Of a stretch of 64,000 nt of DNA, positions 1 through 64,000 are shown one piece after another. A program made the translations under genes and the position numbers. Position 1 is the stretch's first letter; the number at the start of each line of letters is the position of its first letter. Location of the stretch: the NCBI GenBank assembly GCA_037308085.1, contig CP147779.1:2560001-2624000 (forward strand), written 5' to 3'. The notes below the pieces were generated by a model. The model saw only the letters and a program-made list of their open reading frames with translations. It had not been told where the DNA came from and searched no databases. Source of the DNA: Promethearchaeati archaeon SRVP18_Atabeyarchaeia-1 (GTDB lineage Archaea > Asgardarchaeota > Atabeyarchaeia > Atabeyarchaeales > Atabeyarchaeaceae).

Positions 1-793
1 CGACTCCGAAGAGCGCTGAGACTCCAAGCAAAACTCCAACGGCAATGAGCCAGTATGTCAGGTCGCCGCCCATGTTCCAAGCAAAGGGTATGACGTTTGT
101 GCTAGTCATAACTATTGGGAATGTGAAGGGAAGGCTTCCCAGTGCACCGAGTCCACCCATTCCGCCAAAGATCTTCGTAAGGTTCAGAATAATATTCAGC
201 GCCATGAGCACGCCCGAGCCACTGTCGTAGTATTTGATGACCGGCACGCCTGAGGAATTCAACGGGGGCGGCAAGGGTAGCGACGCGATGACGTCAGAGA
301 CCATAGAGCATGACCGACCGCCTATCGAAGCATTCGCAGGTGGCAGGGCGCCAATGTCGTCAGCCCATAGAACTGTTGGTGATCCGAAGTGTTCCAAGCC
401 AAAGAGATCGTAACCGCCTGCACCATCGATATGGCTGTCGGATAGCCTTATCGTCTCGGTGCCTTTCGTGCCCCCACTGCCGGCGCCCAGCACAGTGTTG
501 TTGAAATTGATGTACACGCTGATGTTCCAGCCTCCACTTATCGTAACGTGGGTGAGTGTGGTGCCTGACATGCTCCAATTGAATGCCATAAGTGCTGTTA
601 CTCTAAAGTATCCAGGCTGACCTGCCGTTATCCCCCAAGATGATGAATCTATGTTGAACCCTCCGAGATAGGTCGCGTATTTTCCGTCGCCGACCCAAGA
701 CTGGGCTGTCGCGGTTGCGGGAGTCGCCACAACCAATCCCAGAAATGTGCAGAGAAGTAGAATCCCGATGAGTCTAGACTTGACTTTGTTCAA
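1..793 (-). CDS. Secreted/membrane-anchored protein (3' end runs off the window)
   Basis: Hand-translated from TTG at 793: MNKVKSRLIGILLLCTFLGLVVATPATATAQ (signal peptide), then a Gly/Ser/Thr-rich body with N-x-S/T sequons and a hydrophobic segment (YWLIAVGVLLGVSALFGV) at the window edge; not in the ORF track. Confidence 0.75.
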   Translation of the reverse strand, partial: MNKVKSRLIGILLLCTFLGLVVATPATATAQSWVGDGKYATYLGGFNIDSSSWGITAGQPGYFRVTALMAFNWSMSGTTLTHVTISGGWNISVYINFNNTVLGAGSGGTKGTETIRLSDSHIDGAGGYDLFGLEHFGSPTVLWADDIGALPPANASIGGRSCSMVSDVIASLPLPPPLNSSGVPVIKYYDSGSGVLMALNIILNLTKIFGGMGGLGALGSLPFTFPIVMTSTNVIPFAWNMGGDLTYWLIAVGVLLGVSALFGV

Positions 794-960
794 CTGGTGA
801 TTTCACTCTCTATTAGAAGTAGTTCTCATTGATGACTAGTCGGCAATCGGGCAATTTAAGCTTTACCAGAGAAGAAGCCGATTCAAAAAGGTGTAAGAGA
901 GAATCGCAGTGTGCAGGTTGGAGAAATAGGGGACAACGTATAAATGAAGTGAGGGGTAGG

Positions 961-1509
961 CTACGCCTTGCCCTCTTCAGTAACTGGAAGCTCTCTGATG
1001 CACCTTATCTCAGTGACGCACGATTGCCCCCCCGATGTTCTGCACTGAATCTCTCTTCCAATTCCTTCGAATCCCCTGAGAGTAAGAACCTCGAGGAATA
1101 CTCCAGCTATTGAATTACAGTACTTTAGATCCTTGTACTCGGGTGCCAACGTCACTCCCCGGCACATGGGACAGTCCTTGTCCTCGAAGATAATTCGTTC
1201 TCCTTCTGCGTCATTTATGTAAGTGACTTTGTCGAACTCCTTGCCGAAATTGTACTTGTAGGCAAGGTTCAAGGTGTCCTTAAATTCCTTGAAGGAGGCT
1301 GCGTGTTTCGCAACGGAGTCATGGAATCTGGCAAGGAGTTTTGGTGCCATCGCTCTTCCTTTTGCCAGGATGTCTTCATTTGTCTTCGGCACGTTTCCAT
1401 CGTTGACTTGAAGCAGAAGCTCGACCAATGTTCCATACAGAGCCTGCAGTAAGGTCAGGTTAGTTTTCTCGGCCATGAACCTCCATGCGATTCTGCCCCT
1501 CATTCCCAA
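961..1509 (-). CDS. V4R (4-vinyl reductase)-domain protein
   Basis: DCPMC...YCNSIAG...EIQCRTSGGQSC pattern typical of V4R; true start may be MAEKT at ~1476. Confidence 0.75.
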   Translation of the reverse strand: MGMRGRIAWRFMAEKTNLTLLQALYGTLVELLLQVNDGNVPKTNEDILAKGRAMAPKLLARFHDSVAKHAASFKEFKDTLNLAYKYNFGKEFDKVTYINDAEGERIIFEDKDCPMCRGVTLAPEYKDLKYCNSIAGVFLEVLTLRGFEGIGREIQCRTSGGQSCVTEIRCIRELPVTEEGKA

Positions 1510-1518
1510 TTGAATTCT

Positions 1519-2274
1519 CTACCCCCTGATTATTTCTTTCAAATCTACTTTGCCTTGGTTCTTGTACTTGTTTGCGATCTGCAGGGCATCAAAGAAGGGA
1601 ACCCTAAGTCTCTTAGCGATATCATTCAGACTCAGTTTACCGTCAAACAGCTCGAGGAATTTCCGGTCCTTTTCCGGGCACCTCTCCAAGATCTTAAAGT
1701 CCGTCAAGACTGGAACCATGACTCGCTCAGTTAATTTGCCCTTGGCTGGTACCGACGCTGCCACCGGAGCAACTTGAGGCGCGTTGACTACACTCGCGGT
1801 CGGCTGAGGAGGAGGTGCTGGAGTCTCAGGCTCCTCAATTGTGTTTTCCGCAGGCAGAGGAGGGCTTGACTCAGTTTCAACTACTGCTTCCTTGGAAGCC
1901 TGCTCGCCACCTGGCTTCGCTTCCTCAAGCAGGATAAGCTCATCTAGAAGCTTTCCGAATTTGTCTCTCAGCGAGCTCATCTTAGTGAGTACGATTCCTA
2001 TTTTCTTGTCTGTTATAACTATTAAGATCGCTTTGTTGGAGACCCTTGAGGCTATGATCGTCTTTGAGGCATCCAATGCCAGGGACAAGTTGTCTCCCTG
2101 CCCCATCATAAGTAGGCTGTCGTAGAATGGCGAGATCTTGGCCATTGCAGTCTTGCTTAGATCAGTGTAGAGCACTCTGCCCGAAGTTGAGACCACAGCC
2201 ATTTCAAGGACCGTAGGTATACCTAGGGTCGTCAGTTCTTTTCTGATAGCTTCGGAAAGGCTAGCTAGGCTCAA
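1519..2274 (-). CDS. Roadblock/longin-like domain + Pro/Glu-rich linker + C-terminal winged helix
   Basis: N-terminal MAVVSTSGRVLYTDL...ILIVITDKKIGIVL resembles the roadblock/profilin fold; low-complexity linker; LELFDGKLSLNDIAKRL wHTH; likely TTG start at 2274 (track ORF begins 2388). Confidence 0.6.
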   Translation of the reverse strand: MSLASLSEAIRKELTTLGIPTVLEMAVVSTSGRVLYTDLSKTAMAKISPFYDSLLMMGQGDNLSLALDASKTIIASRVSNKAILIVITDKKIGIVLTKMSSLRDKFGKLLDELILLEEAKPGGEQASKEAVVETESSPPLPAENTIEEPETPAPPPQPTASVVNAPQVAPVAASVPAKGKLTERVMVPVLTDFKILERCPEKDRKFLELFDGKLSLNDIAKRLRVPFFDALQIANKYKNQGKVDLKEIIRG

Positions 2275-2463
2275 AGGTGATGCCCCACAGCTCCTGAAAG
2301 CACATCTACATTCAAAATAGGTTGAATTGTTCAGCCTTATTGATTTTTCCCTAGATGCGATCGATCTGTCCTTCCACTTCACGCTCATCGCAAGAAGAAA
2401 GAGGCGTCACCAGAAATTCAACTGCATCCTTTCCCATGATTGTTTGCCAACCTATCCATTACG

Positions 2464-2498
2464 CTTAAATAACTGATGCGATATGTCGTATTCGATAT
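2464..2498 (+). promoter_or_regulatory. TATA box with candidate PadR operator
   Basis: CTTAAATA-N7-CGATATGTCG; the same TATA-N7-CGATAT arrangement recurs at 3088-3108. Confidence 0.45.
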
Positions 2499-3092
2499 TT
2501 GCGCGTGCCGCATGGGGTGTTCTCGATGAGCTCGCGAGTACCACACACAGTGCCGCGAGGGCTTCTAAGATTCTACATACTCTCGCTTCTGACAAAGAAA
2601 CCCATGAAGGGCTATGAAATAATCAGGGACATAGAGGACAGAACATCTGGCGTTTGGAAACCCGGGCCAGGCTCAATATATCCAATGCTCGAATCTATGA
2701 AGAAGGAAGGCATGGTACAGGCAAGTCCCTCCCCGAAGGGTGGGATGAGGCCAAGAAGGGGAACAAGCCTCCAAATCACTGAAAAGGGGAAAGGAGAGCT
2801 AAGCCGGTTCAGGGAAAACCTCAAGCATGGAATGCCTGCCCGGGCCAGGAGCCTCTACCTCGTGTTTGCGGACATAGCCTACCCCGGGCTCGAGTTTGAC
2901 GAGGTGATGCTTGCTGAGCGCAAGAGAGAGGTTGAGAGACTTCAAACGGTCTTCGGCGACGAGTATTGGGGCACTGTTTCAGCGGAAAAGAAGAGGCGGT
3001 TCATTGAGAGATACGCGAAAATTCTTCAAGAAGAGCTGGAACTAGTGAAAACCAAGCTAGGTTCTGCTCATGAAGATAATGGCAAAGCTTAA
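2499..3092 (+). CDS. PadR-family transcriptional regulator
   Basis: LRFYILSLLTKKPMKGYEIIRDI...WKPGPGSIYPML...ITEKG; probable start ATG 2527. Confidence 0.92.
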   Translation: MRVPHGVFSMSSRVPHTVPRGLLRFYILSLLTKKPMKGYEIIRDIEDRTSGVWKPGPGSIYPMLESMKKEGMVQASPSPKGGMRPRRGTSLQITEKGKGELSRFRENLKHGMPARARSLYLVFADIAYPGLEFDEVMLAERKREVERLQTVFGDEYWGTVSAEKKRRFIERYAKILQEELELVKTKLGSAHEDNGKA

Positions 3093-3120
3093 ATATCTAA
3101 TACGATATCTAACACGACAT
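3088..3120 (+). promoter_or_regulatory. TATA box and 12-bp direct repeat upstream of ABC ATPase
   Basis: CTTAAATA overlapping ATATCTAATACG-ATATCTAACACG tandem repeat. Confidence 0.45.
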
Positions 3121-3161
3121 TACTAACAGGTAACAAACAAACAAACTTTCCACAGGATGGA

Positions 3162-4331
3162 ATGGAAATGGCTAACGCAATAGAAGTAGCAAAACTCACA
3201 AAAATCTATCCCGGAGGACTCAAGGCAGTCGACGAAGTCTCCTTCAACATAGAAGAAGGGGAGATATTCGGTTTCCTAGGTCCCAACGGAGCAGGGAAAA
3301 CAACCACCATCATGATGCTGATCACACTAACAAATCCCACTAGCGGGACTGCGAAGATCCGCGGACATGACATCCAAACTGAGAGAGACGCAGTTAGAAA
3401 TTGCATTGGATACGTTAGTCAGGATGTCGCAGTGGACGACCAGCTCACAGGACGAGAGAACATATTGCTTCAAGGAAAATTCTACCACCTGCCCAAAGAT
3501 ACGCTCAAGCAACGCAGCGATGAGGTTCTTGAGATGCTCGATTTGACGGATAGAGCAAAGGACAAAGTTGAAACGTACTCTGGTGGCATGCGAAAACGCC
3601 TAGACATAGCTGAAGGGCTGATTCACAGGCCGGAAGTCTTGTTCCTGGACGAGCCAACACTTGGGCTGGACATTCAGACAAGGGAGAGGATCCACGAATA
3701 CATCAGACGTCTACAAAAAGAGAAGAATATGACGATATTTATTACGACGCACTATATGGAGGAAGCCGACCAGCTATGCGACAGGGTCGCTATAATAGAT
3801 CATGGACAAATAAAAGCCATGGGCGACCCGGAGACACTCAAGGGTGGTGTCGGCGGCGATGTGGTCACCTTGAAGATCGCACCTGAATCCAAAGACAAGA
3901 TACAGGAAACGCTAGCCGAGATCAAGAAACAGCCATTCTTTGAGAATATAATAGAGGTAAAGACAGGACCACCCGAAATACCGCCTCAAGTTGCTGAGAT
4001 GATGAAGAAAACGGCGGGTAAGGGTGGCGGTCTCGCAGCGATGGCTGGAAAAATCGACCCAGAGATTTTGAAGTCCATGCAGGCAACCAGGAAGTCAGGG
4101 ATCAACGGAGACAACGTCTTTAACATCATCGTAAAGGATGGCGCAACAGCCCTTCCTCAGATATTCAAAGTAGCGGAGAATATGGGAGCTATAATAGCTA
4201 GCATATCGGTGAAAAGGCCATCTCTCGATGATGTGTTCCTTGCGTATACTGGAAGAGCACTACGTGAAGAGGAAGGCAGCAGGATGGAACATATGATGCA
4301 AGCATTCAGAATGAGGAGAGCGAGACAATAA
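3162..4331 (+). CDS. ABC exporter ATP-binding subunit (DrrA-like)
   Basis: GPNGAGKTT Walker A, YSGGM signature, LFLDEPT Walker B, TTHYMEEA H-loop, PSLDDVFLAYTG C-terminal motif. Confidence 0.95.
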   Translation: MEMANAIEVAKLTKIYPGGLKAVDEVSFNIEEGEIFGFLGPNGAGKTTTIMMLITLTNPTSGTAKIRGHDIQTERDAVRNCIGYVSQDVAVDDQLTGRENILLQGKFYHLPKDTLKQRSDEVLEMLDLTDRAKDKVETYSGGMRKRLDIAEGLIHRPEVLFLDEPTLGLDIQTRERIHEYIRRLQKEKNMTIFITTHYMEEADQLCDRVAIIDHGQIKAMGDPETLKGGVGGDVVTLKIAPESKDKIQETLAEIKKQPFFENIIEVKTGPPEIPPQVAEMMKKTAGKGGGLAAMAGKIDPEILKSMQATRKSGINGDNVFNIIVKDGATALPQIFKVAENMGAIIASISVKRPSLDDVFLAYTGRALREEEGSRMEHMMQAFRMRRARQ

Positions 4332-5149
4332 TGGTATCACGAGCACTTCAAGACACATGGTATGTGTGCTGGAGAGAGCTTAAGCACTTCGTCAGATCAA
4401 GGGCACTGGTACTAACAACCCTAATCACGCCTTTCATATGGCTGGCATTCATGGGTAACATGTTCAATTTCGGCAGTCTTAACCTTGGATTCCCGCTACC
4501 ACCCGGCTTCAATCTCACACAGCTAATCTTCGGCGCAGCAAGCTACTTGGCGTTCTTCACACCAGGCATAATAACGATGACTACACTCATGGGCGGGATA
4601 ATGGGAGGGAACACAATAGTCTGGGATCGCCGACTCGGGTTTCTCAACAAGATGCTAGCGGCACCCATTTCGAGGACATCCATAGCCACAGGCAAGATAA
4701 TCGCGTCGAGTATCAGGACAGGTATGCAAGCAGGGATAATAGGCTTGATAGCCGTTTTTGCGCTGGGCGTGCCAGTGGCGACTGGTCCGATAGGATTTGT
4801 CCTAGCAATACTGATAGGCATGTTGCTGGGTTTGGGTTTCGCAAGTCTGTCTATGGCAATAGCGGCTACACTCAAGAACATGGAAACCATGTTTGCTGTA
4901 ATGCAATTGCTCATGTTTCCACTTCTATTCATGAGTCCTGCGATGTTCCCATTGAGTATGATGCCATCATGGCTAAACACGGCGGCGAGCTTCAATCCGG
5001 TGACCTACGGAGTACTTCCAATAAGAGCACTGTTCATAAATGACTGGGGCACCTTCTTTGGTCTTCTGCCAGATCTCGCCGTAATAGGAGTATTCTCTTT
5101 GGTCATGATAACCATCGCGACCGCCCTCTTCAGGAGAAGCGTTTCCTAA
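4331..5149 (+). CDS. ABC-2 type permease (DrrB-like)
   Basis: Six hydrophobic segments, WDRRLGFLNKMLAAPISR, NPVTY motif. Confidence 0.92.
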   Translation: MVSRALQDTWYVCWRELKHFVRSRALVLTTLITPFIWLAFMGNMFNFGSLNLGFPLPPGFNLTQLIFGAASYLAFFTPGIITMTTLMGGIMGGNTIVWDRRLGFLNKMLAAPISRTSIATGKIIASSIRTGMQAGIIGLIAVFALGVPVATGPIGFVLAILIGMLLGLGFASLSMAIAATLKNMETMFAVMQLLMFPLLFMSPAMFPLSMMPSWLNTAASFNPVTYGVLPIRALFINDWGTFFGLLPDLAVIGVFSLVMITIATALFRRSVS

Positions 5150-5159
5150 GGTAAACCCC

Positions 5160-5192
5160 TATTCCTTCCTTTTTCTTTGAAAGCCTTTTTTT
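5160..5192 (+). terminator. T-rich archaeal terminator
   Basis: CCTTCCTTTTTCTTTGAAAGCCTTTTTTT directly after the permease stop. Confidence 0.45.
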
Positions 5193-5336
5193 GGAGTTCG
5201 CCCCAGTAGCCCGCCTTCCGCCAGCGTCTCTCGCACAGAACAATCATGGTTCCGCAACCTATATTGTCGGGTTTGATCACCATATGAAACGTGTCGCGCT
5301 GATCAAAAGCAGAATTGTGATGTGGTGTTTTAGACA

Positions 5337-6116
5337 ATGGTCGTCCGATTTCTTAATGACACTTGGAACGTCTGTTGGAGGGAGTTGATATATTTCCGAA
5401 GGTCGAGGAGCGCGATGTTTTCAACCTTGATCCAGCCTATCGCGTGGCTTGCATTCATGGGAAACATCTTCCAGTTACCGGAAAACATCATGCAGGGATA
5501 TTTTGGCACGGCAACATATCTTCAGTTCTTTACCCCAACCGTCGTGGTAATGGTCGCGGTTTTGGGGGGGATTCTTGGAGGCTATTCAATAATTACCGAT
5601 GTCCAGAAAGGGTTTTTCCGCAAGATGCTTGTTGCTCCAATTGCTAGAGGAGGTATAGCGGCAGGCAAGACACTCTCCTTCAGTCTGAAGGTCGGCGCAC
5701 AAGCACTAATAATCTGTGGGATAGCACTCTTTATGGGCGTGACAGTATCTAGTAGTCTCCCTGGCATCGTAGCCGTGATTTTGATCGCGATGCTCCTTAG
5801 TTTCGCGTTTGGTGGTTTGTCCCTCGCGGTCGCAATCTCAGCGAAGAACATCGAGGCTCACCAAGCGATCCTGAACATGCTCGCCCTGCCCTTGGTTTTT
5901 CTGAGCCCGTCCATATCGTCCTTCCAGTCCATGCCGTCTTGGTTTGCCACCATAGCCAGGTTTAATCCAGTGACTTATGCCATAGAGCCGATTCGGACAA
6001 TCATGACCAGTGGATGGGATTTGGCTATCATTCTGCCAGATCTTCTCGTTGTCGGAGCCTTTTCAGCGGTAATGATATCCCTCGCGACCATGCTCTTCAG
6101 AAGATGGAGGATCTAG
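5337..6116 (+). CDS. Second ABC-2 type permease (paralogue)
   Basis: Paralogue of 4331-5149 (DTWNVCWREL, KMLVAPI, FNPVTY). Confidence 0.92.
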   Translation: MVVRFLNDTWNVCWRELIYFRRSRSAMFSTLIQPIAWLAFMGNIFQLPENIMQGYFGTATYLQFFTPTVVVMVAVLGGILGGYSIITDVQKGFFRKMLVAPIARGGIAAGKTLSFSLKVGAQALIICGIALFMGVTVSSSLPGIVAVILIAMLLSFAFGGLSLAVAISAKNIEAHQAILNMLALPLVFLSPSISSFQSMPSWFATIARFNPVTYAIEPIRTIMTSGWDLAIILPDLLVVGAFSAVMISLATMLFRRWRI

Positions 6117-6128
6117 GGAACCCGTCTC

Positions 6129-7514
6129 TCAGTGCTTTGCAAGCCTCTTGGCTTTCTCCAGGTGAAGGGTTTCTACATCTTTCTTCAGCCTTGTGAGCGT
6201 TCCTCCAACAAGCGGGTACTTTGACAGTACTATTAGTCCCAGCACGAGCGGAACAAGAGTTATCAGCCCCATGAGCATGCGTATCCCGAGCACAGCAGAT
6301 GCAGGCTGGACTGTCGTCCCGGATATGTAGCCTGAGAATGCCAAGACGCCCGTCACTATCAGCCCTGAGACTGAAGTTGAGAGCTTTACTATGAAACCAG
6401 ATATCCCCGTGTACATTCCTTCTCTCCTAGCGTCCGTTTTGAGTTCATCCTCGTCGCAAACGTCGGCAAGCATCATTGTTGGGATCAGCATTGGTCCTGC
6501 CAAGCCAATGCCTGCAATAATGAGCACTAGTATGGCTTCGATAGTCTCTGTTATGAACAGGGTCATGAAGAGTGCAATCATGAGAATTACGATCGAAACT
6601 GACAATGCTTTTCTAGGGCCACTTCTTTGGCTGAACTTCACCCATACAAACAATGAGAGAAGGATAGAGGCGAACATTATCAGAAGAAGCATGAAAAGAT
6701 TGCCCCCCAGTACGTCGTTAACGTAGAAGGGAATCGTCGCAACCGCTATAGAATATGTCAATTGTAGTGTCAACTGGGTGCCCAGGTATGTAAGGAAAGA
6801 CCTGTTCCTGACAGATTTGGACAATGCCTGGCCAAATGGGAGGGGCTTATCCAAGCTGAACTCGGGGTGCTCCCTGACGGAGATTACGGGCATGTAGAAT
6901 GAGACCAATATTATGACGCACAGCATTAGTGCTATCTTGTCCCAGCCGTATCCCATGCCGACGAGCAAAGATGGTACCGCGTAGGCGAACGCGAGTCCGA
7001 GTATTCCGAAAACCTGGAGATACGAGGATATCTCGAGCCTATCACTCATGCTTGTTGAGATCTCAGGGTACATGGCATACCAAAGTGTCGACATTGTCAG
7101 GAAGGTATCGTAGACGCATAGGAGTACTACAAGGATTATGAACATCACGAACACGTCTGTCGAGGCTATTGGGTTCCACAGAAGGTAGTAGAAGATGGCA
7201 AGAAAAGGAACTCCGAAGATTATGAATGGCTTCCTCCGTCCCCATCTAGTTCTTGTTTTGTCTGACCACTGACCTATCAGCGGGTCATTTGACGCGTCCC
7301 AAATTGTGAAAATGAGAAGCGCTATCCCAACCAGTAGTATTCCAGTTTGTGACTTACCTAGAACCGTTCCATGCACATAGTTCCATATTAGATACATGCC
7401 CACGGCTTGTGGCGCCATCAAGCTACCGAAATTGGTGAGACCAAAACCCACCTTTCTTTTCCTGCTCAGAGACAACCTCGAACGTCTCCTCCAGAACATT
7501 AGCGTCGCAGGCAT
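6129..7514 (-). CDS. MFS transporter, glycoside-pentoside-hexuronide (MelB-like) family
   Basis: WDASNDPLIGQWSDKTRTRWGRRKPF; ADVCDEDELKTDARREGMY. Confidence 0.9.
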   Translation of the reverse strand: MPATLMFWRRRSRLSLSRKRKVGFGLTNFGSLMAPQAVGMYLIWNYVHGTVLGKSQTGILLVGIALLIFTIWDASNDPLIGQWSDKTRTRWGRRKPFIIFGVPFLAIFYYLLWNPIASTDVFVMFIILVVLLCVYDTFLTMSTLWYAMYPEISTSMSDRLEISSYLQVFGILGLAFAYAVPSLLVGMGYGWDKIALMLCVIILVSFYMPVISVREHPEFSLDKPLPFGQALSKSVRNRSFLTYLGTQLTLQLTYSIAVATIPFYVNDVLGGNLFMLLLIMFASILLSLFVWVKFSQRSGPRKALSVSIVILMIALFMTLFITETIEAILVLIIAGIGLAGPMLIPTMMLADVCDEDELKTDARREGMYTGISGFIVKLSTSVSGLIVTGVLAFSGYISGTTVQPASAVLGIRMLMGLITLVPLVLGLIVLSKYPLVGGTLTRLKKDVETLHLEKAKRLAKH

Positions 7515-7565
7515 GCAGACTAACTAAGTCGCCCAGTTGATTTCATGCACCCTAAATATAAGCAT

Positions 7566-8681
7566 TTATGTGGTGCTCAATCTGAGCTGGGTTGACGAAG
7601 CTGCCCTCTTCTGCAGAGTTTTCAGGCTGAACGGATACTGCAGTGCAAGTTCTGGTGCTCCGCATGGGGGTTCTTTCGGGTTTGGGCAGCTTCTGATGCA
7701 GTCGGCGTTGCATATCGGCTCGAAGGCGCCTTCACTACTTCTCATCATCATGTACGAGTTTGGTGAGCCCTCGCAGTGAAGTATGGAAGTGGAATCATAG
7801 GACTTGTCAAGTTCCATGCATACAGCGTAGGTTAGCCCGAGTCTCTCGGCCTCAGTTCTGAGGGTCCTGTGGAATTCTTCGCGCTTCCTTCTCGGGACTC
7901 TCAACCATCTGCCTTCATTAGCGTAGTTCTTCTTGACTCTATCCGCAGCTTTCTCCATTCCCGCCATCGTGAGACGGTCTTTCAACTCTTTCATTCCCAC
8001 TGCATCGAACCGGGTCGTACTTGATATTATATGCTTAGCGCCGACCCTCATAGCCGTCTCTAGGAGATGATGCAATTCATCAGGCTCGTCAGTAAATCCA
8101 AATACTATCGGGTCCATTCGCGCAACAGTATAGAAACCCTTTGAAGCGAATAATCTCAGAGTCTCGATCCTGTCTTCAATGGGTGAGGAATTTGGGGAGA
8201 GTATCTGTCGCTTCTCATCATTGATTGTATCAAGAGACACCTCAAGGAAGAAATATGGGTATTTGTCAAAGCCAGGCACCTCTAGGATCTTCCGAACTAG
8301 GCTACTCTTCGTCACTATATGAAACGAGACCCCAAATCGTATTATCGTCTTCACAGTTTCGAGGGCGGATTGGGTTACCTCGTCTATCGGCTGAAACACG
8401 TCTGTCGTTGCACAGAGGTAGAGGGGCGGGCATAGAGTCATGCTCGAGAGCTCCCTCTCAAGTTTCTCTGCAACGTTTCTGTAGTAAACGACTTCCCCAG
8501 TTTTCTCTGGATGAACACTCCACTTGTATCCCCTAGCGTAACAATAAGCGCAGAGATGCACACACTGGCCTGGAGGGGTCAAATTGATCAGGCCCATATG
8601 AGGGCATTTCCTCGAGTTGAGTCCGTACATGAAGTCGTGTATCACTCCGCCTCTCAAGTCAAGAGAAGTCGCTTTGAACAC
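7566..8681 (-). CDS. Radical SAM protein, SplB/spore-photoproduct-lyase-like family
   Basis: CVHLCAYCYAR CxxxCxxC motif, TDVFQP, IVTKS, RMDPI. Confidence 0.85.
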   Translation of the reverse strand: MFKATSLDLRGGVIHDFMYGLNSRKCPHMGLINLTPPGQCVHLCAYCYARGYKWSVHPEKTGEVVYYRNVAEKLERELSSMTLCPPLYLCATTDVFQPIDEVTQSALETVKTIIRFGVSFHIVTKSSLVRKILEVPGFDKYPYFFLEVSLDTINDEKRQILSPNSSPIEDRIETLRLFASKGFYTVARMDPIVFGFTDEPDELHHLLETAMRVGAKHIISSTTRFDAVGMKELKDRLTMAGMEKAADRVKKNYANEGRWLRVPRRKREEFHRTLRTEAERLGLTYAVCMELDKSYDSTSILHCEGSPNSYMMMRSSEGAFEPICNADCIRSCPNPKEPPCGAPELALQYPFSLKTLQKRAASSTQLRLSTT

Positions 8682-8866
8682 CTGCTAATCTACCTCACAA
8701 ACCAGCAACAAAAACCTGCATAGATAGTTCGTTTTTTCCAATCTTCACTGAGGTTAAAAGGCATATAAGCAATATTCGTACAATTAATCCTCAGTTCCCA
8801 AAGAAAGTTCTATCTCAAGGGTTAAGAGCCCGGAAAACGATTGTTAGTGAGGAGGAGACTGAAGGT

Positions 8867-9094
8867 TTGAAGCACGTCGTCATAGAGAGGCTGGGACCTG
8901 AGGGACACTCGGCCCTAGAAACAGATATTGACAGTGCGATCATCCTATTGGCTGATGAGATTGCTCGCGGATGTGTGATCTACTGTAGGAACAACCAGCA
9001 ACAATTCAAAGACGAAGAAGACCTCAGATTGTTTGAAAACTCCGCCGAGGAACCTGTTCGGGTAATGGTGATACCACCTATAGTGGGTGGATAG
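8867..9094 (+). CDS. Divergent ubiquitin-like (beta-grasp) protein with C-terminal diglycine
   Basis: 75 aa ending VRVMVIPPIVGG-stop; beta-beta-alpha-beta-beta-like pattern; GAGGAG SD upstream of the TTG start. Confidence 0.7.
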   Translation: MKHVVIERLGPEGHSALETDIDSAIILLADEIARGCVIYCRNNQQQFKDEEDLRLFENSAEEPVRVMVIPPIVGG

Positions 9095-9935
9095 AAACGT
9101 GGTAGAGAACCCAACGCATGTTTGCGGCGTCCAAGCTGAGGCAAAAGCTCTCGCACTGCTTAAGGGCATTGTGGAAGAGAACAGTAGAGCGTTCAAGATG
9201 GATGGGAACCAGCTCACCGTGACTACCCAGAAGGGGAAAAGATACTTCATCGAAATTCGAACCGCGAAGGTCTACAATGAATCTGGAAAGTTCGTGTGTG
9301 TTAGTGTTCTCGCTCCTAACCTGCCAATTGCTGACCAAGTCATCGCCAAGTCGCTTCATCTTCTTTGTCACCCTGATTCCTTGTCGAACCTGGATCAAGA
9401 CTTGCTGTTCAAGCTTGCTTTTGCCGGCGTCGAGCCCCGCGTTGAATGGCCATGGATAAAATCCATTTCATATTCCACTCTGGGGGAGACTTTCTCGGAT
9501 CTGATTGGTGCTGACTTTGCCGTAAAAGAAATCAGGATTGGCGGCCTCTCAATAAGGTTGCAGATGTGGTACGTGAACTACAATAATAGATTCAGGTCAA
9601 TAAGATCCAAGCACATCAAGGGAAGCATGGGTGGGATAATCCTATGCAACGCCAACAGTGACCCTGAGAAGGTCGGCAATTGCCAGGCAAGCATCGATGA
9701 GCTGAGATCCTGTAACGGGGAAAACTTACCGATGGCCCTCGTGGGTCTATATGATAGTACTCAAATGGATTGCGGGAAGAGTGAATCGCTGAGGCTGGGC
9801 GAAGACGTAGCAAGACGCAACAGGATCCCGTTCTTCACTTGCTCCCTGGATCACCCCTCAATGACCCAGAAACCACTAACCTACATTGTGAAAAGGGTCT
9901 TAACAAGACACAAAGACGCAGAGACAAGAAGCTGA
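9087..9935 (+). CDS. Fusion of an unknown Cys-containing N-terminal domain and a degenerate Rab-like pseudo-GTPase
   Basis: C-terminal FKLAFAG...IGADFAVKEI...IRLQMW...RFRSIRSKHIKGSMGGII...LPMALVG...FFTCS follows the Rab scaffold but lacks GKS/T, DxxG and NKxD. Confidence 0.7.
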   Translation: MDRNVVENPTHVCGVQAEAKALALLKGIVEENSRAFKMDGNQLTVTTQKGKRYFIEIRTAKVYNESGKFVCVSVLAPNLPIADQVIAKSLHLLCHPDSLSNLDQDLLFKLAFAGVEPRVEWPWIKSISYSTLGETFSDLIGADFAVKEIRIGGLSIRLQMWYVNYNNRFRSIRSKHIKGSMGGIILCNANSDPEKVGNCQASIDELRSCNGENLPMALVGLYDSTQMDCGKSESLRLGEDVARRNRIPFFTCSLDHPSMTQKPLTYIVKRVLTRHKDAETRS

Positions 9936-9991
9936 TCTATGACAGTGAGTCTGATCAGAAACATGTTCTTCTGATCTCCCTAGATTGAACG

Positions 9992-10570
9992 GTGAAGAAG
10001 GCAATGAGTGAGAAGTTCGTCGTAGTATTGACGCGAACCACTGGTCTGCCCGATGATTATGCAGTTTCTGCATGCAAGATTCTGGAATCGAAACTTGGTC
10101 GGAGCTTTGTCTTCAAAGTCAATAATAAGGTGGTCATTCCACCTCAAGATGGCTACAAGGAGGAGAGGAAGCAGTACACCGCGGAAGCCTTTCTGAATCT
10201 AGCTGAGCGCTTGCAGACCGAAATGAATTCCTTTGCATCTATTATTCTGACTGATGTTGATATTTTCGCAAAGTTCACCAACTATATCTTTGGATTGGCA
10301 GACATGGTGCACAGAGTGGCAGTGGTCTCAAGTTGCAGAATACACCCTTCCTTCTGGGGTATGAAAGAAACCAGAGAGTTGTTTGACGAGCAGTGGGGAA
10401 AGGTCGTCACGCACGAGTTTGGGCACGGGCTTGGGATATCCCATTGTGAGAATTGGGATTGTGTAATGAAGTACAGTAACTCACCCACGGAGCTGCAGAG
10501 AAAAGGTAGAGAATTCTGCGGAAAATGCGCAAGGGAAGTTGAGCAGACAATCGCGAACTTACAGCGATGA
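9992..10570 (+). CDS. amzA: Archaemetzincin (peptidase M54)
   Basis: HEFGHGLGISHC-x4-CVM-x2-S...FCGKC: metzincin motif plus Cys4 Zn site. Confidence 0.9.
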   Translation: MKKAMSEKFVVVLTRTTGLPDDYAVSACKILESKLGRSFVFKVNNKVVIPPQDGYKEERKQYTAEAFLNLAERLQTEMNSFASIILTDVDIFAKFTNYIFGLADMVHRVAVVSSCRIHPSFWGMKETRELFDEQWGKVVTHEFGHGLGISHCENWDCVMKYSNSPTELQRKGREFCGKCAREVEQTIANLQR

Positions 10571-10621
10571 TTGCCTGATGAAACACTGACTGCATCCGAG
10601 CTTGTGGGAAGGAACTCGGGT

Positions 10622-11356
10622 CTACTTCTTACTATTGGTGTATTCTTCCTTCATATACATGACATTGCTTGACTTCTTCTTGGTCCAATAAGCGAATGCT
10701 GTGGCAGCCATCAGCTTGAAGTACTTCAGGAAGCCCATCTTCTTGACGCGTCGGGATGATGTGTACACTCGCCACTTCGAGTCGAAGGCGATCTTCCCGT
10801 ATCTTCTTGCTCTCCACCCAATTTCGACATCGTGAACTATGTTATACCCCGCGATGAAGCCACCAACCCTCTTAAGCACGTCCAGTCGTACTGCGCTTCC
10901 TTGACCAGCTAGTAGCGGTCTCCCTACTAGAGCGCAGAACTTGGCAAAGACGGCGAGCGAGTCAAGACTGAGTCTGGACATGAAGTCCTGTTCAATTGAG
11001 GAACTGACGCCGGCAAAGGCGACCACACCTTTCTTCGAGAACCGACCCAAAATGGCCTCAACCCAATCACTGGGCGCGATCACGTCGGCATCCATTGATG
11101 CAAGTATCTTTCCCCGCGCTGCGCATGCAGCAGTATTCTTGGCGCCTGCGATGCCCTTCCCCTTCTGCATCATCACCTTGTCGGCGCCGAACTTCTCTGC
11201 AAGCTTCCAAGTTCGATCCTTCGAGCCCCCATCTACGACAAGCACCTCGTATTTATCTCTCGTCACTGACTGGTTGTTCAGCGCCGCCAAACAGGTGCGT
11301 ATGTTGTCCTCCTCATTGTATGTGGGCACGACAATCGTAACCACGGGTCTGGCCAT
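10622..11356 (-). CDS. Glycosyltransferase family 2
   Basis: VVPTYNEE, VVDGGSKD, DAD motif, TSSRR. Confidence 0.92.
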   Translation of the reverse strand: MARPVVTIVVPTYNEEDNIRTCLAALNNQSVTRDKYEVLVVDGGSKDRTWKLAEKFGADKVMMQKGKGIAGAKNTAACAARGKILASMDADVIAPSDWVEAILGRFSKKGVVAFAGVSSSIEQDFMSRLSLDSLAVFAKFCALVGRPLLAGQGSAVRLDVLKRVGGFIAGYNIVHDVEIGWRARRYGKIAFDSKWRVYTSSRRVKKMGFLKYFKLMAATAFAYWTKKKSSNVMYMKEEYTNSKK

Positions 11357-11435
11357 TTACGGTCGACTCTCCTAGTGTACACGCAATAGAGAACCCATAT
11401 TACTGCCAGAGTTAGCTCGACTAGCTGGCGTCTTC

Positions 11436-12896
11436 TCAGAGGTCAGGTTCTTCTTTCTGCAAGTAGAGTGTACTCCTTAGTTCGTTATAAAAACGTCTTA
11501 TGTGAGTCAGATTCAAGAATATCTGTTTTCTGCGATGGTGTAGTGACCTGAGCAGTTGCTTCAGCATATACGACTTCCTCAAATAGAACCTCTTGTGGGC
11601 ATCCTTCAGCAGTTGGTAGTAGTTGTCAAGAGTCAGCTGGGGATGTATTTCCAGACCCATCACAGAGTCTTCCCACTTGTTTTCATCGTCTATGAGACCT
11701 TGCTGGGCCAACTCTGTCCATAGGGGCATACCTCTGCACAGCCGCAGTATGTTGATTTGGGCAAAATCAATGTCGAGCGCTACCGCCTTCTCGATGGTCT
11801 CACGCATTTCGGCAATTGTTTCTATAGGTGCGCCGAGTATAAAGCTGCCCACTACGTCAAGCCCTGCCCTGCGGGCTTTGTTGACAGCTTGCTTCGCCAT
11901 TTCGTACGTGATCCCTTTCCTATAGTACTTCAGTATCTTGTCTACGCAGCTCTCTATTCCAAAGTACATGACCTTGCAGCCTGCGTTGAACATTTCTCGG
12001 AACATGTTCTCGTCTGCTTGGTTGACTCTTCCCTCACAGTACCAATCGAGATCGAGACCTTCCTTCTTGATCGTTCTGCATATTTCCATGACGCGATCCT
12101 TGTTGAAGGTGAAGTTGTCGTCTACAAACATGTACTCGTTCAGCCCATACTTGTCATTGAAGAACCGTAGTTCTTCCACAACACTCTGAGGAGATCTCCA
12201 TCTTATGGTAGAGTTAGTGAATGCGGCGCATGAGCAGAATCTGCACGTATAGTGGCAGCCTCTCGAAGTCAGAAGCCCCCCTAGGTTCTTGGAGGTTGTC
12301 CGTATTCCTCCGAAGTAGCCATACGTGAGGTGGGAAACCAGTTCATAGGCCGGAAATGGAAGGGAGTCCAAATTCTCTATGAGCGGTCGATCCTCGTTTA
12401 TTCTTACCTTACCATTCTCCCGGTAGCTTAATCCTCTGATCTTGGCAAGCTCGGGTTTCCTCTTCTCAAGCTCCATAGCCAGCTCAGTTGCCGTCCCCTC
12501 TCCTTCTTTTCGGGCAACAAAGTCTATGCTCCTATACTTGGCCAAGATCCTGTCGTGGTTGAATGTTGCAAAATAACCTCCGAGTATTATTGGAGAGCCG
12601 GGGAACTCCTCTTTGCAGGTTTCAGCCACATCAGTTATGCTCTTGAATGTGGGAGTCAGCGTAGATATGCCAACCAGATCCGGTTTGCTGGTTCGAAGCC
12701 CTCTTACGAGTTGCTTCTTCGTTCTGATTAGCTCGGCATTCATGTCGAGGAGCTTCACCGAAAACCCCTCTTTCTTTAACACAGCGGCGATGTAAAGTAA
12801 TCCAAGAGGCGGTGAACTCGACTCCATATTGATGCGTGACCCGTAGATGCCCTCGACCATGGAAGTTGGTTCTATCAAAAGAACTCGGAAAGTCAT
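11436..12896 (-). CDS. Cobalamin-binding radical SAM protein (class B methyltransferase-like)
   Basis: PPLGLLYIAA B12-binding domain, TSRGCHYTCRFC, DDNF, FGIES. Confidence 0.92.
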   Translation of the reverse strand: MTFRVLLIEPTSMVEGIYGSRINMESSSPPLGLLYIAAVLKKEGFSVKLLDMNAELIRTKKQLVRGLRTSKPDLVGISTLTPTFKSITDVAETCKEEFPGSPIILGGYFATFNHDRILAKYRSIDFVARKEGEGTATELAMELEKRKPELAKIRGLSYRENGKVRINEDRPLIENLDSLPFPAYELVSHLTYGYFGGIRTTSKNLGGLLTSRGCHYTCRFCSCAAFTNSTIRWRSPQSVVEELRFFNDKYGLNEYMFVDDNFTFNKDRVMEICRTIKKEGLDLDWYCEGRVNQADENMFREMFNAGCKVMYFGIESCVDKILKYYRKGITYEMAKQAVNKARRAGLDVVGSFILGAPIETIAEMRETIEKAVALDIDFAQINILRLCRGMPLWTELAQQGLIDDENKWEDSVMGLEIHPQLTLDNYYQLLKDAHKRFYLRKSYMLKQLLRSLHHRRKQIFLNLTHIRRFYNELRSTLYLQKEEPDL

Positions 12897-13098
12897 TGCA
12901 CAAACACATCCATCAAAGCAATCGTGGCAATCCGCTTGGCTGCAGACTTGCTTTTTGAGAATGTCTGATCCATACTCTATTTCCAGAGAACTGACTTAAG
13001 ATTTTTGGAAAAAGAAATAATGGGCGAAGACGTCTATAATGACTCCCAATTGAATGCCAAAGTATCGGGACTTGACGCTTTGTAGAACTGCCTCGTCT

Positions 13099-13833
13099 CT
13101 ATTTCCATACTATCGAGTACAAGTCTCCAGCTCTCTTACCTTTCTTGACTTTTTCTTGAACTCTTAGCTTGGTATTGCTGTAGTCGCTTGATAGTAGCTT
13201 CAGTGTGAATGTGTCTGATGCCACGCCTCGTTTTGGTAGCTCGTAGATTAGCGTGTTGACAACCGTCTGCACAAGATCTTTACACGTATCAGACAAGTCT
13301 CCCATCATGGTTCCACCGTATTTCGTTATAGCATCGACATTTCTCCGCGTCAGCTTTCTTATCCTGAACGTGCTATAGAACATGAGTCCAAATAGCAGGA
13401 CGAATGCGACTAGCGTGATGATGAGGAAATTCTGTGGGAAGATCTCCATGGCAACCAAAAGGACTCCGAAAGCTACGAGACCCATGACAGAGCTCATGAG
13501 TCTCCATGGATTCCTGAACGAACTAAGTTTCGTGAGTGACTCCAGTGCATTTGCGACCTTCGGGGACGATCTTACTGTCTGCACCTTCTCTAGCAGAGAA
13601 TTCCACGACTCCAGGACCTTCTTGAAATCTCCTGCAACTGATCTAACGGCGTCGTCCATACGAGTGAGATTCCCAAACAGAAGAGATGAAGTCTGGAGTC
13701 TCCAATAGTCTGCCGCGCTGGCGAGATCGCCCAGTCGGGTTATTTTCGACGCGCTGTCGTCGGCAACGGCTTTCTTATCATTGTTCTTTGAGCCGGTCTC
13801 GCGTCCCTTGTTATCCTTTGAAGTCTTCGACAA
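13099..13833 (-). CDS. Hypothetical membrane protein (2 TM)
   Basis: Two adjacent hydrophobic helices in mid-protein; no motif recognised. Confidence 0.65.
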   Translation of the reverse strand: MSKTSKDNKGRETGSKNNDKKAVADDSASKITRLGDLASAADYWRLQTSSLLFGNLTRMDDAVRSVAGDFKKVLESWNSLLEKVQTVRSSPKVANALESLTKLSSFRNPWRLMSSVMGLVAFGVLLVAMEIFPQNFLIITLVAFVLLFGLMFYSTFRIRKLTRRNVDAITKYGGTMMGDLSDTCKDLVQTVVNTLIYELPKRGVASDTFTLKLLSSDYSNTKLRVQEKVKKGKRAGDLYSIVWK

Positions 13834-14015
13834 TAAACCAACTCTCCGAAAGACTATGATCTCTCAGTAATGCAAATTGATTTGGCGTGCCTTTAGCAAA
13901 CGCCTTCTTTATAGAGAATCATTCTGGTAATTAAGCTTCTCCTTAATGGAAATATCAACGATTGGGTTGCGAAGGGTCGAAAGAGAAAAAGAAAAGAGGA
14001 TGGAACGATGGGACT

Positions 14016-15881
14016 CTAGCCCCACAGGTCCTTTGCCTCCTTCTTCAGCCCCAATTCTAGGAGTTTCTGCTTTGTGGGCTTGCCTGTTGCAGCGTCCCAT
14101 TTTCTTAGCGAATAGTACTCTTTTATCAAGCTCGGGAATTTCTGGATTGACTGACCTTGATTGCCACCTTCGCTCTGAGGTTCCATCAGGCGCTTGGGCA
14201 GCACGTCATCTTTTGCCGTCAGCCCATGCCTAATATTGAAAGACCTTGTCAGATTCGCTATCCGCTCGCCTGCTTTCATGAGTTCGCCCGCCGTTATTCC
14301 CCACCCTGTCGTAGCATTTAACAGTGAGGTCAATTGGCCGACGCTGAAGCCAGTTGATACTGCATATGTACACATTCCTATCGCATCAACTATCATATTG
14401 AAGTCAATTGCAGCAACGGAGAGAGCGGCTTTGCGCTCCTCAGAAGTAGATTCCACCGACTCTGAGAGAATGGGTATATCCGGCACAGGGGACTGACCCA
14501 TCTCCTGCGATTGCCCTTCGGTGTGACGCCCGCCTGTCGAGCCCACAGCATAAGTGACTGCGAGTGATTTGTTGTATCTTGGATCATGCATGGCCAGCTC
14601 GAGACCTTTAACTTGGACCGCGAAATCCTCAGAGCCTTTGCCTATCTTCTTCGCTGCTCTTCTGACGCCCTCAGCCAGAGTGTCTCCTATGTCTTTTCGA
14701 AAAGCGATCCTCCTGATCATTTCGATTGTGGCGTCGGAGTCTCCCCACTTCAGTTCCATTCCCCCACAGTCCTTTCTTGTTAGTAAGCCCTTTTCGTAGC
14801 ACTCCATGGCGAACGCTATCACTGAGCCAGCTGAGATTGTGTCCAGTCCTAGCCTGTTGCACAGATCGTTGGCCTTGCAGAGAGCTGCAAGGTTGCCATT
14901 CATGCAGTTGGTGCCGAGAGACGCGCATGTCTCGTACTCAGGCCCCCCGCCTTCGCATGCATAAGGCGCTTCCGTCACCTTGACCCACCGACCACAGGCG
15001 ATTGGGCAGTTGAAGCAGGCATATCTCCTTTTGAGGTAAGTCTCGGCCAATGCTCCTCCAGTGAGCTTCTCTGCATCGGCGAATTCTCCTTTGCTCCAAT
15101 TCTTGATTGGCGTATCGCCGGTGCCCACCAGCATCAGCAAACCGCCACTTGATCCGTAGCCTCCTAAAGCGGGAGCGATTGGACTCTCTTTTATCGCTTT
15201 TACTGCTTCAAGGCTCTGCCTCCTCAGTCCATCCTCGTCCGCCAAGGGAGGCTTCTGGGTTCCTCTAGCCACTATGGCCTTCAGCTTCTTTGATCCCATG
15301 ACCGCCCCTAGGCCACACCTTCCCGCGGCTCTATGCCCATCATTAATGACCGCGGCGAATCTGACTAGCCTCTCTCCAGCAGGACCGCAGCATGCGACTC
15401 TAATTTTCTTGTCTCCCAAGTCTCCTCTCAATGCATCTTCGGTCTCAGTTGCGTCTTTGCCCCAGAGGTGGTCGCCGGGCTTGAGTTCCCCCGCTCCGTC
15501 GTGAACCCATAGGTATACCGGTTTGGAGGCTTTGCCTTGGATTACTATTCCATCGAAGCCAGCCCACTTAAGCTCAGGACCAAAGTACCCGCCGCTATTA
15601 GCATCACCCCAGGCGTCAGATGCTGGGGACTTGCCACAGACCTCGTAGCGCCCGCTTGTAGGTACGACCGTTCCAGTAAGTGGACCAGTCATGAATACTA
15701 GTCTGTTTTCAGCGTCAAACGCGCCGACTCCTGGCCCAACCTCGTCATATATTATCCTGGCGCCTATCCCGCGCCCACCTATGTACGTTCTTGCCATGTC
15801 CTCTGCCAATGGCGTTTTGAAGGTTTTTCCGCTAGTCAGATCCACTCGGAGAATCTGACCAGCATATCCATTACGAACCAT
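14016..15881 (-). CDS. aor: Tungsten/molybdopterin aldehyde:ferredoxin oxidoreductase
   Basis: RVDLT, YIGGRGIG, AAGRCGLGAVMGSKKLKA, CFNCPIAC, EYET, LGLDTIS, HDPR. Confidence 0.95.
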   Translation of the reverse strand: MVRNGYAGQILRVDLTSGKTFKTPLAEDMARTYIGGRGIGARIIYDEVGPGVGAFDAENRLVFMTGPLTGTVVPTSGRYEVCGKSPASDAWGDANSGGYFGPELKWAGFDGIVIQGKASKPVYLWVHDGAGELKPGDHLWGKDATETEDALRGDLGDKKIRVACCGPAGERLVRFAAVINDGHRAAGRCGLGAVMGSKKLKAIVARGTQKPPLADEDGLRRQSLEAVKAIKESPIAPALGGYGSSGGLLMLVGTGDTPIKNWSKGEFADAEKLTGGALAETYLKRRYACFNCPIACGRWVKVTEAPYACEGGGPEYETCASLGTNCMNGNLAALCKANDLCNRLGLDTISAGSVIAFAMECYEKGLLTRKDCGGMELKWGDSDATIEMIRRIAFRKDIGDTLAEGVRRAAKKIGKGSEDFAVQVKGLELAMHDPRYNKSLAVTYAVGSTGGRHTEGQSQEMGQSPVPDIPILSESVESTSEERKAALSVAAIDFNMIVDAIGMCTYAVSTGFSVGQLTSLLNATTGWGITAGELMKAGERIANLTRSFNIRHGLTAKDDVLPKRLMEPQSEGGNQGQSIQKFPSLIKEYYSLRKWDAATGKPTKQKLLELGLKKEAKDLWG

Positions 15882-16099
15882 TTTTCTCTCTCCTTGAAGA
15901 AACAGTAGCCTCGAACACGAGAATAGGAATCATGTTACTGGTGGTGCAAGTCACTAAAAAGCATTGCCTTGGTTTTCCGATCTTGGCTGTCATCATGCGA
16001 CATCGCCTGCCAGAACGGAAACCTTGATGCACAGTGCTCTCCCAGGGCAAATAGCCATCGATTCACTGCGATTGCGCTAGGTCTTCTCGGGTCTTGGGA

Positions 16100-17158
16100 T
16101 CAAGCGGCTTTTGGCGTAAGGGAAGACCCACCACCCTTTCTGGAGTCAAAATCCGTTCCATAATTGCTCTCGGAAGATCTGGTTGAGCGCCCATCTTCAG
16201 CCTCTGGTGCATCACGGCGTTCTTTGGGCTCCTCCTTCTGAGGTTTCTCTTCAAGGATCATGTGGTCTATGGCGGTCACACAGGGAAGACCTTGGACGAA
16301 CGATCGTCCTCTCGTGTTCACCACCATAACGACCCTTGGATCCAGAAGACACTGGCTCGGGACATCTTGAGACAAGTACGGGCACGCTCCCTCCTGTGCC
16401 GTGTAATTATTCGCAAAGGCAATATCGCGGTGCGCGATGTTAAGTGGGTCGCGAGGAAGTATGTCTCCGATAGCGTCGGTGCAAGGCGCTAGAAATGTAG
16501 CCGACTTGGTCACCGGGTTAATGAAGAGTATTCCTTCATCCTGCACAAGTATCTCAGCTGCGCCATCGGTGTTCTTGCTTCTTTCGCGCATGTCCTGCTT
16601 CAGTGATTGAAGGCTGGCTACGCTCTCTGAATCAGTAGGTTTCCCGTGGAATTTCAGTAGCTTGGACATGAGGTTGTCGCTTAGGAAATCGATGTTGTAC
16701 ATGAGTACTCCCGTTGCCCCATCGATGGACTTGATCAGATCGACCAGCTCTTTGTGAAAGGAAAGCGCGCCATTTGCTAGGGGTTCCTGCACATCTGCTG
16801 AGATCTGCGAGCAATCCACAACAATAATGATCCGGCTCAACTCACCGTGGGTGTCCGCGTACTCCCTGATATTCCTCCGGATGACATTCAGGCAAAATGA
16901 TTCTGGAGATTCATCCACGTGCTTCCCACTCAGCCCGCTTACAATAATACAACCATCCGAAGCCAGTCCAGATGCATACTGCCCTAGATCAAAATCAACA
17001 AGCAGTCTGACAGAATCGTCTTTTGGCCTACGGAATAGCGAAGATAGAAAGGAGAGTTTCTCAACTGAACCCGAGTAGATCAATAGATAGCAGCCGTTAG
17101 ACTCCGCTACCCTCTTGAATATGACCTCTCGAAGCGAGAGAGCGATGCTCTCAGACAT
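16100..17158 (-). CDS. Hypothetical protein; possible MEDS/inactive RecA-like sensor domain with Cys-rich C-terminal part
   Basis: Weak MEDS-like pattern (CYLLIYS...GVLMYNIDFLS...LLKFH); C-terminal CPYL...C...C..H and acidic tail. Confidence 0.45.
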   Translation of the reverse strand: MSESIALSLREVIFKRVAESNGCYLLIYSGSVEKLSFLSSLFRRPKDDSVRLLVDFDLGQYASGLASDGCIIVSGLSGKHVDESPESFCLNVIRRNIREYADTHGELSRIIIVVDCSQISADVQEPLANGALSFHKELVDLIKSIDGATGVLMYNIDFLSDNLMSKLLKFHGKPTDSESVASLQSLKQDMRERSKNTDGAAEILVQDEGILFINPVTKSATFLAPCTDAIGDILPRDPLNIAHRDIAFANNYTAQEGACPYLSQDVPSQCLLDPRVVMVVNTRGRSFVQGLPCVTAIDHMILEEKPQKEEPKERRDAPEAEDGRSTRSSESNYGTDFDSRKGGGSSLTPKAA

Positions 17159-17466
17159 TGATATAACCCCCCGTTTTGCCTCAGTTTTGGGTGTCCTCTT
17201 TACGTGCCAGACGTGTGGTGGCTCCTTGTGACATGAACCAGGACGACGATTCGTGTCTCAACTACTGCCCGTTCCGCATGGTAGCCCTTTCCAGCAAGTT
17301 TTCTAGGGCAAAGACGAAACTTGGAAAACACTCTTAAAGGCTTATTGGCGTCTGTTGTGTGTATCGCATTATCTACTTGTTGATTCTGCGATTATCGCAT
17401 TCAGCAATACAAGAGTCGCAACACAATACCGGGTCTTTTGTTTAGGCGTGCAAATCCCAGTATAAG

Positions 17467-18279
17467 TTACTCACTTATGTCGCCGCCAAGCACTTTCGCC
17501 CCCTCGATTATCATTTTGGACGCTTCTCTGACCTTTCTTTTTGCTACCTCCTCCTCTGCTGCCGTTGTAGCGATGCAGACTTCTGATCTTCCAGCGCCTT
17601 TTACGCAACTCTTTATCCAGATGTCGCCGATCCTGTTCATTGCCTCCTCTATTATCGGACCCAGGCGAGACTCACCCACTCCCGTCACGAGTATTCGCTT
17701 CTCCGCGTGAAAGACGCTCCCGAGATGCTCCTTCAGCCACGGAACCATGCTGTAGTTAAGTATTGCTTTCATCTCCACTGGAACCCCGGGCAGCGCAAAG
17801 ATAGTGGTCATACCTAGCTCAGCCATGACTCCTGGCGCTGTTCCGACCGGGTTAGGCAGTGGCAGCGCATCGGATGGCAAGCTTGCCATTTTCATAATTA
17901 GCCTCTCTGACTCCGCCACCTTAACGAGCCCTGCCTTCTCAGCCAAGATGTAGCGGTCTCTAACCATTTTCAATGCCGTGGGGTTGACCTCAAGGTGCCT
18001 GCCAAGCGCTTTTGCCACGCCCTCCAAGGTAACGTCATCGTAAGTTGGTCCCAACCCGCCAGACATGACAATGTAATCGGGTTTCCTACCAATTGATTCA
18101 TTCACCGATCGAGCAATAACGTCGGCATTGTCTTCGATGACATCCATTCTCTTGATCTGGATGCCGATGGATGTGAGAACCTGAGCGATCCACTGCGAAT
18201 TAGTGTTAAGGATACTTCCGTTCAGGATCTCATTTCCCGCAAAGATTAGTTCGGCTGTCTTCAACTTCGTGTTGTTCAT
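17467..18279 (-). CDS. CinA-N/molybdopterin-binding domain protein (ADP-ribose/FAD pyrophosphatase-like)
   Basis: GNEILNGSILNTNS, SGGLGPTYDDVT, NPVGTAPG, LPGVPVEM. Confidence 0.9.
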   Translation of the reverse strand: MNNTKLKTAELIFAGNEILNGSILNTNSQWIAQVLTSIGIQIKRMDVIEDNADVIARSVNESIGRKPDYIVMSGGLGPTYDDVTLEGVAKALGRHLEVNPTALKMVRDRYILAEKAGLVKVAESERLIMKMASLPSDALPLPNPVGTAPGVMAELGMTTIFALPGVPVEMKAILNYSMVPWLKEHLGSVFHAEKRILVTGVGESRLGPIIEEAMNRIGDIWIKSCVKGAGRSEVCIATTAAEEEVAKRKVREASKMIIEGAKVLGGDISE

Positions 18280-18336
18280 GCTACCACCCGGGGAAACCGG
18301 CGCTGAATGAGGTCTTGAGTCCGCCGACCCGTAGCC

Positions 18337-19323
18337 TCATTTCTTAAGCCTGCATTGAATATCAAAACCGTTAATTGAGTATTCCACCCTGCCTTCACTC
18401 TTCAGTTTACTGAGATATGCCAGCACGCAGGATGAATAGAAGTAGACATCACCTGGAGCACAGTTGTAGACTTCTCTTGTCAAGGACCAGATACTCTTCA
18501 CGCGTCCATCTGCTAAGGATTCAATTATCGCCCTTTCCCGCCTGAGCTTTCTTTCTATTGTCTCATCTATTCTCTTGTAAGGTTCTGTGACCACCGGTCC
18601 GTGGCTGGGCAACATAAGTTGCATGTCGAGTTCCTTCAGTTTCTTGAGGGAATCGATGTAGTCGACCATGTCCCCATTTGAACCGTCTGGCCATTTGCCG
18701 ACGTAGGGCGTGCCAGAGCCGAGAACTTGGTCGCCGGAAAAGAGGGCCTTTCTTCTCTCATCATAAAGGCAGATGTGTCCTTTTGCGTGACCTGGGGTAT
18801 GAACCACTCTTAATCTCGTCCCATCAACTTCGATCATGTCCCCATCTTTGACTCTTCTATGCACTTTCGTCGGCTTTATCGACTTGTAGAACTCACTCCA
18901 TTTCCTAAGCTGACGGGCTGCCTCTTCGGGCAAAGCATCCCAGGTCTCTTGCTCTGCAAGCTGTCTTGTGGGCCACTCGATGTACTCAGCCGCGATTGAA
19001 TGCGCGATTATGCGCGCTCCTGTCGCCTCTGTCAAGGCGTAGTTCCCTGAAAAATGTTCTATGTGTTCGTGTGTGTTAATTATGTATGAAATGGCTTTCC
19101 TTCGTATGCCGAGCTTCTCGATTTCTCTTATCAGGAATTGGTTAGATACGGCATCACCCATCCCGGTGTCAATGACGATAGAGCATGATCCGCCGTCGAT
19201 GACGTAAACGTTGAGTATGGGGGTGTCCTGGAAAGGCAGCTTCAGCTCAATGTCGTATACTGATTCGGAAACTTGCATTTCGGGGGATCCTCTCCCACAA
19301 GAGCTTCTATGAATGTCGCCCAA
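18337..19323 (-). CDS. MBL-fold metallo-hydrolase with C-terminal wHTH (LACTB2-like)
   Basis: IDTG, THEHIEH, HTPGHAKGH, FSGD, PSHG; probable start MQVSE at ~19278. Confidence 0.9.
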   Translation of the reverse strand: MGDIHRSSCGRGSPEMQVSESVYDIELKLPFQDTPILNVYVIDGGSCSIVIDTGMGDAVSNQFLIREIEKLGIRRKAISYIINTHEHIEHFSGNYALTEATGARIIAHSIAAEYIEWPTRQLAEQETWDALPEEAARQLRKWSEFYKSIKPTKVHRRVKDGDMIEVDGTRLRVVHTPGHAKGHICLYDERRKALFSGDQVLGSGTPYVGKWPDGSNGDMVDYIDSLKKLKELDMQLMLPSHGPVVTEPYKRIDETIERKLRRERAIIESLADGRVKSIWSLTREVYNCAPGDVYFYSSCVLAYLSKLKSEGRVEYSINGFDIQCRLKK

Positions 19324-19449
19324 GTTAGCATATAATGGTTGCTAGCTGAGAAAAGCAGATCAGGTGGAGGTAGGGTGTCTCCTCTGCAATATGCCAGTTT
19401 GTTTGATTGGGGAAGAACACTTCCGTAGCCAAATAACTGAAAAGGATGG

Positions 19450-19983
19450 TCAGTAGAGTCTTCGTTTGAGGCTCAGCTCTCTAGTGTTCTCGTTGTAGTT
19501 AAGTAGATCAGCATTTGCCAAGTCATATATGCTTTTCAACACGACGGCTGGCTGGAATCCTGAACTCTTGTTTATTTCATCTCTAGTCAGAACCGCCTTC
19601 TTGCCGTGAAGGAGCCAAAGAATCTTAGCATGAGGTCTACCTTCAAAGACTTCCTCTAACAGCGTCACATAGATGGTCAGAAGCTCCCTGACGTCGACAG
19701 CTTCCGTCTGTTTTCCCGCAAGCTCCTGATAGGTCTTCGAAACCCTCTGAAGCTGATCTTCTATGTCCTTGAGTTGGGAACTCATACCCGCATTATCTTT
19801 TCTGAGCTTGCCTATCTCATCGTCTTTAATCCCGATCTCACTCTGGCTGTCTTCCCCCGACCTTTTCACTATATCAATAGCTTCTCCAACCTTGGTTCGG
19901 AGATCATTGAAGTTCCCCTCGAACTTAGAGAGCAGATCGAGAACGCTCTCCAAAACCGAGGATGCATCGGCACGCGAACTCAT
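19450..19983 (-). CDS. Coiled-coil protein with C-terminal winged helix
   Basis: Heptad-rich N-terminal two thirds; HAKILWLLHG...TRDEINKSSG...VLKSIYDL wHTH-like end. Confidence 0.65.
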   Translation of the reverse strand: MSSRADASSVLESVLDLLSKFEGNFNDLRTKVGEAIDIVKRSGEDSQSEIGIKDDEIGKLRKDNAGMSSQLKDIEDQLQRVSKTYQELAGKQTEAVDVRELLTIYVTLLEEVFEGRPHAKILWLLHGKKAVLTRDEINKSSGFQPAVVLKSIYDLANADLLNYNENTRELSLKRRLY

Positions 19984-20408
19984 TCTTGCTAGACACCCCT
20001 CTCAGTCGATAATACATGATCACTTCTCCGTTCGACTTAAAATCATTTTGGTAGTACCGGAAAAAGGGTATTCCGAGTGTTGCCAGTTTGGCGAGGTGAG
20101 ACCAACGTTTAACTTTTATTGAGGAGTCCAAGAGATTATGAGGTGGCACAACGTAGGTGTCTGGAGGCAGGCATAATCCGTCTCGATTTGTTGCCAAGTG
20201 CGAGCTGCACACTAGTAGTTCAGCGTGCAAGTGCATGATAGCAAATTCTTAAGAATCATTCCCCTCAATAGATCTATGGACTGGGGCCACCGTTCGAACA
20301 TTTAGTGTCTGCGTAGGGAAGAGCCAATATGGACGCTAGTCTTCTGGTTGTCATACTTCTCCCGAGGTGCCAAGTCTGCTCCGATTGCTGATGACTGTGA
20401 GTAGCTAG

Positions 20409-22841
20409 GTGGTTGGACGCTTGTTTGCAGATTTCTTGATTGGCATTGCTCAGCTACTGGAGGGAAAGGACAGAGTCAAGTTACTGAGACTGGCCTTCAG
20501 ATTGCCGAACGATGGTTCCGTTGATTCTGCTCGGGCTTTGTTCGAACTTATTCCCTATCTTAATGTTGATGAGAAGAAAGCTTACTGCACCGAGGTGACA
20601 AAGACTAGCGATTCCGCTTCCCCTTCAAACCTTGTGGCTCTCTTGGGCTGCTATGACTATCTTCCAAGAGATGAGACTACGATAAGAATCAGGACTCAGG
20701 TGGATGTTTGGAGAGAGGGGTTCTCTTCCGTCGACCGGGATGCGTCACAATTCGTCAAGGGTTTTCTATTGTATGGGCTTCAGCAGGGCCTGGCAGCATT
20801 GTTCGATCTTGAGAGAGACTCTATCTCGGCAATTGCGAATCTGGCTCAGCAAGAAGAGCTACTGAATAGGGCACTGTCGCTCTACGAGGGTTCCCGGATC
20901 TGGTCGGCAAGAGTAAGGTTAGCCCGGGCATGGCTACTTTACTATCGCGCACAACGGACTTCCTCGGAGAGATGGTTGCAGTTGCTTGACGAATCCCGAG
21001 AAGAAGCAACCGCGTCTATGAAGGCCCTTCGAGATGTAGCCGATCATGCCTTCATTTACTCTGGGCTCAGGTTGTTGTACTGGATCGATCATTGGAGGCT
21101 CCTATCACTTGAGCCTAAGGAGCAGAGCAAGACTAATCTGATAAGGGAGATGAGACGCATTGCCGAGCAGGCAGTGAGAATTGCTGGAACTTCTTTAGTG
21201 GATCCCGCCAAACTCGCAGCTGCGTATAATAACCTCGGAGGAGCGATCAGATACCAGGCCCAATTCGAGCGTAATCCGATGAGGAGGAGGAAATTGCTTG
21301 TGACTGCGAGAGATATTCACAGCAAGGGAGTCTCAGCCGTTAGAGGGATCAACGATGATTTGCTGCCTCCTCACCTGCACAATGCTGCCTGCAGCTTGAT
21401 CATCTTGTCAAGAACTGAAATGGACGTAGGCAAGATCAGTGAGATGCTCGAAAAAGCTTTGAAAGAGATGGATGAAGTAATCAATCTCCCATCGAGCGCG
21501 GCCTACCCAGAGACACGAGCCTCGGCAATATCACTAAAGGTCAGCTGCATGGACGAGCTCTCCGCCATCAACCCTATTACAGTCACCGATAAGGTTCTCG
21601 CCGAGTTGGATGATCTCAGCAAGGAACTTGACGGGCTTGAAACAAAGGCGAAGGACAAGCATCCCTTAATCTATTCCTACTACAACGTGGCAAGTCATTG
21701 CCTCCTGCTAGCAAGAGCCGGCGGAACGAGCCAGAAGCAACTGGTCGAAAGGGCTGAAATCAATGCGCGGAAGGCCTACAAGATCGCGCTGGAGACAGAA
21801 AGCTATGGTATGATAGGGCTGATCCTCTGGAATATTGCGAGTATCCTCATGGCAAAAGGGATTCTGAACCACGATCCAAGCACTCTTGATCAGGCAATCT
21901 CCACAGTTGAGAAATCCTGTGGAGTACTAGCTGGGACTAGTGGGCTAGCTCTTCCGGAGTCCCAGTCGCTAGCCGCGGAGATCCATATCGTGAAGTACGG
22001 CTATACCGGCGAAGAGGAGGAACTGAAAGCAGCGATCGCAATTTCACGCAACTCGATATCGTACTTGGTGACCCAAAAACGCTTCCAAAGGGCCGCGGAA
22101 GAATCCTTCAAACTGGCCACAATACATATGCTGACTGACGATAACAAGAAAGCGGAAAGCGCTCTGACCGAGGCAGCCATACTATTCAGACGGGCTGGAA
22201 AGAAGGAACCGAGGTTCAAGAATCTGTACGGTAATTTCTCAGTAACTTGTAAGGCCGTTAAGAGATTGGTTCAAGCTCAGACCGCCTACAGATCCGGGCG
22301 GCAACTAGCCGCTAAGCTTCTCGCGGAACATGCTGAGCGAGAGATGATCAAGGCAAATGCCAGGTGGAGGGAAGTCTGGCTTGTTAGAGGATTCAAAGAG
22401 CTAGTGGCAGGAAACTTTGAGGAGGCAAAGAGAAACCTTACTAGAGTCATCAAGGGCTCACTCGGTTCTCTTGATGATCAGAACCCCACAACGACCGGCT
22501 ACACAGCCAAGAAGCTCGTGGACTTCATCGAGCAAGACACAGATAAAAAGAAGTTTCCGCCAACCATAATCGACTTGCCCCTCAGGGCCGATGTCGTATT
22601 CACAGCCTTCAAATTGAGTAGGATAAGCCAGCAGCTCTCGTCGGTACCAAGCCTCGCAACGTATTCGGAGCAGGAAGAACTTGGTATAGAAGAGATACGT
22701 GAGCTGATTAGCAGGCTAGTTCAAACCGAGGGCAAGGAAGAAAGCGCAGGTAACTCAGTCAGCGCTCAGTCTAATAAGCGGGAACGTAAGAACAGGCTCC
22801 ATCCAGAAGCAGAGAAGACCTCAAGAGGTTCCAACCCATGA
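20409..22841 (+). CDS. Large alpha-helical (TPR-like) repeat protein
   Basis: 810 aa, Ala/Leu-rich helices with AAAYNNLG, LHNAA and ILWNIA TPR-type motifs. Confidence 0.7.
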   Translation: MVGRLFADFLIGIAQLLEGKDRVKLLRLAFRLPNDGSVDSARALFELIPYLNVDEKKAYCTEVTKTSDSASPSNLVALLGCYDYLPRDETTIRIRTQVDVWREGFSSVDRDASQFVKGFLLYGLQQGLAALFDLERDSISAIANLAQQEELLNRALSLYEGSRIWSARVRLARAWLLYYRAQRTSSERWLQLLDESREEATASMKALRDVADHAFIYSGLRLLYWIDHWRLLSLEPKEQSKTNLIREMRRIAEQAVRIAGTSLVDPAKLAAAYNNLGGAIRYQAQFERNPMRRRKLLVTARDIHSKGVSAVRGINDDLLPPHLHNAACSLIILSRTEMDVGKISEMLEKALKEMDEVINLPSSAAYPETRASAISLKVSCMDELSAINPITVTDKVLAELDDLSKELDGLETKAKDKHPLIYSYYNVASHCLLLARAGGTSQKQLVERAEINARKAYKIALETESYGMIGLILWNIASILMAKGILNHDPSTLDQAISTVEKSCGVLAGTSGLALPESQSLAAEIHIVKYGYTGEEEELKAAIAISRNSISYLVTQKRFQRAAEESFKLATIHMLTDDNKKAESALTEAAILFRRAGKKEPRFKNLYGNFSVTCKAVKRLVQAQTAYRSGRQLAAKLLAEHAEREMIKANARWREVWLVRGFKELVAGNFEEAKRNLTRVIKGSLGSLDDQNPTTTGYTAKKLVDFIEQDTDKKKFPPTIIDLPLRADVVFTAFKLSRISQQLSSVPSLATYSEQEELGIEEIRELISRLVQTEGKEESAGNSVSAQSNKRERKNRLHPEAEKTSRGSNP

Positions 22842-23305
22842 GCGCAAACAAGGCATACATAGTGATCAGATGCCCGAACTGTGGGTTTTATAGCCTTGCT
22901 TCCCCTGGGCAGAAGACGCGGCTATGTGTAAGGTGCGGCAAAACGGCCAAGTTGGGAGACTCTTATGCCCGCAGAGCGGAGAACTTCAAGGAAGCGCAGA
23001 AGCTTATGGGGGAACTAAACCGCAAAAGAGAATCTGAAACAATTTGTGAGACCAGTGGACTCCAGACCATGCCTTACAAGAGTGACCCGATTTTGGACCA
23101 AGCCAAGACGAGTAACAGAGGCCTTCTCAGAACTTTCCGGGAGGTTCTCCTAAGGTATGCGGATAAGGAAGCAGAGATGACGGAGTTTCTTGAGGAATGC
23201 GAACAGCATGGCATACCTAGAGAGTACGCCCAGAAGTTAATCAGAGAGTTAGAGAACAGTGGTCAGGCTTACAGACCTGAGAAAGACAAGATAAGATTCA
23301 TCTGA
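22838..23305 (+). CDS. Zinc-ribbon (DUF1922-like) + C-terminal wHTH protein
   Basis: YIVIRCPNCG...RLCVRCG; C-terminal LIRELENSGQAYRP; ATGA overlap with upstream gene. Confidence 0.75.
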   Translation: MSANKAYIVIRCPNCGFYSLASPGQKTRLCVRCGKTAKLGDSYARRAENFKEAQKLMGELNRKRESETICETSGLQTMPYKSDPILDQAKTSNRGLLRTFREVLLRYADKEAEMTEFLEECEQHGIPREYAQKLIRELENSGQAYRPEKDKIRFI

Positions 23306-23414
23306 GAGCCGAGTTCGCGTCGCACGGACAGCGAGTTTCCGAGATGTTGCCTATTCGTCGTTGCTCCATCCTTTTGCAGCCCGACTACTTCTTCAGGCTC
23401 CTACGATGAAGCTT

Positions 23415-26400
23415 TCATGAACTCTCCCTCGTTCGCGCATCATTTGACGCTCGGCGCTCGTTGTTCTGAGTATCCGAGGATTCCAAATTTCTCCGCTTTG
23501 TCCTCAGTAGGTAAGCTGTCGTGATCAGCCCTCCTGAGGAGGTTATAAGCCCTATTCCGAGTGGGGTTGAGAGGGCGCCCAGCAAGGAATTGATCCAGGT
23601 CACTCCTTGGTCGTCACCGGTCGGACCGCCTCCTCCATCGTGAGGTGAACTTGAACCCACCTTAAGCACTATCTCATTCGAGGTGCACCCCAAGTAGAAG
23701 TTGGTTGAACCAAACACTGTGTGAACCGAATAGCTCCCATTTTCTTTGACAGTGAAAAGTACCAGCGCTTCCCCATCTACGCTCGTAGTGGCTGGTACGT
23801 CGATTATCGTTCCTAAGGGATCAAATACAACGAAGTCTACGCTTGCATTCGCCACCTGTTTCCCGCAAGATACTTCAGTCAATCGTGTGCTAAACTGCAC
23901 CGTATGACCGGTGTCAACCCGCTCTAGGGCAGTGCAGTTCGAGTATACTGACAGCTGAGTTGGCGTCTTGTCGACCGTAATTGCCTTTTCTGCCTCCGAG
24001 GAATCGAGTCCACTTGAACCTTCGAAGACGGCTTTCAAGATGTATACGCCCGACGAGTGGGGCCTCCAGCTAAAAGTCGCCAGACCCCGCGAATCCGATG
24101 CAGAGTTTTCGACAAATGAATTATTGGCGCAGAAAGCGATCTGCAACCCCTGGATCGGCGTCTCGCTCTTATTCAGTGCACATATCAACACTGCCACAGA
24201 GGTATTTGATGTCGTTAAGTATTCGCCGTCTGCCGGCTGGGTAAATGATATTTGCGTATGGGTATTATTGGCACCCCCTTCTCCCAGCAGTACTTCGACA
24301 CGCGTCTGGGCGAAGCTGGTCTGATATGTTCCTTCTGAGCACTTGATGACAAGGTTCTGTGTTCCAAGAATCTCTACGTCCCTGGCGACTGCGACTCTCG
24401 CGGAGTAGTGACCAGCTCCCAATGTTGTCTCAATGGCTGAGTACTCATATGTTCCCAGCCTAAGCATTAGTGTAGCATACGCAACCGGAAGCATGAAGTG
24501 GTCATCCAAAACCGTGCAGTTCACTGAATAACTGGATCCCTGATGCATTGTTGCTGGAGCCTCGAGGTTGCTTGCGACGAGTCTAATCGGTCTGGCAGTG
24601 ATCCAAGTGCTGTTGTAGTGGCTGAGGATCTCGATAGCCATTCTGGTCGTGTCTAGCTCATACAAGGCAGATCCGTCAGACTTGAATGCTCCGTTCGGCT
24701 TCTGAGAGCTCCTGATGAACTCAACTAGCCTAGTGGCATTTATGGTAGACAGTTTGTTGAGGGCTTCAAGGCCCTTGAATGAGTAATACGTGTCAACCAG
24801 ATTCGAGTATAGATACGATTGCAGGAACTCTGTTGTCCTACCGTAATCTACACCGGACAACCCATTCAGCAGTTTGAGGGTCATCAGAGCGATTGAGGTG
24901 GTCTCAGTGGCTGAGTATGGTCCGAGGATATAGCTGTCGCCTGCGAATGAGCCCACTGAGGGTTTGTATAGGTTCATTATTTTGTTGACCGTCATAGTCG
25001 CGTTGGGCAAATGGCTTGGAAAGCTGTTAGAATAACCCAGAAAGCCAGCTAGCTCAAAGAGACAGTTGAGAGCATGGTACGTGTACTGCAAACCTGCCGT
25101 GAGGTTGCTGACTGAGTCGCTTGGCATATCCTTGTAGTAGCCTGCGGCAGACCCCGTGATTATCTCGCAAAGCGTGATTTGGTTCCAAAGTTCTTGTGCA
25201 TGTATGTTAAGCCAAGTCTTGGCGTCTAGGTCCATGAGAGATTGGAGAGCCAGATCATCTATTATCACTCCTCGTTTTCCCCTTTGGAGGGATGTGAACT
25301 CGTATGGCGGGTCAAGATTCTCATACCCATAGAGATCTGAGCTCTGAGGGTAGGAATATCTTGACCATTCGAATGTTACATGTGCCGAATCGTATGTGGA
25401 GATAATGAAGGCAGTTAGGGAACTTGAACTGGATGGCTCAATCGCGCCCAAGTTGTTGAGTATGCTTGTTGCGTCGCAAGTATGCCAGATGTTCGAGAGA
25501 GTATGAGGAACGTTCGCGAAACCGTAGGTCGGTGCTGGGCATAGGCATCTTGTGATGAATCCGACAAATCCGTCGAGACTCCGTATTGCAGCTATCTGAT
25601 CCAGCCGTTGTAGCCCTAGTATGACAGGGTAACAATCCACGACCTCATCTATGGGCTCGTCCGTGCAGTTAGCTCCAGACCATCCTCCGTCCCCAAACTG
25701 AGCCGACAAGAGGTAACGCGCGACACGGGACTCATCGATGTCTGCGAGTTTACCGATCATCGACAAGCTCGCAACCGAATAGCCTGTCCCATAATTAACT
25801 GAATAGCGTTCGTTGAAAAGATGATCATCATAGAACACCCCCCTCAAGGGATCATATCCCTTCATCAACCACTGCTCCGTGAGGTTCAGATCTGCTGATC
25901 CCGCCCCGTTTAGGAGCTCGAGGCATGCCAGTGCCATGAATGTGCACATGGCTGAGGACACCGCCCCTGGATGATTGGCGAATCCACCGTAGTTCGCCGT
26001 GTCCAGCGGGTTCAAGTTCTGGCATGAGAGAACGTAGTCGACCGCCTTCGCGGTGTCGATACGCGTAAACGCACCTGTAGCATTTAGCCCCATGAGAGCC
26101 CAGTATGTATTTGTGAGGCTTTTCGCCGAGTCTCCAGGATACCGGACGAATCCGTCTGTTAGTTGGCACGACCCAATGTAGATTGAGGTTTTCGATGAGT
26201 TGACCTGGTTCATCCTTCCGAGCTCGGAGAGGATCTTGATGGACATTCCCGTCTCTGCTATGCCGGACCACTGGATGGGTGACAAGTACATGTTTGGAGA
26301 GTGGAAGAAACCTTGTGATGGGGAGTAGCAGTATGCCGTGAGCCAATCAGCCAAAGCGGATGAGTTTATCGCGCTGATCCTTCCTGCTAGTCTGAGCGAT

Positions 26401-27377
26401 TCATAGGCGTAGTACGTTGGTGCCACTTGCGGCTCGAAGTAGTCGGCGTAGCCGGCTGTCCAGTAAGTCGACTTTGATGGATCGAGGCTCTCGTCTCCCG
26501 CAAGGAAGTTTAGGATCAGCCTTAGATCTGTCAGTCCGCCCATCCACTCTACGGTATTGATGAAGAGGTGGCAGCCATTCGCGTTCAACATGCTGGGATC
26601 TTTGAAGGCCCACCAAAGGATCCGCCCACCTATCCCTTGAGCACTGTAAAGGGCCCCGATGACAGGTCTTGCGCAGCCCTCCATGCAACTCAGCGAGTAT
26701 AGGCAATTGATCGTGTGGTCGGGGTAGGATTCAAGGCTGACGACATGCGAGAATATTTCGATAGAACCCGGCACGCCGAACCCGGCTTCGGAGATAAGGT
26801 AAGGAGACGAGTAGATCGGATGGTCAAACATGCCGCTAGCTTTCTGAACGATGCTGGAGGCACTTATCTGACCCATCCCTCCAGTATAGTTTGCAAGTCC
26901 ATCGATGACTCCATGCGCCTCGCCAAACAGGATTAGAGGCCTTCCAAGGCTGGCGAGTGCCACAGCCTCTCCTCTGCTTATTGCGCTCCCATTGTTACCT
27001 CCACAAGAGTGATCAACGAGAATCAGGTCGTAGTCCTGCATTAGATCAGTATTCCCTAAGGCTTCCTGAAGAGAGAGCAGATAGACATGATAGCCCACGT
27101 CGGTGAGAAGAGAACTCCAGCCGTCTGCAAATACCTGCAAGCCAGTTGACAAGTCATAAAGGATGAGGATGCTAATGCTGGATGTAGGATAGTAGAAGTA
27201 TTGTGAAGGAGACCGATACGAATAGGGGGTTGGTTGACCACTGACCTGCGTCGGCTTGCCTGCGGTGGGAGAGGATAAGGCAGCTGGCTGAGTTCCTGTA
27301 AGAGTTGCTAGGAGGACCATGATTATGGTTGCACCAGCCATCGAGCTCGTTCGGCAGCTGCTGTGGTTGCGATGCAT
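23415..27377 (-). CDS. Large cell-surface protein with prenyltransferase/squalene-cyclase (alpha/alpha barrel) repeats, Ig-like domains and C-terminal TM anchor
   Basis: Signal-like N-terminus; repeats such as SCQLTDGF, SCQNL..YGGF, SAQFGDGGW, SSQKPNGAF with TYWAL/TYYSF; Big-like stretches (GVYILKAVFEG, GSYSVHTVFGS); TM plus KRR tail. Confidence 0.8.
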   Translation of the reverse strand: MHRNHSSCRTSSMAGATIIMVLLATLTGTQPAALSSPTAGKPTQVSGQPTPYSYRSPSQYFYYPTSSISILILYDLSTGLQVFADGWSSLLTDVGYHVYLLSLQEALGNTDLMQDYDLILVDHSCGGNNGSAISRGEAVALASLGRPLILFGEAHGVIDGLANYTGGMGQISASSIVQKASGMFDHPIYSSPYLISEAGFGVPGSIEIFSHVVSLESYPDHTINCLYSLSCMEGCARPVIGALYSAQGIGGRILWWAFKDPSMLNANGCHLFINTVEWMGGLTDLRLILNFLAGDESLDPSKSTYWTAGYADYFEPQVAPTYYAYESLRLAGRISAINSSALADWLTAYCYSPSQGFFHSPNMYLSPIQWSGIAETGMSIKILSELGRMNQVNSSKTSIYIGSCQLTDGFVRYPGDSAKSLTNTYWALMGLNATGAFTRIDTAKAVDYVLSCQNLNPLDTANYGGFANHPGAVSSAMCTFMALACLELLNGAGSADLNLTEQWLMKGYDPLRGVFYDDHLFNERYSVNYGTGYSVASLSMIGKLADIDESRVARYLLSAQFGDGGWSGANCTDEPIDEVVDCYPVILGLQRLDQIAAIRSLDGFVGFITRCLCPAPTYGFANVPHTLSNIWHTCDATSILNNLGAIEPSSSSSLTAFIISTYDSAHVTFEWSRYSYPQSSDLYGYENLDPPYEFTSLQRGKRGVIIDDLALQSLMDLDAKTWLNIHAQELWNQITLCEIITGSAAGYYKDMPSDSVSNLTAGLQYTYHALNCLFELAGFLGYSNSFPSHLPNATMTVNKIMNLYKPSVGSFAGDSYILGPYSATETTSIALMTLKLLNGLSGVDYGRTTEFLQSYLYSNLVDTYYSFKGLEALNKLSTINATRLVEFIRSSQKPNGAFKSDGSALYELDTTRMAIEILSHYNSTWITARPIRLVASNLEAPATMHQGSSYSVNCTVLDDHFMLPVAYATLMLRLGTYEYSAIETTLGAGHYSARVAVARDVEILGTQNLVIKCSEGTYQTSFAQTRVEVLLGEGGANNTHTQISFTQPADGEYLTTSNTSVAVLICALNKSETPIQGLQIAFCANNSFVENSASDSRGLATFSWRPHSSGVYILKAVFEGSSGLDSSEAEKAITVDKTPTQLSVYSNCTALERVDTGHTVQFSTRLTEVSCGKQVANASVDFVVFDPLGTIIDVPATTSVDGEALVLFTVKENGSYSVHTVFGSTNFYLGCTSNEIVLKVGSSSPHDGGGGPTGDDQGVTWINSLLGALSTPLGIGLITSSGGLITTAYLLRTKRRNLESSDTQNNERRASNDARTRESS

Positions 27378-27470
27378 TTTACTTAGAACCTCCCTTGGGC
27401 ATGCTAAAAATGCGTCAGGCGCCGGTAGTATTTAAGACTAAAACAAGCAAGCGAGACTACTCATAATCGC

Positions 27471-29069
27471 CTAATGCGATTGAGTCTCGTCGGCGAGACA
27501 TGCATCCAACGAGTCTGCTGGGGTATCTTCTTTGGGAGCTTGATGCATAGGTCCTTCTCCAAATGGGGTCAATATCGAAATCATTCGCCGACCATTCAAT
27601 CTGCCAGAAGGAATTGGGCATTCTCTTCTGACTACCGATCTCAGCATCTCTGGCGGAAGACGATCTATGCGTAGCACAGAATTGCGCGCGGTTCCCGATA
27701 TCTTGACTCTGAGTAGTCTCGCAATGTTCTCCACAGTGACCGGATCACCTATGAGAGTTATGCTTGCCTCAAAGTAACCCGAATTCTCTGCGTCCCTCAG
27801 CTGCCGAAGTTTGGCCCTGATCTCATTAACGATATTGGCGGCTTGCTGCGTCTTCTCGCGCCTGAAAAACATATCCTTCGTCAAGCCTTCATTAAAATTT
27901 GCCCCGCTGTTGATCCCATCCATGAACCGTGCCATCGTAGCCTGATAGGCTTCTCCAAGTCTTCTCATTTCCTGCCCCAAGGTTGCGTCCGACAGCGGTC
28001 TCACCTGGATGACGAAGGCGAAATCGCAGGGCTGACCATGCGCCAGCGCTTCCTCAATAAATCCATCCAGCAAGCTGGCTTCATTACTACCTTCAGTCAT
28101 TGGCAAATCTGATAAATGCATTATACGAAGTTTTCTCGTGCAATCAGGTCCCCTGCTTAAGGTCAATTTTGCATTACGACCATCACTTTCAATTTCACTC
28201 AGATTTTCAATTGCGACGAAAAGAGGCATCATCAGAACTCTCTCAGCGTCACCGATGCTATCAACTTCGGTAACAAAATGTGATGCAGATCGATTCAGTC
28301 TCAGATGCTTTGACAAGTTACTTGTGAACTCGTCCAAGATGGATCTGCATCTGCGGTAGTCTCTTCCCTCGCACGCTGCAGCTATTATTGCCCGCGGCTT
28401 CTGGTCTTGGCAGTGAAGCTCGTAACTGATCTCTATACCAAGTTTCCGAGCCTCGGTTAGTTGACCGGACAGGATCTTGGCCGCCTCGTTGTGAAGGCTC
28501 CTCAGTTGAGCCTGGCAGTTATCCGGGTGAACACTCTGTTCCTCCATTTCAATGAATTTCATGACTCTGAATCCTCTTCTGCCGGCATTGAAGACCACAT
28601 GTCCCGACTCGACTCCCTTTGGAGTTAGATTGTCTTTCGATAGCCGGCAGTAACGTATTCGAGTCGCGTAAGGGGACGACGCATCTGCCGATGCCCAGAG
28701 CCTCCTCCAGAAGGCAAGATAGGCGAGGCAAGGAAGAAGCGGAGCCGTGAATTCCAGAATCGCACTTGAGGGAGTTGAAATCTGGATTGAGGAAATAGCT
28801 CCGAATATGAATGCCGACGGAATGATGACGAAGCATAGTAACTTCTTCAGACCGGAAAGAAATCCCGATCGTCTAGACTCCATTGTGAGAGTGGCGAAGA
28901 CCGATAGCAGGAGCAAGGTGAGGGCCGCAAGAAAGATAGGACTGAGCCCAGATGCAAACGAAAGGATCCTTGCCACGATCTGAAGCGCGAGAAAGAATCC
29001 CACAATAGCAAACACTAATTTAAGGAACGATTTGTTGAAGAATAGACCTATCAACCCCATCGCTAGCAC
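27471..29069 (-). CDS. Membrane protein (4 N-terminal TM) with soluble domain resembling the non-ATPase N-terminal part of VirB4/HerA-like proteins
   Basis: Hydrophobic N-terminus; ISYELH, FAFVIQVRP, GYFEASITL; no Walker motif. Confidence 0.5.
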   Translation of the reverse strand: MLAMGLIGLFFNKSFLKLVFAIVGFFLALQIVARILSFASGLSPIFLAALTLLLLSVFATLTMESRRSGFLSGLKKLLCFVIIPSAFIFGAISSIQISTPSSAILEFTAPLLPCLAYLAFWRRLWASADASSPYATRIRYCRLSKDNLTPKGVESGHVVFNAGRRGFRVMKFIEMEEQSVHPDNCQAQLRSLHNEAAKILSGQLTEARKLGIEISYELHCQDQKPRAIIAAACEGRDYRRCRSILDEFTSNLSKHLRLNRSASHFVTEVDSIGDAERVLMMPLFVAIENLSEIESDGRNAKLTLSRGPDCTRKLRIMHLSDLPMTEGSNEASLLDGFIEEALAHGQPCDFAFVIQVRPLSDATLGQEMRRLGEAYQATMARFMDGINSGANFNEGLTKDMFFRREKTQQAANIVNEIRAKLRQLRDAENSGYFEASITLIGDPVTVENIARLLRVKISGTARNSVLRIDRLPPEMLRSVVRRECPIPSGRLNGRRMISILTPFGEGPMHQAPKEDTPADSLDACLADETQSH

Positions 29070-29546
29070 CAGACCACTAATCTACCTAAGGGAACTGGAC
29101 GTTCATCAAGCCAGGCGGAAGTCTTCATCATCGCAGATCGGCTCAGCGAGTAATCCCTTATAAGACTAAGAAAGCTGGTGTCTACCCTCCAAGACAGGGC
29201 GATTTCTCCTACCCCCAGAGGGCGTTGTCTTCCTTCCAACGAGCATTTGATGATGGCAAGGGACGGGGCTGAATGAGGAGTCTTTTTGTCATAGTCTATC
29301 AACATGCCTGGCCCTGGTTCACGCCCAACTCAGAAGACGGCGCAATTTGCCCAACTGCATAGGCAATGAGAACAGCTTTCTGGATTCCGTACTTGGAGCG
29401 GTAGCGAAAAACTTGGCCTGCTGCTCAGAAGACGACGTGCAGGTCGTTTTCTTGCATCGCCTAAGCGCTACCCGCCTGTCTCGGTGCAAAGGTGCTTGGT
29501 CAAACTGGATTTAGTTTGGTCTGAACTTGGTTAGACAGGTCCCATT

Positions 29547-30356
29547 TCAGATCAGAACTTCTGAGATTTCCTTGATGCATCTCGTGTAGGTGTGATTCGG
29601 GTTGTTCAGGATGAACAATGAGCTCAGCTTGCTCAGCATGACGTCACACAGGCATGGAATAATTGTTGCGACGGGGTACTTCAGTCTCTTCTCGAGACCC
29701 CGCTTCATTTTTTCTTTGTCTTCATCCTTTGACATCGCGCTAGGGTATGCAAAATTCACTACTATGTGGGGGTCAAGGGGCTGCAACTGGCGGTAGAAGC
29801 CTTTGATGAGTTTTTCTGTCCCAATGAGGTCGGGAGTGTCCATTCTCGTGAGCAGGAGCAACTTGTCACTTGAAACCATTGCGTTCACTGAGGAGTGGGC
29901 AACGCCGGGGCTCGTATCGAATATGACGTAGTCGTATTTTAGTTCGTCCAATGCAGTTCCTTTGAGTTTGCTGACTTTCATTAGAGCACTCATTTGCCAT
30001 TGCTCGGCAAGAAGCTTCAGCGTGATCAGATCTATGGATTGGGGGGAGGAGTCAGCCAAGATGACATCCATCGGCAGATCTAGTTTAGGTGGGTGGATTA
30101 TGACCTGTTTAAGGTCAATCTTGCCAAAAAGGTAGTCATTCACGTAGGCTGCAACTTCATCGTCACCTATTCCGAACAAAGCTTGAATGCTTGGCGCCCT
30201 GAAATCCATGTCAACAAGAAGCACCCTTTTTCCGAGTTGCCCAAGGTATATAGACAGATTAGACGCAACCGAGGTCTTCCCTGTACCTCCTTTATAGCTG
30301 TGAACGGAGACCGCCATTTTTCCGTGACCATCACCCTTCTTGTTGCTACTCATCAT
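29547..30356 (-). CDS. MinD/ParA-family ATPase
   Basis: SYKGGTGKT deviant Walker A, LLVDMDFRAP, DYVIFDTSPG. Confidence 0.92.
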   Translation of the reverse strand: MMSSNKKGDGHGKMAVSVHSYKGGTGKTSVASNLSIYLGQLGKRVLLVDMDFRAPSIQALFGIGDDEVAAYVNDYLFGKIDLKQVIIHPPKLDLPMDVILADSSPQSIDLITLKLLAEQWQMSALMKVSKLKGTALDELKYDYVIFDTSPGVAHSSVNAMVSSDKLLLLTRMDTPDLIGTEKLIKGFYRQLQPLDPHIVVNFAYPSAMSKDEDKEKMKRGLEKRLKYPVATIIPCLCDVMLSKLSSLFILNNPNHTYTRCIKEISEVLI

Positions 30357-30416
30357 TACGACACCTCTATGGTCGATTCCATGTCGCCTCAGTTAAACTG
30401 CTTATGTGTAGGACAC

Positions 30417-30427
30417 AATTAACTTAT
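30417..30427 (+). repeat. attL core
   Basis: AATTAACTTAT, identical to 41284-41294; followed by the arm GAAACGAACAAAA. Confidence 0.75.
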
Positions 30428-30493
30428 GAAACGAACAAAAAGAGACACAATCTATATATGGTTCCCAGGCGGATCATGCCTGAGGTGATAGGC

Positions 30494-31669
30494 TTGGAGT
30501 TAGAACCAATTCTGCAACGCTGGTTTGACGCTCTCTCTGTTCGGTCTGTTGGAACTGCCAATAACTATGTCCTGAATATAAACTATTTCCTGAGAGATCT
30601 AAACATTGAATCCGCTCAGTCCCTATTGGACAAGTTGCGAAGCGGAGAACTTGACGCTTATGCGATAATGAATCAATATGTTAGCCTCTTGAGCAAAGAA
30701 GGAAAAGCGCCGAACACGATAAGCAATAACCTCAATGCTCTGAAAAGATTCCTAAGATTCAATCGCGTCAAATTTGACCGAGACATGATAAAGGATCAGG
30801 TCATTACGCCAAAGCTATATTCAGTATTCGAGGATAGAATTCCCACGAACGAAGAACTCGTTACTATGTTCAATTCCGCAACACAAAGAGGCAGGGTCAT
30901 TATAATTCTCGGAATTCATGGGCTCAGGGTTGGGGAGATCGGCTCACTCAAGATAAGTGATCTTGTGCTTGACGATAAGATACCGCACCTCAAGATTAGG
31001 AATGAGGTTGCGAAAGAGAAGAAAGGCAGACTTGTCCCGCTGACCCCGCAGGCTGTTGAGGTCTTGAAATCATACTTAGTGATCAGACACGATGACAGCG
31101 ATAAGCTGATGGATATAACGACGGACCGAATCAGAAAGTTCATAATGAGGCTTCTCAAGAAGTGCAAACTTGATGAGCACACCGACAAAGGAATGGACAA
31201 AAGCGTTAAACCGCGTACGATAAGGCGATATAAGCTTCACCCTCACTCACTGAGAAAGTTCTTTGACACGTATCTCAGCGTCGCTGGTGTTGAGCAATCA
31301 TTCAAAGCAAAGCTAATGGGACACAAGAACTACCTGGACGATAGTTACTTCAGAGCTAATGAAGAAATGATTGCAAGGGAATTCGAGAAAGTGATCCCAT
31401 ATCTAACGATGGGGAAAGGAATCAAAATTGAAGACAAGAGGGTCGGGCAACTGGAGAATCAAATGAAGGAAATGCGGAAGATGATTGAGACATTCTCAGA
31501 GATCAAGATAGAGCGCCTCCAGCAGATATATCAGAAAATCCTTGAGGAAGAAGCACTACCCGAACCGAGCAACCCGTCAAAGACAGAGCTTGTGCCGATT
31601 AAAGTGCCGGGCGATCTGATCCAGGAGAAAGCAAAGGGAAAGAAGAGCAAGAAGCCCCCTAGCCCTTAG
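30494..31669 (+). CDS. int: Tyrosine recombinase/integrase
   Basis: GLRVGE (R), AKEKKGR (K), HSLR, LMGH, DSY catalytic set; TTG start at 30494 after GAGGTGA SD (track ORF starts 30404). Confidence 0.93.
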   Translation: MELEPILQRWFDALSVRSVGTANNYVLNINYFLRDLNIESAQSLLDKLRSGELDAYAIMNQYVSLLSKEGKAPNTISNNLNALKRFLRFNRVKFDRDMIKDQVITPKLYSVFEDRIPTNEELVTMFNSATQRGRVIIILGIHGLRVGEIGSLKISDLVLDDKIPHLKIRNEVAKEKKGRLVPLTPQAVEVLKSYLVIRHDDSDKLMDITTDRIRKFIMRLLKKCKLDEHTDKGMDKSVKPRTIRRYKLHPHSLRKFFDTYLSVAGVEQSFKAKLMGHKNYLDDSYFRANEEMIAREFEKVIPYLTMGKGIKIEDKRVGQLENQMKEMRKMIETFSEIKIERLQQIYQKILEEEALPEPSNPSKTELVPIKVPGDLIQEKAKGKKSKKPPSP

Positions 31670-31670
31670 T

Positions 31671-32891
31671 CTATTTTTGAAATGGCAATGAAAAGGTTTC
31701 TGGTTCGTCCTTCGCAACGTCCACGATCCGATCCTCTTCATAGCCGCGCAAGTGCTCTCTGAAGAACAAGTGCAGTTTAGCCTTCTTGCCGGCATTCACC
31801 AGCTTGGTGGTTCCGGCGATCTCTGGGCGAAGCTCTTTGCGAGAAATGGTTACCGAGTTTCGGCTCTCTCGGTAACACTTGAGCGAAACTATTTCGATCT
31901 CTCCGTTCTCAAGTTCTCCTATTCCGTCTGGTTCTCCGTTCCCGCCGAGCTTTCTATACGACTTGAACAGCATGGGCGCTCTGACCCGAGCGAAGAAATC
32001 TTCGTAGGCATGACCTAACTCATAACCGATCTGATATTCGATTGCGTCAATCCATTGCGCTACCGAGGGTTGAGAGATCCCCAGATCATGAGCGATTATC
32101 TTTTGCTTATCACGCTCAAAGTAATAGCGACGATAGGCAATCAATTTTAGACCCAATGCTGTTGGCTTCCCAGTAGCTCCATATACTTCCTTGAGTTCAT
32201 GTTCTTTGACCCAATCCTCAACATTGAAGTCAAAGGTAGGCGAGATATGTTCTGCGAGCTTTCCTTCTCTGAAGATAAAGCTATGACCACAAACATTGAC
32301 CTGCGTGTCCTTGGTGCTTATCGCTGCCTTCTTGAATCTCAGTTCTGCTAAGAAGCTGATAGATTCCCTAAGCGTCCATTTAAGTGTAGGCAAACGAGCT
32401 ATGTCAAGTATTCGCACTTTGTCATCTTTGAGAGCTTGTCGGAATGGGTTATCTTTGCTGATGGCTTCTCGGGGATCGCAAAGAGCGACATAGAATTCCT
32501 CTACTTCTTTGAAGACCTTTTCCATGATCAGATCAAAGTCACTATCACCTTGCTCAGCAATGTGTTTGATAAAATCATTCTTGGCTTGCTTGAAGAACTT
32601 GTTCAAGAAAAATACAGAGTACGAGAAGGAGCCGAACAGCTTACCCCATTTAAGTTGGGTATCAGTTAGATCGGCGGCTTTCGGGTTGGCGCGAATCTCG
32701 CCCAAGTCAGCAACACTCAGAAGCTTATCCGCTAGATCCTCGGTGATCCTATCCTTGCCCCATACAGCGAGCCACTCCGCTATTTCTTTATCAGTCTCTA
32801 GGCAAGCGATATCTTCCCTTTCAGCTTGCGTCAATTCGGGAATATCACTAACTTTGTTCATATCAATATTGACTTGCGATTCATTCACCAA
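31671..32891 (-). CDS. HTH + PD-(D/E)xK-like nuclease domain protein
   Basis: QKIIAHDLGISQPSVAQWI HTH, then GHAYE...GEPDGIG...IVSLKC. Confidence 0.6.
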   Translation of the reverse strand: MVNESQVNIDMNKVSDIPELTQAEREDIACLETDKEIAEWLAVWGKDRITEDLADKLLSVADLGEIRANPKAADLTDTQLKWGKLFGSFSYSVFFLNKFFKQAKNDFIKHIAEQGDSDFDLIMEKVFKEVEEFYVALCDPREAISKDNPFRQALKDDKVRILDIARLPTLKWTLRESISFLAELRFKKAAISTKDTQVNVCGHSFIFREGKLAEHISPTFDFNVEDWVKEHELKEVYGATGKPTALGLKLIAYRRYYFERDKQKIIAHDLGISQPSVAQWIDAIEYQIGYELGHAYEDFFARVRAPMLFKSYRKLGGNGEPDGIGELENGEIEIVSLKCYRESRNSVTISRKELRPEIAGTTKLVNAGKKAKLHLFFREHLRGYEEDRIVDVAKDEPETFSLPFQK

Positions 32892-33310
32892 CCAAGTTCC
32901 AACCCTTTCCTTTTGATTAGGGAGACATACGATTCTGGAATGCCGAACTTTCGACCTATCGCAGTTAGCGTCGTGCCTTTCTTCTTGTTCTTGATAGCGG
33001 CGTAAACTTCTTTCTGATCGATCCTTCCTCTATGTTTGATCGCTCTCTGTTTTCCCGTTCTAGCAGTGCTCTTACTCACGTTATATGCACTAAATTTACT
33101 TGGTTTCAATGGCTTCTTATTCAATGGGGCGAAATACCTTGGCACGAAATACTTGATTGAGCAGTTATCTTTCATGGGATCAGGACAATAGGTTACTTTT
33201 AGACGGCCATCCGGCAATTTCTTAACTTGCGTCTTGACCTTTTGCTTGCGGAGATTCTGAAGGAACTCTTCAATGGCAATTTCCTCATTTGAGAATGCGT
33301 AATCTCTCAT
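32885..33310 (-). CDS. Basic HTH protein
   Basis: C-terminal TLTAIGRKFGIPESYVSLIKR HTH; GGAGG SD. Confidence 0.7.
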   Translation of the reverse strand: MRDYAFSNEEIAIEEFLQNLRKQKVKTQVKKLPDGRLKVTYCPDPMKDNCSIKYFVPRYFAPLNKKPLKPSKFSAYNVSKSTARTGKQRAIKHRGRIDQKEVYAAIKNKKKGTTLTAIGRKFGIPESYVSLIKRKGLELGW

Positions 33311-33344
33311 GATAACGCCTCCTTCATTACCAATTCAATATCAA

Positions 33345-33398
33345 AGAAAAGGGGAAATTAGGAAAGAGAGGGAACGAGATTGGGGAACCGCTCCCTCT
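33345..33398 (-). terminator. Hairpin plus pyrimidine tract after the membrane-protein gene
   Basis: GAGAGGGAACG...CGCTCCCTCTC stem followed on the minus strand by TTTCCTAATTTCCCCTTTTCTTT. Confidence 0.55.
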
Positions 33399-33441
33399 CC
33401 GAACGTGCTTGTCTTAGATCGCGGAGGAACATGAGCTTGAT

Positions 33442-33885
33442 CTATTGCTTCGCGGATTGTCCCGCAACATAAATTCCGCAAGCGTATGCAACGATACCTA
33501 TGATCTCGAACAACGTATATACCCAAGTGGTTGTCAGAGAGAAATCCTCAGTTATGGTAATGATCCCTTGCATTTGCTGCCACATCCAATAGACACCAAG
33601 AAGCGCAAGCCCTGTTATCGCACCGAATACAGCACCCCAACCTTTGCTGTTAGTTCCAAGATATCCGAAGCCCACTGCACCAAAGATCGCTCCCGCAATG
33701 ATGGCACCGAAAATCTCAGCAAGAACAATGAGATCGCCTCCCACTATGTTGGCATAGATTACGTTCCAATCACCGAAGAACGTGATCTGAAGGACGGGAT
33801 ACAGGAATAGTAATGCCGCTACTATCGCACTAAGGAATCCACCAAGCTTCCCGACACTGAAACGATCCTCACAAGCCATTTTCAC
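33442..33885 (-). CDS. Gly/Ala-rich integral membrane protein (4 TM) of the integrated element
   Basis: Four hydrophobic segments with GxxxG-like motifs; GGAGG SD. Confidence 0.75.
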   Translation of the reverse strand: MKMACEDRFSVGKLGGFLSAIVAALLFLYPVLQITFFGDWNVIYANIVGGDLIVLAEIFGAIIAGAIFGAVGFGYLGTNSKGWGAVFGAITGLALLGVYWMWQQMQGIITITEDFSLTTTWVYTLFEIIGIVAYACGIYVAGQSAKQ

Positions 33886-33948
33886 TTATCGCCTCCTAAG
33901 GTCCTCAACCTCATGTGGCTCATTCCTCGCAGATAGATAACGGAATGA

Positions 33949-34125
33949 TTATGCAATAGCCCTCTCGACCAGACGAACCATATTCCCGCAACTTCGGCAT
34001 CGGTGCCAGTGAATAGTATAGGACATTCTTACGTCCTCTCGGATTGGCTCAACTATCGTGTTGAGTTGCCAATCATATCGATTGCCACAAGGACAGACGA
34101 GACCTCGATCAACTTTGTTGCTCAA
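33949..34125 (-). CDS. Small zinc-ribbon protein (58 aa)
   Basis: Hand-translated MSNKVDRGLVCPCGNRYDW...HRCRSCGNMVRLVERAIA; GGAG SD; below the ORF-track cutoff. Confidence 0.7.
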   Translation of the reverse strand: MSNKVDRGLVCPCGNRYDWQLNTIVEPIREDVRMSYTIHWHRCRSCGNMVRLVERAIA

Positions 34126-34285
34126 GTTTATCGTCTCCTCCTATGGTTCGCTCAAGGTCAGCCTTCAATCTAAGCAATGCTTCTCTATTTGTCTTCAAAT
34201 TGTTACATCGTTCCGTGTTCCCACATTTGCTAAGCTTCTCGTCTATCTTAGTCAGCTCTTTCTTGATCTGATCCAAGTTCTTCAT
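34109..34285 (-). CDS. Small helical-hairpin/coiled-coil protein (58 aa)
   Basis: MKNLDQIKKELTKIDEKLSKCGNTERCNNLKTNREALLRLKADLE...; GGTGA SD; ATGA overlap with upstream gene. Confidence 0.65.
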   Translation of the reverse strand: MKNLDQIKKELTKIDEKLSKCGNTERCNNLKTNREALLRLKADLERTIGGDDKLEQQS

Positions 34286-34398
34286 TTGCTCACCTTCTTT
34301 CTTGGTCTGCGCCAATGTTGTGTTGCGAGGAACACTAAGACAGCGATAGCGGGGATCACGAGCAAAGCGAGAGGCTCCGTGGTAAGAACGATGCTCAT
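34282..34398 (-). CDS. Single-TM micro-protein (38 aa)
   Basis: MSIVLTTEPLALLVIPAIAVLVFLATQHWRRPRKKVSK; ATGA overlaps on both sides. Confidence 0.6.
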   Translation of the reverse strand: MSIVLTTEPLALLVIPAIAVLVFLATQHWRRPRKKVSK

Positions 34399-34571
34399 TT
34401 CTTCCTTCGTTCCTCCTTCTCCTTGATCGGCTTGATGACGATTGATCTACCTCTGATCTCAACAGAGACGCACCGAACATTTCTGAGGGGATAGTGTTTG
34501 TCATTCTGCAAGAAAGCGGGAATATGGATGTTCTGTCCACCAACTTCACAAACCTTGGATCTGCCCCTCAA
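34395..34571 (-). CDS. AbrB/SpoVT-like swapped-hairpin DNA-binding protein (58 aa)
   Basis: Hand-translated MRGRSKVCEVGGQNIHIPAFLQNDKHYPLRNVRCVSVEIRGRSIVIKPIKE...; IP-x5-D-x2-YP...V.I.G..IVI.P pattern. Confidence 0.65.
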   Translation of the reverse strand: MRGRSKVCEVGGQNIHIPAFLQNDKHYPLRNVRCVSVEIRGRSIVIKPIKEKEERRKK

Positions 34572-34584
34572 GTTCTTAGCACTC

Positions 34585-34602
34585 TCGATAGAATTCTATC
34601 GA
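34585..34602. promoter_or_regulatory. Perfect 18-bp palindrome, candidate operator
   Basis: TCGATAGAATTCTATCGA just upstream of the AbrB-like start; related GATAGCTCTGCTATC at 34708-34722. Confidence 0.6.
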
Positions 34603-34825
34603 AACTAACTCCGGCTTCTGCGCTCTTAAGCTGGAGCGGAATCCATAGATCGAGAGAAAAGAGCGACGTAACTATCAAGGATATCCGAATGACCCGAGTG
34701 ATAGGCGGATAGCTCTGCTATCGATCTACCAGCTTGTTGGGGATCTAGCGAATTTTGACGGAACACCGCAGAGGTTATATGAGAGTTTTATCTTAATAAA
34801 GAATCGGAATCAGGAGGCTCGATGA

Positions 34826-35146
34826 ATGACAAAGATGATTGGCTTTGCAGTAACAGAGACGGCACATAGAAAACTAAAGACTTACTGCGCTCAGATCGGC
34901 AAATCGATGAGCAGAGTTCTAACCGAGTATTTTCAAGGGCTGCCCGCAACGGCGCCAAGAACGACCAATAACGAAACCCGGCTATCGAATATAGATCCTA
35001 TTAGATTGATAGCCCACGTAGATGAAAGCCTGGCAATCAAGTTTAACAAACATTGCAAGAAAGTTGGCAAGAGTAGGGACAAAGTTCTCGACGAGTTCAT
35101 TCAATCTCTGCCGAAGCGCCCGATCATAGAGGTTAGAGAGAGATGA
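34826..35146 (+). CDS. Tandem ribbon-helix-helix (CopG-like) regulator
   Basis: Two repeats: MIGFAVTETAHRKLKTYCAQIGKSMSRVL and LIAHVDESLAIKFNKHCKKVGKSRDKVL. Confidence 0.8.
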   Translation: MTKMIGFAVTETAHRKLKTYCAQIGKSMSRVLTEYFQGLPATAPRTTNNETRLSNIDPIRLIAHVDESLAIKFNKHCKKVGKSRDKVLDEFIQSLPKRPIIEVRER

Positions 35147-35367
35147 GCAAGACAGATCCTTCTGATTTGCTGCCTGAAGAAATCATGTTGGTAATAGACA
35201 AAATGCTCGCTGCAATCAAGCAAAGGATGGTCGAAGAGTTCAACGTAATACTTCAAGACCCCTACGTCCGAAAAGATGAGCAATTCAAGAACGATGCCAT
35301 GCGCCAACGATATACAGTGCTTGTGCTTCGGAATCGGCTGAAATGGTTGATAGGTGATAATGAATGA
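35143..35367 (+). CDS. Small hypothetical helical protein
   Basis: 74 aa, ATGA overlaps with both neighbours. Confidence 0.65.
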   Translation: MSKTDPSDLLPEEIMLVIDKMLAAIKQRMVEEFNVILQDPYVRKDEQFKNDAMRQRYTVLVLRNRLKWLIGDNE

Positions 35368-37064
35368 GCGATAAAGTCAAGTCTGATCCAGCGGAGGTCA
35401 AAGGCAAGAAGACTGAGATGGATACCTGCGGGGTCATAGGTTGTGCTGAGGTTGCCACCAGAGCCGTCTTCAAGAAGAGGATCGCTAAGCTAACCGAAGC
35501 AGGTCTGCAAGTAAAGACGGAAGGAAAGCACGTTAATCTCTGCGAGAAGCACTACGAGCTTACGAAAGAAGAGGCTGAGAAGGAGAAGCCCAAAGACTGC
35601 AAACCTTGTGGGGTGCTAGATAACGGAACTGTTTTCGAGTCGATTTACCTTGATAAGAAGCCATGCTTCCTTTGTTATGATGGGAAGAAGTTCTATACTG
35701 AGAACTCTGTTTTCGTTGAGGATGTGGAATATTCACCGACGACCAGAGATCAAGTGCCATATAGACCCTACCAGTTCTCACAGGCTGAGATAGATTACTA
35801 TAATGCGAATTCGGCCATCTCTGGTTTTGCGCTATATGAGAAAGTCAAGACGGAATTTGACACATTCATTTGCGCTGAGGATCCAATAATACTATCAAAC
35901 ACGATTAGGACGATAGAAAGCTATGTGCAACATTTGGAGAGCAGCGTAGGTTATGGTGATGTTCTTGGAGCCAAAGGATCAGGAAAGACTAGACTTCTTG
36001 AACTATACAATTACTTGGGTTACAGACCCATGTTCTGCACCAATGCGCCTAGCGCGGATATCTTTCGCTATTTAGGTTTTCATGGCGCAGGTAACGGCAT
36101 GATCCTAGAGGACGAGTGCGATAAGATGGAAGAAGACGTCGAAAAAATGAAGATATACCGATCTGGTTATAGGAAAGGTGCCAAAGTTCCGAGAATGGAA
36201 CAGAGTTTTCGGGGTGGCTTCGACCAAGTATTCTTTCCAACTTATTGCATTAAGGTCTTTGCCGGCATTGATGGGGTTAAGGACACGACTCTTAGGGATA
36301 GATGCGATGATACTCAAATGATTAGGGCTGATCCTTTGAAGGACGAGATCGTAGATGAAGAATCAGCAGAGGAGGGAACGCCTCTGACCCCTGAGTATAT
36401 TGACACGATGCGGTTTGACCTGATAAAGAAGGAGCTACTGGTCTGGAGAATGCAAAACTACCATACTCATTTGCCTGCCGCTCCGAATTTGATCTTCAAA
36501 GGTCGTTTCAAGGAAATATGGAAAGGGAAACTTAGGATCGCCCTTCTAATCGATCCGAATGATCACAAGGTCTATGACCAATTATATGATCACGCATTGG
36601 CTCTATGGAAGGAAGAGGAGGAGAATATTCAAACCAGCATGAACGCTGACCTAGCCAAAGCTTGCATGATCGCTTATTTCAGAGCAGGTCGGAAGGACTT
36701 GTTATTCAAAATTCCCTGGGGGGTTTTTCAGTGGATCGTGGGTGTTGCTCCCATAAATGAGAGTGCTAGAGCAATCGATACGGAGAACTACGGAACTATC
36801 TCATCGAGATGGATTGCCAAAATACTTAGGAATGAATTCGGCTTCAAGACCAAGAGGATATCACTTGGTCTATTAATTCAGGTCCGAGAAGCAGAGGGGA
36901 AGTTTGTGAAGATCCTAAAGAAGTATCACATCAAGACAGACGAAGTCGAGGCGCTCAATAAGAGATTTGAAGAGGAAACACTTGCACCTGCCAAAGACTC
37001 TGCCAAGAGCCTAGAAGATACTTTTGGGAATGCGCCAGATAATGCCGCTGACCAAGCAAAGTAG
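35364..37064 (+). CDS. Zn-finger + P-loop NTPase, putative replicative helicase/Rep of the element
   Basis: CGVIGC...LCEKH Zn finger; GAKGSGKT Walker A; MILEDECD Walker B; SGYRKGAKVPR; KVFAG; LRDRC arginine finger; possible C-terminal wHTH. Confidence 0.75.
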   Translation: MSDKVKSDPAEVKGKKTEMDTCGVIGCAEVATRAVFKKRIAKLTEAGLQVKTEGKHVNLCEKHYELTKEEAEKEKPKDCKPCGVLDNGTVFESIYLDKKPCFLCYDGKKFYTENSVFVEDVEYSPTTRDQVPYRPYQFSQAEIDYYNANSAISGFALYEKVKTEFDTFICAEDPIILSNTIRTIESYVQHLESSVGYGDVLGAKGSGKTRLLELYNYLGYRPMFCTNAPSADIFRYLGFHGAGNGMILEDECDKMEEDVEKMKIYRSGYRKGAKVPRMEQSFRGGFDQVFFPTYCIKVFAGIDGVKDTTLRDRCDDTQMIRADPLKDEIVDEESAEEGTPLTPEYIDTMRFDLIKKELLVWRMQNYHTHLPAAPNLIFKGRFKEIWKGKLRIALLIDPNDHKVYDQLYDHALALWKEEEENIQTSMNADLAKACMIAYFRAGRKDLLFKIPWGVFQWIVGVAPINESARAIDTENYGTISSRWIAKILRNEFGFKTKRISLGLLIQVREAEGKFVKILKKYHIKTDEVEALNKRFEEETLAPAKDSAKSLEDTFGNAPDNAADQAK

Positions 37065-37095
37065 CGCTCTATAATTAGCACTTTTGAGGATCTAG

Positions 37096-37329
37096 AGAGA
37101 ACTGAGTCATCTGGATCATTTGAGTCATTTGGATCATTTGGATCCTCTGAGTCATTCTAGCTAATTGGGCGCTCGGAGACGCGCTCTAGAAGAGGTTCTT
37201 CAAGCTCTAGAAATATGATAGCTCAAGAACCTCATCCCATAAGCGTCTTGGCGGTGCATATTATCGATAATGACTCAAATGACTGAAATGACTCAAATGA
37301 CTCAAATGATCCAGATGACTCAGTTCTCT
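37096..37329. repeat. 61-bp inverted repeat built from 9-bp iterons; putative replication origin
   Basis: Left arm 37096-37156 and right arm 37269-37329; first 36 nt are perfect reverse complements; six TGAGTCATT/TGGATCATT-type units per arm; 112-bp spacer. Confidence 0.85.
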
Positions 37330-38042
37330 GTTTTCTAGCTTGATCTGAAGCCATTAGCTATCATGACCCAGAACACGAGCGCCTCAACCAAATACGTCCA
37401 TCAGATTCTTATCAGATTCCACTGGCTTCGTTTGCGGTCTCTTCCTAGGCATGTGTCCTCTCCTCGATCTCCGAGGCATATAATATTCCCGCTCAGCTAC
37501 TTCCTTCCACGCCGCTGCGCGCTCCTCGTCAGTAAATAAATCAGGCGTTTTCTCTTCCCTCCTTTCTGGTTTATTTCTTCTACAGAGAATGTATTCCCAT
37601 GACTTTAAAACGCTTGTGTGGGAACTCCGAGAGCGCCCGGCATCTAACCATCTTGCTGGTTGATCCAGAACCCTGCGCGCAGTCATATATGTCTCATAGT
37701 ATATCGAGGGGAGGGAAGGCACGAAAGAAATAGAGGGAATGGCTTCGATCCAATAGCCAACCTCAAGGTCATAGGCGATCTATTGCGCCCCCTTGATATT
37801 GTTCTTCTTGGTTGCCTGGAGAGGTTGAGTATCATTACGCACTTATTAGTATTGGAAGCTCGTCTATAAGAGAGCTTCAGAACCTAATGGGATCCCGGCA
37901 TCTGCTCAGAACTCCCGATCGAGGTTATATTGACAGTCGGTAGATGCGATCGCATAGTTAATATATGACCTCCCCTGCCATTGTCAAAAGAACATAAAAT
38001 GGAAAATTAAAGAGGATCTGTAGAGGAACGGGGGGTAGCCAT

Positions 38043-41000
38043 ATGGTAACCAAGGACCAGGCAAAAGAGCATATCAAGAAACTAGTTGAGACTTTCAAGA
38101 GCAACATTGATCAGTATCAACAAGCGAGTTACAAAGAAGCTCACGTCAGAAAAGAGTTCATCGATAAGTTCTTTGTTGCGTTAGGATGGGATGTCTACAA
38201 TGATGAAGGGAGGTCTGAGCGATACAAGGAGGTCATAAATGAGGACGCAATAAAGATTGGTGGAAAGACCAAAGCACCTGACTACGCCTTCAGAATTGGC
38301 GGAACAAGGATATTCTTTGTCGAGGCAAAGAAACCATCTATCAACATCAAGGAAGACGCTGAACCTGCTTTTCAACTTAGAAGATATGCATGGAACTCAA
38401 AAATCCCTCTTTCCATACTAACAGATTTTGAGGAATTCATAGCCTATGATTGCAGAGTCAAGCCTTCTCCGAAGGATGGCCCTGCTGTTGCACGGCTATT
38501 TAATCTGAACTTCGAAGAATATATGGACAAATTCGATACTATCTGGGATATCTTCTCAAAAGAGGCAGTTCTGAAAGGAAACTTTGATAGATATGTGGAA
38601 ACAAGTCAGGGGAAGAAAGGAACTTCTGAGGTAGATAGCGAATTCCTAAGTGAAATAGAGGCATGGAGAGATACATTAGCAAGGAATATTGCACTCAGGA
38701 ATCCCAAATTATCGATTTCTGAGTTGAATTATGCGTTACAGAAAACTATCGACAGAATCTTGTTCTTAAGAATCTGCGAGGATAGAAACATAGAAGACTA
38801 TGAAAAACTGAAAACCATAGTTCAAAACCCTGGCACATATGTATCATTATTGGGTTACTTCAGATTAGCAGACGAGAAGTATAACAGTGGAATCTTCGGT
38901 TTCGCTGATGACAGGATAACCGAGAAAATGGATATTGATGACAAACCTCTCAAAGATATCATAACCAGTCTTTACTACCCTTACTCCCCTTATGACTTCT
39001 CAGTTCTCAACGTTGAGATCTTGGGTAGCGTTTATGAAAGATTTCTTGGAAAGACTGTCAGGCTGACGAGCTCACATCAGGCGAAAGTTGAAGAAAAACC
39101 AGAGGTCAAAATAGCTGGTGGCGTCTACTACACCCCCGAATTCGTTGTCGATTACATAGTAAAAGAGACTGTCGGCAGGCTGATCGAAGGAAAATCACCT
39201 GAAGAGATCGAGAAAATAAGGATCCTCGATCCTGCGTGTGGCTCTGGAACTTTTTTGGTCAGAGCATATTCTTGCCTATTGGATTATCATCTCAACTATT
39301 ACTTGGGGAATCCGACAAAGTACTCAAAGGAGATCGTTCAACTGAAGGAAAACCAGTGGTTTTTGACTACTAGTACGAGGAAGAAGATACTGCTGAACAA
39401 CATCTTCGGCGTGGATATTGATCCTCAAGCTGTTGAGTTGACAAAACTGAGCCTCCTGCTCAAGGTCTTAGAGAATGAAACCAAAGAAACCGTCAACCAC
39501 CAAATGAAACTATCTCGGGAAAGAGCTTTACCAGACTTGGATAATAACGTTCGATGTGGCAACTCTTTGGTCGATTCCTCGTACTTAAAGCAGACTACTC
39601 TGGTCCCTAACGCAGAAGAACTAGCTAAGGTCAATCCATTCGATTGGGAAGACAAACAGAGTGGCTTTGGCAAAGCCATGAAAGATGTACGATTTGATGT
39701 AATCATAGGAAATCCGCCTTATGTCAAAGAAGATGTCAGAAAGGAGATTTTTGATGCAGTCAAACGCACAAACCTAAAGAAATACTACCAAGGAAAAATG
39801 GATTACTGGTATTTCTTTACATGCAAAGCAATAGACCTGATGAAAGAAGGTGGGTTACATAGTTTCATTGCTCAAAACAACTGGATAACCAGCGATGGAG
39901 CCTCAATCCTCAGAGACAAGATATTATCGGAAACAAGAATGGTAAAATTCTTTGATTTTAATGAATTCAAGGTCTTCAAGAAAGCAAGCATTCAGACAAT
40001 GGTTTTTGTCTTAGAAAGAAGAGAGACCACCGAGCCCTACCTCGTAGACTACTATAAGATTCTTGGTAGAGATGTTACAAAAGAAGAACTAAGGAATTAC
40101 CTCATGGCAGGCGGAGACGGCAAAAACTTGGAACACTCCGAAGTGACGATTTCACCCAAAGAGCTGATTGGTAAGACTATAACATTCACGGATCCAAAAA
40201 TCAACCGCATCATAGACAAGATCTATTCTAAAGGTAACATGTTCTTGAAGAGTGAAGATATAGGTAACGGGATAGATGTGTTGCAGGACTTTGTGTCGAG
40301 TGAACACCTAGAGATTCTAAAAGACTCGAGTATCAGCAAAGGAGACGGTATATTTGTTTTGAATAAGGAAGAAGTGAGAAAGCTAGGCTTCAACAAGACC
40401 GAGCTAGAGAAGATCAAGCCCTATTACACCTCCCGGGAGCTATTGAAATACTTCGGGGACGTTAGGAATAGGCACTGGATCATATACGCCGATAAAGATG
40501 TTAGAAGCAACATCAGTAGTTATCCAAATATCAAGAACCATTTAGATCGGTTTAGGAAGGTGCTGACTTCCGTATTCAAACCTTATGGACTGCACAGACC
40601 ACGGGAGCGGAAATTCTTCGAAGGAGAGAAAATACTTTCTCTGAGAAAAACGAAGGAGGTTTCGTTCACATATACCGACTTCCCGTGTTACGTTTCGAGA
40701 GCTTTCCTAATAATAAAGTCTCCAGACATAGATCTAAAGTATTTGACGGGATTACTGAACTCGAAGCTCGTGAATTTCTGGTTGTATCACAAGGGTAAGA
40801 AACAAGGAGAACAGCTCCAAGTCGATAAGAATCCATTAATGAAACTTCCAATTTATAAGCCAAATAACAAAGTCAGAGACGAGCTCAACACACAAGATGA
40901 GATATCGAGAACGGTCGATATGATAATTGAAACCAGCAAGAAGCTACTAGGCACAAAACTGGCTTCTGAGGAGACCATCCTGAGAAAACAAATTTCAACT

Positions 41001-41093
41001 CTAGAGGGAAAGATTGACGAAATGGTCTACGGGCTCTATGAGATTGCTGAATCTGAAAAGAGGGAGATCGAAAAGAGGATAGGCAAGAATTAG
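38043..41093 (+). CDS. Type IIG restriction-modification fusion (endonuclease + N6-adenine MTase + TRD; Eco57I/TaqI-C-like)
   Basis: APDY...FVEAK nuclease, GVYYTP, ILDPACGSG, IGNPPY, C-terminal LTGLLNSKL TRD region; visibly AT-richer than the host genes. Confidence 0.92.
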   Translation: MVTKDQAKEHIKKLVETFKSNIDQYQQASYKEAHVRKEFIDKFFVALGWDVYNDEGRSERYKEVINEDAIKIGGKTKAPDYAFRIGGTRIFFVEAKKPSINIKEDAEPAFQLRRYAWNSKIPLSILTDFEEFIAYDCRVKPSPKDGPAVARLFNLNFEEYMDKFDTIWDIFSKEAVLKGNFDRYVETSQGKKGTSEVDSEFLSEIEAWRDTLARNIALRNPKLSISELNYALQKTIDRILFLRICEDRNIEDYEKLKTIVQNPGTYVSLLGYFRLADEKYNSGIFGFADDRITEKMDIDDKPLKDIITSLYYPYSPYDFSVLNVEILGSVYERFLGKTVRLTSSHQAKVEEKPEVKIAGGVYYTPEFVVDYIVKETVGRLIEGKSPEEIEKIRILDPACGSGTFLVRAYSCLLDYHLNYYLGNPTKYSKEIVQLKENQWFLTTSTRKKILLNNIFGVDIDPQAVELTKLSLLLKVLENETKETVNHQMKLSRERALPDLDNNVRCGNSLVDSSYLKQTTLVPNAEELAKVNPFDWEDKQSGFGKAMKDVRFDVIIGNPPYVKEDVRKEIFDAVKRTNLKKYYQGKMDYWYFFTCKAIDLMKEGGLHSFIAQNNWITSDGASILRDKILSETRMVKFFDFNEFKVFKKASIQTMVFVLERRETTEPYLVDYYKILGRDVTKEELRNYLMAGGDGKNLEHSEVTISPKELIGKTITFTDPKINRIIDKIYSKGNMFLKSEDIGNGIDVLQDFVSSEHLEILKDSSISKGDGIFVLNKEEVRKLGFNKTELEKIKPYYTSRELLKYFGDVRNRHWIIYADKDVRSNISSYPNIKNHLDRFRKVLTSVFKPYGLHRPRERKFFEGEKILSLRKTKEVSFTYTDFPCYVSRAFLIIKSPDIDLKYLTGLLNSKLVNFWLYHKGKKQGEQLQVDKNPLMKLPIYKPNNKVRDELNTQDEISRTVDMIIETSKKLLGTKLASEETILRKQISTLEGKIDEMVYGLYEIAESEKREIEKRIGKN

Positions 41094-41283
41094 TACACAA
41101 ACCAAACAGAGTATAGGAGACGGCGCCATCAAGTTCTTTTCTCCCCCTTTCTTTTCCCTTCGCTCTGTTTTTCTCTGATTGCGCAACAAACATATTAACA
41201 GGAATGTCATTATTACATGGTAATTTCGGTCATCCTTTTAGTTTTCCAGCTACTGAGAATATTATGAGACATTTTGTTAGTTG

Positions 41284-41294
41284 AATTAACTTAT
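41284..41294 (+). repeat. attR core
   Basis: AATTAACTTAT preceded by the arm TTTTGTTAGTTG. Confidence 0.75.
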
Positions 41295-41359
41295 TATAGG
41301 TCTTCAAGACTATTAAGCTATATGTGTGCGCCAAGGTCGTTCTGGAGGGTTAAAGTCTA

Positions 41360-41809
41360 GTGGGAGGTAAGTCCGAATCCTCGTCTTCTGCCAGTAGTGA
41401 GACCAACCCAATTCTAGCGCGTCTTGACAAGATCGCAGCGACTTTGGAGAGGCTGCTTGAGGTCTCTCTTGAATTGACAGAGCGGCTTCATGAGATCAGC
41501 GCAGTAAAGACACCGACTGTCAGAGCGGTGGAAGAAAGAGCACTAGTTGACTCACTACCTAAGGGGATAGACGTCTCGACGCTCCTAGACTTGCCCGATC
41601 ATCTGCGCAGACCGCTGATGACGATTTTCAAGCTCGGTGGCAGAGGAACGGCCGCGCAAGTCAGTGACAAACTCGGAGTAAGCAGACCCCAAGCAAGCGC
41701 AACCCTGAACAGTCTAGTACGCCTCAATCTGCTTATCAAGAAACGTGAGGGAAAGGAAGGACGACGCGGAGCCGATGCTATCTTCATGATCCCTGAGGAA
41801 AAACAATGA
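41360..41809 (+). CDS. Coiled-coil + wHTH transcriptional regulator
   Basis: IDVSTLLDLPDHLR...GTAAQVSDKLGVSRPQASATLNSLVRLNLL. Confidence 0.8.
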   Translation: MGGKSESSSSASSETNPILARLDKIAATLERLLEVSLELTERLHEISAVKTPTVRAVEERALVDSLPKGIDVSTLLDLPDHLRRPLMTIFKLGGRGTAAQVSDKLGVSRPQASATLNSLVRLNLLIKKREGKEGRRGADAIFMIPEEKQ

Positions 41810-41895
41810 GTGGAAGCGGAGAAATGGGTGCGCGGAGGGCTCCCGCGAAACCGCCTGGCACGTCACGAGAAATGTGTTCAGGCATCAGTTGAATT

Positions 41896-42267
41896 CTATT
41901 CTTCAGTTTTGTCTGGTTTCCATTTTCTAAGAAATCCTGCCACCTTTCTGGCCACAATGCTCCTCGACATATCGATTACGGGTATGTCTATGGTTCCCAC
42001 ACTTATTTTCTCTTTGAATTCAGGCATTAACGCGAAACTGATGCTCAGCCAGTAACTACGACCCTGAATCATCTCCTTGAATATTGTCGCCGATGTTGGA
42101 GCCAGAGGTACTCCTGTGAAAACGACTCCCTCGGCCCAGCTTAGTAGACTGGGTTGCCCTATTCTGAATAGAACCGCTGCTATGCTTGCCAGCTCCTCCT
42201 TGCTCTCGAATTGGACGACTTCCATTATGTGGATCTGCCGAATTGGACTGTAAAGGATCTCAGTCAT
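41896..42267 (-). CDS. Conserved archaeal hypothetical protein
   Basis: 123 aa with LLSWAEGVVF and IPVIDM motifs, recalled from TACK/Asgard hypotheticals. Confidence 0.65.
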   Translation of the reverse strand: MTEILYSPIRQIHIMEVVQFESKEELASIAAVLFRIGQPSLLSWAEGVVFTGVPLAPTSATIFKEMIQGRSYWLSISFALMPEFKEKISVGTIDIPVIDMSRSIVARKVAGFLRKWKPDKTEE

Positions 42268-42390
42268 GGGATCTCAAGAGGCCCCCTTGCATTGCTCTTA
42301 TCCAAATAAGATGAGATAATATGACGTGTTAGCTTCTAGAGATGACTATTATTTAAGTGCATCTGGGACTGATTCCTTGCGGAGATGCTC

Positions 42391-44025
42391 TCACGTTTCG
42401 AGCTTCATTGCCGGTTGCGCTTCCTCTTTAGGCCTGCTCTTTCTCTGCCAGAAGACCGCCACCATGCCACTTGCCAAACCTATGAAAATGATCGACAGGG
42501 CTAGAACTGTGATCGTCTCTTCGACCCTGCCATACGCGTAGTAATTACCGCTGTTATTGGCGATGGCGAGATTGCCCGCGTAGTCGTATGCCTCGACGTA
42601 GTAGTAGACTTGCGAAGAGTTCTGCCGGGGTATCACGGCAGAGTATAGATCACCTGACCCTGCGCTCATTTGGATCCGATTCCAAGTACGTAGTTCATCG
42701 GATGAGTAGAGAAGCGTTGCGTTTCTTACGCTACTTGAGTCGGTTCCGGTATCGGTTATTACTGCTCTTACGGTAGCAGGTTGCGTACTTGGCCAGGTTC
42801 CAGGAACAGGATATCTGAGATCAATATTGGGTGGGGTATTGTCTGGGTTAATCAGACCCACAGAGACCCTGTAGGATTGTGAATATGCTGAGAGAACTGT
42901 AATGTTGATGTTCCTCCCACCATCGGTGTAAATGTTGTTGCCCGGCGCAGTTGTGTATGTGGCCATCGTCAGCGACTGAGAGTACTTCACTGTGACTATT
43001 CCTTCCCCTGATGCTCGAGTCTCATCGCAGTAGAGTATTAGCACACCAGTCGCCGGGAGATATGAGTCATAGTGAATCTTTTGTCTGACTTCAACTAGGT
43101 AGCATGTGTCCGTGGTCACGGGGATCTTCATTACAGTAAAATTGTTACCATTGGTCTCCAGTGGGTCAATTACGCCCTGATCTATTCTGCCGACCAGACT
43201 TGCGTTTGCGGAAATCCAACCCATCTGGATTTTGCACCATGATGTCAAGTGTGATGGGGAGGTTCCTTGTGGAGTTCCTAGCCAAGCCCCCTCCGCCATG
43301 AGGTCCCACTTTCCCACGTATTCACCTCCTCCATCAGTATTGTAGAGGTCTGGGAGGCCAAGCGAGTGCCCGAACTCGTGGGCGAATATTCCCATTGGGT
43401 CTTGTTCGGAGACGACAATTCCATTTGTGATAGTCACTCCATCATTTGTAGGGATATCTAGACCACTCCAGTATGCTGACCAGATATCATTTGAAATGCT
43501 GCTCGCGGCCTGATCTCCTCCTGAGTGAACAACTATGACTACATCGTAGTTGGCGAAGTTGGTCGAATTGTCAGTCATCTCTATAATGTCTCGTATCAGC
43601 CACCAGCTGTCTGGGTCAACAACACCCATATCATGGCCATATTGTACTGTGTCGTTGGGCATAGGAATCCAATTAGTCGTGTTCCCTGTGAGAGCCATCT
43701 CGTGGTATGAGACCTCATCATAATAGGACGCCATGATCTGGAATACTGTCGAGTTAATCGCACTGACTGACGTGGAGTTCGATACGTCGGCGAGTTCTGC
43801 AAGTATCACGATTATTCTTTCCTTCTGCGGAGCTGGGGCACCCTCTATCAGCGCGGGGATCTGAGCAATACTACTGGGGGAGGAGGGTTCCTGTGACGTT
43901 TTCCGTGATGCGAGCGTATATGCAGATGTGACGCTGTAGAAGTTAGGCAGAATAAGCACAGTAATTAGGATGCTAATCATCAGCATATTTGTCCCGCAGG
44001 ATCGCGCGCTTCGTTCAGAGGACAA
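42391..44025 (-). CDS. Membrane-anchored M6 (immune inhibitor A-like) metalloprotease
   Basis: Signal peptide, HSGGDQA, AHEFGHSLGLPDLY, WDLMAEG Met-turn, YLVEVR, C-terminal Ig-like domain and TM. Confidence 0.9.
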   Translation of the reverse strand: MSSERSARSCGTNMLMISILITVLILPNFYSVTSAYTLASRKTSQEPSSPSSIAQIPALIEGAPAPQKERIIVILAELADVSNSTSVSAINSTVFQIMASYYDEVSYHEMALTGNTTNWIPMPNDTVQYGHDMGVVDPDSWWLIRDIIEMTDNSTNFANYDVVIVVHSGGDQAASSISNDIWSAYWSGLDIPTNDGVTITNGIVVSEQDPMGIFAHEFGHSLGLPDLYNTDGGGEYVGKWDLMAEGAWLGTPQGTSPSHLTSWCKIQMGWISANASLVGRIDQGVIDPLETNGNNFTVMKIPVTTDTCYLVEVRQKIHYDSYLPATGVLILYCDETRASGEGIVTVKYSQSLTMATYTTAPGNNIYTDGGRNINITVLSAYSQSYRVSVGLINPDNTPPNIDLRYPVPGTWPSTQPATVRAVITDTGTDSSSVRNATLLYSSDELRTWNRIQMSAGSGDLYSAVIPRQNSSQVYYYVEAYDYAGNLAIANNSGNYYAYGRVEETITVLALSIIFIGLASGMVAVFWQRKSRPKEEAQPAMKLET

Positions 44026-44033
44026 TTACTCTC

Positions 44034-44288
44034 TCAACCCCCCGCCACTGGTAGAATCAAGGACACCTCTTGTCCGTCTTTGAGTATCGGTTCCCGCAAC
44101 TCTGCATTCTTCACCATTCTGCCATCGACAAAAACGCCTGCCTGCTTCAACCGGTCCTTTGCCTCTGGATGGAGCTTGAAGATACCGTCAAGGAGCTCCC
44201 TGACTGTCCCCCTCTCCAAGTCTACTGTGCGCTGTTGTTCCCCGATAACCAGCCTGGTAGCCCCAACGAATTTCACGGTTATTCTCAA
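44034..44288 (-). CDS. MoaD/ThiS-family sulfur carrier (SAMP)
   Basis: MRITVKFVG...VFVDG...LKDGQEVSLILPVAGG. Confidence 0.92.
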   Translation of the reverse strand: MRITVKFVGATRLVIGEQQRTVDLERGTVRELLDGIFKLHPEAKDRLKQAGVFVDGRMVKNAELREPILKDGQEVSLILPVAGG

Positions 44289-44399
44289 TGAGCTTCGGCA
44301 CCTCGCAAGTCGTCACTGCGATCCGTAATGAAGTGTGCGTTTTCGGGAAGCCACCCTCTGCCATCAACTGGAATTCTACAGAATGCGCTTAATCGACGA

Positions 44400-45035
44400 T
44401 CACACAAGCTTCAGCTCAACGGACATAAGAGTCCTTCTGATCATCTCATCGGCGTCAAGTTTCTGCTCCTCTCCTGACACTCGAGATGGATTTGCGCACG
44501 TTGCGGGTTTACTTGGTACCGCTGTGCAGCAAAGCCCCGGGGAGATCGACGTGTCGTACGTCCCGATCATCTTTGCCATGTCCATTATCTCTTGCTTATC
44601 TAGACCGATTAGGGGTCTCAGGATTGGCGTCTTCACTGCTGAGCTGATTGCATGCAGGTTCTTTAGTGTTTGACTCGCAACTTGGCCAATAGATTCGCCC
44701 GTTACTATTGCCTGGCATTCATCCTTGATAGCTATTTGCTCAGCTGCTCTGTACATGAACCTTCGGCAGAGGACGCAGGTAAGATGCCTATCGCAGTTTC
44801 TCATTATGTCGGTCTGGTTTGGACCGTGGGCTACTGTGTAGAGTTTCAATGGTTCCCCGTAATAACCCCTCAGTATTTTTGCGATAGCATCAACCTTGGA
44901 TAGACTCTTCTTGTCTGAAAATGGCCAGTTGCTGAGGTGCAGTAGTGATATGCCGAATCCTCTCTTGATCATCATGTAGGTGGCGACTGCCGAGTCTATG
45001 CCGCCCGAAAGCAAGGAAACCAATTTAACTTTCAT
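44400..45035 (-). CDS. ThiI-like PP-loop thiouridylase, catalytic domain only
   Basis: SGGIDS, TCVLCRR, TGESIGQVASQTL, ILRPLIGLDKQEI, CC; no THUMP domain. Confidence 0.85.
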   Translation of the reverse strand: MKVKLVSLLSGGIDSAVATYMMIKRGFGISLLHLSNWPFSDKKSLSKVDAIAKILRGYYGEPLKLYTVAHGPNQTDIMRNCDRHLTCVLCRRFMYRAAEQIAIKDECQAIVTGESIGQVASQTLKNLHAISSAVKTPILRPLIGLDKQEIMDMAKMIGTYDTSISPGLCCTAVPSKPATCANPSRVSGEEQKLDADEMIRRTLMSVELKLV

Positions 45036-45300
45036 GTGAACCGAGATCCTGGTGTAGTTTTTCTATTGTCTTCTTCGCCAAGTCCATGCTTTCCACGTCT
45101 TTTGCTAGGACCCTTCCTGAAGGAAACAATGTGAGCTCATATTCTTTCTTGACTACCATCACGTAGTCTGTCAGGGCTATTATTTCATAGCCCTTTGCAC
45201 GAAGCGTTTTTGAACACTCATTAAGGTCTAGCCTGACCTGGCGAGTTAGTATTCCTTCATAAGCTGCCTTTGTTGAGCAGGGCCTTACCACGAGCATCAA
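45025..45300 (-). CDS. Small protein resembling the C-terminal domain of ThiF/MoeB-like proteins
   Basis: VVRPC at the N-terminus; ELTLFPSGRVLAK; overlaps the ThiI-like gene. Confidence 0.55.
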   Translation of the reverse strand: MMLVVRPCSTKAAYEGILTRQVRLDLNECSKTLRAKGYEIIALTDYVMVVKKEYELTLFPSGRVLAKDVESMDLAKKTIEKLHQDLGSHES

Positions 45301-45488
45301 AATCGCACCCTACCGCAGGTGTGTCTCCAGAAGACCTATCCTAGGACCAGATCTTTGACAGGTTTGGCACGCTTATCAAGGTCTAGGGTGACACTGAATC
45401 GCCTGAGAATCTTCGACGAATCAGTTATTGATTGGTTCAATATGGTTAATCAAAGATGTTGAGCTGGAGTGTTCCTAAAAGCTATTCT

Positions 45489-46093
45489 GTCAGTTACCCA
45501 CCGCTTGAGCTTGTGGGCTTGCAACTCGGGGTTGTTTGACGCTGTCGTTTCAAACCCTTCACCTTGCCAAACGCGCCTACTGACGGAGGCGCTGGTATGC
45601 TCCGTCCCTGCTTATGGGCAGGCCGATCCTCTTGTTGCTGGCTCGCAGGGTCAGCACGGGGTTCCCCCTCTTTGTCTTCTTGAAGCTGAAGAGGCGCGCG
45701 TCGAAGCGGACGACGCACTTCTCCACGCGACCAGCGCGGCGGATGGTCTTCCTTTCGCTCCACGCGTAGCTTGTGGCCTCGACCACGAGCTGGGATGCCA
45801 CTTGGTGCCTGCCTCTTAGCGCCTTGTAGGTCTTGTTGTGGAGTTGGCCTCTGCTCTTGGCGCCGCCAAGGCAGTCGAGGGCCTCCTTCACGATGCTGAG
45901 GATTGTGGTGTAGGTCTGCTTGAGCATTCTCCTCTTTGCTTCTGTGGGTTCAAGGAGGTTGAGAGGCAGGCACTTTCTCATGGTATCTCCCAGAGGATGT
46001 TAGGAGGCGCGGTATTTAAGGCTCCCAACTGCAGTCTCGCTGCGATCTCTCCCACCCCTAAAAGGATGTGGGCTTCCTCGCAGCGCCTCTGTG
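45489..46093 (-). mobile_element. Internally deleted IS200/IS605-family (tnpB-only) element with both ends
   Basis: Minus-strand left-end hairpin AAGCCCACATCCTTTTAGGGGTGGG after ATGAT; right-end hairpin AAGCCCACAAGCTCAAGCGGTGGG-TAACTGAC; GC-richer than flanks. Confidence 0.75.
45577..45981 (-). pseudogene. tnpB: Truncated TnpB (N-terminal 134 aa, no RuvC)
   Basis: LLEPTEAKRRMLKQTY...LHNKTYKALR..HQVASQLV...VRFDARLFSF; stops before the RuvC-I Asp motif. Confidence 0.8.
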
Positions 46094-46208
46094 ATCATAT
46101 TCTTTGGGCATTGTTCCTGGCTGGTGCCGTCTAGAGAATCCATATATGTCGCATCGGAAGAATGCCTATTTCGAGCATCTGTTGAAACGGCGTTAGCTGG
46201 TAGAAACG

Positions 46209-47321
46209 ATGGCACCACGGAATCTGCGATTCCTTGATCTCGGAGGCATAGAACCAATTGCCTCGCAGGCGATATATGAAGCGGTAGCAGTGGCTAGGCA
46301 ACGAGGTATTGTCGCTGACACGTTGATTATATGTTGGCCCAACTCTCCCCTTGTTTGCGTTGGCTACTTTCAGGAAGTGGAGAAAGAGCTGGATGTGAAG
46401 TACTGTGAGAGTAGGAACGTGCCGATAGTCAGAAGGATACTGGGTGGTGGCGCAGTCTACCTAGATTCAAATCAAGTGTTTTACCAGATCATAGGTGAGA
46501 GAGGTGGCAATATAATACCGGTCGATATCGAAGCCGTCTTTCGCAAGATGTTGGAGGCCCCAATTAGGGCATACAAGGAGATGGGGATCCCTGTGGTCTA
46601 CAGACCAGTGAACGACATCGAAGTTGAAGGAAGAAAGATCTCAGGTAACGGCGCGGGGGAGATTGATGGAATAGCTATTCTTACAGGTAACATTATTCTT
46701 GATTTCAACTATAATGAGATGACTAGGATTTTGAAGGTCCCAGATGAGAAGTTCAGGGACAAGCTCACCAAGTCCCTGAGAGAACGAGTAACCACGGTGA
46801 AGCGTGAACTGGGATCCGCTCCAAATCGCAAAGACGTCAAGGATTCTTTAGTGAAGCACTTTCAGGAGGTGCTTGGAGTGGAATTGACTCTGGGATCTTT
46901 ATCCACAGAAGAAAACAGTCTGTTGAGGAAACTGGTGAAAGAGAAGTATCTATCTAAGAAATGGACCTACGGAAACAGCGGCAGGCGTACAGCACTGTCG
47001 CAGCCTAGGATCGTCAAGGTGAGCGGTCAAACCATAGTCGGACAGGGAACGTACAAGTCTGTGGGTGGATTGATAAGGGTGACAGCCGAGTTTAGGGAAA
47101 ACAGGATCAACGAGATACTGATAAGCGGAGACTTCACTTTTCTTCCACCCAAGATCCCCGAGCTCGAAGAGGAGCTCCTCAAGGTGGATCTTGATGAGCA
47201 GATCTTGGTTGGCGTGATTAAGAAGTTCTATGATCGCAACAAGATTGCGTCTCCTGGAACAACCCCTGGTGATTTTGCAGAGGCCATTATGATCGCAAGC
47301 GGGACTCGTGATCTGCAATAA
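46209..47321 (+). CDS. lplA: Lipoate-protein ligase A with C-terminal domain
   Basis: VRRILGGGAVYLD, VNDIEVEGRKISGNG, KSVGGLIRV, ISGDF. Confidence 0.92.
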   Translation: MAPRNLRFLDLGGIEPIASQAIYEAVAVARQRGIVADTLIICWPNSPLVCVGYFQEVEKELDVKYCESRNVPIVRRILGGGAVYLDSNQVFYQIIGERGGNIIPVDIEAVFRKMLEAPIRAYKEMGIPVVYRPVNDIEVEGRKISGNGAGEIDGIAILTGNIILDFNYNEMTRILKVPDEKFRDKLTKSLRERVTTVKRELGSAPNRKDVKDSLVKHFQEVLGVELTLGSLSTEENSLLRKLVKEKYLSKKWTYGNSGRRTALSQPRIVKVSGQTIVGQGTYKSVGGLIRVTAEFRENRINEILISGDFTFLPPKIPELEEELLKVDLDEQILVGVIKKFYDRNKIASPGTTPGDFAEAIMIASGTRDLQ

Positions 47322-47361
47322 GTCAGTTACGCAGGCAAAAAGTGAGGTGATTTCCTTGGCG

Positions 47362-48501
47362 CTATTTCGGCGTGGCACCAGTGAGTATTTCGGCCAGATC
47401 CACGACGGTAATTCTCCTTGGGTCTTCCATTCTAGCATTCTGGACTTCGATAAGGTGGTCTTTGCAGAACGGGCATGCAGTGGCGATCATTTCGGCTCCA
47501 GTGGCATAGGCTTCGTCTAATCGTCTTGTTCCCAATTTCTCTGCTATGCTGGGGTACGACACTCTCAAGCCGCCCCCGCTTCCACAGCAGTTGCTGTTCT
47601 TTCTGTTCCATTCCATTTCAATTAATCTAACGCCTTTAATCTGTTGAATGATGTTTCTGGGCTGATCAATTATGTTGCTGTGTCTTCCGAGGTGGCATGG
47701 GTCGTGGTACGTCAATCTCTTTGAGAGCTCAACTTTCGGAGTTCCTTTTCCGCTTGAATCAAGGTACTCGGTGAAGTGCATTACTTCGGCATCTAGCTTG
47801 TATCCTAGCCGGGGGTAGTCTTCCTTCAAGGTTCTGTGGCAACCGGGGCAACCAGTGACCACCATCTTGCAGTTCAAGTTGTTGATTGCTTCGGAGTTGT
47901 GGGCCAGGAGTTCCTTGGATGCGTCTTCAAGTCCCAGCCTTATCAGGGGTGAGCCGCAACACTTTTCGGAGTCAGCCAAAACTGTGAAGTCTTCGCCCAT
48001 TATTGTGAGTACTTTCATAATTGCATCGGCGATCTCGGGGTGTCTGTAAGCTGTTGTGCAACCTACGAAGTAGAGGATTTCACTCTTGCCGTCCTTCTTG
48101 TTGGCACCGTTCCTGATCTTTGAGAACCTCTTGCTATTTGGCTCTCCATAGGGGTTGGAGTTCTTCTGGGTGATTTCAAGGAGCCGGGTTATGTTCTTTG
48201 GCGCCAGCCCTTCTCCCACGATGTCCTTCCTGGCTCTCTCGACTATGTTCGCCACATCTACCTCCGGCTTGCACCAAGTTTTGCATAGCCCACAGGTGGC
48301 GCATTGGTAGATTGACTCGACCGCCTTGGGCGAGTATTTGATCTTGTTTATTGATGCTAGGTGGTAGGCGCTGCTGCGCCCGTAGGGCGTGATTGATTCG
48401 TTTTTTGTGGCGATTGCTGTGGGGCACACGAATCGGCACATTTTGAAGCAGCCAGTGCACATCTTGGCGTCAAATGGAATATCTCTCTGAAGTGTTGCCA
48501 A
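47362..48501 (-). CDS. Fe-S oxidoreductase (GlpC/HdrD-like, two CCG domains)
   Basis: CTGCFKMCRFVCP, CATCGLCKTWC, KCCGSP, YHDPCHLGR, CCGSGGG, TACPFC. Confidence 0.9.
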   Translation of the reverse strand: MATLQRDIPFDAKMCTGCFKMCRFVCPTAIATKNESITPYGRSSAYHLASINKIKYSPKAVESIYQCATCGLCKTWCKPEVDVANIVERARKDIVGEGLAPKNITRLLEITQKNSNPYGEPNSKRFSKIRNGANKKDGKSEILYFVGCTTAYRHPEIADAIMKVLTIMGEDFTVLADSEKCCGSPLIRLGLEDASKELLAHNSEAINNLNCKMVVTGCPGCHRTLKEDYPRLGYKLDAEVMHFTEYLDSSGKGTPKVELSKRLTYHDPCHLGRHSNIIDQPRNIIQQIKGVRLIEMEWNRKNSNCCGSGGGLRVSYPSIAEKLGTRRLDEAYATGAEMIATACPFCKDHLIEVQNARMEDPRRITVVDLAEILTGATPK

Positions 48502-48526
48502 CTGTGATAACCTCCTTGGTCTAGCT

Positions 48527-49954
48527 CTATAAACTGAGTTTTCCCGGATTCATGATGTTGTTGGGATCCAGAGCTTTCTTTAGCGTCTTCAGAAGCGCGT
48601 AGGACGACCCCAGTTCGGCTTCAAGCCATTTGCCTTTTAGCAGTCCTATGCTGTGGTGGTGGCTCATCGTTCCTCCTGATTCTATCGCAGCTTTCATTCC
48701 TTCATCCCAGCACCTCTTGTAGATCTCCTCTGCACGGATATCGTCAGGCTCGGTGAGTACAAAGATCATGTATATGGAGCCTCCTTCAGGGTAGAAGTGG
48801 GAGAAGTGAGCCATGGCTTGAACTCGTCCGCTTTTCTCCACAGTTTTCTTGACATTGTAGTAGAGCTCTTCGAGCTTGTCGTAGGTCGCTCCGACGTCTA
48901 TGGTGTCCGCTAGCATGTGCATTTTCGCGTAGACGGGGTTAGGGTAGTACATGTTAAATCTCTTTGTCCACCATTTCTCTGCTTCATCTCGCCCAAGATC
49001 TTTTCCGCCTTCTTCCTCACATATCTTTGTGGCGAGTTTCTCCTCTACCTCGACAAGCTCCTTGGGTCCCTCGAAACCGACTATGAGGAAACAGTTCTTC
49101 CTCGGGATCTTTACCATACCGAGTACCAGCATCGCGTCCGTTTCGTCGTAAAGTCTGATCAAGCAGGGGATGACGCCTCTTCTGTAGAGTTTTCGAACTG
49201 CTTCTAGCCCACTGTGTAAGGTCGGAAGTAGGAACCCCCTGAACCTTCTTTCCTCTGGTATCGGCATTATTTTGAGTGTGAGTTCCGTTATGATTCCAAG
49301 TGTCCCCTCTGAGCCTACGAGAATCTGATTTAGGTTTGGACCTACTGATGACTTTGGGACTTTCCTGGTCCTAATGATTTCTCCTGTCGGCAGGATCGCC
49401 TCAAGGCTGACAACCATATCTTCCACTCGACCGTACTTGGATGAGAAGGTTCCTGCTGAGCGACATGCAACGAATCCCCCGACGGATGAGCAGTACATTG
49501 AAGCTGGTTGGTGCGGGAACGTGTAGCCTCGCTTGTTCAGTTCATTCTCAAGGTCCTGTCCGATTATTCCTGGCTGAACGGTGACTGTTGCAGACTTCTC
49601 GTCTATCTCGAGAATCTTGTCAAGCTTCTTCAGATCAATAGTGATTCCTCCATGGATAGGTACGGTTCCACCGGTAACCCCTGCTCCCCCACCATATGGA
49701 ATTACTGGGATCTTCTTGTCGTTGGCGAGTTTGACTATCTTCACGATCTGGTCTATGGACTCAGGCCAAACTATGAAGTCGGGGTAGGGTTGAGTGACAC
49801 CTCTCTTGACCTCCATCAATCTCAGGGGCCAAGTGTCTTTGCTGTACGAAATCTTATCGAACTCAGCATCAGAGAGGTTACCTTCTCCTACGATGCCGAT
49901 CAAGTACTTCTTAACTGTTTCAAGCCTGCTGGCAGATGATTTATCGCTGCTCAT
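48527..49954 (-). CDS. VAO-type FAD oxidoreductase, alkyl-DHAP synthase (AGPS)-like
   Basis: PYGGGAGVTGG, GSEGTLGIITE, HFSHFYPEGGSIYMIF, SHHHSIG, DPNNIMNPGK. Confidence 0.85.
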   Translation of the reverse strand: MSSDKSSASRLETVKKYLIGIVGEGNLSDAEFDKISYSKDTWPLRLMEVKRGVTQPYPDFIVWPESIDQIVKIVKLANDKKIPVIPYGGGAGVTGGTVPIHGGITIDLKKLDKILEIDEKSATVTVQPGIIGQDLENELNKRGYTFPHQPASMYCSSVGGFVACRSAGTFSSKYGRVEDMVVSLEAILPTGEIIRTRKVPKSSVGPNLNQILVGSEGTLGIITELTLKIMPIPEERRFRGFLLPTLHSGLEAVRKLYRRGVIPCLIRLYDETDAMLVLGMVKIPRKNCFLIVGFEGPKELVEVEEKLATKICEEEGGKDLGRDEAEKWWTKRFNMYYPNPVYAKMHMLADTIDVGATYDKLEELYYNVKKTVEKSGRVQAMAHFSHFYPEGGSIYMIFVLTEPDDIRAEEIYKRCWDEGMKAAIESGGTMSHHHSIGLLKGKWLEAELGSSYALLKTLKKALDPNNIMNPGKLSL

Positions 49955-49993
49955 CTTTTGGTGCTCACCTTGGGTGCTTTGTTGGTCGTCTGG

Positions 49994-51277
49994 CTAAGCA
50001 ATCTTCTTTGCTAGGAGAACTGTTAGGTCTTCAACTTTCACAGCTGGTGACGAGTTGGAGGCTGCTTGACCTAGCTGGATCACGCATGTGGGGCATGGCG
50101 CCACGATTTTCGTGGGTGCTTCTCCTTGTTTGAGGATCTCCTCCAATCTGGCGTTCGTGATTTCATTTGATACGTCTGCTCTGTACGTGCTTAGTAAGCC
50201 ACCTGCGCCGCAGCACTTCTGTCGAGTGTTCGTTGTTGTTATTTCGACTCCAGGTAGCACTCTCGTAAGTTCGATGATGTAATCTTGTGTGCGTCTGCTT
50301 AGATGCCTGCTCAGGTGACATGCTGAGTGAATAGCGATTCTTTCACTTTCCTTCTTCTTGCCTCCTTTGGACCTTGCGAGATCTGAGATCTTCTTCGTGC
50401 CTACGTCTTCCACCAAGTACTCGACTAGATGTTTTACTCGTATTCCAGAGCTTGGCGCGATTCGGGCGACGGCCTCCTGTATCGTGTTGGCACATCCTGA
50501 GCATGTAGCGATGATCGTCTCAGCCCCAAGCTGTTTTACTTTGTCGATAGTTGTAGCGGCGAGTTTGTTTGCAAGGTCTGTATCTCCTATTAGAGAGGCC
50601 GGCAGACCGCAACACGTCTCATTCTTCAGGAGAGTGAAGTCCAAGCCGAGCTTTTCCAGGATGAGTTTTCCGGATTCTCTGATCTCCAGAGCTCTATGCG
50701 TTGATAGGCAGCCTGCGAAGTAGGCGACCTTGGCTGACGCCTTGTAGATGTCTTTCTTGTATGGTAGGTCGAGATCATTCATTGCGGATTCTGCGAGATC
50801 AGTGCGGAGCCCTTCGTCTTCAGGGGGCAGGCTCGTTCCGTATTCGTGGAGGTTTTTGAGCATCTGTTTGTGTGACTCCGGGATCAAGTCTGGTCGCAGC
50901 CTGAATACCTTAGCTCTCAGCCAGCTGATGATAGCCGGCACTGGGACTTTCTCAGGACATATCTCCTGACAGCTCCCGCATTCGGTGCATGTGTAGATTA
51001 GATCCTTTATGTTCCAAAAGCCCGGATTCACTCTGGACAGAGTTGTGGCCATGGCCCTTGGTCCAGGGAATACATCGAATGATGTTGCTTCTAGAACTGG
51101 GCAGCTTGAGAGACATATTCCACAGTTTAGGCACTTCCCTAGTTCTGCAAGCAGCTTTTCTTCGCCTGGCTCGCCCTTCAAAAGGTTCAAGGATCTTATC
51201 TTCTGCTCTATGAACTCTATTCCACTAGCCACGTTGGTTGCAGATTCTTTTCCCGCAATCGACATGTTTTTCGTCAC
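49994..51277 (-). CDS. glpC: Anaerobic glycerol-3-phosphate dehydrogenase subunit C-like Fe-S protein
   Basis: Two CxxCxxCxxxCP motifs plus CCG domains; directly downstream of glpB. Confidence 0.8.
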   Translation of the reverse strand: MTKNMSIAGKESATNVASGIEFIEQKIRSLNLLKGEPGEEKLLAELGKCLNCGICLSSCPVLEATSFDVFPGPRAMATTLSRVNPGFWNIKDLIYTCTECGSCQEICPEKVPVPAIISWLRAKVFRLRPDLIPESHKQMLKNLHEYGTSLPPEDEGLRTDLAESAMNDLDLPYKKDIYKASAKVAYFAGCLSTHRALEIRESGKLILEKLGLDFTLLKNETCCGLPASLIGDTDLANKLAATTIDKVKQLGAETIIATCSGCANTIQEAVARIAPSSGIRVKHLVEYLVEDVGTKKISDLARSKGGKKKESERIAIHSACHLSRHLSRRTQDYIIELTRVLPGVEITTTNTRQKCCGAGGLLSTYRADVSNEITNARLEEILKQGEAPTKIVAPCPTCVIQLGQAASNSSPAVKVEDLTVLLAKKIA

Positions 51278-51328
51278 GCCTCTCTCGTTACCTTCCTTCG
51301 ATAGGTTCTTCCGTTTGGCATCCGTCTC

Positions 51329-52726
51329 TTACTTTGAAGCTTCTTCGCCCGCTGCGTAGCCTGTGGCGATTGCAGCGCCATACCTGCATCCGCCACTTGT
51401 GTGGTTGAATCCTGAGAGGATATTTCCACAGGCGAAGAGGTTATCATAGACGACTTCTCCATCAGCTGAAATAGGCTGCAGGTTTTCATTTACCTTGACG
51501 CCGACTGAGAATATCGGGTGTCCGTTGATCGGCAAGGCCTCGTTTGAGAGCATCGTTCTGATGAATACGTCGTTTACTTGTGCATCGTTCTCGTCGAAGA
51601 GCGGTAGATCTAAGAGTGGCTCTTTGACGGTCTCTTCGCTCTCGATTACTCCTCCGCCGATGAAGCTACCCGTCGCAAGCACGAATCTCTCGGCCTCCAC
51701 TTGGAAGTCTCTTTGACCTGATACTACGGACATCGTCTTGAGGGTTCTCTTCTCGGATCCAAAACGAGTTGCTTCGTATGGAAGCATGATCGTTACTCCA
51801 GACTTGTCGGCTGAGTCATCCAGCGCTAGTTGCAGCCTGTAGCCAATGACTGAAGGCGGGGTCAATGTCACGCATTCGAAGGGCGTGAGACCAGATTCCT
51901 CGCCAATAATCTTCATCTTCTCCTCGACGTTCCTTATCCCGATACATGGAGGCAGGCACACGTGTGTTGCCTTGTTGCCATTGGTGAGACCTGCTATCAT
52001 GGCTCCAATCTTCCCAGCGACTTCTTCTTCGCGGTCAATCTGCTTTGCCACCTCTATGCTTTGGATCGTACTCCTAGTTTCAAAGCCTGGTAGTTCGATT
52101 ACCTCGCTTCGGTCCCCGCTGACTTCAATCGGAAGCCCCACTATTCTTGCCGTGTCGGCGAAGTTCTTCGCGCAGAGACGAGGATCATAGTCAGAGTGCC
52201 CCTTGAATCCTACAAACATTATCTTGCCGTTATCGATCTTGGTGAGGTCCCCCTTCGCGACGCTTGAAGGGGCTAGGCAAGTGGATCTTACTGAACCGAT
52301 GGAGTTAATTAGAAGCATGTTATGCTTCAGTGAACCTTCAACTGGAAAACCGACTTCGTTCATGTCGTGAACATAGTCTGCGACAGATTTGGAAATCGTT
52401 TCGCCACAACCACCATCCCGCTCTTCACTGTCCTGGATTCCGCTCCATCCTTCGCGTTGAAGAATCAGGCTATAGGGGTGGTTCTTCTTGACTGCATACT
52501 TCTTTCGAACTAGTATGTCTGGTGGCTCTAATGGAATCTTAATCACAGTGGGGTTGGCAACATCAGCTACGCCCGTGGACATAGCTGTCGCTCCGTACGC
52601 CTTGGAGAAGACAGTGACTTTCTTGCCTTTGCGAGCGGCCTGCTTCGCAGCAGTTAGCCCGGCGATCCCGCAGCCAATGACAGCAACATCAGTCCGTAGT
52701 TTCTCCAAACCTAATTCCACTCCCAC
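51329..52726 (-). CDS. glpB: Anaerobic glycerol-3-phosphate dehydrogenase subunit B
   Basis: DVAVIGCGIAG, PPSVIGYRL, VLATGSFIGGG, NLFACGNILSG. Confidence 0.88.
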   Translation of the reverse strand: MGVELGLEKLRTDVAVIGCGIAGLTAAKQAARKGKKVTVFSKAYGATAMSTGVADVANPTVIKIPLEPPDILVRKKYAVKKNHPYSLILQREGWSGIQDSEERDGGCGETISKSVADYVHDMNEVGFPVEGSLKHNMLLINSIGSVRSTCLAPSSVAKGDLTKIDNGKIMFVGFKGHSDYDPRLCAKNFADTARIVGLPIEVSGDRSEVIELPGFETRSTIQSIEVAKQIDREEEVAGKIGAMIAGLTNGNKATHVCLPPCIGIRNVEEKMKIIGEESGLTPFECVTLTPPSVIGYRLQLALDDSADKSGVTIMLPYEATRFGSEKRTLKTMSVVSGQRDFQVEAERFVLATGSFIGGGVIESEETVKEPLLDLPLFDENDAQVNDVFIRTMLSNEALPINGHPIFSVGVKVNENLQPISADGEVVYDNLFACGNILSGFNHTSGGCRYGAAIATGYAAGEEASK

Positions 52727-52737
52727 AGCTTCGCTTG

Positions 52738-54423
52738 CTAAGCGGCCTCCTCACCCTCTGGGCTGTTGTTGTGTTGATTCATCTTTCTCCACATCTCGCC
52801 GAGGTGGCAGTAACTTGATTGGAGGACTTCCTCTTGCGCGAGCTGCCTACCTAGGAGTAAGGGCCTTTTGCCTCTCCACCTTTCTTCAAGCAGATTCTTC
52901 ATGTCTCCCATTAGAACCTCTGGAGAAAGTTTCAGCTCGTCGCCAAGTATCGCTGCGACTTTGTGGATGCATGAGCAACCTTGGCAAGGGCCCATCGCAA
53001 CCCTCGTTCTTCTTCGAACATCATTCATTGTTCTGGCCCATTCATTCCTTATCGAGTAGCGAATCGCAGCTTCAGGTATCGACTCGCAGTTGCATACTTC
53101 CATCTTGTACTGCGGGTTCTCCTCGGTAAGCATTAGAACACCGCTCGCCCTTGTCCCGTAAAGGTATGCAAGCTTTGCTGCCACGTGAGGATAGATACCG
53201 AACTTGCTCGCAAGTTGATCCACGTCTACTTCTTTTTCAGCGCCGATCAGCGGGTCTGTGTGGGTCCGGCACTCAGCGCTCCTGCCTAGTTTCTTGCATA
53301 TAAGGTCAGTCATTTTCTCTGCCATGATTCGGTAGAGAACCAATTTTCCGCCCCCGAAAGAGAGAAATCCTGAAACGCCTTTCTTCTCTCCGAAGTCGAT
53401 GATTTCGAAGTTTCTAGTAACTTTGTCTTCTGGGATTCCGTATTGGTTGATCATCGGTCTCACGCCAGTCATTGTCCTTATTATCCTCGCCTCGCGTATG
53501 CTTGGAATCGCTCGCTCCATTGCTGACATCAGGTACTCAACGTCGTCGTATGTTGTCTCGACTTCGTCGGGATCGCAGAAGATATCGGTGGCCGTCGTAC
53601 CGAGAATCGTAGTGTTCTCATGTGGAAAGAGGTAAGCTGTTCTGCCATCTATGCACTTGGCTATTATTCCTATGTCAGATACTCTTCTATCGAAGATCAC
53701 GTGACTTCCTTTATTGAGCCGAAGCGGATGTTCCAGCTCAGCCATCTCTGCAATCTCGGAACCCCATGGCCCCGCAGCATTTACGACCATCTTTCCTTTT
53801 ATCTCCCTAGTTTCTCCAGATGGGTTGTCTCTGACTCTGACGCCTGTGACAGTATTGCCGTCTCTCAGCACATCGGTCACTTCTGTATGCGTTACGATTT
53901 TGGCTCCGTGGACTTCCGCATCGAGGGCGTTCATTAGGACGAGACGGAACGGATCGATGAAGTATTCCCTGAAGTAAACTGCGCTCAGAACATCCGAACT
54001 AAGCTTTGGTTCCACTCTGAGCGTTTCTTCTTTTGTTAGCGTTACGACGGGGTCACCCTTACGAAGCTCACTATACCCAGCATATCCAGCCACGAAGAGC
54101 CTGCCTTGGTTTGCATCGGCCTTGTCAAGAAAAGGAATCAGTATAGGAGTACTGAAGATCACGTTTCTAGCGATCTTGGCAATTATCGCTGATTCAACTG
54201 AGCAGAGCTTTACCATGGGTGGCTCCATTAGGTACTTGGGTCCGCCAGATATCATTCCTGCACAGGTGGCAACGGCGCCTGAAGCAAGGTCATTTCTCTC
54301 GACAAGAATTGTCTTCAGTCCACGCTTGGCGCAGTCTCTTGCAGTCCCGACTCCAGCGCTCCCACCGCCAATGATCACAACGTCAAAAAGCTCATCACTA
54401 TCATAGCGAACGGTTATCGTCAC
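52738..54423 (-). CDS. glpA: Anaerobic glycerol-3-phosphate dehydrogenase subunit A
   Basis: IIGGGSAG, VVNAAGPW, GVRP, GGKL, C-terminal BFD-like CNCE...RRTRVAMGPCQGCSC. Confidence 0.9.
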   Translation of the reverse strand: MTITVRYDSDELFDVVIIGGGSAGVGTARDCAKRGLKTILVERNDLASGAVATCAGMISGGPKYLMEPPMVKLCSVESAIIAKIARNVIFSTPILIPFLDKADANQGRLFVAGYAGYSELRKGDPVVTLTKEETLRVEPKLSSDVLSAVYFREYFIDPFRLVLMNALDAEVHGAKIVTHTEVTDVLRDGNTVTGVRVRDNPSGETREIKGKMVVNAAGPWGSEIAEMAELEHPLRLNKGSHVIFDRRVSDIGIIAKCIDGRTAYLFPHENTTILGTTATDIFCDPDEVETTYDDVEYLMSAMERAIPSIREARIIRTMTGVRPMINQYGIPEDKVTRNFEIIDFGEKKGVSGFLSFGGGKLVLYRIMAEKMTDLICKKLGRSAECRTHTDPLIGAEKEVDVDQLASKFGIYPHVAAKLAYLYGTRASGVLMLTEENPQYKMEVCNCESIPEAAIRYSIRNEWARTMNDVRRRTRVAMGPCQGCSCIHKVAAILGDELKLSPEVLMGDMKNLLEERWRGKRPLLLGRQLAQEEVLQSSYCHLGEMWRKMNQHNNSPEGEEAA

Positions 54424-54582
54424 TCACCTCGATATTCAGGGACACTACTTAGTGGGAATCCACGCTTGATATAAGGCATACGGTGTCTCACGTCCTTATC
54501 TCATGACGAGGGAGAAACGGGAGTCGGGTCGCGTCCTCTTCTACGAGAACTGATTTCAGTACTGGAAGCGGTTACGTAGAGG

Positions 54583-54972
54583 CTACAAGCTTAGTAGGAT
54601 TCTGATTTCTGGTTTCACCTTGAGCGTGTTGTGGACAGTGCATTCTTCAACCATTCTCAGAAGCCCAGCCCTCTCCTTTTGCGCGAGTTTAGCTGGTAGA
54701 GTGATTCGAGCCTCAATTGATCCTATTCTATGAGGGTTCTCTGACCAACCCCAGCTTAGGTCAACTTTAAGCCCTCCCGCGGCTATCTTGCGTCGCCGAC
54801 AAAAAACGCTGGCAAAGTAGCCGATGCAGGATCCTAGGGAAGCGACAAACAACTCGATAGGTGACATGCCAGCATCTGAACCACCGTCCTCTTCTGGCTG
54901 ATCTATTATCACCTTGTGTCCTCTGCATTCTGCTTCAAACTTCACATTTTCAACTAGGGACACACTCATCAT
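54583..54972 (-). CDS. OsmC/YhfA-family protein
   Basis: DQPEEDGGSDAGMSPIEL..SLGSC...CTVHNTL. Confidence 0.9.
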   Translation of the reverse strand: MMSVSLVENVKFEAECRGHKVIIDQPEEDGGSDAGMSPIELFVASLGSCIGYFASVFCRRRKIAAGGLKVDLSWGWSENPHRIGSIEARITLPAKLAQKERAGLLRMVEECTVHNTLKVKPEIRILLSL

Positions 54973-55256
54973 TGGTAGCAGTCATCTCTCATTCTACTCT
55001 TGGTACACATCTTATCGAGAAACAGCCATCCATGATAAGCTATATCAAGCTTCCCTAAGTACATTCATGGACTGGCTTGTATCACGCGCCACTGCGAGTA
55101 ATCCTCTCGTCTGAAGCGAATTGTAGCCATTTTGCGTCGGGCGACTGCTGTTCATGGACGCCGAGGATCAAGGTTTCTGAGGACATGTATGTTATATCTG
55201 GAGCTATCCTTCCTCTTTGACTGTGATACTGACTGATTGAGTGGAGGTCCTTCGAC

Positions 55257-55874
55257 ATGGAGAAGATAGAAGAACTGATCCAGCGGGTGCGGAAGATTGA
55301 ACATGGATTCAAGGGAATAGAGGAGGAGGCGAGGGATATTACGGAAAAGAATCCCGTCGAAGGTTGCCTGGTTATCTCAAGAAAGTTGTTTTCCTCCGAT
55401 GTCTATCAAGCAAGATCTCTGGCAACTTTTGTTCTTGGAGCGATTGCCCAAATATCACAGGAGGCTCTCCGTTTCTTGAGGGAAAAAGTGAGTAAGGATC
55501 AGAGCTGGCAGGTTCAAGAGATCTTGGCGAAGGCGTTTGATCGATATTGCACAGACACTGGTTATGAACAAGCTTTGCCAGTCATAGAAGAATGGATGAA
55601 AGACGAAAACCCGAATGTCAGAAGAGCAGTCACTGAGGGATTAAGGATATGGACGAACAGAGAGTACTTCAAGGAAAATCCCGGAGCTGCGATCAGGTTG
55701 CTGAGCCAGCTAAAAGATGATGAGAGCGAGTATGTTAGAAAATCTGTTGGAAACGCTCTCCGGGATATTAGCAGGAAACACGGAGACTTGGTTGAGTCTG
55801 AGCTGAGAAAGTGGGATACTTCCGATAAAAGAGTAAAGCAGACTTACGGGCTTGCTAGCAGATTCCTGGCCTGA
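55257..55874 (+). CDS. HEAT-repeat DNA alkylation repair (AlkD-like) protein
   Basis: WQVQEILAKAFD, NVRRAVTEGLRIWT, DESEYVRKSVGNALRDISR. Confidence 0.85.
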   Translation: MEKIEELIQRVRKIEHGFKGIEEEARDITEKNPVEGCLVISRKLFSSDVYQARSLATFVLGAIAQISQEALRFLREKVSKDQSWQVQEILAKAFDRYCTDTGYEQALPVIEEWMKDENPNVRRAVTEGLRIWTNREYFKENPGAAIRLLSQLKDDESEYVRKSVGNALRDISRKHGDLVESELRKWDTSDKRVKQTYGLASRFLA

Positions 55875-55971
55875 GGAATCTATGTATAATGAGGGACTAT
55901 GGCGATTTCTCTTTTGGTATTTGCATTCTGGACGGAGAGTGGCAATTCTAGGGCGCGACTTCATGTCGGGG

Positions 55972-57465
55972 CTATAAGGTTATCTCTCCAGTGACTCTCT
56001 TGCCTAAGTATGTTGTCATGAGTAGGTTCTGGAATGTAGTGTACATCTTGTTGTAAGCCTTAAGGCATTCCCTGTCGGGTTCCTTCTTGTCAACGAAGTG
56101 AACCATGTTCTTAATTGCCTCGTCAACAGACTTGTAGATTGATGCTCCAGTGGCGGCCAGAATTGCAGCTCCCAGGGATGAGCCCTCGGTTACCTTTGGT
56201 ACTACAACTGTTTTTCCGTTCACGTCACATATGATTTGGTTCCATAGGTTCGACTTTGAGCCGCCTCCATCTACTCTGATCTCACTGCTTTTCATCTTCA
56301 TGGTTTCCATTAGTGTGAGATAGAATCTTATTGCGAAAGCATTACATTCGAGTATTGCTCTTGCTATGTGTTTTCGCGTGTGTCCAAATGATAGCCCATG
56401 GATCGCGCCTTTGGCAAAAGTGAACAAAGGTACTATCAGCAGCCCGCCTGCGCATGCATCAATGCTCTTAGCCTCCTCCACTAGAAAGTCATATGGATCG
56501 ATCTTGCTTTCCTTGGCTTTGTTGACTTCGTACGTGCTAAACTGATCCTTGAACCATTTCAGGAGTAATCCTGTGCCCGGAAGAGCACCCTCAAGAATCC
56601 ACTTGTCCTTGATGACATATGGGTTGGTGAACAAGTTTCCTCCTGGGTCGAAGATTGGTTTTCCTTCAAGTACAGTGACCACAAACGTGCCCGTGCCCGT
56701 CGTTGCTTTCGCGGGTCCAGGACCAGTCATTCCAAGTCCAAGGGCAGAGCATTGTACGTCAGCTCCACCCATGATCACGGGCAAACCGGCAATGAGCCCA
56801 GTTTCCTCCGCGGCCCTGCTAGTTACCTCTCCCAGCGGCGTTCCTGGAGCATGTATATCGGGCCACTTGTCAATTGGAACGCCTGCTGCATCAGCAAGCT
56901 CCTGAGACCAAGACATTGTGTTAGTATCTATGATGCCGTAGATTGCATTTGAGTAATCGGTTACGATTTTTCCGGTTAGCTTGTGGTAGAGATAAGCGTC
57001 AACTTGAATGAACTTGTATGTCTTCTCAAAGATTCCAGGGTGATTTTCCTTTATCCATAGTATCTTTGACAGAGAGGAATTGGTCCACCACCCGGTTGGT
57101 CTCGTGATCTTCTTCTTCAGCGGTTCAATGAGAGGTGATGTCCTGGAGTCCATCCACGTTATCCCAGGCAGAAGGTGATTTCCATCTTTGTCTACTGCGA
57201 TCGTTGTTGCCCGCTGGGTGCTTACAGATAGTGCTGCAATCTCTTTCGGAGATATACTTGCCTTCTTCAAGACCTCCTTCATTGTTGAAGCAGAGCTGCT
57301 CCACCACATGGGCGGATCCTGCTCGGAGACGCCCGGTGGTTGTCGCTTCTCCGGATATTCCTTGTAGGACATTGCTTTGAGGTTTCCCTGCGGATCGAAT
57401 ATCACAGAGCGCGCCCCAGTTGTTCCTGCATCAATTATGGCCAAGTAGTGACCTTTTTCAGGCAT
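55972..57465 (-). CDS. FGGY-family carbohydrate kinase
   Basis: IDAGTTGARS, EQDP, TWMDSR, GGADVQC, TTGTG, DGGGSKS. Confidence 0.92.
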   Translation of the reverse strand: MPEKGHYLAIIDAGTTGARSVIFDPQGNLKAMSYKEYPEKRQPPGVSEQDPPMWWSSSASTMKEVLKKASISPKEIAALSVSTQRATTIAVDKDGNHLLPGITWMDSRTSPLIEPLKKKITRPTGWWTNSSLSKILWIKENHPGIFEKTYKFIQVDAYLYHKLTGKIVTDYSNAIYGIIDTNTMSWSQELADAAGVPIDKWPDIHAPGTPLGEVTSRAAEETGLIAGLPVIMGGADVQCSALGLGMTGPGPAKATTGTGTFVVTVLEGKPIFDPGGNLFTNPYVIKDKWILEGALPGTGLLLKWFKDQFSTYEVNKAKESKIDPYDFLVEEAKSIDACAGGLLIVPLFTFAKGAIHGLSFGHTRKHIARAILECNAFAIRFYLTLMETMKMKSSEIRVDGGGSKSNLWNQIICDVNGKTVVVPKVTEGSSLGAAILAATGASIYKSVDEAIKNMVHFVDKKEPDRECLKAYNKMYTTFQNLLMTTYLGKRVTGEITL

Positions 57466-57686
57466 GCTAAACCCTTCCTATCATTCACGCTAATGAGGAG
57501 AGATAAAATACGGGCACTTCCAATCCGGTTAGACATTACGTCGACGTCCTTTATATAGCACGTAGTATTCCTGATGACCGAAGAATGTATAATGACGGAG
57601 TTGGATAAGTTCACCGCCAGCTTCTGCGCTCTCCCGATCGAAAGCAAGGGATTGACAATAGTTATTGGCTAGCACTCAATTATTCA

Positions 57687-58643
57687 ATGAATCCTGAGGT
57701 GATTCCGATGAGGTTTGGAGCGACGATCTACACGCTGTCGGCCAAGGGCAAGTTCAAGGAGTTTGTCCAAGAACTCTACGACCTTAAGTTCAGAATCTTC
57801 GAGCTGTATCTGCCCTTCTACAATGTCATAAGCCCTGATTCATCCATAAACGAAAAGCCCGTGAAGGAACTCAAGGATGCGCTTAGCACTTTCGAGATTG
57901 AAGAGCTCTCCGCCCACGGATACTACGATGACGAGGTTGGCGTGATAAGCAACATAGCGTCGGTCGACGAGACTACGAGGAAGATGGCTGAGAGAACCTT
58001 GCTGTCAACAATAGATCTCTGCGCCAAGCTGAATGTACGCGTCCTGAACGAGCACCCTGGGACAATCTTCCCAGAGCTGAAGAGAAGTGGCAGGATCAAC
58101 ATCTCATTCATGGCAAATGATTTCGAGAAACTTGGGAAGGCGAAGGCTACTGAGATGGCTGAACGAACGCTCAGAGACTGCGCTAAAGTCGCGGAGGACA
58201 ATGACATAATGATTTGTGTTGAGAACGAAGTCCCCCGCCTCGACACGCTACCCATCGCCGACAATCCCATCGTGATTCCTACCTTAGTCGAAAATCTTGA
58301 CAATGATCACATTAGAGCGACCTGCGATGTGGGGCATCTGGCCCTATCGGCTTCATTCTTTGGTTTCGACATGATCTTTGCAGTGAAGATGCTGAAGCCC
58401 TACTTGAGACACCTTCATTTGCATGACAACAAGCTAGTCCCCTTTCCGGTCGGTGGAACGGACAAGCAGAAAGGGTTTGGGGATCTACATCTCCCACCTG
58501 GTCAAGGGCTCATCGATTTTGACGATGTGATGAAGGCGCTGACTGGAGTTGACGCAGTCTACAATCTTGAGGTCTTGGAATACAAGACTCTTTCCGATTT
58601 CAGAGTTGCTGCCGACTTCTTGGCGAAGAAAGAGAACGGGTAG
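57687..58643 (+). CDS. Sugar phosphate isomerase/epimerase (AP endonuclease 2 TIM barrel)
   Basis: HPG, CVEN, CDVGH, HLHLHDN, DLHLPPGQG. Confidence 0.88.
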   Translation: MNPEVIPMRFGATIYTLSAKGKFKEFVQELYDLKFRIFELYLPFYNVISPDSSINEKPVKELKDALSTFEIEELSAHGYYDDEVGVISNIASVDETTRKMAERTLLSTIDLCAKLNVRVLNEHPGTIFPELKRSGRINISFMANDFEKLGKAKATEMAERTLRDCAKVAEDNDIMICVENEVPRLDTLPIADNPIVIPTLVENLDNDHIRATCDVGHLALSASFFGFDMIFAVKMLKPYLRHLHLHDNKLVPFPVGGTDKQKGFGDLHLPPGQGLIDFDDVMKALTGVDAVYNLEVLEYKTLSDFRVAADFLAKKENG

Positions 58644-58664
58644 GGAATTAGACCGAGCTGACCC

Positions 58665-59198
58665 TTAGGCGTGCTTCACGAGTTTTTCGATCAGCATCCT
58701 AGCAACTTCCTTGAAGGCTTCGGGGACATTCTCTCCGGTCTTGGCGGAAGTCTCCATGAACTTTGCCCCTATCTTGCCTGCGAATTGTTCGCCTTCGTCC
58801 TTGCTTATTTTCCTTTCAAGGTCTATCTTGTTCCCGACTACGATGATTGGAAGGTCTCCGCTGACAAACTTTTTCACGTCGTTGACCCACACCTTGGCGC
58901 CCTTCAGGGTCTCCGCTCTAGTTACGTCGTAGACTACGAATGCCGCCTTGGCTCCCCCATAATACTTCTCTCTAACTCTGCTGAAAATCTCCTGCCCAGC
59001 AATATCCCATATCAACAAAGTGACGGCGTAGTCGTCGATTAGGTAGTCGTTTGACGTGATGTTCGCACCAAGGCTCGGGATATAGTTCTCCCTGAAAGAC
59101 GAACTTGTGTGCCTTGCGACTATGCTTGTCTTGCCAACGGCAGGATCACCTATAAACACAACCTTGAAGACGTGTTTAGCCCTGAGAATAGTTTCCAC
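58665..59198 (-). CDS. Rab-like small GTPase
   Basis: GDPAVGKTS (G1), WDIAGQE (G3), GNKID (G4), ETSAK (G5); no C-terminal prenylation motif. Confidence 0.95.
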   Translation of the reverse strand: METILRAKHVFKVVFIGDPAVGKTSIVARHTSSSFRENYIPSLGANITSNDYLIDDYAVTLLIWDIAGQEIFSRVREKYYGGAKAAFVVYDVTRAETLKGAKVWVNDVKKFVSGDLPIIVVGNKIDLERKISKDEGEQFAGKIGAKFMETSAKTGENVPEAFKEVARMLIEKLVKHA

Positions 59199-59385
59199 CC
59201 TCTACTGCATTAGCTGTAACTGGAATAAGTTAGAGACCTTTCGATATATAGGTTTTTATGCTTTTTGAGTGGATCCCAGGAGGCTAGATCACACGCTGTT
59301 AAGACAACGAGAACAGCTACTCCAGTAACCCAGGGATCTGACCCAAAGAGGTATTCGGACCGGGGCGCTTCAACTGTAGGTCCAA

Positions 59386-59877
59386 TCACTCCACGTTGGC
59401 GCCGCAATTCACACAGAACCTTGCTCCTGGGTGGAGGCTCGCGCCGCACAAGTGACAAAAGCTCGCTTGCCTTCTAGTAGGCGTGTCAGGTGCCTTACCG
59501 AGCTCCGTGCCAAAAGATATACGTCCACTCTTGGGATCAAAGTAGGCGTCTGTCGATCTCTTTGTCCTGAGATCCGTTATTACTCGTCTTACACTTCTCT
59601 CCGTCATCTCTACTTCCTCAGCGAGGTCTTGGACTTCGACCGCATTTTTCTTGTGCCCCTCAAGTGCAACCCCTACAATTCTCTGTGCATCGAATCTTTC
59701 CTTGATAATTATCAATGCAATTATCATCATAAATCCCCCAAACCCGAACAAAGAACCCATTATCGGATTGAGGTTGAAAGGCGTTGAGACAATACTATCG
59801 TACGTTCCAGCAAGAAGCGATATTGCAAAGAGAAATATCAGGAACCACGGGAATTGAGGATAAGTGCGTCCAGTCAA
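59386..59877 (-). CDS. 2-TM protein with PCI-like wHTH and C-terminal zinc ribbon
   Basis: Two TM helices, VQDLAEEVEMTERSVRRVITDL...AYFD, FCHLCG...FCVNCG. Confidence 0.75.
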   Translation of the reverse strand: MTGRTYPQFPWFLIFLFAISLLAGTYDSIVSTPFNLNPIMGSLFGFGGFMMIIALIIIKERFDAQRIVGVALEGHKKNAVEVQDLAEEVEMTERSVRRVITDLRTKRSTDAYFDPKSGRISFGTELGKAPDTPTRRQASFCHLCGASLHPGARFCVNCGANVE

Positions 59878-60280
59878 GGCTTATACTCTCCTTCACGCAG
59901 GGATACCGCGCGCCAAAGTGTAACCTATTCTGCAGGCTTATTAAGCGCTTGGCGGACCTTTAAGTTAATGATTCGAGAAGGCTAGAATAAACTTCGGACT
60001 CTGTCTGGTTTCACGCTTGGACGCTGCCTTTCTTGGTGTTAGCATTAGGCGTTAGGCACTTGGAACTAGTGATGATTGCTCTAAACCTTTATATTTGGGG
60101 TGTACTCACCGTTCATCTGTTACTGATAGGAAGACACGCAGAGGAGAATGGTCTCTGGATGAAGTCAATTGCCATTGCGTGGCTTCGGCTGTGAAGAGAT
60201 GATTGGTTCTTGCGGAAACGTCTATTCGCCGATCTTGTTTCACGGCTAATCCACAGGTAGGTCAGTTTTGAGGGGCGTGT

Positions 60281-61927
60281 TTGGTTTTGGGCTACAACAA
60301 AGGAGAGGAATTCGTCAGCCTCTTCAACGCCATCAAGAGACTGCGATCAAATAAGAATGTCCTGCAGCCAACCGTCGAAGAACTCCGGGAGGGCGCCGAG
60401 AAGATTGGAACCCTTACCGAATTCGGTAACTACCATTTCTCCTCGAACGTCAAAAACAGAAGCGCCGGCCTTACAGTCTACGTTGGCAGTGAAGAGATAC
60501 CGCAGAAGAACTTGAATAAGCAGCAGACAGAGATAGTCAAGAACATGCCTAGAACCCTTCAACTGGTCAACAAGTACATTCAGCGCGCTCCACTCTTCTA
60601 CATACCTTTGACCATGGGGCAGAATGACGTGTTCACTCCCCATTGCGACTTCATCCTATCCCGCTACAAGTCTGATTATGTGCGTCTTGCTTACATGGTC
60701 TACCAGACGCTCTTTCCTCGCGCAAGTACTCCAGGACCTCAAATGTATCTGGTAGATTTGCCAGAGTGGCAGGAGCAGGACAGGCAGATCTTGGTTTTCC
60801 CCGACGAAGGGCTTACTCTAGTCCTGGGAAGTGACTACTATGGCGAGGTCAAGAAGGGTTTTCTCAGGATGGCTATGTGGTTCACAAAGAAGAAGGGGGG
60901 GCTTGGGCTTCACGCTGGTGCGAAATCTATTAAGGCTCGAGACAGGTCAGGTAAGCTAAGAGATATTGGCATGATAATCTTTGGTCTCACTGCAACGGGT
61001 AAGACGACCCATACTGTCCATAACCATGGTCTGACTGGTCCGGGGGAAGGTGTGAAAGTAATCCAGGATGACGTCATATTCCTGCACCCAGATGGCTCTG
61101 CGTACGGATCTGAAAGAGGCTTCTACATCAAGACCGAGGGGTTGAAACCTGAGACACAGCCCCTCCTCTATAAGGCTGCAACCTCCAAGGACGGCATCCT
61201 AGAGAACATCATGGTCGACTACAAGGGAAAAATGTATTTTGAGGACGAGACCCTTACAGGCAATGGAAGGGGAATCATTCAGCGCACCGACCTCGGGGAA
61301 TTCATGTGTGAATCGCTAAATCTTCTACCCGTAGCCAGACTCGACAGACTCATCCTTGCTTTCATAACACGGAGAAATACCGTTCTACCGATAGTTTCGA
61401 AGCTGTCGACTGAGCAGGCTGCTTCAGCATTCATGCTGGGAGAATCAATTGAGAGCACTGGCGGAGATCCGAAGCGAGCTGGCGAGTCAGTGCGAGTAGT
61501 TGGCACCAATCCCTTCATAATAGGTGATGAGGCGAAAGAGGGAAACTGGATTTACGACTTCATAGAGAGGAATGAAGAAAAGATCGAGTCCTATTCACTG
61601 AACACCGGTGGAGTCGGCGAGATTCTTGAGAAGGCTCCTGACGGCACGAAAGTCATCAAGCAGAAGGTCCTCCGAGTCCAGATACCGGAAATGAGTGCAA
61701 TTATAGGGGAAATCTGCAGGGGCACGATTGAATGGGTTGACGACCCCCACTTCAATACGAAAATACCGAAAAAAGTTCCAGGCGTGGACATGAACAAGTT
61801 CGACCTCAAGAACTTCTACTCCTCGCAACAGGTAGATGAATACGTGAAAGCATTAAGGGCCGAGAGACTACAATACATCAAGCAGTTTAAGGGACTGAAC
61901 CCGGCTATTGTCAAGGCGTTGGAGTAG
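60281..61927 (+). CDS. pckA: Phosphoenolpyruvate carboxykinase (ATP)
   Basis: YYGEVKKG, LHAG, FGLTATGKTT, QDD, ERGFYIKT, LEN, NGRG, LNTG. Confidence 0.9.
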   Translation: MVLGYNKGEEFVSLFNAIKRLRSNKNVLQPTVEELREGAEKIGTLTEFGNYHFSSNVKNRSAGLTVYVGSEEIPQKNLNKQQTEIVKNMPRTLQLVNKYIQRAPLFYIPLTMGQNDVFTPHCDFILSRYKSDYVRLAYMVYQTLFPRASTPGPQMYLVDLPEWQEQDRQILVFPDEGLTLVLGSDYYGEVKKGFLRMAMWFTKKKGGLGLHAGAKSIKARDRSGKLRDIGMIIFGLTATGKTTHTVHNHGLTGPGEGVKVIQDDVIFLHPDGSAYGSERGFYIKTEGLKPETQPLLYKAATSKDGILENIMVDYKGKMYFEDETLTGNGRGIIQRTDLGEFMCESLNLLPVARLDRLILAFITRRNTVLPIVSKLSTEQAASAFMLGESIESTGGDPKRAGESVRVVGTNPFIIGDEAKEGNWIYDFIERNEEKIESYSLNTGGVGEILEKAPDGTKVIKQKVLRVQIPEMSAIIGEICRGTIEWVDDPHFNTKIPKKVPGVDMNKFDLKNFYSSQQVDEYVKALRAERLQYIKQFKGLNPAIVKALE

Positions 61928-61959
61928 TGAGGACAACTGATAATTCTGGGTGACTTGGC

Positions 61960-63018
61960 TTGAGAGCTCTCGTGAAGTATGCAAGGGGAGAGGGAAATAT
62001 CGAGCTGCGTGACATTAGTGAGCCTGAGTGCAGGGCTGGGGAAGTCCTGGTAGAAGTCGAGGCAGCTGGGATCTGCGGAACGGATGTCCACATTCTCCAC
62101 GACCAGACCTTCTACGCGCCTCCTGTAGTAATCGGACACGAATATTGCGGCAGAGTCATAAACGTGGGCGAAGACGTTCACGGCATAGAGGTTGGAGACA
62201 GAGTAACGAGCCCAGCAACTGTCCCGTGTGGCGAGTGCTATCTATGCAGGACAAACCACCAGAACCGCTGTACGGGATCCAATAAGAAGATTCTTGGTGT
62301 TTCCGGGGCTAATGGTGCATTCGCACAACTGATGGTTGTTCCGACAAAGATTATCCATAAGGTTCCCGACAGGGTTTCTTCAGAATCTGCGGCCCTAGCT
62401 GAGCCGATAGCGTGCGTCGTTCACGCCGCGATTGAGCGAGTAGAGATCAAACCTGGTGAGAGCATCGTCATCCAGGGTCCGGGTGCAATTGGTTTAATAG
62501 CGACCCAAATCGCGGCTATACAAGGTGCAGGGCAGATAATAGTAACTGGCACGAGCGCCGACAAGGAGCGCCTGGAAATAGCAGTGAAACTTGGAGCAGA
62601 CATAGCAGTCAACGTCGAGGAAGAAGACCCCGTCAAAGTAGTCAGTGACTTAACCACAGGCCTGGGTGCGGATGTCGTGCTGGAAGCATCTGGTTCTCCC
62701 GCCGCTCGCAGGCAGGCATTCGAACTAGTGAGAAGGTGTGGAAAAATCGGGTACATCGGTCTGACGGGGAGAACCAAAGAAGAGGCCAACTTGGACAATG
62801 TTGTTGAAAAGGAGCTGAGCATCACAGGTTCTTGGGGAACTGTCTGGACAAGTTGGAGGACGACTCTGGCACTTATGGCATCGGGGAAGATTAGAACTGA
62901 CCTCCTTATTTCTCACAGGTTGCCTCTCGAGGACTGGAAGAAGGGTTTCGATCTGATGGATAGCAAAGAAGGGTTGAAGATCCTACTGAAACCACAAGAA
63001 AGAATAGGAGAAAACTGA
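61960..63018 (+). CDS. Zn-dependent alcohol/polyol dehydrogenase
   Basis: GICGTDVH, GHEY, CGECYLC...C, EP, GPGAIG. Confidence 0.92.
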   Translation: MRALVKYARGEGNIELRDISEPECRAGEVLVEVEAAGICGTDVHILHDQTFYAPPVVIGHEYCGRVINVGEDVHGIEVGDRVTSPATVPCGECYLCRTNHQNRCTGSNKKILGVSGANGAFAQLMVVPTKIIHKVPDRVSSESAALAEPIACVVHAAIERVEIKPGESIVIQGPGAIGLIATQIAAIQGAGQIIVTGTSADKERLEIAVKLGADIAVNVEEEDPVKVVSDLTTGLGADVVLEASGSPAARRQAFELVRRCGKIGYIGLTGRTKEEANLDNVVEKELSITGSWGTVWTSWRTTLALMASGKIRTDLLISHRLPLEDWKKGFDLMDSKEGLKILLKPQERIGEN

Positions 63019-63081
63019 TCAATCCCTATTCACCCCTGAATCATTCCTCTCAATATTGGATGTCGCCGCAGGTGGTTTCTG

Positions 63082-64000
63082 TTGTCCGAGTGCATGTTCC
63101 TTGGAGTCGATGTCGGAACGGAAGGTACGAGGGCCTCGATCTATGACTCCGAAGGAAAGCTGTGCGCCAAGGCGGATCACCCTTTGACAACCTATAGGCC
63201 AAGGTATAACTGGATTGAACACGACGCAAGGGAATGGTGGCTCGCAGCATGCCACGCCATAAAGGAATGCATCAGCAAGGCCCCTTCGCCAGGATTCGTT
63301 AAGGCCGTTTCTGTCTGTGGCACTTCGGGTACGATCGTGCCAATAGGTGACCACGGGGAACCCCTCAGACCCGCTATACTCTACTCTGACACCCGGGCTA
63401 CCCAACAGGCTGAAGACTTATCTCGTGACTCTGAAATCAAGGAGCTGGGAAGAAGCCAGAGCTCCAAGATGGACGCATCAGGTGGGCTTGCCAAGATCCT
63501 TTGGATCTGCCAGAATGAGCCTGAAGTGTTTGGAAAGACGTTCAAGTTTCTTTCGACTACTGATTACATTGTGCTCAGATTAAGCGGTCGGGTTTGCTGT
63601 GACTACTTCAACGCCGCAAAGACCAGCCTTAATCTCCTGACGAAGCAGTGGGCTAGGGGCACCCTTGAACGATTTGGCATACCTATTCGACTGTTGCCCG
63701 ATCTCAAGGAGCCGGGCACAGCTATAGGTGAAGTGACTGAGCTGGCGGCAAAGCAGACAGGGCTGAAGGAAGGAACTATGGTTGTCGCTGGGGCAACTGA
63801 TGGAATTGCCGGGTTCATTGCATCGGGGGCCGTTGAGCCAGGACAAGCTTGCGAAGTCACCGGTACGACTCAGGTCTTCCATGTAACCTCCGATAAGTTG
63901 ACACCTGATCCCATGGGAAGGATCTATTACCACGTTCATCCGAAACCAAGTTGCTGGATAGCTGGAGGAGCTTCGTCTGGAGGAGGAATCATTCTGAGAT
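63082..64000 (+). CDS. FGGY-family (xylulokinase-like) kinase, partial at window end
   Basis: Hand-translated TTG/ATG start: MSECMFLGVDVGTEGTRASIYD...PAILYSDTRA...LAKILWI...GATDG...TGTT; not in the track because it has no stop in the window. Confidence 0.88.
   Translation, partial: MSECMFLGVDVGTEGTRASIYDSEGKLCAKADHPLTTYRPRYNWIEHDAREWWLAACHAIKECISKAPSPGFVKAVSVCGTSGTIVPIGDHGEPLRPAILYSDTRATQQAEDLSRDSEIKELGRSQSSKMDASGGLAKILWICQNEPEVFGKTFKFLSTTDYIVLRLSGRVCCDYFNAAKTSLNLLTKQWARGTLERFGIPIRLLPDLKEPGTAIGEVTELAAKQTGLKEGTMVVAGATDGIAGFIASGAVEPGQACEVTGTTQVFHVTSDKLTPDPMGRIYYHVHPKPSCWIAGGASSGGGIILR

Follow-up and report, generated by a model that had tools for sequence, protein, structure and literature searches.

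We analysed a window of 64,000 nucleotides from the genome of the Atabeyarchaeia archaeon SRVP18_Atabeyarchaeia-1 (contig CP147779.1, positions 2,560,001 to 2,624,000), and found three co-oriented genes on its forward strand. The first gene (8867..9094) encodes a ubiquitin-like protein (Ubl) of 75 residues. It has a TTG start with a GGAGGAG box upstream, and its product ends in PPIVGG before a TAG stop, with the codons of Gly74-Gly75 at 9086-9091. The second is an open reading frame of 282 residues (9087-9935), which joins a Cys domain (residues 1-102; 9087..9392), the predicted docking site of the Ubl tail, to a Rab-derived pseudo-GTPase domain (residues 103-282; 9393..9935). The Cys71 codon is located at 9297-9299, within the motif AKALALL..G..Y.I..FVC..LP.AD..AK.L.L. 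If the GTG codon at 9087 is used, this reading frame overlaps that of the Ubl by 8 nt. An alternative in-frame GTG at 9099 leaves a 4-nt spacer after the Ubl frame; the homologues are called with a 4-nt gap and a length of 278-280 residues, in agreement with this codon, and GTG 9099 may be the true start of the Cys-domain gene. The third gene (9992..10570) starts 56 nt further downstream and encodes an archaemetzincin (Pfam Peptidase_M54, 9.4e-22; NCBIfam archaemetzincin, 1.5e-40), whose zinc motif HEFGHGLGISH is intact.

The three-gene layout, the overlap, the motif and the 56-nt gap had all been described in the original prediction, and every one of these details was found in the sequence. 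The same holds for its statement that no E1, E2 or JAB gene adjoins the pair, as the neighbours within about 5 kb are MFS, radical SAM, GT2 and B12-radical SAM genes. Since both the Ubl and the Cys-domain family retain their length and motifs in five Asgard families, we consider them real genes and not chance ORFs. In a wetland metatranscriptome, one contig of 335 nt matches 9210-9544 without a difference, which is insufficient to define an operon or to argue against DNA carry-over.

The structure model of the 75-residue protein showed the beta-grasp fold that had been expected, with PB1 domains as the best structural neighbours. No change of the Gly-Gly was seen in 10 close or 6 distant homologues, and at identities down to 20-24% it still forms the C-terminal end of the protein in the five GTDB families, so that its anticipated conservation extends to distant relatives. 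The exception is one family in which two homologues carry 11 extra residues after the Gly-Gly; by analogy, these forms resemble modifier precursors. The tail motif V-x-V-x-P-P-V-x-G-G is common to the ThiS/MoaD/SAMP proteins of this genome, and ThiS, MoaD and SAMP proteins are substrates of E1 enzymes. An hhalign comparison of the Ubl with the five ThiS-family genes of the genome gave a probability of 91.5% (P 8.8e-7), covering the last 28 residues only. The ThiS profile PF02597 did not match the Ubl at E <= 1, and a whole-genome scan with it found five other genes and missed this one. The protein had been described as different from the canonical SAMP of the window (44037-44276, reverse strand), and this difference was borne out, as Pfam ThiS matches the SAMP and not the 75-residue protein. 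A conserved G-H-[STE] hairpin is a further feature peculiar to the Ubl family. We regard the Ubl as a divergent branch of the MoaD/ThiS/SAMP lineage.

The AF2 model of the Cys domain consists of a helix (residues 10-31), a beta-meander of four to five strands, four of them within 36-64, Cys71, and a second helix (81-94), with Cys71 set in the hydrophobic strand F-V-C-V-S-V. Among 1.84e9 proteins, the family has 45 representatives. C71 was retained in 37 of the 38 family sequences compared, which agrees with the conserved Cys foreseen by the original prediction, and P80, D83, K88 and P96 were each kept in at least 90% of the 38. Besides a sub-threshold likeness to DUF7737, sequence and profile searches of the PDB and Pfam searches with the Cys domain gave chance-level matches only, including PAS, beta-propeller repeats and a proteasome subunit. 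Three large repeat proteins (P0029, P0031, P0035) were tried as relatives and rejected, the match being restricted to a beta-hairpin segment. Structure searches with the 282-residue model (PDB, BFVD, ESM Atlas) returned GTPases throughout, all from the GTPase half, and ESM Atlas look-ups with the Cys-domain part and with P0045 gave no usable named match. Two of the alignments, that of the Cys-domain family among them, proved too divergent to serve in pattern scans.

The likeness to DUF7737 (PF24879) involves 15 of the 38 Cys-domain members at E <= 10, at profile positions 18-63 where these are shown. The best score was 18.3 bits (E 0.0024), which falls short of the 27 bits set as the curated cut-off. 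In a comparison with four Asgard DUF7737 domains, hhalign aligned 40 columns, the Cys among them, at a probability of 22% (P 9.4e-4), and paired Cys71 with the Cys of the DUF7737 segment LCIVP. The two domains are similar in length and share the order of helix, beta-meander, Cys in a hydrophobic strand and C-terminal helix, as well as recurrent fusion with pseudo-GTPases; they differ in their C-terminal motifs (LP..D..LAKALTIAY.P..I.TL in the Cys-domain family versus ..TLA.DD.I.D.VLL.QI in DUF7737 proteins). No relatives were found by a word-index search with the DUF7737 region, and a literature search returned no paper mentioning DUF7737 or Asgard pseudo-GTPases. Asgard DUF7737 proteins keep the equivalent Cys yet have no Ubl neighbour, suggesting that Cys71 may be structural. 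In one Asgard family (f7), DUF7737 sits C-terminal to degenerate Ras domains, again with no Ubl nearby, indicating that the joining of DUF7737-like domains with pseudo-GTPases recurs independently of the Ubl.

These observations speak for an alternative in which the two proteins form a regulatory or adaptor complex without covalent linkage. Here, a DUF7737-like Cys domain would serve (pseudo-)small GTPases, the Ubl would be a stoichiometric subunit, Cys71 would be structural, and the Gly-Gly tail would be no more than a binding strand left over from an ancestor of the MoaD type. The PB1 domains found as structural neighbours of the Ubl fit this alternative, and ubiquitin-fold RBD and PB1 domains function in GTPase signalling. 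However, a purely non-covalent tail would need no invariant, exactly C-terminal Gly-Gly in proteins as divergent as these homologues, and the forms with residues past the Gly-Gly are left unexplained. The DUF7737 link is also partly a generic beta-hairpin motif that matches beta-propellers as well.

Residues 103-282 have a G-domain fold and match the Ras/Rab HMM (PF00071). An alignment with six intact paralogues revealed that the nucleotide-binding motifs G1-G5 are all replaced in this protein and its homologues, and that the Rab-family switch and interswitch motifs are retained. The loss of all five motifs identifies the C-terminal half as a Rab-derived pseudo-GTPase, as had been claimed, and makes nucleotide binding very unlikely on sequence grounds. 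The fusion to a GTPase domain was seen only in the window's own family; most Cys-domain family members have no GTPase domain, which also speaks against the adaptor complex, and carry a different N-terminal region in its place. Thus, the wiring to a GTPase scaffold, presented in the original prediction as part of the system, is a lineage-specific fusion and not a family feature.

To describe the distribution of the pair, we compared 400 Asgard genomes. Strong matches to both families were found in the same 10 genomes, which belong to five GTDB families. The two genes are adjacent or overlapping in 9 of the 10, and in the tenth (G122) they are located at the ends of different contigs; the co-occurrence expected of the two families was thus observed. 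No flanking gene was conserved across families in the loci compared. Some copies of the pair adjoin an integrase or PIN toxin gene. Similar pairs had been suggested to occur in bacteria, phages and Thermoplasmata, but searches of these groups by HMMER, tblastn, PHROGs and PADLOC found none, the only pointers to them being neighbours by language model and by structure in the ESM Atlas. We also considered a phage or defence origin and rejected it, as tblastn against 50,697 phage records and a pattern scan of IMG/VR were negative, and PHROGs and PADLOC gave no meaningful match for four Ubls and six Cys-domain proteins.

The archaemetzincin had been proposed as a third component that processes or removes the Ubl. 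Its orientation, its short distance from the Cys-domain gene and the gene order kept in close relatives are consistent with such a three-gene system, and some Ubl homologues would need C-terminal trimming. However, these relatives share synteny over the whole stretch between the radical SAM and B12-radical SAM genes, with the M54 gene in place, so its adjacency there has no extra weight. The M54 gene is single-copy in this genome and present in 71 of 101 Asgard genomes, versus about 10 of 400 for the pair, and lies in unrelated neighbourhoods in other families. Its link to the pair is confined to the window's own family: no M54 gene is located beside the pair in the four others (f9, f12, f15, f17), including f12, the family whose Ubl carries the C-terminal extension. 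The three-gene system is therefore largely refuted by distribution, and we give it very little credence. The archaemetzincin was judged to be an unrelated housekeeping neighbour outside the module.

The predicted complex of the Ubl and the Cys-domain protein reached an ipSAE of 0.74, versus 0.00 for the best control; in a benchmark, the ipSAE mark was reached by 58 of 80 solved pairs and by 2 of 110 mismatched pairs. At least 92% of the contacts agreed between runs, and the partner pLDDT was at least 83. On the Cys domain, the predicted interface consists of residues 71-80 and 83-95. The Ubl tail runs antiparallel to Cys-domain residues 75 to 73, with contacts of residue 75 with Ubl 70/71, 74 with 71/72, and 73 with 72/73, and the hydrophobic face of the Ubl (L9, V37/Y39, I69) rests on helix 81-94 in the model. 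The original prediction had expected the Gly-Gly tail next to the Cys; the model lays the tail against the Cys strand, and extrapolation from the listed contact pairs would place Gly75 beside Cys71. Conserved residues are located at the interface in both proteins (6/6 in the Ubl, p 2e-4; 5/7 in the Cys domain, p 0.012), which is not independent support, as the predictor saw the alignments. Binding between the Ubl and the Cys domain is supported by these models. The overlapping genes and the confident heterodimer would equally suit the stable complex of the adaptor alternative.

The same features recall a sulfur carrier of the MoaD-MoaE or ThiS type, since a tail inserted in the partner and overlapping genes are the MoaD-MoaE pattern. 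In such a system Gly75 would be thiocarboxylated, and Cys71 would relay or accept sulfur as a persulfide or acyl-disulfide in a cofactor or thio-modification pathway. The tail motif shared with the MoaD/ThiS family of the genome argues for this explanation, as do the radical SAM or 4Fe-4S ferredoxin genes that flank the pair in two families. But the flanking genes vary among families, partners of the rhodanese, MoaE, ThiG or TtuA-like kind did not turn up, and the Cys domain gave no match to an established family of sulfur-transfer proteins. The rare and patchy spread would be unusual for cofactor synthesis, and besides the Ubl this genome encodes five ordinary members of the ThiS family. We consider a sulfur carrier improbable.

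Two ThiF-type E1 genes (G000:C1:2724108 and 332302) and two Prok-JAB genes are located elsewhere in the genome. No E1 gene adjoins the pair in any locus examined, which is consistent with the adaptor alternative. An E1 with a C-terminal extension ending in SGG was tried as a dedicated E1 and rejected: it was found in 80 of 400 genomes and, with that query, not in the pair-bearing families f15 and f17. The Pfam families shown for 17 and 38 Cys-domain members (E <= 10) included no E2 profile, and profile searches of the PDB with the Cys domain returned no E2 chain. Comparison of the Cys-domain family with 25 Asgard UBC domains by hhalign gave a probability of 1.1% (P 0.048), and no conserved His-Pro-Asn (HPN) motif was present in the family alignment. 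These negative results, together with the hydrophobic strand around Cys71, weigh against an E2-like carrier role of the Cys domain. Ufm1 homologues have been reported in Asgard archaea (PMC12962969). A UFM1/UFC1 identity was rejected, as the Pfam profiles Ufm1 and UFC1 match nothing at the locus.

Taken together, these results suggest that the pair is a modifier/carrier module not described before. Our best explanation, put forward tentatively and at somewhat less than even chances, is a two-protein module of a few Asgard lineages in which the Ubl has the Cys domain as its own E2-like carrier, charged through an E1 in trans. The adaptor complex is the less likely of these two, and we rate it as unlikely. 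In the carrier module, translational coupling of the genes would allow both proteins to be made together, and the Ubl tail (P70-G75) would lie antiparallel along Cys-domain residues 75 to 71, with the carboxyl end of Gly75 near Cys71. We infer that Gly75 would be adenylated by a ThiF-type E1 encoded elsewhere in the genome and then handed to Cys71 as a thioester. In this lineage, the pseudo-Rab half would probably provide a platform for docking, by which the charged module reaches its partners. As to the original prediction as a whole, its observations stood in full, and its interpretation only in part: the acceptor or ligase role that it gave to the Cys domain may hold, and an E1 acting in trans, a thioester on Cys71 and targeting by the pseudo-GTPase are likewise putative steps.

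A more far-reaching proposal, which we regard as distinctly unlikely, is an Asgard-specific minimal Ubl conjugation module, with an unrecognised E2-like or convergent Cys carrier repeatedly joined to Rab/Ras pseudo-GTPases. If this is true, Ubl transfer would be physically tied to recognition surfaces of the small-GTPase type in those archaea that are most closely related to eukaryotes. A bolder variant would let the Ubls whose extension begins with a Cys right after the Gly-Gly activate themselves without an E1, through an N-to-S acyl shift.

A MoaD-like modifier with its own small Cys domain in an E1-free operon would be a third kind of module and would add an intermediate or parallel step to the evolution of ubiquitin-type signalling. 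The pair, with 75 and about 100 residues, is small and tractable for biochemistry. The recurrent fusion of the Cys-domain superfamily with dead Ras/Rab domains bears on the reuse of GTPase scaffolds before eukaryotes. If Cys71 is structural, the finding reduces to a new beta-grasp/partner heterodimer.

Among known systems, the phage-defence operons Bil, Bub and CBASS (Cap2/Cap3) are likewise compact and combine a Ubl with a Cys-bearing partner, and the pair shares their patchy, accessory occurrence, some copies lying near mobile or toxin genes. Unlike them, it is found in archaeal hosts, its operon lacks genes for an E1 or a peptidase, and neither PADLOC nor PHROGs yielded a match. Rab GTPases and eukaryotic pseudo-GTPases differ from the C-terminal half in that here all of G1-G5 are destroyed and a Cys domain precedes the GTPase part within one fused protein. 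SAMP/MoaD/ThiS proteins with a UbaA-type E1 are closest to the Ubl, being small beta-grasp proteins with a free Gly-Gly after V-x-V-x-P-P-V, and ThiF-type E1 genes are present in this genome, although none adjoins the Ubl. Archaeal SAMP systems are thought to run on E1 alone, and to our knowledge SAMPylation in Haloferax requires no E2; SAMP systems have no Cys domain, whereas the Ubl is obligately paired with one. Eukaryote-like E1/E2/E3 cascades are known in Asgard and Caldiarchaeum operons. Compared with E2s (the UBC fold, UFC1, ATG10, Prok-E2), the Cys domain lacks significant sequence or profile similarity, the HPN motif and helices past the second helix, but shares their logic, being a small domain in which a single conserved Cys separates a beta-meander from a helix. 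The predicted complex resembles the closed E2~Ub conformation, in that the Ubl tail is placed along the Cys segment and the hydrophobic patch of the Ubl against the helix that comes next.

We found the three co-oriented ORFs of the original prediction in the sequence, with the ends and spacing it described. The first (8867-9094, +) encodes the 75-aa ubiquitin-like protein (Ubl); it starts with TTG downstream of a GGAGGAG box and ends in PPIVGG-stop. The second (9087-9935, +) encodes the 282-aa Cys-domain/pseudo-GTPase protein and, with GTG 9087 as its start, shares 8 nt with the Ubl ORF; the alternative in-frame GTG 9099 leaves a 4-nt spacer and agrees with homologue spacing and with the called homologue length of 278-280 aa. 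The third ORF, 56 nt downstream (9992-10570, +), encodes a 192-aa archaemetzincin (M54) recognized by Pfam and NCBIfam. As stated previously, no E1, E2 or JAB gene was found near the locus in the window, and the flanking genes on both sides encode MFS, radical SAM, GT2 and B12-radical SAM proteins. A 335-nt metatranscriptome contig identical to window positions 9210-9544 is weak evidence that the locus is expressed. Environmental matches to this DNA came from freshwater-sediment and wetland metagenomes.

The Pfam and NCBIfam Ras-family match on the 282-aa protein covers residues 134-271 and begins only at profile position 26. Six intact Rab-like GTPases from this genome, which has 18 Ras-family genes, served as alignment references for this half; one of them lies at 58692-59165 (-; Pfam Ras 1.5e-48). 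Every nucleotide-binding motif is substituted (GxxxxGKT by GVEPRVEWPW, the switch I Thr by Leu, WDTGGQ by WYVNYN, NKxD by LYDS, SAK by CSL), and the Rab-family motifs IGADF, LQMW and RFRSI are still present, with the same pattern in 17/17 homologues. This half is a Rab-derived pseudo-GTPase, as first called. The GTPase fusion to the Cys domain was found only in the window's own family.

To follow the two genes, we searched 400 Asgard genomes with both profiles. The Cys-domain profile gave nine strong matches; the Ubl profile recovered those nine genomes and one more, which also has a Cys-domain gene adjoining its Ubl gene. Both families therefore occur in the same ten genomes, which span five GTDB families. 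In 9/10 of them the genes adjoin or overlap, Ubl first; in genome G122 each gene sits at the end of a contig. The same gene order was seen on further metagenomic and MAG contigs, and there is one orphan Cys-domain paralogue without a Ubl. No other conserved genes were found around the pair across families, and the flanks vary, including PIN, LRR, PolX, OPT, homocitrate synthase, ferredoxin and integrase genes. The two-gene module of a MoaD-like Gly-Gly modifier and a dedicated Cys domain is real and conserved. Its distribution among Asgard archaea is sparse and patchy, and the window's copy carries a dead Rab as a fusion.

The original prediction had included the archaemetzincin as a possible processing or removal protease. 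The M54 gene is the sole copy in the source genome, and its family occurs in 71/101 sampled Asgard genomes. The M54 gene's neighbours in other families are unrelated, and it was not found near the pair in f9, f12, f15 or f17. Its adjacency in the window's family is uninformative because synteny there extends all the way from radical SAM to B12-radical SAM. We therefore rejected it as a module component, and a three-gene system is very improbable.

Some pair-bearing loci have features of their own. In genome G108, tandem duplicate Cys-domain genes follow a single Ubl gene (L017:647-1177 and 1258-1788, +). At two unrelated loci (L078:10014-10295, +; L089:2650-2946, +), the Cys-domain gene is followed by one for a small, very basic 93-98-aa CPxC protein (..GW.TY.RRIRYR..) without a Pfam match, a candidate third partner or substrate. 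In family f15, a conserved 384-aa protein that Pfam does not recognize (L080:6072-7226, +; L081:4708-5862, -) and an 85-aa 2x[4Fe-4S] ferredoxin (L081:2887-3147, -) flank the pair. Some copies adjoin a tyrosine integrase or a PIN gene and adjacent 95-aa ORF (L090:1712-2602, -; L077:10418-11174, -), and these neighbours, with the patchy distribution, hint at an accessory or mobile context. Homologue-bearing genomes of the same GTDB phylum carry the GenBank labels Helarchaeota or ASGARD. For the pair-bearing contig L104 (DATKTP010000094.1), GenBank gives 'Candidatus Deferrimicrobium sp.', yet its genome falls in the GTDB phylum of the Asgard genomes; probably the label is wrong or the bin mixed.

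The expected beta-grasp fold of the Ubl was recovered by AlphaFold2 from 10 homologues (pLDDT 86.5, order b-b-a-b-b-a-b). Gly-Gly is kept in close homologues (61-80% identity) and in distant ones (20-24%) from four other GTDB families and one further metagenome contig; the distant ones retain G13 and H14, with Asp for H14 in one case. Pfam ThiS misses the Ubl and detects five other genes of the genome, including the canonical ThiS/MoaD-type SAMP ending VAGG (44037-44276, -). Profile-profile comparison with these five ThiS genes gave 91.5% probability (P 8.8e-7) over the last 28 residues only, the V-x-V-x-P-P-V-x-G-G tail. Our reading is that the Ubl branched off the MoaD/ThiS/SAMP lineage and has diverged. 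Two f12 Ubl ORFs (L013:30-287, +; L017:382-639, +) continue for 11 residues past Gly-Gly, Cys first (GG-C-P/S-I-H-F), a precursor-like pattern for a modifier; the Gly-Cys junction could in principle permit an N-to-S acyl shift.

The Cys domain (residues 1-102) is predicted to run from a long helix through four to five short strands and Cys71 to a helix at 81-94, and had no match in Pfam, NCBIfam or PDB sequences. Among 1.84 billion representative proteins searched with the profile, only 45 reached E <= 0.001, most of them 170-270 aa long with a C-terminal Cys domain ending LP..D..LAKALTIAY.P..I.TL. Cys71, in the domain proposed as a Ubl acceptor or ligase, is kept in 37/38 aligned domains, and P80, D83, K88 and P96 in at least 90%. 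A few members are short, and at least one of these is a frameshifted full-length gene. At L031:5380-6282 (+), a frameshift between the N-terminal region and the Cys domain splits the gene behind an intact Ubl gene ending IIHPVSGG, which makes P0040, the stand-alone 93-aa form, a probable artefact or pseudogene. The metagenomic protein P0030 (280 aa) has two tandem Cys domains, of which the first has no Cys in the corresponding alignment position.

In an hhalign comparison with 25 Asgard UBC domains, the Cys residues of the two sides fell into register, as did the Pro residues, yet with 1% probability (P 0.048). The HPN motif is absent from the Cys domain, and structure searches with the full 282-aa model matched only GTPases. 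Pfam DUF7737 gave sub-threshold matches in 15/38 members (best 18 bits, cut-off 27), and hhalign against Asgard DUF7737 domains gave P 9e-4, the Cys aligning with LCIVP. Four f7 proteins of 379-586 aa (L100:646-2328, +; L101:3371-4510, +; L099:3086-4837, +; L102:940-2700, -) have a C-terminal DUF7737 with conserved LCIVP. Two have an N-terminal Pfam Ras domain with degenerate P-loop, DxxG and NKxD, and in the other two the N-terminus is degenerate in a similar way and has no Pfam Ras match. Their domain order is opposite to that of the window's protein, and they make a DUF7737-like domain with a pseudo-GTPase a recurrent Asgard architecture. No Ubl gene was found beside any of the four, and the conserved Cys may be older than the Ubl partnership. 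The case for a structural Cys, and for a non-covalent role, rests mainly on this likeness without a Ubl neighbour, and a non-covalent adaptor complex associated with a GTPase is a possible, if unlikely, alternative.

The source genome is closed (2.8 Mb; window G000:C1:2560001-2624000) and has a eukaryote-type E2+E1 cluster. Outside the window it also encodes a 355-aa ThiF-type E1 (L001:1165-2232, -; G000:C1 about 2723772-2724839) with a C-terminal extension of roughly 115 residues, itself ending ..TSGG. This extension occurs in 80/400 Asgard genomes, and its distribution does not track that of the pair.

Searches of PHROGs, PADLOC, phage genomes and IMG/VR were negative for the pair. The nearest ESM Atlas clusters were unnamed, from Uroviricota and Thermoplasmatota for the Ubl (feature score 0.90, TM 0.66-0.73) and from bacteria and Uroviricota for the Cys domain (0.82-0.84); as a lead only, they echo the phage, bacterial and Thermoplasmata occurrence named in the original prediction. 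Asgard structural genomics papers report Ufm1 homologues in Asgard archaea (PMC12962969), and nothing in them resembles the pair. Pfam Ufm1 and UFC1 give no match at the locus, and a Ufm1/UFC1 identity was rejected. The two-gene module is apparently undescribed.

With alignments for both chains, complex prediction gave an ipSAE of 0.74, whereas the highest of three controls scored 0.00, on a calibration in which the mark was reached by 58/80 solved complexes and 2/110 mismatched pairs. Runs agreed in at least 92% of contacts, with partner pLDDT of at least 83. The model supports binding of the Ubl to the Cys domain, through a predicted interface of Ubl residues 9-14, 37-46 and 67-75 with Cys-domain residues 71-80, 83, 86-95 and the first helix. 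Family-conserved residues fall inside it (Ubl 6/6, Cys domain 5/7), an overlap that is not independent because the predictor saw the alignments. Of the expected placement of the GG tail next to the FVC cysteine, the model bears out a tail running antiparallel along residues 75-73 (listed contacts: 75 with 70/71, 74 with 71/72, 73 with 72/73); Gly75 would reach Cys71 by extrapolating this pairing two steps on.

A sulfur relay by the Ubl and the Cys domain appears improbable. The most likely mechanism, which we propose tentatively, is that the Ubl would be activated in trans by an E1 and would then be passed to Cys71. In the closed E2 conformation, the L8/I44/V70 patch of ubiquitin sits on the E2 crossover helix. 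Similarly, the model places Ubl L9, V37/Y39 and I69 on Cys-domain helix 81-94, suggesting a possible analogy to the ubiquitin-E2 arrangement.
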